Source: Macrostomum lignano
Lineage: Eukaryota
NCBI GenBank assembly: GCA_002269645.1
Contig: NIVC01002014.1
Location: 124,001 to 188,000 of the forward strand
Direction: 5' to 3'
Length of the DNA: 64,000 nucleotides
Below, one piece after another: positions 1 through 64,000 of the stretch (position 1 is the first letter of the stretch; the number at the start of each line of letters is the position of its first letter). The notes under the pieces were generated by a model. It was not told the DNA's origin. It saw only the letters and a program-made list of their open reading frames with translations, and searched no databases. The translations under genes and the position numbers were made by a program.

Positions 1-19
1 GTTTGATCAAAATGATTAC

Positions 20-431
20 CTGACAAAATGAATTGAGCAGCTGAGTCTCCAGTGCTTTTCCGCTGATACCTGTCTGCAGAACCCGCTGCTCCAGTGAGTT
101 CAGATCTGATCGGCTCAATAAATTCTCAATCATGAAGCCCTCACTGAGATTGCACTGCTCACAGAGGGACACCCGCAAGAACTTGCGCCTGCACTGATCG
201 ACAGCCTCAATACAGATGCTCATTATATATTAATTAAACGGCATGTTGCCCTCTCCAGACAGACCGGGGGTTGAGGCACCAGGAACTGTCTTGTGCAACT
301 GAGCTCTGGTTTGTATATTTGAAACTCACTGCTTTCAGCTGGTGTATTGCGTGCACTTCACACTGTCTAGTGGAAAGCAGGTAAAATGGTTGTGAGCGCA
401 GCACTACTGATTGTAAGTAGTAACTCTTGTC
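20..431 (-). CDS. Two putative exons of an unidentified gene running off the left edge (431-330 and about 222-20)
   Basis: 431-330: acceptor ctcactcag, 34 open codons (DKSYYLQSVVLRSQPFY...HQLKA), donor GTGAGT. The next block is open for 68 codons (...CRRKFLRVSLCEQCNLSEGF...LLNSFCQ) and ends exactly at CAG|GTAATC. No family recognised. Upstream exons may lie in 2370-2660 and 3560-4450. Confidence 0.4.
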
Positions 432-494
432 CTGAGTGAGGATAATTTAGTAAAATAACCGAACTAAAATTCAGTGGGGGTCGGTCTGTCGAGT

Positions 495-1455
495 TCATCT
501 GCCACCTCCCTGCAATTTCCTGCCATCTGCAATCTGCCACCTCCCTGCAATTTCCTGCCATCTGCAATCTGCCACCTCCCTGCAATTTCCTGCCATCTGC
601 AATCTGCAATCTCCCTGCAACTCCCAGGATTTTCCTGCCATCTCCCTGCATGCCATTTGCAATCTCCCTGTCATCTCCCTGCATTTTCCTGCCATCTGCC
701 ATCTCCTGCCATCTCCCTTCATGCCATCTGCAATCTCCTGCCATCTCCCTGCATGCCATCTGCAATCTCCTGTCATCTCCCTGCATGCCATCTGCAATCT
801 CCTGCCATCTCCCTGCATGCCATCTGCAATCTCCTGCCATCTCCCTGCATGCCATCTGCAATCTCCTGTCATCTCCCTGCATGCCATCTGCAATCTCCTG
901 CCATCTCCCTGCATGCCATCTGCAATCTCCCTGCAACTCCCAGGATTTTCCTGCCATCTCCCTGCATGCCATTTGCAATCTCCCTGTCATCTCCCTGCAT
1001 TTTCCTGCCATCTGCCATCTCCTGCCATCTCCCTTCATGCCATCTGCAATCTCCTGCCATCTCCCTGCATGCCATCTGCAATCTCCTGTCATCTCCCTGC
1101 ATGCCATCTGCAATCTCCTGCCATCTCCCTGCATGCCATCTGCAATCTCCTGCCATCTCCCTGCATGCCATCTGCAATCTCCTGTCATCTCCCTGCATGC
1201 CATCTGCAATCTCCTGCCATCTCCCTGCATGCCATCTGCAATCTCCTGTCATCTCCCTGCATGCCATCTGCAATCTCCTGTCATCTCCCTGCATGCCATC
1301 TGCAATCTCCCTGCCATCTCCCTGCATTTTCCTGCCATCTGCCATCTCCTGCCATCTCCTTGCATTTTCCGCCATCTCCCGTCATCCCCTGCCATCTGCC
1401 ATCGATCCTGCCATCTCCCTGCATTTTCCGCCATCTCCCGTCATCTGCCATCTTT
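495..1455. repeat. 32-bp minisatellite (ATGCCATCTGCAATCTCCTGCCATCTCCCTGC) with a 316-bp higher-order duplication
   Basis: Period 32 read directly (721, 753...). The variant CTCCCAGGAT recurs at 621 and 937. Confidence 0.95.
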
Positions 1456-1644
1456 TTGCAGAGATGAAGCAAGCTAATTGAGCTGGATAAAGGGTATCCC
1501 AAAATGTTTGGCTGCATCCCCCTGCCATTAATAATCAGTTCTAAAGCAAGCACTCTATTTTCTTTCCAAGTTTGGTCCCGAAAATATATTCAGTTCGAAG
1601 GCAAGTTATTGAGCTCAAAAGTCTACGATTCAACCTTCATTTCA

Positions 1645-2155
1645 ACATGCATATAGGCTGACTAAAACACACATTGCACTGAACCAATGGTCTTTTGGCC
1701 ATAGACAGTCTCAGTGGGCTGCCGAGCGCTTCGACATGCATAGGCTGACTAAAACACACATTGCACTGAACCAATGGTCTTTTGGCCATAGACAGTCTCA
1801 GTGGGCTGCCGAGCGCTTCGACATGCATAGGCTGACTAAAACACACATTGCACTGAACCAATGGTCTTTTGGCCATAGACAGTCTCAGTGGGCTGCCGTG
1901 CGCTTCAACATGCATAGGCTGACTAAAACACACATTGCACTGAACCAATGGTCTTTTGGCCATAGACAGTCTCAGTGGGCTGCCGTGCGCTTCGACATGC
2001 ATAGGCTGACTAAAACACACATTGCACTGAACCAATGGTCTTTTGGCCATAGACAGTCTCAGTGGGCTGCCGTGCGCTTCGACATGCATAGGCTGACTAA
2101 AACACACATTGCACTGAACCAATGGTCTTTTGGCCATAGACAGTCTCAGTGGGCT
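1645..2155. repeat. 87-bp tandem repeat, about 6 near-identical copies
   Basis: GAACCAATGG at 1681, 1768, 1855, 1942, 2029 and 2116. Confidence 0.95.
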
Positions 2156-2854
2156 TAGGAAGTGAAAACTCGGTCTATCAGCACAGACTACCAGCATGTC
2201 GCTCAATCCAGCTCAACGTGGGCGGGTTAGGTGCAATACGACAGTTGTTTCTAACTCGCAGAAGACTTTCGCCTCTGCTTAGTTAAATTAATTTTGTACA
2301 ACGCATTGCACCTGACTCCTGAGCCCCCGAACAGGCTTTGGAATTTGGTTTGGTAACGGCGCCACTCACCTGCTCAATTCCATCGGCTCACTCTGGCAGC
2401 TTCTGGCTGTCTGCTGCATGCTGGCTGAGTCTCTGACTCAAAGTCTCAACTCTACTCTGAGCTCTTGTTTGAGGCCCGAACTTGCTTCGTATTTCAAGCC
2501 TTTTCTGGCCTGGGGTTGGGGGCGGGGGTGGCTGCCGGCTCGGGCAGGTCTTGCCTGGGCTTGCCTTGAGCTCTGCTTTGTCCCAGATAGGAGTTTTGTA
2601 AGACACAGATTGGCTGCAAGCAGCCTGCCCAGTCCGCTCGGCTTGTCAGACAATAAAATCTGAATGAATGGCCAGCATTCCATTTCCAAATTTCAAGGAG
2701 AGTTCGATCAAAATTCTGGAGATTAACAACACTAACAACTTTGCTCAAAGCTCTCAGCAAGTTAAAAGGTTAAAAAATGTAGTTGGAGGGCACAAGCAGA
2801 GGCAGGGACATTGCCACAGATTTTATGGTGGGGTAACAACGGCTCGTTTGGCGC

Positions 2855-3558
2855 ATTTCAGCGCCACAGACACTCATTTTAGCGCCACAGACACTCAATT
2901 TAGCGCCACAGACACGCATTTTAGCGCCACAGACACTCATTTTAGCGCCACAGACACTCAATTTAGCGCCACAGACACGCATTTTAGCGACACAGGCACT
3001 CATTTTAGCGCCACAGACACTCATTTTCTCGCCACAAACACGCATTTTAGCGCCACAGACACGCATTTTAGTGCCGCAGACATTCTTTTAGCGCCACAGA
3101 AACTCATTTTAGCGCCGCAGACACTCATTTTAGCGCCACAGACACTCATTTTAGCGCCACAGACACTCATTTTAGCGCCACATACACTCATTTTAGCGCC
3201 ACAGACACTCATTTTAGCGCCACAGACACTCATTTTAGCGCCACAGACACTCATTTTAGCGCCACAGACACTCATTTTAGCGCCACAGACACTCATTTTA
3301 GCGCCACAGACACGCATTTTAGCGACACAGGCACTCACTTTAGCGCCACAGACACTCGTTTTCTCGCCACAAACACGCATTCTAGCGCCACGGACACTCA
3401 TTTTAGCGCCACAGAAACTCATTTCAGCGCCGCACACTCACTTTAGCGCCACAGACACTCATTTTAGCGCCGCAGACACTCACTTTGGCGCCACAGACAT
3501 TCAATTTAGCGCCACAGACACTCATTTTAGCGCCACAGACACTCGTTTTAGCGCCACA
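2855..3558. repeat. 21-bp minisatellite (TTTTAGCGCCACAGACACTCA)
   Basis: About 33 tandem units seen directly. Confidence 0.95.
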
Positions 3559-4465
3559 TAAAAGGCAACAAAACTTCGCAGACTTGACAGCCTCACCGGT
3601 TCGGGCAGTGAGCATCGAGCTTGATATGAAAATAGCTCAGCACACGGCAGTGTCAAATGAAACTCTGTGACTCCAGATTGCTCTGTCTGATGCCCCCTGG
3701 CCAAGTAGCGCTCGGGCGAGTTGCGGCACGAAGCTCTGAGAGCTGCACTCACCGCCCCCCAACCCCATCTTCATCTCAGCTGAGTTCGATGCTTTTTGTC
3801 TCCGTGCCTGCCACCGCTGGTTGAGCCCCCTGGCGGCGCGAATCTCATTGATCTGCCCAGCAGCTGCATGAGTTGTGGCTCTCTGTTGCCATCTGATATC
3901 TAATTGCCTTCTGCCTGCAGCAGCTAGGCACACCTGCCTGCTCTCCCCATGCTGACAGCGTAGCAACTATTGTTCGAGTCTTATACTGCTCAGAGTGTGG
4001 ACTCGAATTCTTAAACAGAGTTGTATAGCTCTTGTGGAGTTATTGCTCAGCTCAGACTCAGGCTGGCGCAAGCAGGCAGCTGAGCGAGGCGGGCCATTGT
4101 CTCCCCTCCACTCTCTTACCCTCACAATGGCTGGCGGGTCGCTACGCTTCAGTGGCTTTTGAGCTGCCGCCCGAACCGAAGCACGCAGGTGCCAGGCAAG
4201 CCTGAGTGAGTCAGCTCTGGCTAATGCGTTTTGCATTGAGCCTGCTCAGAATAGGACTGCCATTTGTTTAGTCCGAGTTTGCAAATGTGCCTGCCGCAGA
4301 GTCCCTCATAGCGATCACTCAACTCCATCTGTTTGCTGCTCAGAAATATCCAGCAATCTGTGAAGATGCCGACCTCGCTCTGCCTGGTTTCCCGGTAGTT
4401 GAGGAAATCCGCCTGGGCTGGTCCGCTTCAGCTCTGATTCCATTGCTCTGTGTCTTAGCGTTCCC

Positions 4466-4640
4466 CATCTTCCCTCCTCTCTGCTCTCCCTCTCTCCCTC
4501 TCTTCCTCCCTCTCCCTCCCTTTCTCTCCCTCTCTTCCTTCTCTCTCTCCCTCTCTTCCTTCTCTCTCTCCCTCTCTTCCTTCTCTCTCTCTCACTCCCT
4601 CTCTCTCCCTCTCCCTCTCCCTCTCCCTCCCTTTCTCTCC
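4466..4640. repeat. CT-rich microsatellite / low complexity
   Basis: Degenerate (CT)n/CCCT run. Confidence 0.9.
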
Positions 4641-5269
4641 CTTTGTTTGACTTTAGCAAAAAAATCGAGCATGGAACAAGCAGAAAAAGACGAAAAAATG
4701 TCACAGGAAAGACAACGGATGAAAGCCAGTTCATTCGATTCAAAAGTGATCATTTAGCACTGATCTTTGCGATGCAGTGAAGCTTGACAAGCAGTTAAAA
4801 GAAAAATTCTAAAGTGAACTTTTACACCTGTTATTTTGATGGACCGCATTTAATTTTTTATCTGAGCAAAATTCTATGTTAAATAAAGCAAGCTTTATTA
4901 ATTTTTTTTAAATTAATGCACTTACTACTCTGGAGAATCATGCTACTGCCAACCCAAGTCAGTAGTGTGCATAGAATACTAGAATGAAAACATGAAACCT
5001 TCCACATTAAAGGTTGAAAACAAGCAGAGAGCAGGTGAGTGACGCGGGAAGGCCCTGCTAAACTAATTAATGACTGACAGCTTTAATTGGAGATAGAAAT
5101 AGAACTTTTATTATCTTTTATTAGTACATGTATTTGAGTACTTTAGAAACGCATCAATATTTTGCTCCGAGACAGCTGCAGGACATCTCGTACTTTTAAT
5201 AATAGAATTCGGCATTTAATTCACCCGGGCTGAACTTCAGGGCCTCAGACTCGTAAACACCACACATGT

Positions 5270-5470
5270 GACCCCACACTGTCTCCGGTCACCCCACACT
5301 GCCTCCAGTGATTCCACACTGTCTCCAGTCACCCCACACTTTATTTAGTCACTCCACACTCTATCTAGTCACTTCACACTCTATCTAATCACTCCACACT
5401 CTATCTAGTCACTCCACACTCTATCTAATCACTCCACCGTCCATAGTCACTCTACTGGCATCTAGTCACT
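5270..5470. repeat. Degenerate ~20-bp minisatellite (GTCACTCCACACTCTATCTA)
   Basis: About 9 units just 3' of the DEG/ENaC stop. Confidence 0.8.
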
Positions 5471-5547
5471 CGAATACTCCATATATAGTCACACCGAGCT
5501 AATCATTTCACATCTACTCTTGTCACTCAACACACGCGACATTCCTG

Positions 5548-8126
5548 TCACTCCAGATCCAGCACCCGCAGTCGCAGGGTTTGCACAAATCCGCCCCATT
5601 CCTGAGGCGGAGGAGGCCGACGGCTCTCGGTCGACTCCATCGGCACCGCCGACTTCGCCGCTCCAGCCTGAGTTGCGGCCGCAGCCTCCGCATCACCGCT
5701 GCCTTCAGGCCGCCGCCGCGATCGGCAATCGCACAGCCGGAGGCTCAAGCAGACGCTGTGCAGCAGCTCGAACAGCTCGAACAGAGTGAGCAGCGAGCAG
5801 CCCAGGTACAGGCCCAGGATGCCACCAACGTTGGACACAAAGTCGAACACGGTATAGGCGCGGCTGATGGTCACCACCGAGCCTATGGCGGCCGCTGTCT
5901 TGATGGTCACCTTCGACACCATGATGGACGCGAAGGAGGCAATGCGGGCCCGGCTGGCGGCCGTGTAGTTGGCCTCCATCTCGTCCAACAGCTTGGTGAG
6001 GACGTCGTATCCGGGATAAGTGAAGTTGCCCATCGTCCGCCGCTTCGTGCTGGCGATGTCGGAGAACATCCGGCGCAGGACGGCGTCCTGGTAGCCGTTG
6101 AAGGACGGCCAACGAATGGAGTGGGTGGTGGCTGTGTAGTGGTTCTGGCGGCAGGGCCGGCGCGGGTTGCAAGCGGAGCGCACAGCCTCCAGGTCGTACT
6201 GGAAGTGCTGCCGCTTCATCGCCAGACTGGCCTGCAGGAAGCTGCGCCTGTCCTGCTGGCTGGCGTTCAAGTAGCCACGGGCGTCCATGCACCTGCGGGG
6301 TTGAGTTGGGAGACCTGGAGCTATTGCTATTACAAAGATGCACTGAACCGCTCCTTAGCAGTAGCCAGCATCTACCACAGCTGAGAGAGGTTCTGTTCTT
6401 GGCCATAGACATTTAGGTCGCTTGACTATACTTTATACAAGCTAGACTTACCCAGTTTGACAGTTTGACAGACTGACAAGTCTCTATTCTCTTCAGGGTC
6501 GCATGGTGACATTATTTGGAGTAAGCTATACACGCTTTGAAAGGCACACCAAAGAAACCAAGCAAGTTTGTGTAGCCTTGGTGCGAGCATTGACTCCCTA
6601 TCCTATAAGCCGTAGCCCATACTTCCCTAAACACCACCTGGAGGGTCTGCACAAAAGTTCACAATTCATAAGCGCTTAGAGGGATCTGGAATTTAAAGAT
6701 GCTTTCTAATACGATTTGTCAGTAGAACAAATTAACCAGATGAACACCTGGGCAGGTAGCTGAACGCTTTAAGTCGAGGCGCCGTGGGTTCAATGCAGCC
6801 CAGCTTCTTGTACCTCATCAGCTCTTTGAATTCAATCCAGCATAGATGATCGCTGTATTCGAACTCCTCGACCTGCTCCGTGTAGGGGTTGACGATTCGC
6901 GCCTTTGGCGACTCGGCAACGCACTCCATGCCGTCCTGCATGGCCAGCTGAGACATCCGCAGGTTGATGCTGCACTCGCTGCCCGGCTCAATCAGGACTG
7001 CAGCGGCGGCGTCGGTCGGATAGTGGCCTGGCGGCACCATCTGCAGCGTCATGGCCGCCCCGCTGCGGATGGACATGCCGTACTCCGGGTCCCACATGGA
7101 GAAGCCGACGCCATCCTTGATGAGTGCGTATGGCACGCGGCCCAGGCGCGGGTGGGTCGGGTAAAGTCCAGCCATGGGCGCGTCGGAGAACAGGTAGACC
7201 GTTAGGAAGTTCCTCGGGTCCTCTAGAAAGGCTCGCCGCTCGGCCGTCAGCCGGATGTGGAAGCAGTTGAGCCGGCTCGGGCTGTGGAAGACCAGCAGCG
7301 AGCCGGTGGAGTTTCCGGCCAGCTCCATGGCTCTGTTGTCGGAGTACAGGTCGTACAGGATGGCCTGCTGGAACTGGTGCGCGAACTCGTCGCTCAGCAG
7401 CCGGTAGGGCATGGTGCTGAGTAGGATCCGGATGAAGGTCTCAGTCTCCTTGTCCGTCTGCGGAGTGAAGTTCAGCTGCCTGGCAATGGCGTGGATGAAT
7501 CCGTTCACCTGGTCCGCTGTCTCATTACTGACGTAGTTCCCATAGCTGCCAGACATTGCTGGCTGGGGGCACAAGAACAGGTCCGGGAACACCATGGGCA
7601 CCGAGTCCTGCTGAATGCCCGTGGTCTCCGGACGGTCAATCAGCTTCAGCACGAAGCTGTACGCCTGAAATCAGTTTAGGCGGGTTGCAATTACAGCGAG
7701 CTTAATAGTCATTCCAAAGCGGTCCCGTGCCGATGCTTAATTTTCTAGGAATCAGTGTACGGGTACATACTTGGTTCAGCGTCGACTCAGATGGAATTCT
7801 CATTATAAACCTCCATGGCGATTGATTTGAATTTTAACTTTGAAAACTCTGGATTAAGGCGCCGCTACTATATGCTTTTATTCTATGTCGGAATCTTGAT
7901 TGAATCGAAGCCGATTTACCTGATAGCCAAACACGCAGGCCAGGAGGCCAAAGAGCACCAACCAGACTACCCGGACTCGAGCCGGCCGCTTCCCGGACAC
8001 GAGACGCGGCAGCGCGTGCGCAGTCGACTCGGCGAGGGAGGCTTTTAGGCAGGCTGCGAGGACGCGGCGAAATCGTTCGCCGGATTCGCCGTCCCCTGCC
8101 TGCAGTTGGCTGACGTCCGATAGCAT
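5548..8126 (-). CDS. DEG/ENaC (ASIC/FaNaC/pickpocket superfamily) amiloride-sensitive channel subunit, ~622 aa; exons 8126-7920, 7664-6748, 6292-5548
   Basis: Pre-TM1 STAH motif, TM1 (VVWLVLFGLLACVFGYQ), post-TM1 FPDLFLCP, Cys-rich thumb and TM2 signature SNVGGILGLYLGCSLLTLFE. GT-AG introns in phases 0 and 2 join in frame. Confidence 0.93.
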
Positions 8127-10771
8127 TTCCCTGCTGCTCTGGTAGTGCAGGAATTTCGATATTACCGCTGCAGCTGCAGATGCAGACCAGAGGGCGGGTA
8201 TTTGAATACCACGGGGAGAAAGTCAGAGCTGAGACCCGTGGGAATTAGGCCATCTGGTAGTGGCGCCATCCAGGTAAAGCTCGGGTGGACAGATTGAAGC
8301 ACTTGTTTGTCTGGCTGGGGTATTCCAGACTCACTGTCAGAGCGGCACTGCAGGGCGTCAACGCATTTCCTCCGCAGCCAGAGGGAAAGAGATTGGGCCT
8401 TTAGGTCGCCTTAATTTTTACTTCATATGTACTGCAAGTATAAAATACAGAATGTACGTTAAAATTTTGCGACGTCGTAAAATTGAAGCTTTGAAATACG
8501 AGTAACTGATTTTAAAGTGTACAAGCCCGTGTTGATCACTTTTGAAATTTGGTCTGGTTTGGTGGTTGTGTGACTGTGAACGAGTCTTAAATACATGTAC
8601 GCCAATTGCATACGCACCCCTCTCTGCTCCTAGGCAGTAGGTATATACTATACCACACTGCGACGTTACGGCCTCAACAGTTTTCTTATTGTTGGCTTCA
8701 ACAGAACCCTTGTGCAGAATCTTCAGGATGAGCAAATGATTTGACTATACATGTATTTGTATTTTTTTAATGTTCGTTGTCAGAGTTCGTCTACTGATAT
8801 ATAAGTCGAAAGTATAGAATGTGGCGTGAAAGCTTGCAAAAATGTAATTGCTATGCGAGCGCCAATAGTGATAGTAGATCTAGAAGTTCGGTTCAGTTCA
8901 GATAATGGGTGGAGCGTAGAATTTGGCAGACGAAATGATAAAAATCGAACAGAAATCGGCCCTAGCAGCGTCCACTCCCGGGTTTGATTCCTCTTTTTGC
9001 TAGTTGCAATTGCTTATGTACGTGTATAATTGTTACAGGTACTAACAGTACAGGAGCGTGCCATTAAAACATGTGTCATGGCACCTAGGCATGCTTTTTA
9101 TGACTAAACCTATCCTGGAGCTTTAATGGATGTTCGTTGCGCGAAACTGGACATCGGTTGTTGAAATCTACCATGCAGGGTACCATAGGAACAGGATTTG
9201 CCAATTGGATCCTTTACATCATAAATAAACCACATTATTAATTCTGTTGCTATAATTTTATACAATTCGCAGTATTTATTGTTTATTGGTAATTTAATAA
9301 GCATAGTTCAGTTTCGCTTCCTATCACATTTCTTTAAGTTTGTGCTTCGTTCACGCACTCATTCAAAGTAAGTTAGCGCAAAATATTTCTTAGAAAGTAT
9401 ATCGTATTTCCTATAAAAACTATTGCAAAAATATTGTTATAAGGAAATACATAAATGGGTATTTTTCACATAGTGCCATGTTTTCATTATTTCTATAGGA
9501 GCCATAGAAATAGGAATTGCCATATTTAATAAAAATTATAATAGTAGTAGGCCTACTAACTTGTACTAAGCCATAACTTGGCATAAGACATAATATAACT
9601 TACAATAGCTACCTTTGATTTGGGGTCCTAGTCATTTCGTCAACTGGCGTTTCGTCAACTGGCCATTTCGTCAACTCAGTTTTTGCATTGGTCGTTTCGT
9701 CAACTAGCCAATGAAGCGATCTCAAACCTCGGTCACTTCGTCAACTGACCAACGGGGAGTTCCCCAACATTGGTCACTTCGTCAACTGCCAATAAACTAC
9801 CCCCGCGGCCGCAAAAAAACAAAAACTGAACCTTGAAATGACTAAGTCGACATGCTAATTAATATATAGATACCCTTCTGCCGCAACATCTGCCGGCTTC
9901 AATCGATGCGTCTCTGACTATACATTAACAAACAATGTGTTTGAAACGTGTGCAGTATGACGCGGTTGATATCCCATGTTTAGGGGTGTTCGGGGTTCGG
10001 GGTCGGGTCGGGTTTCGGGTCGGGTTTTGGTACCGGGTTCGGGGTTCGGGGTAGGTGTTCCGGGTCGGGTTCGGGGTTCGGGGTAGGGGTACCGGGTTCG
10101 GGGTTCGGGTCGGGTTTGGCCACCGGGTTTTCGGGGTTTTGAACAATTATCATTCTCAATAGTATTTTCTAGCACTTTTTACTCCTTATGCAAAATCCAC
10201 AATGCGAAAGATATGCATTGAGTTTCAGGTACAACTTAAGTTATATTTTACATACAATTTGAAACGGAAATAGCAGATAGAACCATGGATTCATTTACAC
10301 TTTCTGGTAAATAACGATTGTCGTTTTTCGACCCATTCAGTCTTGCAGTTGATGATTTAAAAAATTACGTTCAGTAATAATTTTACATGTGCTACGTGTA
10401 ACATGGTCTGAACTTCTGGATTGGATGAGGAAGCTTAAAATTTATAAATACACTATTATTCTCCACGCATCAGTCGCCAATAATCAATTATCACAATGAT
10501 TACCTACTCATATCAGCATACAATTTTATGTAAAGACGTCACTTTAGTTTTTACATAGCAATTCTGTTATACCACTACTGACTTACTGTTAACTGTAGTC
10601 AAAAGTAAAAATAAATACATATTTGTGATTAACTCTCCTGTTTCATTGTATCATTGTTTTATCTGTGCTATCTCTTTATCGCTCTAGTTCTATCTCTACT
10701 GATATCTACACTACAGGGTATAATCTAATTTTATTGTACTCTATTTTTGCAGCTTAAATAAACTCATAGAT

Positions 10772-11558
10772 GTAATATACCTTTTAACAGTGTTGTTGGG
10801 CATAAGTGAAATTTATTTAGTCCAAGTGTTCCTACCACTGAGTGAAGTGAGTTTGATTTAGTCTAGCTGTTGATTTTGGCCATAGACGATTGATGAAAAG
10901 TGAAATATATTTGGTCGCTCTTGCTTAGCGCTGAGCTTACCGTGACTTAAAGTTAGTCGTAGTGAAATTTATTTAGTCCGCTTAGAGTTCTTGTTTGGCT
11001 ATAGAATTTGCTGAATCATAGAATTCTTTCCATGGAGGCTCCAGCAGCACAGAGACGAGTCGCTGTTTCGCAGCAAGACAGGCGAAGGCTGGTCAATGCC
11101 TTTGTTCTCAACGAGGACTGGCTCAATCTGGCAAAACAGCTCAACATACCGCGCCAGTCTGCAAGGAATGTTATCGTTAAGTTTGAGCGAACTGGTCGTG
11201 TCGAGGCGGAAAAGCGAGGAGGCAACAAGCCGAAAGCTCTGAGTGATGAGATGATCGAGGCTCTCGTGGGATTTGTGGCGGACACGCCAGCTGCGACACT
11301 ACAAGACATGCGGAGACATCTTATGTGTTTTTGCGCCTTTTTGAAAGTTTACGATCTCGTTGACCATATTCATTTCACTTTGACTAAATAAAAGTCACGA
11401 TCTCGTTGCGCGCGCTAAAAACGACTATATTGAATTCACCGTCTATGGCTGCAAGCTAATTGAAGCGACTAAATCAAACTCACTTCGCTCAGTGGTAGGA
11501 GCACTTGGACTAGATAAATTTCACTTATGCCCAACAACACTGTTAAAAGGTATATTAC
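10772..11558 (+). mobile_element. Internally deleted IS630/Tc1-mariner-type element
   Basis: 92-bp TIRs (10772-10863 / 11467-11558, 3 mismatches) and an inner direct repeat AGTGAAATTTATTTAGTC. The TSD is ambiguous (TA inside a palindrome). Confidence 0.8.
11032..11391 (+). pseudogene. N-terminal helix-turn-helix region of an IS630/Tc1-like transposase; DDE domain absent
   Basis: LAKQLNIPRQSARNVIVKFERTG...RGGNKPKALSDE...TPAATLQDMR is the bipartite HTH pattern of this family. The frame turns non-homologous and stops. Confidence 0.7.
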
Positions 11559-12584
11559 TATTATTATTCATTTACTTTGTCTATGAGCCCAGTATGTAGT
11601 CTACTATCTAGCATCTACTGAAAATAAATGACAAAGGACCGAATTAACTAACATTGTAACTAACAATCACAGTTTGAATTTCCTGAAGCTGAAGGATTGG
11701 AATTGTGCAATGTAATTTACACTTATACAACAAATATAAACTGTGTTTGTCCCAAGTCATTCATGAGCTAACGTCGCGCCCAAAAGGCTTACAATTGAAG
11801 TGAAGTACAAATGAATATTGTACCTTTATCGGTGGAAAAAGTGTATTAATTTATTAAAATGATTGACCAAAATAAGCGTGAAAATGTTCGGGGTTACGTT
11901 CGGGGTCGGGTCGGGTTTTGGTACCGGGTTCGGGGTTCGGGGTTGGAAGAAATGTTCGGGACGGGGTTCGGGGTTCGGGGTAGGGGTACCGGGTTCGGGG
12001 TAAACCCCGAACCCCGAAAAAATGGCCGACCCGAACACCCCTACCCATGTTACACATTTGCATGACAAATTTTTGGATGTACATGTAGAAATTCATTAAG
12101 GAGTAGTTGATGGGTACTGGACCAAAGATAACGCTTCAAATGGTCCACTCTACATGGTGTATTTTAAAAATATATATAAAGCATTCCAAATTAACCATTA
12201 CATTTATGGTCATGTCGATGTCAATCACGCATTAAAATTTATATAATAATATATATTATATGCACACACTATACTTAAAACCTATAATAGTACATGTAGT
12301 TCTGTACGGTAAGCGGTAATCCAAATATACTAAATCTCTAAGGTTTGTATGCTTGAATGTCCATAACGCTCTAGTACGGTACTACTCGTAAATGCAGACA
12401 AAAGAAAAATATATTATTTTAAGAAAATTGCAATATTAGGACTTCTTGGAAACTGTACATTACATTGCAACAGCATATGGTTCATGTACGAAGCGCAGAC
12501 ATAAAATATATAATATAATATATAGTGAATGCTACATATAATCAGGTAAAAACCATGGTTGTAAAACACAGTCCAATTAACGAA

Positions 12585-13505
12585 TTAAAAAGTCTTATAC
12601 TTAGCTGCACTTTTATTGTTGCTGCTGCTGCTGTTGTGCCCTGCCGTGTGCGAAATGCGGAATGTGGCCAAGTCTTGTGCAGCTGAGCAGAAATGCACGA
12701 ATAGAAAGCGCGCGCCGCTGCGGTACTGCGCCCAATATCGCTCCACTTGCACTTGCAGCCGCTCGTACCGCGCCCGATGCTGCCGCTCTTGTACTCCTTG
12801 TTGCACCAGCGCGGCGTGCACGGGTACCAGCAGCGCCTCCGTGTGGAGCAGTTGAATTAGAGGGTACAGGGTGAGTTGCACTCTCTCAGCCCGCTGCTTC
12901 AGTCGCCGATGCCAGCCTTCCACCTCGTTGTTTGTCCGAATGGACTGGCCGTAAACGTACGCTTATTTCAGCAGCGCTATGCACTAGGTTGGTCAGCCAC
13001 GTACTGTTGACATACTCAGCCAGGTCCAGTAAAAGCGGCGCTTGCACTTCGGTGACGACTTGTGCTAGGCCGTCGTTCATGTGCTGGTACGGTAGGTAGG
13101 GCAGGCCCATCAGCATCCTGGTGAAATTCTTCGTACCTGGGTCCATCAGGTAGGCCTGTTGCAGTCCTAGATATTGAACGCGACGAAATATTGCCTGTGC
13201 GTAGTGAAAAAGGCAGCCTTGAAGCCTGACCATAGGGAAGACGGCTCGCAAGGCCTGCCATACAGCAGCCTCAAAGTCCATTATGCAGACTTCGGGTGTT
13301 GTGTTGCCGATTGCCTCCCGCAGCGATTGAAATACAGCATATAGTCGTTGACAGCCTTGCCTGACATTATAGCGAATGCCAGGGGCACTTGTTTGACTGT
13401 CGTTCCTTGCCGGATGTAGCAGTGCACAGAGTAGAGTTGCTTGAATGGTGCATGAACGACATCAAAAGTGCCGTCTAGAAACCATAGCCGACGGGATGCC
13501 AGCAG
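12585..13505 (-). pseudogene. MULE DDE transposase with two frameshifts
   Basis: WFLDGTF...VPLAFAIM / MDFE..VWQAL..VFP...GCLFHYAQA / RTNNEVEGWH motifs spread over three frames, with shifts near 13345 and 12960. Confidence 0.9.
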
Positions 13506-14880
13506 CTGCATGATCGGTAAAGTATATATGTAATATTGAGGAAACAAACTGATTTAATTGTGACTTTGACGGGACTTCCATTTATATAGCAGTTCGGATC
13601 GTTAGGGTGGGGTGACTTTGGAACTGGTGGGGTGTAAGGGACTTAACACTGGCTTAGCACTTTAGTGTTAAGCATGACAGGGAGTAAAATGGCTTACAAT
13701 ATGGCATGATGTGCGTGAATCGTGCATGATATGCTTCGAGAGCATTACCGGATATCAAGATTCGCTGCGGGGGATCAGCTTCGGTTGACTGCGCACAGCG
13801 GGGTGGAGGGGTGGGAAGGCGCACGCTGCAGTCCACCAATTTTCACGACTCCACAGGGGACTATTAGCAGTCCTCTCGATGCGTTTTGACTTTTATTGAT
13901 AGTATAAATGCACCATGTACGTGGACACATGTATTGTATGCAGATTGCATAAAACACAAATGCTTAAGATTCATTGACGCCCGGATGCATATGGGTATGA
14001 GAGAGTGTGCATAGGTGACGCATTTGCATCTAGAATATTCGCATCGGAACATTTAACCTATCGAATACATGTATAATGGGCATGCAGTTAACATATATAC
14101 TGTGCTGTAACGAAATTGCAAAGTTTGATCGTTTCAAATAAAATTAGGTAATTACTAAAACAAACTCATCGATATAACAACTATATTGTAAGCTACGCTG
14201 CTGTATGAACTACATATCATTCATGCAATAACAATTTTGGTCACTTCGTCAACAAGCAAATGGGGAGGACCTAGGCATTGGTCACTTCGTCAACCACCAG
14301 TAAAGTCGCTTTAACACTTTGGTCACTTCGTCAACCGAGTTGACGAAACGCCAGTTGACGAAATGACCATCACCCTTGATTTGAATCTCATGAATCTGAA
14401 ATTCGTAAAATCTATATATAAACTCTAATCTTCAGTAATAGGGGCCTACTATATAGAATATTATAATGGTATGGTATGTCCTGTCAATTGATGTCAATTT
14501 AATAGTTTATTGTTGTCAAAAATAAATAAATAAAAAATAGTTGAGATGTTTAACTTTTTGAGCATCATGAAAAAAAGCAAAACAAAAAATTACAGCTTAG
14601 GCTTGGACTTATTAATTTTTATTTTAATGAAAGTGCTTACAACTTGGATTTAAATTGAACAATTTTAAAGTGGACAAACAAAATTGTCTTTTATGCCATA
14701 TCTAAAATTGGTATAAGACCAAAATAGCCACAACATTAAATATCTTTGGCTCTGCTCTCTTTTTATCATTAATTAGCAAAATAGTAGCTATTTTATATTA
14801 AATATCATGTTTAATCAATCATATTCATAAATACTAATGCAATAATAGAAATAGATTTGAAACTAATTACCTATAATACA

Positions 14881-16274
14881 TATAGGAATTTAAATGAATA
14901 AGGTGTAAAGGTAGTGGTTCTTAATCTTAATATTATTGCTAATAAGATAGGTTTGTAAGATAGGTTGAAGAAACTGCAACTGTTTGATTGCGGGTGCTTT
15001 ATATTTATAGCTTTCTCATGGAACATTCCAGAAGAGAGAGTTTTCTAGAAAGAGTTCACGCGTGAATTCAAGTTACTATATTTAGAATAATATATGGTAT
15101 AGCAAAGAAATTTCTTGAATGAAATGTTTACTGCTTGAATGGCTGAAAGTTTTGCAAAGGTTTAGTACAAGGTCACTACAATAGTCTCCTCTACTGGAGA
15201 CGGAGTCCCAATAGAAATCAAATTGATAAAAATGTTGCAATTGATAGCGTTGAGTGAATGGTAAATGTCATTAATACATATACAGGTAGTATAAGCAGCT
15301 AGTCTACAGTCTGTAAATTTAAAGTCCCAAGTTGGTGTAGCTGTACTCCTTTGGGTATGCAGCTTGGCTTCTGTTGAGTTGACGTAAGCAGCTGTGATTT
15401 CAACTTGTTTGAATTGATACATGTATGGTTGACTTGGAATTGCAGCCCCTATACCATTACAGATTTAAGCCAATTGTTGCTCCTTATTTGAGGTTGGGCT
15501 TGGCCTTGCTTATAGTGGTGGCTATTGATGATGGCGGAGACAAAATTACGACTTGGCACAGACTGCTTAGTTGATGGCATTGGTTGAGCTAGAACGATTA
15601 GCAGTTGGCCCTGTTTCTGGTTGGTGGTGGCGCGCTTCTGGGTTGAACAACTTAGTAGGTGAACGCAGATGCAGACAGGCCAACTAGGTGCGACAATACC
15701 TGCCTGGTATCGATGTTTTGCTGCTTTGATGCTTGTCAGTTGAGTGCTCAGATTGCTACTTAGCGGCGCATACTGGATGCACATTGGTGTATGGTGCTGC
15801 TTGCGCTGTAGCATTTGACTTGATAGGATGTCGCTTGTAGAAGGGTTCAATCATCTGTCGACAACTTTAGTGCATTAAGCAGAAAATGCGGCTATGGCTA
15901 TGATTCGTTTCCAGATTGGCTGCAAATTAAAACTAAATTAGCTTCTCACAAGAGGTGGGCCAAGCTGGCCTTTCGCCGCCTCACCAGACCAGCTGTAGGG
16001 ATTTAAATGAATAAGGCATAAAGGTGGTGGTTCTTAATATTATTGCTAATAAGATAGGTCGAAGAAACTGCAATCATTTGATTGCGGGTGCTTTATATTT
16101 ATAGCTTTCTCATGGAACATTCCAGAAGAGAGAGTTTTCTAGAAAGAGTTTGCACGGGAATTCAAGTTACTATATTTAGAATCATATATGCTATAGTGAG
16201 GAAATTTCTAGGATGAAATGTTTACTACATGAATGGCTGAAAGTTTTGCTAAGGTATAGTACAAGGTCACTACA
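14881..16274 (-). mobile_element. Small non-autonomous LTR element (TRIM-like or deleted Gypsy-type)
   Basis: Diverged ~290-bp direct repeats 14881-15180 and 15994-16274 with TG...CA ends (one TG mutated to TA), 4-bp TSD TACA, purine tract AGTAGAGGAG before the 3' LTR and TGG just after the 5' LTR on the minus strand. Confidence 0.8.
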
Positions 16275-18556
16275 TACAAAAACTTTCATCTTTTTCAGTG
16301 TTTATGCCAATTTATTCCCTATCATTACATCTATCAAATCTATCACTATTTGTTTATTAAAAAACCAAATATTGCTACTAGTAATGCTATACAAAAATTT
16401 AGATAAAAATGCAACAAGTCAAGGTATTTATTTTGTGTTAGGCCCTAGGCTACTTGCTTGATGTAGTGAATAAATATCTATAGATCAAGCTATAATAAAA
16501 GCTAAAGCCAAAAGAATGATTATAATATAGCAGCCTAATATAATACAATTCTAATATAGCATCTTTTTGGTATTTATTTTTCAAATTATTACCAATAGGA
16601 AATAAGTGAAATATATAGACCTAGGCTTATTATTATCTATTTAGACACTTAGAGCTGTGGCCATCTTGGTCATGAGCCCTAAAATTATATCCACAAACAC
16701 AATGCAAATTAGTTTTGACTAGGCCTAATATATGACTTTGTTTTATAATCTATATGCATAGGCTATACTAAATTCCTAAAAAATGAGACCTAGGTCCTAG
16801 GCTTACTAAATAAAAAGCAAAACAAAATTTTCAATTGAATTTGTTATAAACTTTTAAATAGATACTAAAGATAAGGGCCTAAAGAGCAATCTTTTGGCTT
16901 TTTCTCTTGCTTGACTTTAGGCTTTAGGCTTTAGGCTTGATTTAGAAGTTGGATAAGTAGAAAATTTAGGCCAAGCATAAAATTTTGTGAAATTTTTTGT
17001 CAAGTATGATTGTGATTATGAACTTTAATTTATATTTTAATTTATACAAATGTAGTAATGGTACCTTATTTCTAGGAAATGTTGTTTCTTAAACTAGCGC
17101 AAAAATTAATATTTTTTGTTAAAAAATATAAAATATTTACAATTTGTAAAATTTGTTTTAAATATTCTCAATTAACTATTATAAATAGGAAAGAAGTTAG
17201 AGGGATAAAAAGATAACTCATTTTTAGATCATTGCTATTTCCTAGAAGTTCTAAGAGTATTGTAAAGAAGTTTGTCAGAATCTGGGAACTTATGCAAAGA
17301 AAGTATTAAGAGTAAGCACTGTGACACTCTAATATTAGTAACGCCTAAACTGGAGAGTAAAATATGTAGCTACCAGTAAGACTGCTTATATTATATCAAG
17401 ACTGCCAAAATATTATCAAGAATGCTATCAGAATGATACCAGGATTAGAAATTTGAAGTCAAGACTAATAGAATTTAGCACAGTATTTATGGAGAAATAA
17501 ATCGGCACTAGTACAATCCTTGGCATCAGCAGTTGGGATTTTAAGAGAAAGAAGTTAAACCCTGCAACAACTTAGGGCATATCAGTAGGATTTAGAAAGG
17601 GAGAACCAAAAGGCCTAGTATACAAATCTAAATTATTTTCATGCCAAATTCATGCCAAAATAGATATTATATACTATGGCAACCATCTAGGAGAAGATAT
17701 ATATTAAACTTGACCAGCTAGTCCATTCAGCTTTTGATATAAGATTAAGCTTAAAATAAAGTTGTTAGTTGCCTATTTGTATAAACTGTTAAGTAAAAAA
17801 TTACAATTCATAAGTTACTTCATTCAAAAGTTCATTCAAAACTTTTATTACTTTTGAAACACCCCTTATAATATAGGTCACCACCACTACTGTGGTAATA
17901 TGCAAAAAAGGCTTTTAGATCTGAACAACTCTTCTTAATTTAGATTGATAAGGATTGCTTAATGTTTCTAAGGTCACAAAGTCCTAACTAGCTTAAGCTA
18001 ATTTACTATGCTGAGACTAAGTATTGCATGTAGATCTCACTCTCATCTCACCTCATCTCACCATTTGCATTATGGCAGAGTACTCATAACCTAACCTTTC
18101 TATAATTTATTATCATTACTTCTTGGAGCTCCAGCTCCACTGGATGCTCTAAAATAGTTTTTAGATGAAATGCGCATGTTGTGTAATTGATATGGTAGGT
18201 AGGGCTTTAAGTTAAGATGGATGCAGTCCCAGTCATTTTTGTACTATAAATAAATGAGATGCAGTTAATGAGTGGTAGGTAGTTGTTGCATTTATCACTA
18301 TAATTTAGTGAATTATGGAAAAACTGTTGCCATTAGATTTAACATTATCAAAAGTTACAGGAGGTTATCAATTAGTTAGATATGAATATGGATGCAGATA
18401 CATACATACAGATAGGCTATGGGACAAAATTATTGCAATAGATACAGCTATACGAATATGGATACACTTTTGGTACAGCAGAACTGTAATATTTCCATAG
18501 GCATATCTGTAGCTGCCATAGTTGCTATAGCACTCTGTAGTCACTAGCTGTAGCTA

Positions 18557-21380
18557 ATGCTGGATGGAGCACAAGCAAACCCTGTGTGCCGCTGGGGCCC
18601 GCAGGCCGAGCGCACCAGAGTCCTGTATCAGTCATTCCGGTCCAGCCGTTGTGGCTACTGCAACGATGAGACGGCCGTCACCGCCTGGATGGTGGGCTAC
18701 TCGGTGCCTGTCGGGCTGTACCAGGAGCTCATGAACCACGGCTGGCAGCGGCTGGGGACCGCCTTCTCCGTGTGCAGCATGCCGGCCACCTGCTGTCCGC
18801 AGTACGCCTCGCGCACCGATGTGACTCGGTTCCAGCTGACCGCCTCCCAGCGGCGGACATTGCGGCGCGTGCTGCGGTTTGTTGGCGGCCGCTGCGGGCC
18901 CAAGCCGGACAAGCTGAGCGCAGCGGAACTGGTGGGTGCCTGGCATGGGTTTGGTTGCAGTTGTAGCTTGCATGGCGCCTTGAGCACTGCGGCAAATCCA
19001 CTTATACTCTAGTCTAAGTAGTCATAAGTAGACTCACCCGGATGTGGTAGTTGGGTTCAGTGACTCAGACCCAGATGCTGTTGTTGGGTTCAGTGACTCA
19101 GACCCGGATGCTGTTGGGTTCAGTGACTCAGACCCGGATGCTGTTGGGTTCAGTGGCTCTGATCCAGATGCTGTTGGGTTCAGTGGCTCTGATCCAGATG
19201 TTGTTGGGTTCAGTGGCTCTGATCCAGATGCTGTTGGGTTCAGTGACTCAGACCCGGATGCTGTTGGGTTCAGTGACTCAGACCCGGATGCTGTTGGGTT
19301 CAGTGACTCAGACCCGGATGCTGTTGGGTTCAGTGACTCAGACCCGGATGCTGTTGGGTTCAGTGGCTCTGATCCAGATGCTGTTGGGTTCAGTGGCTCT
19401 GATCCAGATGTTGTTGGGTTCAGTGGCTCTGATCCAGATGCTGTTGGGTTCAGTGACTCAGACCCGGATGCTGTTGGGTTCAGTGACTCAGACCCGGATG
19501 CTGTTGGGTTCAGTGACTCAGACCCGGATGCTGTTGGGTTCAGTGACTCAGACCCAGATGCTGTTGGGTTCAGTGACTCAGACCCGGATGCGGTGGGCCA
19601 TCTCAGTTTCCATTCCTGTCACCCGCGCTCAAGGACGCCGAGGCCTTGGCAGAGGCGGAGCTGTCACTGGCCGCCGCGGGCCCGCCGGACAGCCGCAAGG
19701 CGCGGCATCTTCGTTGGCGGCGCCGGCTGGACCGGCTGCGTCAGCGAGCCGCCAGCGCCGAGTCGCCCGACGCCGAGCTGAGCCGCCTGCTCGCCGAATC
19801 CGCCGCCCGTCGGCTTCGTCGTCGGCAACGAAACTCGGCGCACTCGCTGGCCGACTACGCGCGGGCCTTCGCCAGGCTGGACCCCGGCCGCTTCCAGGTG
19901 CGCTGGCTGAGCCCTGACTCGCGCGAGCTGCGGGACTCGCTGCACGACGAGTACGCCTGCTACCTCACCTACCAGCAGTCCGTCCACCGCGATGTGGACT
20001 TCGACTGGAGCTTCCGGCACTTCTGCGATGTCATGGTGAGCTTTAGGTCTGATGATGCGCATGATGTACTTATTATCTTCTGATTTTGAACTATCAGTTT
20101 AGAATTGGTTTTGAGATAATCGGATCGCAATCGCTTTTGACAGCTTTGGAGTGAAATTTCTTACTGTCGTCCATTTAAGATAAGATTTTGAGTCGCTTAT
20201 TGGAGAGTGACATTTTTATTGCCTCTTTTTGTTGAGATTTTGAATTAACTGTCCATCTGAGGTGAGATTTTGAATTGGCTGTGCATCTGGGTGAGATTTT
20301 GAATTGGCTGTGCATCTGGGTGAGATTTTGAATTGGCTGTGCATCTGGGTGAGATTTTGAATTGGCTGTGCATCTGGGTGAGATTTTGAATTGGCTGTGC
20401 ATCTGGGGTGAGATTTTGAATTGGCTGTGCATCTGGGGTGAGATTTTAAATTGGCTGTGCATCTGGGGTGAGATTTTGAATTGGCTGTGCATCTGGGGTG
20501 AGATTTTGAATTGGCTGTGCATCTGGGTGAGATTTTGAATTGGCTGTGCATCTGGGGTGAGATTTTGAATTGGCTGTGCATCTGGGTGAGATTTTGAATT
20601 GGCTGTGCATCTGGGGTGAGATTTTGAATTTGAGTAACTTTGCCCTCAGCTTAATTTCTTCCGCTTATCTGCGCATCGCGGACCCCCTGCCAGGTGAGCA
20701 CCTGCCTGGCTGCCGAGCGCGCCACAGGCCGCGGCACGTACCACGTGCAGTACTGGCTGGGCGACCGCCTGCTTGGCGTGGACATTGTGGACGTGCTGGC
20801 GGACTCGGCCTCCTCCATGTACTTCTTCTACAACCCGGAGCTGCTGCGCCTGTCGCCCGGCAGCTTCAGCGCGCTGCACCTGCTGTCCCGCCTGAGCACC
20901 TGGCACCTCAGCTTCCCCCAGGGCCCGCCTATGCGCTACCTGTACCTCGGTTGCTATGTGCCCGGCAACCGCAAGCTGGCCTACAAGAGCGGCCTCAGGC
21001 CCTTCCAGCTGCTGTGCCCGGAGACCCGGCGCTGGTTCGACTTCGACACGGTCTGCCGAGCCCTGCTCCTGGCAAATGCTGGCAGCAAGTACGCCCGCTT
21101 CGCCCCGCCCGCCGCTGACCCGGCCGCGGCCGCCGCCCTGGAGGCTTCCTCGGCCGCTGCCGCCAGGGACGCCCTGAAAGTGCGGCTTCCCGGCCCGTCC
21201 GGCGGCCTCGTCCAGCCCAAATTCGTCGCCGTGAGGGATCTGCCGGACGGCGCGTTCGGCAGATCCACGGCCGCCGCGCTGGACCTGCTGGGCCAGCTGG
21301 CCGAGCTGGTGGGACCCGACGCCGCCAGGCAGCTCGCCGTGGTGCTGGAGGTCGCGCTGCTCTTGCAGGGCGGCGGCTAG
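18557..21380 (+). CDS. ATE1: Arginyl-tRNA--protein transferase (ATE1)-like, divergent, ~487 aa; exons 18557-18931, 19634-20035, 20694-21380
   Basis: N-domain CGYC...GWQRLG...TCCPQY. C-domain GTYHVQYWLGDRLLGVDIVDVL..SASSMYFFYNP...YLYLGCY...KLAYK...PFQLLCP. Both introns are GT-AG, phase 0. The start codon is uncertain because a possible acceptor lies at 18604. Confidence 0.88.
19040..19592. repeat. 30-bp intronic minisatellite (GATGCTGTTGGGTTCAGTGACTCAGACCCG)
   Basis: ATE1 intron 1, about 18 units of two variants. Confidence 0.95.
20262..20632. repeat. 29/30-bp intronic minisatellite (GAGATTTTGAATTGGCTGTGCATCTGGGT)
   Basis: ATE1 intron 2. Confidence 0.95.
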
Positions 21381-21459
21381 CGGCTGCTCCTGCCATCTCA
21401 CCGCAGGACTGAAGCCGTGCCCGCTGACTGATCGCAGGGATTGTACTGGTTGCCTACTC

Positions 21460-22620
21460 TACCCATCCGCCCCTGCTCTCCATTCGTCCGCCCCTGCTCT
21501 CCATTCGTCCGCCCCTGCTCTCTACCCATCCGCCCATGCTCTCTACCCACCCGCCCCTGCTCTCCACCCATCCGCCCCTGCTCAGGCTGCTCTCCACCCA
21601 TCCGCCCATGCTCTCCACCCATCCGCCCCTGCTTTCTACCCATCCGCCCCTGCTCTCTACCCATCCGCCCCTGCTCTCTACCCATCCGCCCCTGCTCTCT
21701 ACCCATCCGCCCCTGCTCTCTACCCATCCGCCCCTGCTCTCTACCCACCCGCCCCTGCTCTCCACCCATCCGCCCCTGCTCTCTACCCATCCGCCCCTGC
21801 TCTCCACCCATCCGCCCCTGCTCTCTACCCATCCGCCCCTGCTCTCTACCCATCCGCCCATGCTCTCCACCCATCCGCCCCTGCTCTCTACCCATCCGCC
21901 CCTGCTCTCTACCCATCCGCCCCTGCTCTCTACCCATCCGCCCCTGCTCTCTACCCATCCGCCCATGCTCTCTATCCATCCGCCCATGCTCTCTATCCAT
22001 CCGCCCCTGCTCTCTACCCATCCGCCCCTGCTCTCCACCTATCCGCCCCTGCTCTCCACCCATCCGCCCCTGCTCTTCATTCGTCCGCCCCTGCTCTCTA
22101 CCCATCCGCCCCTGCTCTCTACCCATCCGCCCCTGCTCTCTACCCATCCGCCCCTGCTCTCTACCCATCCGCCCCTGCTCTCTACCCATCCGCCCATGCT
22201 CTCCACCCATCCGCCCCTGCTCTCTACCCATCCGCCCCTGCTCTCTACCCATCCGCCCCTGCTCTCTACCCATCCGCCCCTGCTCTCCACCCATCCGCCC
22301 CTGCTCTCCACCCATCCGCCCCTGCTCTCTACCCATCCGCCCCTGCTCTCTACCCATCCGCCCCTGCTCTCTACCCATCCGCCCATGCTCTCTATCCATC
22401 CGCCCCTGCTCTTTACCCATCCGCCCCTGCTCTCCACCTATCCGCCCCTGCTCTCCACCCATCCGCCCCTGCTCTCCATTCGTCCGCCCCTGCTCTCTAC
22501 CCATCCGCCCCTGCTCTCTACCCATTCGCCCCTGCTCTCTACCCATCCGCCCCTGCTCTCTACCCATCCGCCCCTGCTCTCTACCCATCCGCCCCTGCTC
22601 TCCACCCATTCGCCTGCTCT
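21460..22620. repeat. 21-bp minisatellite (CGCCCCTGCTCTCTACCCATC)
   Basis: About 55 units immediately 3' of the ATE1 stop. Confidence 0.95.
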
Positions 22621-24116
22621 CCATCTATCTGCTTTTCCATGGTGGCAAGCCGGAGGGAATTCCTGCGCTACAAACGCCCATATTTTCCTTTCTTAGAATT
22701 TTCTTACTCGTTAATCCTTAGCCTGCTTATCTAGCTTTGTCTCTTGTCTGTCTTTCACCGCTCATTGCTATTACTATATGCCCTCTGCCCACTGTGTTCC
22801 GCGTCCCTCGGCATCATGTGTAATACTCTTATATACTCATACAGATTATTCCGATCCACCTTTAATTGATTAAATTGATTGAAGCCAGGTGTGAATTTTA
22901 TCCATTATTTTTTTACTCTGACTGTTGCACGATTCGTGATTCTCTACTGTTAGTAGTAGTTGGCCAGTTTTTGTTTTTGGGTTCGGCGAAGATTGGCCTA
23001 GTATTAATTATTTTCTTTTAAATCTGCCCTGGGCCCAAGCCTCTGTCCAGTATTTTACTCTCATTCGCCGCCAGTCATTGGGTATTCGCGTCCGTCGCTA
23101 TTCAAGAATACACACCTCTGTTCCAATTCCCAATATTTCTTGACATTATTTGCCTCCTAGAATTTTACAGTAACCGTTTTTATATATTTACACACAGTAC
23201 AACGCCATTGTTATTCACGATTGCACCGCGCCGTTGTGTGTGTGTGTGTGGATTTTAACTGTGATACAATATGATGTTTTGAATTTTCAAACTCAAATCC
23301 AATGCACTTTTGATGCGGGTTTCTTCTTTTTTTTCTAACAATATTTAAAGTTGTATAAAAGTACATTCTCCCGTAATGGGGCGTCTTGAAAGTCAACTCC
23401 ACTGAGTTGACTGGCTTTAAGTTCTAATTGGCCCAGAGTTTTGATTGGCTCTGGGTTTTGATTGGCTCTGAGTTCTGATTGGTCTGACAAACGGGATTTT
23501 AAATACGCACTCGATGGCGACTGCTGCAGCTCTGGTTGCATTTCGAGAGTGCTGCGCTTTCATATGTCGTAGGAGTTGCTGCAACAACACCTGCCCATAT
23601 AGTTCAGACGCTTTTGCACAGCTTTTTTGAGTCATCTGGCTGCTTGAAACCGACGCGTTGAATCTACTCGTAAATTTGCTGTAGGCTTCATGCTGCACAG
23701 TTGTGCCGCCCACGCCGCTGAAGTCGCGATGTCCTTCAGTCCCTAGGGGCTCTTAACTTTTTTGAGTTAAAGCAAACCAACAAACCGTTGAAGCAACCAA
23801 GGAACTAATTAGCACTGCAACTGGAACTGTCTGTCTGAGGCATCCCTGGAGAAGTTAGCCAAGAAGCAAAGCTGTGGTTTTAAAAGTTTGAATTCCTCAA
23901 CTGATTAGTCCCTGCTCAGAGCAATAGCTGCATAAAACACACCCGCGTACATGTACACAGTCTACATAAGTGTATGAATTAAGGATACAAATTAATTGTT
24001 CCATGTGTGGAATCAAGAATCAAACCCGACCTTTCAGTCTTTAATCCAAGGCTCTGAACACTATAGTCTAGAACCCTCTTCCCTCGTTTAACTACAGGTA
24101 AAAATTAAGTAGGTAC

Positions 24117-24222
24117 GCCGAGCTCTATGAAGCCGCTCTTGTCAACGTCGAACATGCTGACCAACAGTCGGCGAGGAATCGGCGGGAGCGTATCTTTGTT
24201 CCAGGATTCCCAATCGGTCAGT
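24117..24222 (-). CDS. Isolated exon encoding a penta-EF-hand-like EF-hand segment
   Basis: LTDWESWNKDTLPPIPRRLLVSMFDVDKSGFIELG matches the helix-loop DxDxSGxI of sorcin/peflin/ALG-2. Acceptor ttatctag, weak donor GTACCT. No partner exons found. Confidence 0.45.
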
Positions 24223-25351
24223 CTAGATAAGTATTTGTTCTAGTTTAGTTGGGACTAAGACTTACGCAAGTATGGCTCTGAATACAATTGTGTTAAGTTT
24301 CGTGTACCCAATTTTGCTGTTGATCGCAACGTTTATGTATTTTTATTAATTTTTTTGTTTACTTGTGCCATGGTGGTGGAAAAATCTACTGAATCACGCT
24401 GAAAAGCTACCAGCTTATGCTCACTGGGCCGGCGAGAAAAATTAACCCACATTGAGTTTTCCTCGGGTCCACATAATAATCGAAAAATCAGCACAAAACT
24501 GAACAAATGCACTGCACGACTTCAGCTGCCCTTCACGTCGATTAAGAGCCTCAGTAAACGAGGTACCTTTCTTCCCAGGTTGTACTACTAGCTTTTTGTT
24601 TAAATAATCAAAACTTCCCGGAAAGTATACGCCCCGTTATCACCCAATCGATGTCAGCTAGCTATTATACAGTCAACCGACCCATTGCCATTAAAGCTAT
24701 CAATTGATACTTGATAGCCTTCTTATTTTTTTGTTTTTCCTTTCTAAAATAGACCTAAATCTCATTTACTTGAGTTAAAAGACACACCATTCTTGAAAAT
24801 TGTTCAAGCAAAAGTAATTTTTTTCATAAAATTTTCATCATTTTGCAATTTTTGGTAATGCATTTTGCATTTTGCCTATTAAACACTGTCTGTAATCGTT
24901 TTGCCTAAAAACGTCTTGGTTTACTACTAATATTTATGATATAATGATGTAATCATAATAATATTATTATTATTTATTTATTTATATTACTTACTATATT
25001 ATTGATATACTTTTTTAATTAAGAAATTTCTAATAGTAATAGGCCTAATAAATGATATGTTGTTTTTTTAGCTTTTTTATGGCCATGGCCTTAGGATTAG
25101 GCCTATAAATAAAGAAAAAAACCTAAGTTATATAATTTGTTAAAGTTTAAATTGATAGGCCTGCCTTAGGGGTAGGCCTAGGCCTATAAAAAATACCAAT
25201 CAATTTTTTATTTAATACTAGTTATCGAATTTTAATAATATAAATATAATGCATGAACAACTAGGCCCTATAGTAATTTGTAACTTATTTATAATATAAT
25301 TTTTTTATATAATATGTGGTACCAAAACATTGAATACATATATCAAAAGCC

Positions 25352-26122
25352 GGCAATCCTACACTTCCGTTCGGTAAATTATTTTGACATTTGAATTTTG
25401 AACAGGCGTGTTAAATAACAATGTAACCAAACAAAACTGAAACAGTGGAACATGGTAGCAGTCTGTTAGAGTGCATAGTCACTTAGAGTGTGTCTGTAGG
25501 TCATTAAGGTGTCTACAATGGATAGTAATGTCCAATCCAGTACAGGATAGCCCCAAATGGACATTGGGGATACAGACGACGCCAGAGAAATTCCTCAATG
25601 TGTGCGTCGAAGAGAGCGTCGCTTGTGCTATGCATGTTGCGGATCTTGCGCTTCGCGTGGGCCCATGTGCCCTCCACGGTGTTGGTGTGGACTGTTGGGT
25701 CCGCTGGATCTACGAAGTGCAGCCGATGGTTCACCGAGACGTGGTTGGGTAGACAAGACAGGAAGATATGAGAAGCTCAATAAAACAAACTGTCAAAAAG
25801 CTAGACGAGTAAGGAGATGGATCAGCTTCTCTGTTTAAACTGACTGGGGCTAAGAAAAAGAACGTTTCTTATACTGTTCGTGTTGCCCATTCCTCTTGTA
25901 CAGGGACCAGTGTGCTTCCGACCGGAAAAAATATCTATGGCTCAGTCAGAAGCCAAATAGTCTATGGTTTAGACTATAGTTTAGTTTAGAATAGTTTGCA
26001 CCCCTTTAAACTCTGTTCGCTCAAACTTTTGGCCATAGACACATTGCCAATCGACGTAATTTGACTCGGTGGTACGAATTCAAATGTGAAAATAATTTAC
26101 CAAACAAAAGTGTAGGATTGCC
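25352..26122 (-). mobile_element. Merlin (IS1595/ISXO2-like) non-autonomous derivative
   Basis: 46-bp TIRs starting GGCAATCCTACAC (4 mismatches), perfect 8-bp TSD CAAAAGCC (25344-25351 / 26123-26130) and a C-terminal transposase fragment 25513-25734 (VNH..HFVDP...HTNTVEGTW..AK...IEEFLWRR). Confidence 0.9.
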
Positions 26123-26769
26123 CAAAAGCCTAAGTGCTAAAATCACTTTTTGTAAGCCAAAAAATAGATGATGTAGGCAAGATCCTATGCTGGTCTGGCT
26201 CTATAGATTACATAACTTTTGGCTTAAGGGCTAGCAGCATAGTGCCCATTTTGCAGACAGTGGGGTATATGCCAGAAAATTCTAGTATATACTTGATTTC
26301 TGTGGCGTATACCAGTGTATATTTCTTGGCTGTGTATAGTGTGGCATACAGTGTGGTGTATGGCAACTGGCATAGAAATTAATATAAAGAATTATTCGTG
26401 TTTTTTCTGTGTTAAGTTATTTCAAAAACCTTTTTTTGCTACTATTTTCTCATTTACTAATCATTTTATTACTGGAATTGTCACGACAATTGTCATGTCA
26501 TTATCAATTTTTTGTAGTTTAAATTTAAATTTAAATATTTGTTGCTTTTTTACCATTTTTTAAGTTGGTGTACATTTAAAATCTATTGGCATACAATTAA
26601 AAATTCAATAAAAATGTGTCTGGCGTATACAGAAAACCTTCCGTAATATGGCATAGTGCTAACTCCTATTAGGTCATATACTATCCCAGTATAAAAAGTT
26701 GCATCTGATAGATGACAAATTGTCTTTGTCGATAAGTACCCCTTATGTATGTCCTAATAAGAGGGCCTA

Positions 26770-27367
26770 TGGGGTGCATGTCAAAATGGCCACACACAAA
26801 ATGTCCTCACGATGGGATAGCCACACCGTCAAAATGGCCACACATCAAAATGGCCATATATCAAAATGGCCACATATAACAAATTTTTACAAGTTGTGTA
26901 TGCGTGAGTTAGTTTAGTTGAGTGAGTTAGTTGAATCAATTTAATGTTAGTTTATTTCATCATACAATGTGCAAATATGTTTCTAAAGTTATTTAATTAA
27001 GTCTTTATGCTAATGTGTCAAGTTATTCGAGTTATTAGATACTTGCTTATAGTCCAATGTTTATAGACTTTGTAAGAAATTGCAGATTGGATTCGAAATT
27101 CGACTTGATAATAAATGCATAGGATAATTTCAAATAAGTATGCAAACAAGTTTATATGTCTTTAAACAAATATGTGCCACAAAGTAAAATTAAAATTAGT
27201 AAAGTCAATAAAATTAGGTTGATGTCCTAATTTCAAATGTCTGGCCATGATGGTGCAGCCATTCAAATTTGTTATATGTGGCCATTTTGACGTGTAGCCA
27301 TTTTGACAATGTGGCCATTCTGTTGTGAGGCCATTTGGTGTGTGGCCGTTTTGATGTGGATTCAGCC
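26770..27367. mobile_element. Decayed MITE-like element with TCAAAATGGCCAC subterminal arrays in inverted orientation
   Basis: 4-5 motif copies at 26780-26880 and inverted copies at 27240-27360. GCCTAT flanks both ends (possible TSD). Confidence 0.5.
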
Positions 27368-28770
27368 TATGGTCATGCAGATACTGATAAAACAAAAATT
27401 TTGGATGGTTGTTGGACTGATAGATTTTTGCACTATTATGGTTATAAGTATATACTATTATGGTTATAAGTAGACATTTAAAGATAGGCCTATTAAAGAC
27501 TCAAATGCAGAAAATTGAAATGGCTTAATTGTTGCCCAAATTTTAATGCCTCATTGTTGTTTTATTGTAAGTGTTATTAAAAAGCATATAAAAGTTTAAA
27601 GTATTTAAAAAAATATACAAGTGTTTTATAATAAAGGCTTCAACACAAAACAGGAAAAAATGTGACATTTTATAATTACAAGTATTAGGGCCTACAAATA
27701 ATGTGCAAAAAATATTGAAAAATAGTTTAAAATTGCTTGGAGAAGCCAATAGTAAACTATTAATGCTTTAATATCATAAAAGTTTTGAGATAAATTATTT
27801 ATTTGTCATTGGATGACAACAAAAGTTGGGGTCTTTGTGCTGGGTACAAAAACTCAGTAGGCCTAGCAGTAGCAAGGCTAGAAGCGATAGCCACTTCCAG
27901 CGAGCTGCAGACCTCTTAGCAGCATGCTTTAGGATGCATGCCATTTCTTTTTTGATGGCCTATTCTGATGGCTTCAATTTATCATATGGATAGATAAGCA
28001 CAATTGTGTCTGTGGTAGGAAAAGTTGTATAATTTTTGTAGCACTCATACAGAAAATTAATTTTAATTACTCTCAGTAGTAGAAAAATAATTTTTATTAG
28101 CAGTCTTTTTTAAACTGTTTTTAACCAAGGATAAGATTTGCATTGTTTTTGCCTACTCTGCATTTTATCTTCTATAATATAGCATATACTCATATTTCAT
28201 ATAAGCTTACTTATATTCAATGGTGGGAAGTTATTTCATCTTCCAATGTTAATTCAAACAATAGTTTTCAGCAAACTCTCAAGTCGTTTTTTCTTCTCAG
28301 CCACTATTTGGTATAGCATATAGACTGTTGGGTCCAAATCTATTGTAAGGATCCAGCAACACTTATAGAACAATAGCATTGTACTATTCACCTTAGTACT
28401 TTGCCCTAACATGTATTGGGCTCAGATAATAGTGGTTCATATTGTTTAAAGCTGTCTAGTTCTCACTAGTAAAACTTGAATATTTGTTGTCTAGCTTAAC
28501 CTCCTCTTCCAACCTTTCAACAATTTGGCTGTCCTCAATAAAGAAAACTATGTATTGTGTCATTGTCTTAGAAATAACAAATTTATCTTAATAGCAAAAC
28601 ACAAATCACTGGGTATAATGTCTTTCTATGCCAATTTAAAGTTATATTTCTTCCTTATTTGGCTCTCTATTCCTCATAACCAACCCTGTCATTTGGCAAA
28701 TTCCAAGGTCCATTGAAACCCAAAACTGAATTCCAATTGGCTCACCACTCGTAAAGTAAGTTAATGGTAG

Positions 28771-30722
28771 ATTAAGTCTATGGTTTCAGACTCGGATAAT
28801 GATCACAGTCACGAGTGGCGAAGCCACGAGTGACTGCTGATCATTATTTAATTCTGAAACCATAGACATAATCGCATTATCATATAGACTAGCGTTTTCG
28901 GTTGATCATTATGTAACGCCATTAAGCCACGCCATTAAGTAACGCTGCAGTGTCTTTGTGCCATAGATATTGGCTCGGCAGTGAGCAGGGACAAGGGGGC
29001 GCAGCTCCCTTGCGGGGGTGTGGGGGCAGAGCCCCCACTAATTGGACCATAGACAATTTTTTAGAATACAGTTCTCTAAATGAAAAGCTCGACCATGAAG
29101 TCTGTTAGGAAGTTAAGAACTAGAAGCAAGAAGCGAGAGAAATCGAATTAAAAATGCCTCTTATCAACTGGAAAAACCTACCGGTCGACAGTTTAGATGG
29201 CGTCTCGTCTACTGAACTAGATTTTCTGAGTGAACTGAGCGCCGTGAACCACAGTTCCGATGAAATTCTTGGAGATTTTATCGACTACCTGACTAAAATC
29301 GAGACGGCTGATGAGGCCGCTGCGGTTTCTAGTGTCGAGCTTCCAGAACTATCTGATTTACCCAGTGCGATGGATGTTGCCGAACTGGAATCACTGCCAA
29401 GCACTACACGAGAACACATGTTTCTGTATGGCAAAATGTTCGTGGAGTTTTTGAAGAAACATGGTGCTGTGGATGTAAGCGTGATCAGTGACAGTCGCTT
29501 GGCCGAATTTTTAAGGTTCTTTTACTTCTGTCTAAAAAAATCTGACGGCAGTTGCTATTCGCCAGCTACGTTGGTCTGCATTCGTGCTGGAGTGCAGAGG
29601 TACTCGACTCTCGTGCTGAAGCGTCGAACAAATATTATTTCCAGTGACGAGTTCGCCACTGCCAACCGGATGCTGCGAGTAAAGGTGCGGCATTTTCATG
29701 CTGATGGAGGAACTGTCAATCAGCACGAGCCAATAGAAGAAGGTGATTTACAGAAAATGCGTGCTTATTTTGACCGTTCTACAGCAGAACGGTTGCAAGA
29801 TGAAGTACTATTTACGCTGCTGTATGTCCTGGGCGAGAGAGGTCAAGAACACCTGTCAAGTCTAAAGCAAGTTGGCACGCTCCAAGAAGAAGTCGACGCT
29901 GATGGGAATCCATATCTTGCGTTGCCGCCGTTAAAGACAAAAAACCAGACTAGCGATCCAACAAAATGCAAGGGAAATCAGCGCAAACAGAGTCGGATCT
30001 ACGGCGCTCAGCGGGAGTTGATCCTGCATTATCAGAGTTTGTTACCGCAGAATTCGTCCTCGTTCTTTCCGCGCCCTCTGACTAACAATTCGGGAGGACA
30101 AATTCGATTCTCTGCTACGCAAGTGCGCGGTGTCAATTGGTTGGCTGCATTCATGAAGCACGTTAGTAGTGTGTGCAACCTCTCCAAGCAGTACACGAAT
30201 CACTGCATACGCGTCACGCGTATTGCGGATCTTTTCGACAAAGGAATGCCTATGGGGGAGATAATGGCGGTAACGGGACAACGATCGGAGTCCACTGTTC
30301 GACGTTATCTCGCACGCAAGCGTGACAGAACCCTCAGGAAGGTTGCTACCGCTGTTAGTGACAATTTGGCCGCACCAACCGATGCGACTACGAGTGCAAC
30401 CACTAGTGCAACAGTCATGCAGCAAGCTCAAGTTGACCTGCGAAGTGTGCAACAGCCGATGTTTGCCAACTGCCTCTTCGATGGGTGCACGTTCAAATTC
30501 TAACAAAGAATATATAGCTCGTACTTATAAGTCTTAACTGTCGAAAATCAAATACTTTGGTATTCGTTTGCTTTGCTATATCCTCGATCTGTTTCCTGTT
30601 AAAGTTCTTGTTGCTTAAATTAATAAAAACAGTGAATTTCTCGCTCATAATCTATGGCAATTTATCGTGACTTAACAGCTTCATTAAAAAATGCATTAAA
30701 AAACGATAGTCTATATGATAAT
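28771..30722 (+). mobile_element. Crypton-type tyrosine-recombinase DNA transposon
   Basis: Single YR ORF, terminal sequences complementary to an internal site, 92-bp left hairpin (28776-28867) and AATAAA at ~30621. No RT or DDE gene. Confidence 0.85.
29154..30503 (+). CDS. Tyrosine recombinase (Crypton/DUF3504, KCTD1/ZMYM-related), 449 aa, intact frame
   Basis: SAM-like region (LAEFLRFFYFCLKKSDGSCYSPATLVCIRAGVQRY) and catalytic motifs GERGQE, KTKN, YTNHCIR and TGQRSESTVRRY. Confidence 0.9.
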   Translation: MPLINWKNLPVDSLDGVSSTELDFLSELSAVNHSSDEILGDFIDYLTKIETADEAAAVSSVELPELSDLPSAMDVAELESLPSTTREHMFLYGKMFVEFLKKHGAVDVSVISDSRLAEFLRFFYFCLKKSDGSCYSPATLVCIRAGVQRYSTLVLKRRTNIISSDEFATANRMLRVKVRHFHADGGTVNQHEPIEEGDLQKMRAYFDRSTAERLQDEVLFTLLYVLGERGQEHLSSLKQVGTLQEEVDADGNPYLALPPLKTKNQTSDPTKCKGNQRKQSRIYGAQRELILHYQSLLPQNSSSFFPRPLTNNSGGQIRFSATQVRGVNWLAAFMKHVSSVCNLSKQYTNHCIRVTRIADLFDKGMPMGEIMAVTGQRSESTVRRYLARKRDRTLRKVATAVSDNLAAPTDATTSATTSATVMQQAQVDLRSVQQPMFANCLFDGCTFKF

Positions 30723-32462
30723 TTAGTTTGAGACAAAGCTTCTACTATTAGTTAGTATTTGACTCTTTGACATAGAGACTAAAACCTTGAGAATGCCAGA
30801 CTGCTTTTCTTTGTTCTGCTTTGCCCACTGCTTCATTGAATGCCTTGTAGCATATCAAAACCAAGATTTATAGCTGTAGCTTGTAGAAATTATAAAACCT
30901 ATTCTATACATTGGTTTGTGAACCCTAGATCAAATGAAGAGGCTCAAAAAAGCTCTTTGTTATTGGGGGTATGAGTGACTAAACTAGAGGTAGCTAATTT
31001 AAAAAATATAAAAATATTGGAAGGAGAGGCTTGAGAGGCTTTCACTTGCTTCTTTACAGCAGCATCTCTTGCAACCAACCCATTACCCACTTGTTTGCTA
31101 TCAGTATCAAAGAAGCCTTTGAAGTGGTTCCTTTTCTATCCAACTCAGTCTCCCATAAAGTAAACAACCTTATGACTTTTAATCTAGATTGTAGTTTAGT
31201 TCACTGTTTCCACCAATCAAACAGAATAGTAACAATGTATTTGGTGCAGCTAGAAATTCAAATCCCTTGGGGAGTAGAAGGAGTGGGCCTGTACAGTATC
31301 AAAAATATAGTATGCTCATATTACTTTGCATTTTCTGGGGTCTCCTGTTGCCCCTTTGCTGCGCCAACACCTGAATAGAGAGGCTAACAAAAATTCCCAA
31401 ATTATATTACAGATAGATCAAACTCAATCAGTGTGCCCTCAAGAGCTTTTTTTTCTAAGATCAAAGTTAGTCCATTTATTGTCATTTTTTGAGTTTTTGT
31501 CAATAATTTCAGAAGTAATGACTGTAAAAATAATTAAATTTAAGAGAACTAGTGTTGAAAACTAATCAATTGAATAATTAAACCAACTTTTTAGTAAGTT
31601 CAAAGTAAGTCCATTTTTTCTACAAGGCAACCACCTAACCGAACCTAGCTTCTCTCTGTTCTTTCTTTCCAGAGACTTCTAAATATAAGAGCTTGACTGG
31701 CAAGGGTTTTGGGCCCCTTGCAAGATGAGACCTGCTTTTCTAGCCAATAGCTTTAGGGCTAATAGCAGTTTTGCATTGAAGCTGAACAAAAAACAGAGCA
31801 TTAACTGGGAAGCAAATAGTTTTTTGATATTGCAAACAATTTAAAGCTTTTAAATAAAAATTTTTTGTCAAAGTTTCCTTTCACTAACTTCATAAACAAA
31901 TATAGTAATTAATTCAATGTATTAAAATGCATTCATAATTGTATTGAAGTAAACACAATAGAAATGGATGTTGTTACATTTGCTCAAGTTGGTATATTAT
32001 AGGTATCTAGTCAATTGAATATTGAACTATTATATGAGTAGAATACAAAAATACACAAATGAGTGCTAGATTAAGTGCTAATTAGCTTTACAGATGAAAA
32101 ATTTTAGTCTTGATGGGCTAGTAGAAATGGAAAGCAAAAATTGCTTTAATAAATAATTGGCAAATGGGATGCAAATTTTGCAGGAAAATGGAGCGCTTAC
32201 TAAAGACTATCAATTAGAATTATTTAGCAAGTTTTAGCACTTATTCACTTATATTAAGATATTTAAATTTGTTGTTAAGCTTAGAACTTTTGTGCAGACT
32301 ATTTATCTTTTTGAAAGAACTAGATTCAATGGGTCACTTGCTCTGCATTATATTCTTTGATTTACTACATTGAGGTGTCACAAACACAAAAGAATATATC
32401 CACACAGCACAAATAAATATAGTAAAATAAAAAAACAATTACAAAACATAAAGCCATCTATC

Positions 32463-33172
32463 TTACTTGTTGGTACTGAGGCCAGAAAGCTTCGCTACTT
32501 TCCTGTTTCTTCTGGCAGTGCTGCTTTCTACTGACAGGTCCTTCGACAGATTTTTCATCATGCAGTTGAAGAAGAACCTGACCATGCCGTCCTGTATGTC
32601 ATGACCTTTAGAGCAGATTGTGCTTCCAAAGAAGCTCTCTGGGAAAACATCATCCTCCATTAGCTCATTAACTAGACAAAAGAACAGCGCCATCTGATTT
32701 GAAGCACAGAGCAATTGGCTTTGCAGCTTTTAATTTCCTCGAATACCTTCTAGCAGTGGCTTGCCAGATTAAAAACAACTTTAGTTGGCTTGGATAGGCC
32801 ACTGTGGTTGAGCTCATTGATGAAGGCAGCAATAGCTTGCTGAGTGAATTCATTTGATGCAAGCGGAGACAGGGAATTGGATGTAATTACCAGCAGGGCA
32901 GCTGTAGGCTTCGTCGACGAAATGTCTATTGCAGACATGCAAGCCTCTTTTGTGGATGAGTGCCAGCTCTGAGCTCAATGAATTCCAGTTAAAGCAGACA
33001 TTGCCATTCACTGTCACTGGCAACCACATGGTCGCTGGGAAAAGTATGTAGCCAAATACGCTCGTATGTGTCGCTTCATTTGATCTCAAAAATTGAATTT
33101 GTGCACCCATAGGCACAGCAGTACCTTGCATCAGAATTAATTTTTGGAGCAACTAGCAATTTTTCTTGCCAT
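32463..33172 (-). pseudogene. Remnant of a THAP-domain (P/THAP9-like) transposase, internally deleted
   Basis: Frameshifted THAP signature YCCAYGCTNS...LHTFP...W...VCNRHF, followed by a P-like C-terminus CSKGHD...FFNCMMKNLSK...RKVAKLS. Confidence 0.6.
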
Positions 33173-33975
33173 GCGCACACTGACGCTCACCCAAAGAGTA
33201 GACACTTTGAGCCATAGACTATAACACAAATTGGCTTAATTCAATGCAGAGTGAAATATCTAGTGTTTTATTATCTGCACTTGATCCACAAGATGAGATG
33301 AAGCTTGCACAGTCAGCTCTGCACATAGACAAAGCTGAGATAGTTCCAGGTAGGCAGTAAAACCTGCCAGCTACTTCAAAGTTATGGAAAGGTCTCTAAC
33401 TTAAAAAAATTCAAGTTCTTTCTAATAGAGATGGTCCCACAAGTTGGTAGTTAGAAGATTTTCAATGTTTAGTCTTGTGAATAAGCAAAACCACACATAC
33501 TTGCCAAGTGCTTTCCAAATAGCAATTAATGTGTACCAATCCATCTTTTCAAGTCAGAGAAAGTAGCTAAAAACATAATAAACTTTCCAGGTGTAGACCA
33601 TTATCCTGATGATGTTTGGTCACCAGTATCAAACTCTGGCTAGTAATGGAACAGATAAAGCTAAACATGACATAGCATGCCTCTAGATGGTACATTTGTC
33701 TATTGAAGCATTAGTGCAGCTTCATCATTGAAATTTTGTACTAGCAAGTAGAAGTGCAAGTCACATTCTGCTTTTGCTATTAAGGTCGTAGTGAAAGCCT
33801 TCTAATTTCTTGCTACTTATTAGTAGAAAATTTCCTTCAATTCTGCTTTTAATGAATGCAGAAGAAAAATTAACGCATCTAAATAGGCAATTTTAATATG
33901 CTAAAACTCCCACAGCCTCGTTTTGGACCTCCCCGTTGATCCCCAGTTAAATGAGGACTCAACGATCACCGGCCC

Positions 33976-34758
33976 ATGGCTGAGTCATTCGCTGCCGAGC
34001 TGGCCAGGCATTCGCGCGGCCTGGCCGAGTGCCGCAAGGAGGCGCTCAAACACCTGGCCCACCTGGCCCTGAGCTACAAGCGCCAGCCCAATGTCTGCAG
34101 GGCTGTGGTGGACCTGCTGTGCCAGCAGATGGACAAGGTATTCATTCATGGCCGCTACTCTAGCAGTCCCTGGCCCCGAAACTCTAGCAGTCCTTGGCCT
34201 CGCAACTCTAGCAGTCCCTGGCCCCGCAACTCTAGCAGTCCCTGGCCCCGCAACTCTAGTAGTCCCTGGCCCCGCTACTCTAGCAGTCCCTGGCCCCGCA
34301 ACTCTAGCAGTCCCTGGCCCCGCAACTCTAGCAGTCCCTGGCCCCGCAACTCTAGCAGTCCCTGGCCCAATCGCATTCGCAGACTGGCAGCGGCTCGGAG
34401 CGAGTCGGCCTGGCCTGCCTCGCCGACTGGCTGGCCCGCAGCAGCTCGGACGCCTACCGGCCTCTGTTGGCGCCGCACGCGGTGCGCATTTTTGCTAGCG
34501 CGCACCAACGCGCCGATTCGCAGGGCCGCGCCAGGCTGGACAAGGTGCGCCGGTCCTGGTGCGCCATGTTCCACCGCGCCGCTGCCGAGTTGGATCGCAT
34601 TGCTAGCGGCGGCAGCGGCGGAGGCGGTAGCACCATCCTGGGCCTGGACGTGGACGCGGACATTATAGTGCAGTTCGCGCTGAACAAGCAGGGAAAGTCC
34701 GAGCAGCGTCAGCAGCCGCAGGAGCAGCAGGACGCGCCGTATGATCCGTTTGTTGAGG

Positions 34759-34790
<32 letters not shown>

Positions 34791-37700
34791 CAAAAGCAGC
34801 AGAAGCGGCAGAACAGACAGCCGCCGCAGCTGACCGAGGCGGAGGCCGCCCAGCTGCTCATGTTCAACGCTGACGAGGGCAATCATGGCGGCGGCGGTGT
34901 CGAACCGGCCGGTGGGCCTGCCGGCATCAGCCAGGATGACAAGCGCAGCCTCTTGGCCTTCATCCATGATGAGCAGGTTGGGCTCGCTCTCTTGTTGCTG
35001 GGCAATTGCTGGTAGAGATCAGAGATTGTGGAGAGGTCAAAGGGATGGTAGAGAGGTCAAAGGGATGATAGAGAGGTCAAAGGGATGATAGAGTAGTCAA
35101 AGGGATGATAGAGTAGTCAAAGGGATGCTAGAGAGGTCAAAGGGATGGTGGAGAGGTCAAAGGGATGATAGAGTAGTCAAAGGGATGATAGAGTAGTCAA
35201 AGGGATGCTAGAGAGGTCAAAGGGATGGTGGAGAGGTCAAAGGGATGGTAGAGAGGTCAAAGGGATGATAGAAAGGTCAAAGGGATGGTAGAGAGGTCAA
35301 AGGGATGGTAGAGAGGTCAAAGGGATGATAGAGAGGTCAAAGGGATGGTAGAGAGGTCAAAGGGATGATAGAGAGGTCAAAGGGATGCTAGAGAGGTCAA
35401 AGGGATGCTAGAGAGGTCAAAGGGATGGTGGAGAGGTCAAAGGGATGGTGGAGAGGTCAAAGGGATGGTGGAGAGGTCAAAGGGACGGTGGAGAGGTCAA
35501 AGGGATGGTGGAGAGGTCAAAGGGATGGTGGAGAGGTCAAAGGGATGGGGGAGAGGTCAAGGGGGTGGCAACCATGCTTCTCAATTTGCTCAATAAAGCC
35601 TGCCCAACTCAACAATATCCCTCTCTCTCCCCAAGGCTCCGCTGTTCGCCAACCAAGACCGCAGCCAGTCGGACACAGCTCCACCGGTCTTTGTTCCGCG
35701 AATTGCCGCCGCCTCGACGGCCCCTGCCGCAGCGGCCACCGCGACGTCGTCTCTGCCGCCTCAGGATGTCGACATGCGCCAGCCGGCGCTGCAGCCGCGC
35801 CCTGCGCCAGCCAAGGCGCCGCCGCCGCCCCTGCCGCCGCCCCCGCCGCAGGCTGCCGCGGCTGCCGACCCGCCCGAGCCCGCTGTCCCGGCCGCCGTGG
35901 CCGCCCTCGTCGAGGACCTGTACGTGCCGCAGTGCAGCGACAGCCGGCCGGCGGCTCCGGCTGCCTACTGCTACTCGCCCGACCTGCGGCATCGCCGTCT
36001 CGTCAAGAACATCGACGAGGCGGCGTCGGTGTCGGCGCCAAAACGGCCGCGGTTTGACGGCTTCGAAGAGGCCTCCTCGCTGCTGCCCAAGCAGGACGTC
36101 GACATGAGACGGTTGCCGCCTTCCCGACCGCCGCAGGCGCCTCAACAGCCGCCTCAGCAACCGCCTCCTCCGCCCCAGCAACCACCTCCGCCGCCCCAGC
36201 AACCGCCTCCACCCCAGCAGCCCGCCCGTCATCAGCAGTCGCCTCGGAAGCAGTCGGGTCGCTGGCAGCGGATGCAGCTAGCCTGGCACGTGAACGTGCC
36301 CGGCTTTCCAGGCTTCCCTCAGATCGGCTTCGATCCCCGGCTGCTGCGCAAGGCCTACGAGTCCAAGAAGTACATCCCGGACCCCAACCTGTGCTGCCAC
36401 CCCTTGCTGCTGGAGGGCCTGTACCGTCCGCTGTTCACCAACAGGCTGCAGCCGTGCGCAGCCGTGGACGGCAAGCTGCGGGCGGTGCGGTACACCGGGC
36501 CGCCAGTCACCCTGCTGGTTGATGGCCAGAAATTCTCTGTGCCCACTGCTGGCATTGTGCGGCTGCAGCTGGCCTCTGGCAGGCTCGTACAGCAGCAGCA
36601 GAAAATGCAACAGCTGCAGAAGCAGAAACAGCCGGAGCACAGTGAGGTGAGTGAAGTTTTTATTTTGATTGAAATCATGTACCAATTTGTCTACTGCCAG
36701 TAGTGTGATAGTTGTTTAACTCTGCTCGCATGCGATACAAGAGCCAGGCTCTGAGAGCTAATCAAGAGGACGCTTCCTCTTGGACTGGGGGTACCGTTTT
36801 CATCGGGTTCGGAGTTCGGACTCTAGCATTGACAAAATGGCACTGCGATTCTAAGAAAGCTCATTTCTTTTGAACCAGTGCCTACTATTAGTGGTAGTAG
36901 TTTTCGGGCACTCGATGGGCCACTCAGTAAGCTGCTTTCAGTTCAGTAGTATGTTAAGCAAAAGGATTAGAATTATTTTTAAAGTCAAGGCTCATTTTAT
37001 TGGCTCTTACCCCCCTTCAACCGCGCCTTTTCACAATACCCCCGCCCGCCCCAATTTTTATTGCCTTTCATGGGATCCTGCCATGTACATTTCAGTGGAC
37101 TGGCCAATGTACATTATTGCTGAACCAATTAGCAAGCTGTTTACGCCTGCAAGCTTGGGCTTCTAAACTTACCAAAGTAATTTCAGCTGCCTTTTTTATA
37201 AAAAAGCTTACGTATTCTTCTTTGCTACTGAACTGAAATTAGAAAGTAGATTATATATATACTATTCTAAGTAGAAGTTGCGCGCATCTCCCCGCAGAAG
37301 AGGTGCGGCCCGTTCTACTCGGTGTGCCTGGGCGGCCCGCTGCACGAGCTGTGCATCGAGGGCCGGGCCCTGCGGGTGCAGTTCGGCGGCCCGCCGGTTT
37401 TCAAATCCATCGGCCGGGGCCAAACCGAGATCTGCGCCGAGCTGCAGCTGCCCGGAGCCGAGCCGCCCACCGTACTGCTGCCGGCCGTGCCCGACCAGCT
37501 CATCCACTGGGTGGACGCCGGCCGCTTTGGCCAGTTCCGGTCGCACGCACAGGTGGACCTGCCCCGGGCACCGGTGCCACCGGGCTACCGGGCCGTGTGG
37601 ACCTACACGGAGTACTCGGACCGGCTCAAGCCGCTCATTGCCGACCGCCTGGCCAAGATTGAGAGGAAGAACCGGCAGATGGGACTCCTGCCGCAGCCTG

Positions 37701-38882
37701 CGGTGAGCGCTGCGCATGATTCTGGTCTGGGATTTCAGATTGAGGATTTTTTAAGTTTTGGATTTTGGATTGGGGATTTCTGAAGCTTGGGATTTCAGAT
37801 TGGGGATTTCGAAGTCTGGGATTTTAGATTCAGGATTTCTGTAGTCTGGGATTTTAGATTGGGGATTTCTGTAGTCTGGGATTTTAGATTGGGGATTTCT
37901 GAAGTTTTGGATTTCAGATTGGGGATTTCTGAAGTTTTGGATTTCAGATTGGGGATTTCTAAAGTCTGGGATTTAGGATTGGGGATTTCTAAAGTCTCGG
38001 ATTTCAGATTGGGCATTTCTGAAGTTTTGGATTTCTGAAGTTTTGGATTTCAGATTGGGGATTTCTGAAGTCTGGGATTTAGGATTGGGGATTTCTGAAG
38101 TCTGGGATTTAGGATTGGGGATTTCTGAAGTCTGGGATTTAGGATTGGGGATTTCTGAAGTCTGGGATTTAGGATTGGGGATTTCTAAAGTCTCGGATTT
38201 CAGATTGGGGATTCTTAAAATCTGAGAGGGATATCATAGACTGGGATCTCAGATATAACAAACCAGTTGTATCCTCATTCACCCCTAGCAGGAGGAGGGG
38301 GATCGAGCTCGGGCCGCGGCACCGCCCAGCCAGCAGCAGGCGGAGACGTCGGCAGCCCCTCAGCCGTCCAGCGTCCCCAGCTCGGCCAACCTGGCCAGCC
38401 TGTTCGACAAGCTGGTGGAGACGGGCCTCATCAGCGCCAACTCCCAGCCTCCGCCGGCGGCCAAAGCCGAGGAGGCCGCCGCTGAGGCATCGGCGAAGCC
38501 TGCCGATGATGAGGAGCCAGAGGATGCCGAGAGCTCCAGGGACGCCGCGGCGCTGGCTGACGAGGAGGGTCCAAAGTCGCCGCCGCCGTCTCCGCGGTCG
38601 CCTTCGCCCGAGCCGGAGCCGGAGCCGTGGGAGCGCCGCTTCGAGGACTTCGACATCATGGGCTGGCGGGCTGCCAACCCCTACGTGCTGGAGGCGCTGT
38701 TCGGCCTGCCGCAGCAGTGCCGCGTCTGCGGCGTCCGCTTCGCCGATGCCGACTCGCTGGGCCGCCACTCGGCCGCCTGTCTGAGCCGCTACAGGCGCCA
38801 GTCCACTCTGTGCCGGCGCTCGCGCGGCTGGATGCCCGACGCCGCCCAGCTGGTGCTGCGGCCGCCTCCGCCCTCGCCCTGA
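33976..38882 (+). CDS. PCF11: PCF11-like pre-mRNA cleavage factor II subunit, divergent, ~921 aa; exons 33976-34137, 34383-34976, 35636-36646, 37298-37702, 38289-38882
   Basis: CID domain ending RARLDKVRRSWCAMF, two QDVDMR motifs, LGGPLHEL...FGGPP region, NLASLFDKLVETGLI and zinc finger CRVCGVRF. All four introns are GT-AG, phase 0. Confidence 0.82.
34155..34368. repeat. 24-bp intronic minisatellite (CGCAACTCTAGCAGTCCCTGGCCC)
   Basis: PCF11 intron 1. Confidence 0.95.
35025..35562. repeat. 20-bp intronic minisatellite (AGAGGTCAAAGGGATGGTAG)
   Basis: PCF11 intron 2. Confidence 0.95.
37725..38215. repeat. 30-bp intronic minisatellite (TTGGGGATTTCTGAAGTCTGGGATTTAGGA)
   Basis: PCF11 intron 4. 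Confidence 0.95.
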
Positions 38883-38954
38883 TGACGCCTTCAGGACGCT
38901 GCCTGGTTGCCTCAGTGATTAGTTTATGGCCTGATCCCAGCTTAACTTTAATAC

Positions 38955-39140
38955 ATTGATCCCTAATACCTTGATCCTTAACACCTTGATCCTTAACACC
39001 TTGATCCCTAATACCTTGATCCCTAACACCTTGATCCCTAATACCTTGATCTCTAATCCTTGATCCCTAACACCTTGATCCCTAATACCTGGATCCCTTA
39101 CATCTTGATCCCCAATTCCTTGATCCCAACACCTTGATCC
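38955..39140. repeat. 15-bp minisatellite (TTGATCCCTAATACC)
   Basis: Just 3' of the PCF11 stop. Shares the TGATCCC core with the next array. Confidence 0.9.
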
Positions 39141-39624
39141 CTAATAGGTATCCCAGGCCATTTGGCTATAATATTCCAAAACTGGAAGAAGTTTCATTTT
39201 CATTTCAGAACCCCCTGGCCACTTCGCACTTTGATCACTTTCATTCTGACCGTCTTGTCTTGTTCGTTCCCGTTCGTTGTTACCTTGACGAAACCCTTCG
39301 CGCGTGTTCTGAACAGCTGCTGCATTTTCTGCTTTTAGTCCCCCTGTTGCCTGCGTCTGCCCGTGCTCCCCTGTGCAGTCTTATTTAGCTAACTGTGCAC
39401 CTGTTATTAATTTTCTTATTCTGAAATCATGAATGCGGAATTCGGGCTCCGCGCGCTCGCTACTGAAATTGCATGTACATGTGTGAATTACTTATTAGTA
39501 ATATGTTGTTAATCTGCGCGAGCTCACTCAAATATAAAGGCAATTCTTATTTGTTATTTGCCAGCAAACTGCTCTTTCTTCTCTTGCTTTTGTTGCTTCT
39601 AAATCATTTTCATTGTGAAGCATC

Positions 39625-41906
<2,282 letters not shown>

Positions 41907-42489
41907 GCAGCGGCTGCTGCGCGCGTTTTGCTACTGTTAGTAATATAGAAGATAGACTGTCTGCCCCTCTAGATTCAACATACGTATTTAAAGCCGACTT
42001 GAAATGCTTATGCTACTACTTATTGAATAGTTAGCTTAGCCAGTGTTGTCAGCCCAGAGTATTTGTTCCTCTGTTGCACACCAATCAGAATCCGGTTAAA
42101 CTGAATTCTCTTTTTCGCTTAGAAATTGCATATTAAATCTTAACTAACATAGAGTTTAGCTACTATTAGTAGTCAATAATAAACCGCTTTTTCTTCTTTT
42201 TGACAGCATCAGCTTTAGTAGCTTTTTCTCACCGAAATAAAATGGCTTTTTTATTTCTTAATTCAATTTTAATCAAATTTCAGTACTTTAGTTTTGCCGT
42301 CGGCTTTGATGTCAACATGAAAAAAATTACGAAAAAGTTGTTGTGAAAGAAAATCTGGAAGAAAAATATAGACTAGGATAAATTAAAACAAGTAGTGACT
42401 GACTAGGTGAGCTGGTCATTGCAAGGCACTGACTGAAAACTGATATGTTTGCTCACTTGTAATGCGCTCTCATTTAGGCAGTTTAAATG

Positions 42490-42700
42490 ACTCCGGTTCT
42501 TAAAAGGGGCCGTTTTAACCGCACATGAGATGACATACAGAATCGGTTCTCAAAAGGGCCGTTTTAACCACACATGAGATGACATACAGAATCGGTTCTA
42601 GCCACACATAGATAGTATGTAAAACGGGTTCTCAAGTGGGCCGTTTTAACTACACGTGAGATGGCATGCATAACCGGTTCTTAAAAGGGTCGTTTTAACT
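42490..42700. repeat. 3-4 imperfect copies of CGGTTCT..AAAGGGCCGTTTTAAC
   Basis: Lies between the convergent 3' ends of TPI and the NWD-like gene. Possibly subterminal repeats of a small TE. Confidence 0.6.
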
Positions 42701-42931
42701 TGAAAAGAATCGGCGTCGAAAAAGCAGAAAAATCTGCTAGCCACACACTCAGTCTGCTGTGCCTCCTCAAGCTCGATGCCTGAACGCAGTTAAATTCTGA
42801 GGCGATAAAAAAGCCCGAAACTGCAAGTGAAATGCAATCGGATCAAAGATGTGACAAAAACTGTGCTTCAAAAATATTAAAACAATTTAAAAAACTGTTT
42901 AGTCTATTCGCATCAACGGTCGTTAGCATAG

Positions 42932-59795
<16,864 letters not shown>

Positions 59796-60217
59796 GGCGG
59801 GTGGCTGGGCTTTGCCCGCTACGGGTGCGAGTCAAGCAGTTGTTTTTTTCAGCTGTACATTGCAATTTGTACTCATTATTGGAAGCTAAATTATTTTGCT
59901 ATTTGGCTTAACAGATTGGTATTTAATGTTTCCTACTGTTAATTTGCTGCAGTATCTTCCCTGTTTGTTTTAATAAGCTTAAATGAAAGGTAATGATAAG
60001 TCATATTTTTTATTATTTTAGAAATTAAAAAATAGAGTTATATATTTATAGTAAAAATATTCATAACTTTTGAAATTTCTAACTACTATCTGCTTGTCTT
60101 AAAATCATTAGGTCAGTTAATACCTTTTAAGTGGATATTTTGACATAAATTGGTATTTAAAAATATTTTGTATTTTTTATATAATTTATTTCAAATGAAC
60201 TAACCAAAATTTCTAGG

Positions 60218-60724
60218 TCAACTTAGTATAGATAGTAATAAACAGATTTGAATTGTAATATGTGATTTCAAATTGTGATTTTTAAAAAATTGCGAAGCTA
60301 AAGAAGTTGGATAATTTAATGTGTTCGAAAATGAGTGTAGTTTGATTGTATATACTCGTAATTCACTATCATTAAAGCAATAATTCGGTATGTCTGGAAA
60401 CCAAAGTCGACCAGTGTAAGTAAAAACAAAGTGAATTAAAAAATGTGTAGATGTGCATGTTGCTGTATATTGCGATACATGGCTATATAACAAAATAAAA
60501 TAAAACATATCATTGATAAGAGCAGTGCTAAACTTAAACAATTGATTGAAATTAGACTTTTGCTTGAATGTTTCACTGTGTGACCAAATTTTACTGTTAA
60601 ATGTAGAAACTTCACTACAAGTCATTATATAAAAGCCAAAATAAAAAATTATAAAAAATCTATTAGTGTAGCGGCGTGTAGCCTGTGTAGGCCGTGCAGC
60701 ATCTATTATAGTATGCTTTGACAC
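60218..60724 (-). CDS. Unidentified 168-codon open frame in AT-rich DNA
   Basis: Unusually long stop-free run for this composition; F/I/Y-rich, no recognisable motif, GTG start. Confidence 0.3.
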   Translation of the reverse strand: MSKHTIIDAARPTQATRRYTNRFFIIFYFGFYIMTCSEVSTFNSKIWSHSETFKQKSNFNQLFKFSTALINDMFYFILLYSHVSQYTATCTSTHFLIHFVFTYTGRLWFPDIPNYCFNDSELRVYTIKLHSFSNTLNYPTSLASQFFKNHNLKSHITIQICLLLSILS

Positions 60725-61899
60725 AATTCTGTAATAAAATTGGCTTCAGAAAATCTAAATTAAAAAAATTATATCACGCATCGTGTCTCCCCTAGCGGAG
60801 AAATACGACGGTCGTTGCTGAATTTTACGTTACCAGAGAATGAAACTTCTTACTTCTTGCCTCCTCGACTGAAAATTATGAGTCAAAATTGATAAAAGAG
60901 TTAGTCGGTATTAACAGTTTTCGGAACCGGCCTAAACTATCAAGAATTTGGGCTAATAGCTGGGTTAGCAATCTCAATATTCAACCATCGATAAAATCTA
61001 CGGCCGGTAACGTTTAGTAACCGTTAAATCAGCGGCAGCTCCGCATCCTTCTTAATATTTCTGAGTGTCATACAAAATCTATAAACTAGATAGGGTATAA
61101 GGATCTTTAGAAACATGCATGTATCAAGCACAGTTAAGCTTTTATGAAAAAAACCAAAATTGTTTGGACACCCATGATTTATATGTACATGTACATATAC
61201 ACTAGTTAGATTAGTTTGATGTACATGTACATGCACTTGTACATTACCCACTACATTTGATGCACGATGTAACTTGCATGTGGACATTTAATTTCATATT
61301 TGCGCCACTGACGAGGTTTTAGCACCTTAGCACCTCGAATTCGCGACCACATACATGCTTTACGTACCATGATTTCCTTTTAATTTCTAGTCCAATACCG
61401 TGTAGTGCCAACGCCAAGGATGACTAAAGCAAAGTATATACTACGGGACGCGACACTCACGTTTCATTGAAAAAGTTTTAGGCCACACGTACACGTACAC
61501 ATGTACATGCAATTGATCCTGTACTACATGTATCTGGACCTATCGATCTGCAGCTGTTACACATTCTGCATGGTTACACGGTCAGTTAAGAATGACGAAA
61601 TAGATTCATAAAACCAGCGAGCTGAGCCGTACCATAATGGTTTTTAGGCACAGGCCATATGCAATTGCACGTAAAAAAACATCCTAATTTTATGTCGTGT
61701 CACCATCAAGGACCACTACTCGTAAAAATCTTGGCATATATGTTGCTTTAGTTCTCCTTGGTCAACATAAAAATATAAATAGAAATTTTGCTACTATACA
61801 TGTACCAGTACAGTACATACGTTACTCCAAAACAAAAACAATGTTCCAAAGTTGACATAATTGTATATCGCCAGACGATTATATTTCCCTTAACCAATT

Positions 61900-63590
61900 G
61901 ACATGAAGAGAAAAATCAAACGGGTAGGAGAGAAACAGATCAGTGCTTATCTGTAATGACTTGAGAACGAGTCTTGATTCTCTATTGCACTGGGATGGGA
62001 AGTGGCGCCTGCAAGTGGCAGACAGGAATACATGTAAGAGATGTGAGCCCGGACCGTGGCGTCCGGTTGGACTATATATTTGGGAGCTCCCGGGCCCCGA
62101 CATAGAAAGGCGTGCTGTGGCACGAAACATACTGGTACGAAAGGTACAAATGGTGGGAGTGTGCAGAAGGGAGAATCCGTTGAGTCAGTGAGGGGAATCA
62201 GGGGTGCAAAATAACATTAGTTTGTGGGAGCGGTAGGCCCTGGCCAGGTTGCGGAGAAATCCACAGCTCAGGCCATCAGCACACTATCAACACACGATTC
62301 GAGAAGGAAGCTGAGACGTGTTTCTAGTTTCCTATTGTAGCAGTCGGGACAATTAACCAGCGATTGAACGGAATTTGGAGGATCATATTGTCGGGATGTA
62401 TCTGCTTGATGCCAAGAGGCTGTTTAAATTATTCGATATATTCCAGCTCTGGGAATTCAGTTCACTGGTGAGGCCATCAGCACTCGATCCAAAACATAAA
62501 ATCTGTGGATACAAATTTGATTGGGAACTTATCTTAACTGTGCTGGCAACTACCAGACTGGCCGATATTCTCAAACTTGGGAGAATTAGAATTAGTGAAA
62601 GGGTAATTCCGCAGCTTCGACTGCTTTACTTTTTGTCCCGGTCTCCAAATCTTGGGCGGAATGAACAGAGTTGCAGCTAACCTTGGCTAGAAAATGAAGG
62701 TGGATACGTAAGTGAGTGGGAGCAGTTGTAGAAAAAACTACTTTCTTACCTCGCGGCAGTTTGCCTCCGCGCACAGACGGCCTCTTTAATGCAAAGCGTC
62801 GGTGCAAGGGTGGCGTCGAAGCCGACACAGGGGGGGGGGGGAGAGAAGAGTCCGTGGTGTCGGCGCCATCTTTATGTCGGCTCACCATGGTCTCTCCTCG
62901 TGGCAGGCTCTCCAGCACGTTGCCAAAGTACCAATTAATACCGCTTACACATTTTTATATCAAAATCTTAATCCTTAAAGGCTATTGTCTTGTTACCGGA
63001 GACACCGGAGTGGTCTAAAAGCTGACCTCAACAGTAAGTTCAATGTGTCAGTGTAATTTCATGCACGCCAAAATAGGCAATGAGCGCACAGGAAACTGGA
63101 AAAAAGGAGAGGACACGGTAGGTAGAAGGCGCACGTTACCGTAAGGAAAGAGGAAAGAGGAACAGCAGCAAATAAAGCATCGGACGACTGGAGACACAGA
63201 ACAAAATGGAGAAAAACGACAAACAAAAGTGAGAGACACAGAGAAAAGAAAAAGCAAAAAACAAATGTTAGAAAGGCCCAGAGCCCGTCGCAGATGGGAT
63301 AGACAAAATGACACAGTAAATTAGAGAATCAAAGAAGAAGGCAAAAGGAAGAAGGAAGAAAGAAGACAGACACAAGCACGCACCGCACCCCACCCCGGCT
63401 ACCACCCGGGGGACCAGCACACACCACCCAGATGACCGGCAACAGTCCGCCCGGTTTTCTGGCCTGAAACCGGCAAACCCGTACAAAACTCCAAAGAAGA
63501 CGGGCCACGTCGGGGAGGCGCGGAGCCCCCCGTCATAAGAGCAAAGTGCCACGACAAACAGTGGAGAGTGACAAAATGAATTGAGTAAAA
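61900..63590 (-). mobile_element. Possible decayed non-LTR retrotransposon 5'UTR/ORF1
   Basis: Pyrimidine-rich leader, basic low-complexity ORF start (62918), and frameshifted Cys/His knuckle-like fragments near 61990-62150. Confidence 0.3.
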
Positions 63591-63739
63591 CATTCTAAAC
63601 TAATGATTAATAGGAAACTAGCACAAATAATCGTAACAAATAGGCCAAAAGTTGGAGAAGTTGGAAAAATAATACAAGTAAGAAAACAAACCGACTTAAG
63701 CCTCTGGCTGCGGCATACGCGAAGGGGGTGATACCAAAC

Positions 63740-64000
63740 AAAAACAACATGGGTGCAAACAGGGGTGACTCAACCGTCTGGAAGGGCAAGGTGCACTTGC
63801 ACTGCAAAAGTGCACGACACAACAGCATGGAATTAAACAGACGGAGCCGGCAAAAATGGTTTTACAATGGCTGGAGTGCTAATCCTGCCCTCAGCCTCCA
63901 AAAGATAAGGTGGGCCTGACTGCTGGAGGAGCAGCCAGGCAGCCCAGTGTGGATGTCATTGGGCAGCAAAAGCTACCTCATCCGCCTTCGGTGGCACAAG
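63740..64000 (-). mobile_element. 3' end of a decayed LINE ORF2 (I/Jockey-group type C-terminal CCHC region)
   Basis: FWRLRAG..L*NHFCRL...C..C...QTVE resembles RLRTGH..L..HL.R...C.C...TVEH, with a stop and frameshifts. Confidence 0.4.

What the first reader, a model, noticed from the sequence alone, without database searches (positions are those of the whole stretch)
28771..30722. RT-less tyrosine-recombinase element carries an internal site complementary to its two ends joined together
Seen: left end A (28771-28790, ATTAAGTCTATGGTTTCAGA) pairs 19/20 with 28853-28872. Right end B (30700-30722) pairs 22/23 with 28876-28898. The two internal arms are adjacent, separated only by CGC. The reverse complement of the internal site (GTCTATATGATAAT-GCG-ATTATGTCTATGG) therefore equals the predicted circle junction (GTCTATATGATAAT-nnn-ATTAAGTCTATGG). 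Established: DIRS1 retrotransposons use an internal complementary region that pairs with both termini to circularise single-stranded cDNA, but they encode RT; Cryptons encode only a YR. Inference: either a single-stranded intermediate is splinted into a circle, or the excised circle holds two complete YR sites in inverted orientation. The second case is an Flp/FRT (2-micron)-like geometry that could invert the ~100-bp hairpin or drive amplification. I do not recall this mechanism being described for Cryptons, but cannot check the literature here.
Basis: partly seen in the sequence, partly recalled or inferred. Interest (0 to 1): 0.85.

Follow-up and report, generated by a model that had tools for sequence, protein, structure and literature searches.

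The report
Crypton transposon with conserved terminal hairpin
This is an intact flatworm "Crypton" jumping gene, and its odd end structure (a hairpin followed by an inverted copy of the two joined ends) recurs in at least 15 distantly related Crypton families, giving a structural signature to a transposon class described as having none and hinting at a single-stranded DNA step.

Summary
A pairs with A' 19/20, B with B' 22/23, and the internal arms lie 3 bp apart. The window is Macrostomum lignano. The element (about 28762/28766-30722) has one intact 449-aa tyrosine recombinase ORF of the CryptonA group and no RT.

The layout is not private to this copy. In hairpin-first orientation it reads: short AAT-ending direct repeat, 70-200-nt imperfect hairpin, inverted copy of the other terminus, cargo, that terminus, direct repeat. 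I found it in at least 15 divergent CryptonA families from public contigs. Several have ends fixed by multiple copies with different flanks, and some have real head-to-tail junctions.

Three further features are conserved:
- The ORF lies in either orientation relative to the hairpin, depending on the clade.
- The outer junction side usually has 2 more nt next to the AAT than the internal copy.
- The hairpin apex is a GCGNAGC/GCGNNAGC-type "mini-hairpin DNA" motif, always on the strand where the hairpin is 5'-terminal.

This rules out an independent MITE, a promoter role and an mRNA structure. It argues against routine Flp-like inversion. It favours a folded-DNA, probably single-stranded, recombination or priming structure. 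I found no description of it in the searchable Crypton literature. The mechanism is inferred, not shown.

The parts
28762..28765 (+). Probable left copy of the terminal direct repeat (TAAT), the crossover site
   Evidence: It matches TAAT at 30719-30722. Relatives with ends fixed by several different flanks carry TAAT (fam1) or ACAAT (fam2) at both ends, directly before the hairpin. For this single copy the assignment is inferred.
28766..28770 (+). GGTAG, the junction-side spacer between direct repeat and hairpin arm; it is 2 nt longer than its internal counterpart GCG
   Evidence: The alignment of predicted junction to internal site shows a 2-nt gap at exactly this point. The same gap appears in 9 of 10 upstream-hairpin families and as a 2-3-nt bulge in folds.
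28770..28873 (+).
   Evidence: Arms 28770-28805 and 28838-28873 are 86% complementary. DNA fold -38.4 kcal/mol, z = -8.6. A homologous hairpin occupies the same position in at least 11 other families.
28818..28824 (+). GCGAAGC apex of the hairpin (GAA triloop closed by C-G): a 'mini-hairpin DNA' motif
   Evidence: The motif class GCGNAGC/GCGNNAGC is defined in PMC13037366. A C-GNA-G or C-GNNA-G loop sits at the apex in all 18 families checked, always on the strand where the hairpin is 5'-terminal; 13 of the 18 carry the full motif.
28873..28875 (+). CGC, the internal counterpart (reverse complement GCG) of the junction-side GGTAG
28876..28898 (+). B': inverted copy of the right terminus, starting with ATTA, the complement of the direct repeat; weak similarity continues to about 28931
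   Evidence: 22/23 complementary to 30700-30722. Its score exceeds all 60 control windows. The 75% extension is.
28995..29038 (+). GC-rich block with the perfect 8-bp stem GTGGGGGC-AGA-GCCCCCAC (29020-29038), between B' and the ORF
   Evidence: Read directly. Function not tested.
29154..30503 (+). Tyrosine recombinase gene, 449 aa, intact, CryptonA type
   Evidence: ORF. R229, K263, H350, R353 and Y385 are invariant across 13 relatives at 28-54% identity. Weak Pfam Phage_integrase and QRICH1 hits; relatives hit DUF3504, QRICH1 and Phage_integrase. Best BLASTP matches are published CryptonA sequences.
30622..30627 (+). AATAAA, a possible polyadenylation signal downstream of the ORF
   Evidence: Read directly. 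Not tested.
30700..30722 (+). B: right terminus, ending in the direct repeat TAAT (30719-30722)
   Evidence: Right ends of relatives all end in AAT: TAACAAT, GAATAAT or GAGAAT.

Best explanation
The region is an intact, probably recently active CryptonA-type DNA transposon of Macrostomum lignano. It is about 1.96 kb, with one tyrosine-recombinase gene and no reverse transcriptase.

Its end structure is a conserved hallmark of a broad clade of CryptonA elements. On one defined strand it reads 5'-[..AAT direct repeat]-2 extra nt-[arm A-mini-hairpin loop-arm A']-[ATT]-[B']-cargo-[B]-[..AAT]-3'.

Shown:
- The layout, its conservation with unrelated arm sequences, and the ends in multi-copy families.
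- Head-to-tail junctions that carry a single direct repeat.
- The 2-nt asymmetry between outer and internal sites.
- The strand-specific GNA/GTTA apex.
- Independence from ORF orientation.

Inferred:
- The recombinase crosses over at the AAT repeat to excise and insert the element through a circular form, which is the standard Crypton model.
- In that form the junction (B-AAT-NN-A) and its inverted internal copy become the two arms of one 150-200-nt imperfect palindrome.
- This palindrome works as a folded-DNA structure on the strand that carries the GNA loop, most likely in single-stranded DNA. The fold would present the crossover site in a stem with a small bulge, as in integron attC or CTX-phage attP, and/or act as a complementary-strand priming signal.
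- The internal copy is a pairing or binding partner, not a second crossover site.
For: Identity:
- The window lies on M. lignano contig NIVC01002014.1.
- The ORF is intact with invariant R-K-H-R-Y.
- The closest published sequences are CryptonA: CryA1_OL 8e-16 and the ATF7IP-Crypton 2e-17, against 1e-3 or worse for CryptonI/S/F and DIRS. Relatives hit DUF3504, QRICH1 and Phage_integrase.
- A second copy, 99.3% identical at protein level, sits in a different locus (P0007).

Conservation of the layout:
- fam1: L005 direct repeat TAAT, hairpin 218-330, segment 329-343 complementary 15/15 to the right end 2088-2102. At least 4 different left flanks and 5 right flanks.
- fam2: L012 direct repeat ACAAT, hairpin 95-182, segment 182-202 complementary to the right end 1892-1912.
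- L021, L024, L026, L028, L036 and L037 beat all 60 control windows. L027 is 16/16.
- Mirrored families L039 (17/17), L057 (15/15), L076 (12/12) and L096. Boundaries were confirmed by multiple copies for the L076 and L057 families; in the L096 family the hairpin lies at the right end of the shared block but the left-end pairing sits about 66 nt inside it.

Junctions: L017 joins the right end to the left end with one ACAAT. L030 holds a tandem with a 2094-bp unit.

Folding:
- Predicted junction palindromes fold at -57 to -61 kcal/mol, with a 2-3-nt bulge directly after the direct repeat, in three families.
- A 2-nt excess on the outer side is seen in 9 of 10 families plus L039.
- The apex loop is C-GNA-G or C-GNNA-G in 18 of 18 families, always on the hairpin-first strand. 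That strand is ORF-sense in 12 families and antisense in 6.
- These are the mini-hairpin DNA motifs found at single-strand priming sites of phages G4, St-1 and alpha3 and of ssiA (PMC13037366).
Against: - No experiment and no read-level data were available. Circles, single-stranded forms and cleavage positions are all unobserved.
- L017 and L030 could come from tandem arrays rather than free circles.
- Only one DNA copy of the M. lignano element could be examined, so its exact ends rest on analogy.
- The 2-nt rule has exceptions: L024 shows a net 1, and L076 is reversed.
- About 30 more distant families showed no hairpin with my ungapped scan. Many of those contigs are short or cut.
- Eukaryotic tyrosine recombinases studied so far (Flp, Cre-like) act on double-stranded sites. 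A cruciform in a supercoiled double-stranded circle, or simple protein binding to duplicated sites, would explain most features except the strand bias of the loop.
- The structure prediction was too poor to add anything (pLDDT 44.8).
Confidence: 0.55

Rival explanations
1. Double-stranded-only model. The element moves as a double-stranded circle. The internal inverted copy is an accessory recombinase-binding site, or the palindrome extrudes as a cruciform, and it helps assemble the synaptic complex or sets directionality. No single-stranded stage is involved.
For: This is the standard Crypton model (PMC3212892). The arms next to the crossover repeat are duplicated, as expected for protein-binding sites. 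The different spacer length would make the internal copy a non-cleavable partner. Small supercoiled circles with 3-4-nt centres extrude cruciforms easily (own knowledge).
Against: - Pairing runs through the whole 70-200 nt down to a 3-4-nt loop, far beyond a binding site.
- The loop is a strand-specific mini-hairpin motif in 18 of 18 families. Double-stranded DNA has no reason to conserve this on one strand.
Confidence: 0.25
2. DIRS-like splint. A linear single-stranded copy, whether cDNA made by a reverse transcriptase in trans or displaced DNA, anneals both ends to the internal site and is ligated into a circle.
For: The topology equals the DIRS ITR/ICR definition. In the mirrored clade the order is left end, ORF, ICR, short segment, right end, exactly as in DIRS1.
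Against: - There is no RT in the element, and the recombinase is not of the DIRS clade.
- The ends do not abut on the splint; there is a 2-nt excess or 3-nt gap.
- The folding strand is mRNA-sense in one clade and antisense in the other, so it cannot be a first-strand cDNA in both.
- The close relatives L002 and L019 carry introns in the gene.
Confidence: 0.07
3. Flp/FRT-like pair. The circle carries two functional inverted sites, and recombination between them inverts one arc, for example to drive 2-micron-style amplification.
For: There are two inverted near-identical sites in the circular form. Both ORF orientations relative to the hairpin exist among clades, so at least one inversion happened in evolution.
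Against: - The sites differ in spacer length by 2 nt in most families. Tyrosine recombinases need matching spacers (own knowledge of Flp and Cre).
- Every multi-copy family shows a single arrangement and no flipped hairpin: fam1 7 contigs, fam2 7, L076 family 5, L096 family 5, L057 family 4.
- The short arc is itself a palindrome of 60-100 bp, so inverting it changes almost nothing.
Confidence: 0.06
4. Coincidence of two elements: a 104-bp palindromic MITE inserted next to a Crypton that has simple 23-bp terminal inverted repeats. Alternatively, chance similarity.
For: Nested and adjacent transposons are common in this window, for example 10772-11558 and 25352-26122.
Against: - The same hairpin-plus-inverted-terminus layout, at the same position and with unrelated sequences, occurs in at least 15 families.
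- There is no other copy of the hairpin in the window.
- Shuffles expect 0.00 matches.
Confidence: 0.01

Closest known systems
CryptonA transposons (Goodwin et al. 2003; Kojima and Jurka 2011, PMC3212892)
   Same: - A single tyrosine-recombinase ORF of about 450 aa with R-H-R-Y and no RT.
- Size of 1.8-2.3 kb, like CryptonA-1_OL (2073 bp), CryptonA-1_LG (1970 bp) and CryptonA-2_SP (2263 bp).
- Short terminal direct repeats.
- Protein sequence closest to published CryptonA and to CryptonA-derived genes (DUF3504, KCTD1, the ATF7IP insert).
   Different: Published descriptions say animal Cryptons have no terminal repeats, direct or inverted, and list them as 'n.d.'. Here there is a conserved terminal hairpin, an inverted copy of the other end, and a conserved AAT crossover repeat. 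Whether the Repbase CryptonA consensus sequences also carry this could not be checked.
DIRS1-type tyrosine-recombinase retrotransposons (ITRs plus internal complementary region)
   Same: An internal site complementary to the beginning of one terminus and the end of the other, so a circle carries the junction and its inverted copy. In the mirrored clade even the order of parts is the same.
   Different: No gag, RT, RNase H or methyltransferase, and the recombinase belongs to another clade. The inverted repeat is a tight hairpin at one end rather than 300-bp ITRs at both ends. The strand logic does not fit a cDNA.
Folded single-strand recombination sites of bacterial tyrosine recombinases: integron attC (IntI) and CTX-phage attP (XerCD)
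   Same: An imperfect palindrome whose folded form contains the crossover point in a stem with unpaired bases beside it. Use of one strand is implied. Inserting a folded circle by single-strand exchange would give exactly the integrated layout seen here.
   Different: The enzyme family and the hosts are unrelated, and nothing here is shown biochemically. The comparison rests on my own knowledge of those systems plus the structure predictions.
Flp/FRT of the yeast 2-micron plasmid
   Same: A eukaryotic tyrosine recombinase and two inverted sites on a circle.
   Different: Here the sites are not identical (2-nt spacer difference). They are separated by only a hairpin loop, no isomers are seen, and the element is integrated in chromosomes with varied flanks.
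Mini-hairpin DNA at single-strand initiation signals (phage G4/St-1/alpha3 complementary-strand origins, RSF1010 ssiA; PMC13037366)
   Same: The same apex motifs (GCGAAGC, GCGTAGC, GCGTTAGC, CCGAAGG), sitting on top of a longer hairpin on one strand.
   Different: Those are priming sites of bacterial single-stranded replicons. A priming role in a eukaryotic transposon is speculation.

Membership tests
Crypton (CryptonA group) | Encodes a tyrosine recombinase with the catalytic R-H-R-Y residues | tested here: met
   R229, H350, R353 and Y385 (plus K263) are invariant in a 13-sequence alignment at 28-54% identity. Pfam Phage_integrase is weak on this protein (E 0.005, below cut-off) but above cut-off on relatives.
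Crypton (CryptonA group) | The recombinase groups with CryptonA / DUF3504 rather than with CryptonF, CryptonS, CryptonI or DIRS | tested here: met
   BLASTP against the sequences of Kojima and Jurka's Additional file 4: CryptonA and its derived genes score 2e-17 to 3e-4, the others 1e-3 or worse. Relatives hit DUF3504 and QRICH1. No tree was built.
Crypton (CryptonA group) | No reverse transcriptase or other transposition gene | tested here: met
   The only long ORF in 28762-30722 is the recombinase. Related elements are 1.8-2.1 kb with one ORF.
Crypton (CryptonA group) | Short (4-6 bp) direct repeats at both termini, the same in all copies | tested here: inconclusive
   Met in relatives: TAAT in fam1 and ACAAT in fam2, with several different flanks. 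In the window, TAAT is present at 28762-28765 and 30719-30722, but with a single copy the assignment is by analogy.
Crypton (CryptonA group) | Described as lacking terminal inverted repeats and other structural hallmarks | tested here: not met
   There is a 23-nt inverted repeat and a 104-nt terminal hairpin, conserved in relatives. This is a departure from the published description, not from the enzyme-based definition.
Crypton (CryptonA group) | Mobility, meaning multiple copies at different loci, and a circular intermediate | tested here: inconclusive
   A second M. lignano copy, 99.3% identical at protein level, lies in another gene context. Relatives have many flanks and head-to-tail junctions. 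Circles themselves cannot be tested with these tools.
DIRS1-like retrotransposons | An RT/RNase H ORF | tested here: not met
   None in the element.
DIRS1-like retrotransposons | An internal complementary region that matches the start of one terminus and the end of the other | tested here: met
   The definition is from PMC8969392.
DIRS1-like retrotransposons | A recombinase of the DIRS clade | tested here: not met
   The DIRS-1_SP hit is only 1e-3 over 99 aa, and DIRS1 gives no hit, against 1e-13 to 1e-17 for CryptonA.
Flp/FRT-type inversion system | Two inverted sites with identical spacers | tested here: not met
   The outer site has 2 more nt than the inner one in 9 of 10 families.
Flp/FRT-type inversion system | Both inversion isomers present in the population | tested here: not met
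   All contigs of five multi-copy families share one arrangement. Sample sizes are small, at 4-7 contigs each.
Folded single-strand att sites (attC / CTX attP type) | An imperfect palindrome with unpaired bases next to the crossover point, and strand-specific features | tested here: met
   Folds show a 2-3-nt bulge after the AAT. The strand-specific GNA/GTTA apex is in 18 of 18 families.
Folded single-strand att sites (attC / CTX attP type) | The recombinase acts on the folded single strand, with resolution by replication | not testable with these tools
   Needs biochemistry or strand-specific sequencing.
Independent MITE beside the element | The hairpin occurs on its own elsewhere, with its own target-site duplication | tested here: not met
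   No other copy in the window. In relatives the hairpin is always part of the shared block.

The most novel reading that the evidence does not exclude
CryptonA elements transpose through a folded single strand of DNA. One defined strand, the one carrying the GNA mini-hairpin, is excised or copied as a single-stranded circle. Its junction pairs with the internal inverted copy to form a bulged hairpin that the tyrosine recombinase recombines with the target, as integron cassettes and CTX phage do in bacteria. The same hairpin may also prime complementary-strand synthesis. This would be the first eukaryotic tyrosine-recombinase transposon of this kind. It would also suggest that the DIRS internal complementary region was inherited from a Crypton-like ancestor as a recombination structure, not invented for reverse transcription.
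Probability: 0.3. Interest if true: 0.92.

Novelty: new variant of a known kind. Interest (0 to 1): 0.8.

Why it matters
Cryptons are the least understood class of eukaryotic DNA transposons. Their ends are hard to find, and curation guides say they have no structural signature beyond a few repeated bases.

- A conserved, easily searchable layout would let annotators delimit CryptonA elements and find their non-autonomous derivatives. The layout is an AAT repeat, a GNA-capped hairpin, and an inverted copy of the far end.
- It gives concrete substrates for the first biochemical tests of a Crypton recombinase.
- It links Cryptons structurally to DIRS retrotransposons. This bears on the proposal that DIRS arose from a Crypton plus a Gypsy-type RT.
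- It raises the testable possibility that a eukaryotic tyrosine recombinase works on folded single-stranded DNA.
- The domesticated relatives of this enzyme (ZMYM2-4, QRICH1, KCTD1) are human disease genes with unknown DNA-recognition properties. Knowing what the ancestral enzyme recognises could inform that question.

Tried and rejected
- Two word-indexed protein searches returned only six close relatives. The full HMMER scan was needed to reach the wider family.
- P0004 and P0005 (UniRef M. lignano proteins) have no contig on record. No second M. lignano DNA copy or empty site could be fetched. Copy number and exact ends in this genome therefore remain untested.
- The PDB sequence search gave nothing relevant.
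- AlphaFold on a 5-sequence alignment gave pLDDT 44.8. I ran no fold search because the matches would be meaningless.
- L001, L004 and L019 are single short contigs cut near or inside the palindromes, so they are only partly informative. L019 has a hairpin at 8-123, and its contig end pairs with 101-116. L001 lacks the left end.
- I asked whether GTCTATGG (in A, A', 29047 and, as GTCTAT, in B) is the recombinase-binding word. It is shared with the close relatives L001 and L019. However, [AG]GCCATAGAC is also enriched elsewhere in the window inside unrelated Tc1-like elements, so I draw no conclusion.
- A promoter or 5'-UTR role for the hairpin is rejected, because in another clade the hairpin lies downstream of the ORF.
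- An RNA-structure role is rejected for the same reason, and because GNA/GTTA loops are DNA-specific stabilisers.
- Covariation statistics on the hairpin alignment (A4) were not pursued. Duplicated protein-binding sites would co-vary in the same way, so the test would not discriminate.
- My ungapped hairpin scan found nothing convincing in about 30 more distant families. This is not evidence of absence.
Full report
**1. The observation**

I read window 28400-31100 directly.
- A (28771-28790, ATTAAGTCTATGGTTTCAGA) has one other match in the 64-kb window, on the minus strand at 28853-28872 with one mismatch. Shuffles expect 0.00 matches.
- The repeat finder reports arms 28770-28805 and 28838-28873 (36 nt, 86%), and arms 28876-28898 and 30700-30722 (23 nt, 96%).
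- The two internal arms are separated by CGC (28873-28875). The reverse complement of the internal site is AAAACGCTAGTCTATATGATAAT-GCG-ATTATGTCTATGGTTTCAGA. The joined ends are AAAACGATAGTCTATATGATAAT|ATTAAGTCTATGGTTTCAGA.
- Positions 28770-28873 form one 104-nt near-palindrome. As DNA it folds at -38.4 kcal/mol, z = -8.6.
- The B'/B similarity continues at 75% for about 56-60 nt.

**2. What the element is**

- The window lies on Macrostomum lignano contig NIVC01002014.1, assembly GCA_002269645.1, in a 12.6-kb AT-rich intergenic stretch.
- The only substantial ORF between the ends is 29154-30503 (449 aa).
- Pfam gives only weak Phage_integrase (residues 333-388) and QRICH1 hits.
- A full HMMER scan with a 5-sequence profile found 5028 relatives, 221 of them at E below 1e-30. 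Sampled relatives hit DUF3504, QRICH1 and Phage_integrase, several above the curated cut-offs.
- In a 13-sequence alignment at 28-54% identity, R229, K263, H350, R353 and Y385 are invariant.
- I compared the protein by BLASTP with the sequences of Additional file 4 of Kojima and Jurka 2011. It matches CryptonA elements and CryptonA-derived genes best: the ATF7IP insert at 2e-17, CryA1_OL at 8e-16, CryA2_SP at 1e-13. CryptonI, CryptonS, CryptonF and DIRS score 1e-3 or worse.
- A UniRef M. lignano gene model (P0007, 'Neprilysin', 1558 aa) contains a 99.3% identical copy of the ORF. The rest of that model is absent from the window, so a second copy exists at another locus.

The element is therefore an intact, RT-less CryptonA transposon that was probably active recently.

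**3. The layout is conserved**

*Two families with many contigs*

Two distant relatives (33% and 28% protein identity) are each carried on seven public metagenome or Logan contigs.
- fam1 (L005-L011). The shared block is about 1890 bp, with at least four different left flanks and five right flanks. It starts TAAT-ATAACAATATTG and ends CTGAATAAT. A hairpin with 55-nt arms occupies L005 218-330, directly after the TAAT. The next 15 nt (329-343) are perfectly complementary to the right end, 2088-2102.
- fam2 (L012-L018). The shared block is 1824 bp, bounded by ACAAT on both sides, with a hairpin at 95-182. Positions 182-202 are complementary to the right end, 1892-1912.
- L017 contains a real head-to-tail junction with a single ACAAT, and L018 is exactly one unit. 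In L013-L015 the right end is followed by the hairpin of a different, related element. L030 holds a tandem with a 2094-bp unit.

*Systematic test*

A scan of JGI metagenome contigs with a 13-sequence profile gave 80 more loci in about 52 DNA-level families. For each locus I asked two things: is there a strong hairpin upstream of the ORF, and does the segment just after it pair with a segment downstream of the ORF better than 60 control windows do?
- Positive: the window, L005, L012/L032, L021, L024, L026, L028, L036 and L037. L027 is 16/16 by the repeat finder.
- Borderline: L025 and L030.
- The arm sequences differ between families, but the pairing is kept.
- All right ends finish in AAT (TAACAAT, GAATAAT, GAGAAT, GATAAT).

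*A mirrored clade*

In more distant families the strong hairpin lies downstream of the ORF.
- There, the segment just before the hairpin pairs with the left end of the element: L039 17/17, L057 15/15, L076 12/12, and L096 over 22 nt.
- For the L076 and L057 families, several copies with different flanks confirm that the hairpin is the outer end of the shared block. They also confirm that the paired segment lies at the other end. In the L096 family the hairpin is at the right end of the shared block. Its left-end pairing, however, sits about 66 nt inside that block, so this boundary is less clear.
- This is the same layout with the gene on the other strand.
- The hairpin is therefore not a promoter, a UTR element or a terminator of the recombinase gene.

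**4. Two further conserved details**

*A 2-nt asymmetry.* I aligned the outer junction side with the internal copy.
- The outer side has two more nucleotides between the AAT and arm A in 9 of 10 upstream-hairpin families, and in L039.
- Examples: window GGTAG against GCG; L021 TAGGA against CAG; L012 and L026 GT against none; L005, L025, L028, L036 and L037 AT or AA against none; L039 AGGAC against GAT.
- Exceptions: L024 shows a net 1, and L076 is reversed.
- When the predicted or real junction is folded together with the internal copy, this appears as a 2-3-nt bulge directly after the direct repeat. The stems are 150-190 nt at -57 to -61 kcal/mol.
- This pattern also supports placing the window's left direct repeat at TAAT 28762-28765.

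*A conserved apex.* The alignment of ten hairpins shows a conserved apex.
- In all 18 families examined, the loop is C-GNA-G or C-GNNA-G on the strand where the hairpin is 5'-terminal.
- In the hairpin-upstream clade the loops are GAA, GTA, GTTA and GCA. In the mirrored clade they are GGA, GCA, GAA and GTTA on the strand antisense to the ORF.
- 13 of the 18 carry the full GCGNAGC or GCGNNAGC motif. The window has GCGAAGC at 28818-28824.
- These are the 'mini-hairpin DNA' sequences of Kimoto and Hirao (PMC13037366). That review describes them as exceptionally stable in single-stranded DNA. It also reports them at complementary-strand priming sites of phages G4, St-1 and alpha3 and of ssiA.
- The motif is common in random sequence; the window holds about 100 copies. 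The evidence is its position at the dyad and its strand, not its mere presence.

**5. Mechanism**

*Shown:* the layout, its conservation, the ends in multi-copy families, single-repeat junctions, the asymmetry, the strand-specific loop, and independence from gene orientation.

*Inferred:*
- The recombinase crosses over at the AAT repeat, and the element passes through a circular form, as proposed for Cryptons (PMC3212892).
- In that form the junction and its inverted copy are the arms of one long imperfect palindrome.
- Pairing extends through the whole hairpin to a 3-4-nt loop, and that loop is a DNA-specific stabiliser on one strand only. I therefore think the structure is selected to fold, most likely in single-stranded DNA.
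- A folded circle recombined on its 5' arm at AAT with a target would give exactly the integrated order seen: flank-AAT-NN-A-loop-A'-ATT-B'-cargo-B-AAT-flank.
- This is how integron attC and CTX-phage attP sites work (my own knowledge of those systems).
- A priming role for the hairpin on a single-stranded circle is an alternative or additional function.

I put 0.55 on this combined statement, and about 0.3 on the specific single-strand recombination mechanism.

**6. Rivals**

- A purely double-stranded model, with an accessory site or a cruciform, explains everything except the strand bias of the loop (0.25).
- The DIRS-type cDNA splint fails for three reasons: no RT, imperfect abutment of the ends, and a folding strand that is sense in one clade and antisense in the other (0.07).
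- Flp-like inversion is disfavoured by the unequal spacers and by the single arrangement seen in every multi-copy family. The two clade-level orientations do show that an inversion happened at least once (0.06).
- An independent MITE or chance similarity is excluded (0.01).

**7. Comparison and novelty**

- By its enzyme the element is a CryptonA member.
[quoted passage not shown]'.
- A 2022 curation guide says the only distinguishing feature of Cryptons is a short direct repeat.
- Searches combining Crypton with 'internal complementary region', 'palindrom*', 'hairpin' and 'DUF3504' found no description of this layout.
- Repbase reports and subscription reviews, for example Poulter and Butler 2015, could not be read, so prior mention cannot be excluded.
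- The topology equals the DIRS ITR/ICR definition. This is of interest given the proposal that DIRS arose from a Crypton plus a Gypsy RT.

I class this as a new variant of a known kind.

**8. Limits**

- No second M. lignano DNA copy, no empty site and no read data could be obtained, so the window's exact left end is inferred.
- The metagenome contigs are short, of unknown host, and sometimes chimeric at palindromes.
- The hairpin scan was ungapped, so absence in distant families is not established.
- The structure prediction was uninformative.

Noticed in passing
window 1701-2136, 6405, 10882, 11441, 26035, 33214: The 10-mer [AG]GCCATAGAC occurs at six independent places outside the element, against about 0.24 expected (my own estimate from sequence length and 10-mer frequency). 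One of these is an 87-bp tandem array at 1701-2136. Several copies lie just inside the inverted repeats of unrelated transposon remnants. The same core, GTCTATGG, sits in the Crypton's arms. I do not know whether this is a host motif, a Tc1-like subterminal motif or coincidence.
   Followed up: partly
window 10772-11558: A Tc1/mariner-like remnant with 92-nt terminal inverted repeats (97% identical). It carries an internal ORF fragment encoding an HTH-type transposase N-terminus (MEAPAAQRRVAVSQQDRRRLVNAF...).
   Followed up: partly
window 25352-26122: A MITE-like unit of about 770 bp with 46-nt inverted repeats (91%). Near its right end it contains two facing GTCTATGG copies (25960 on +, 26035 on -). 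One of them, AGTCTATGGTTTAGACT, closely resembles the Crypton's arm A.
   Followed up: partly
window 26781-27354: An inverted repeat with 86-nt arms (83%), built from reiterated AAAATGGCCACA units. This is another foldback or MITE-like structure 1.4 kb upstream of the Crypton.
   Followed up: no
window 43258-43543 and 45544-45806: Two near-identical blocks of 23-25-bp tandem repeats (TAGTCTATCACAGGTGCCACTAC...) about 2.3 kb apart. This suggests a duplicated satellite-bearing segment.
   Followed up: no
window 28995-29038: A GC-rich island inside the otherwise AT-rich 5' part of the element. It includes the perfect stem GTGGGGGC-AGA-GCCCCCAC, about 115 bp upstream of the start codon. It could be a promoter element or a second structure.
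   Followed up: no
L013-L015 (for example L013 about 2070-2180), L022 1932-2037, L030 2161-2254: The right ends of several related elements are followed directly by the hairpin of another copy or of a different related family, giving head-to-tail arrays. This suggests preferential insertion into resident junctions, or rolling-circle-like amplification.
   Followed up: partly
L002 about 1422-1503; L019 about 1312-1424: Two close relatives of the window's recombinase gene (51-53% identity) carry a spliceosomal-type intron, at different positions. The window copy and the multi-copy marine families have none.
   Followed up: no
P0007 (UniRef A0A1I8IM85) and P0004 (A0A1I8H8Y0): Older M. lignano gene models fuse Crypton recombinase ORFs to host genes, and UniProt names them 'Neprilysin' and 'PIPK domain-containing protein'. 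These names are annotation artefacts caused by transposon insertions.
   Followed up: partly
PMC3212892 Additional file 1: Some oomycete CryptonF elements are listed with terminal direct repeats GATAAT or ATTATC. These are the same words that end this flatworm CryptonA (..ATGATAAT and ATTATC..). This may point to a crossover sequence conserved across Crypton groups.
   Followed up: no
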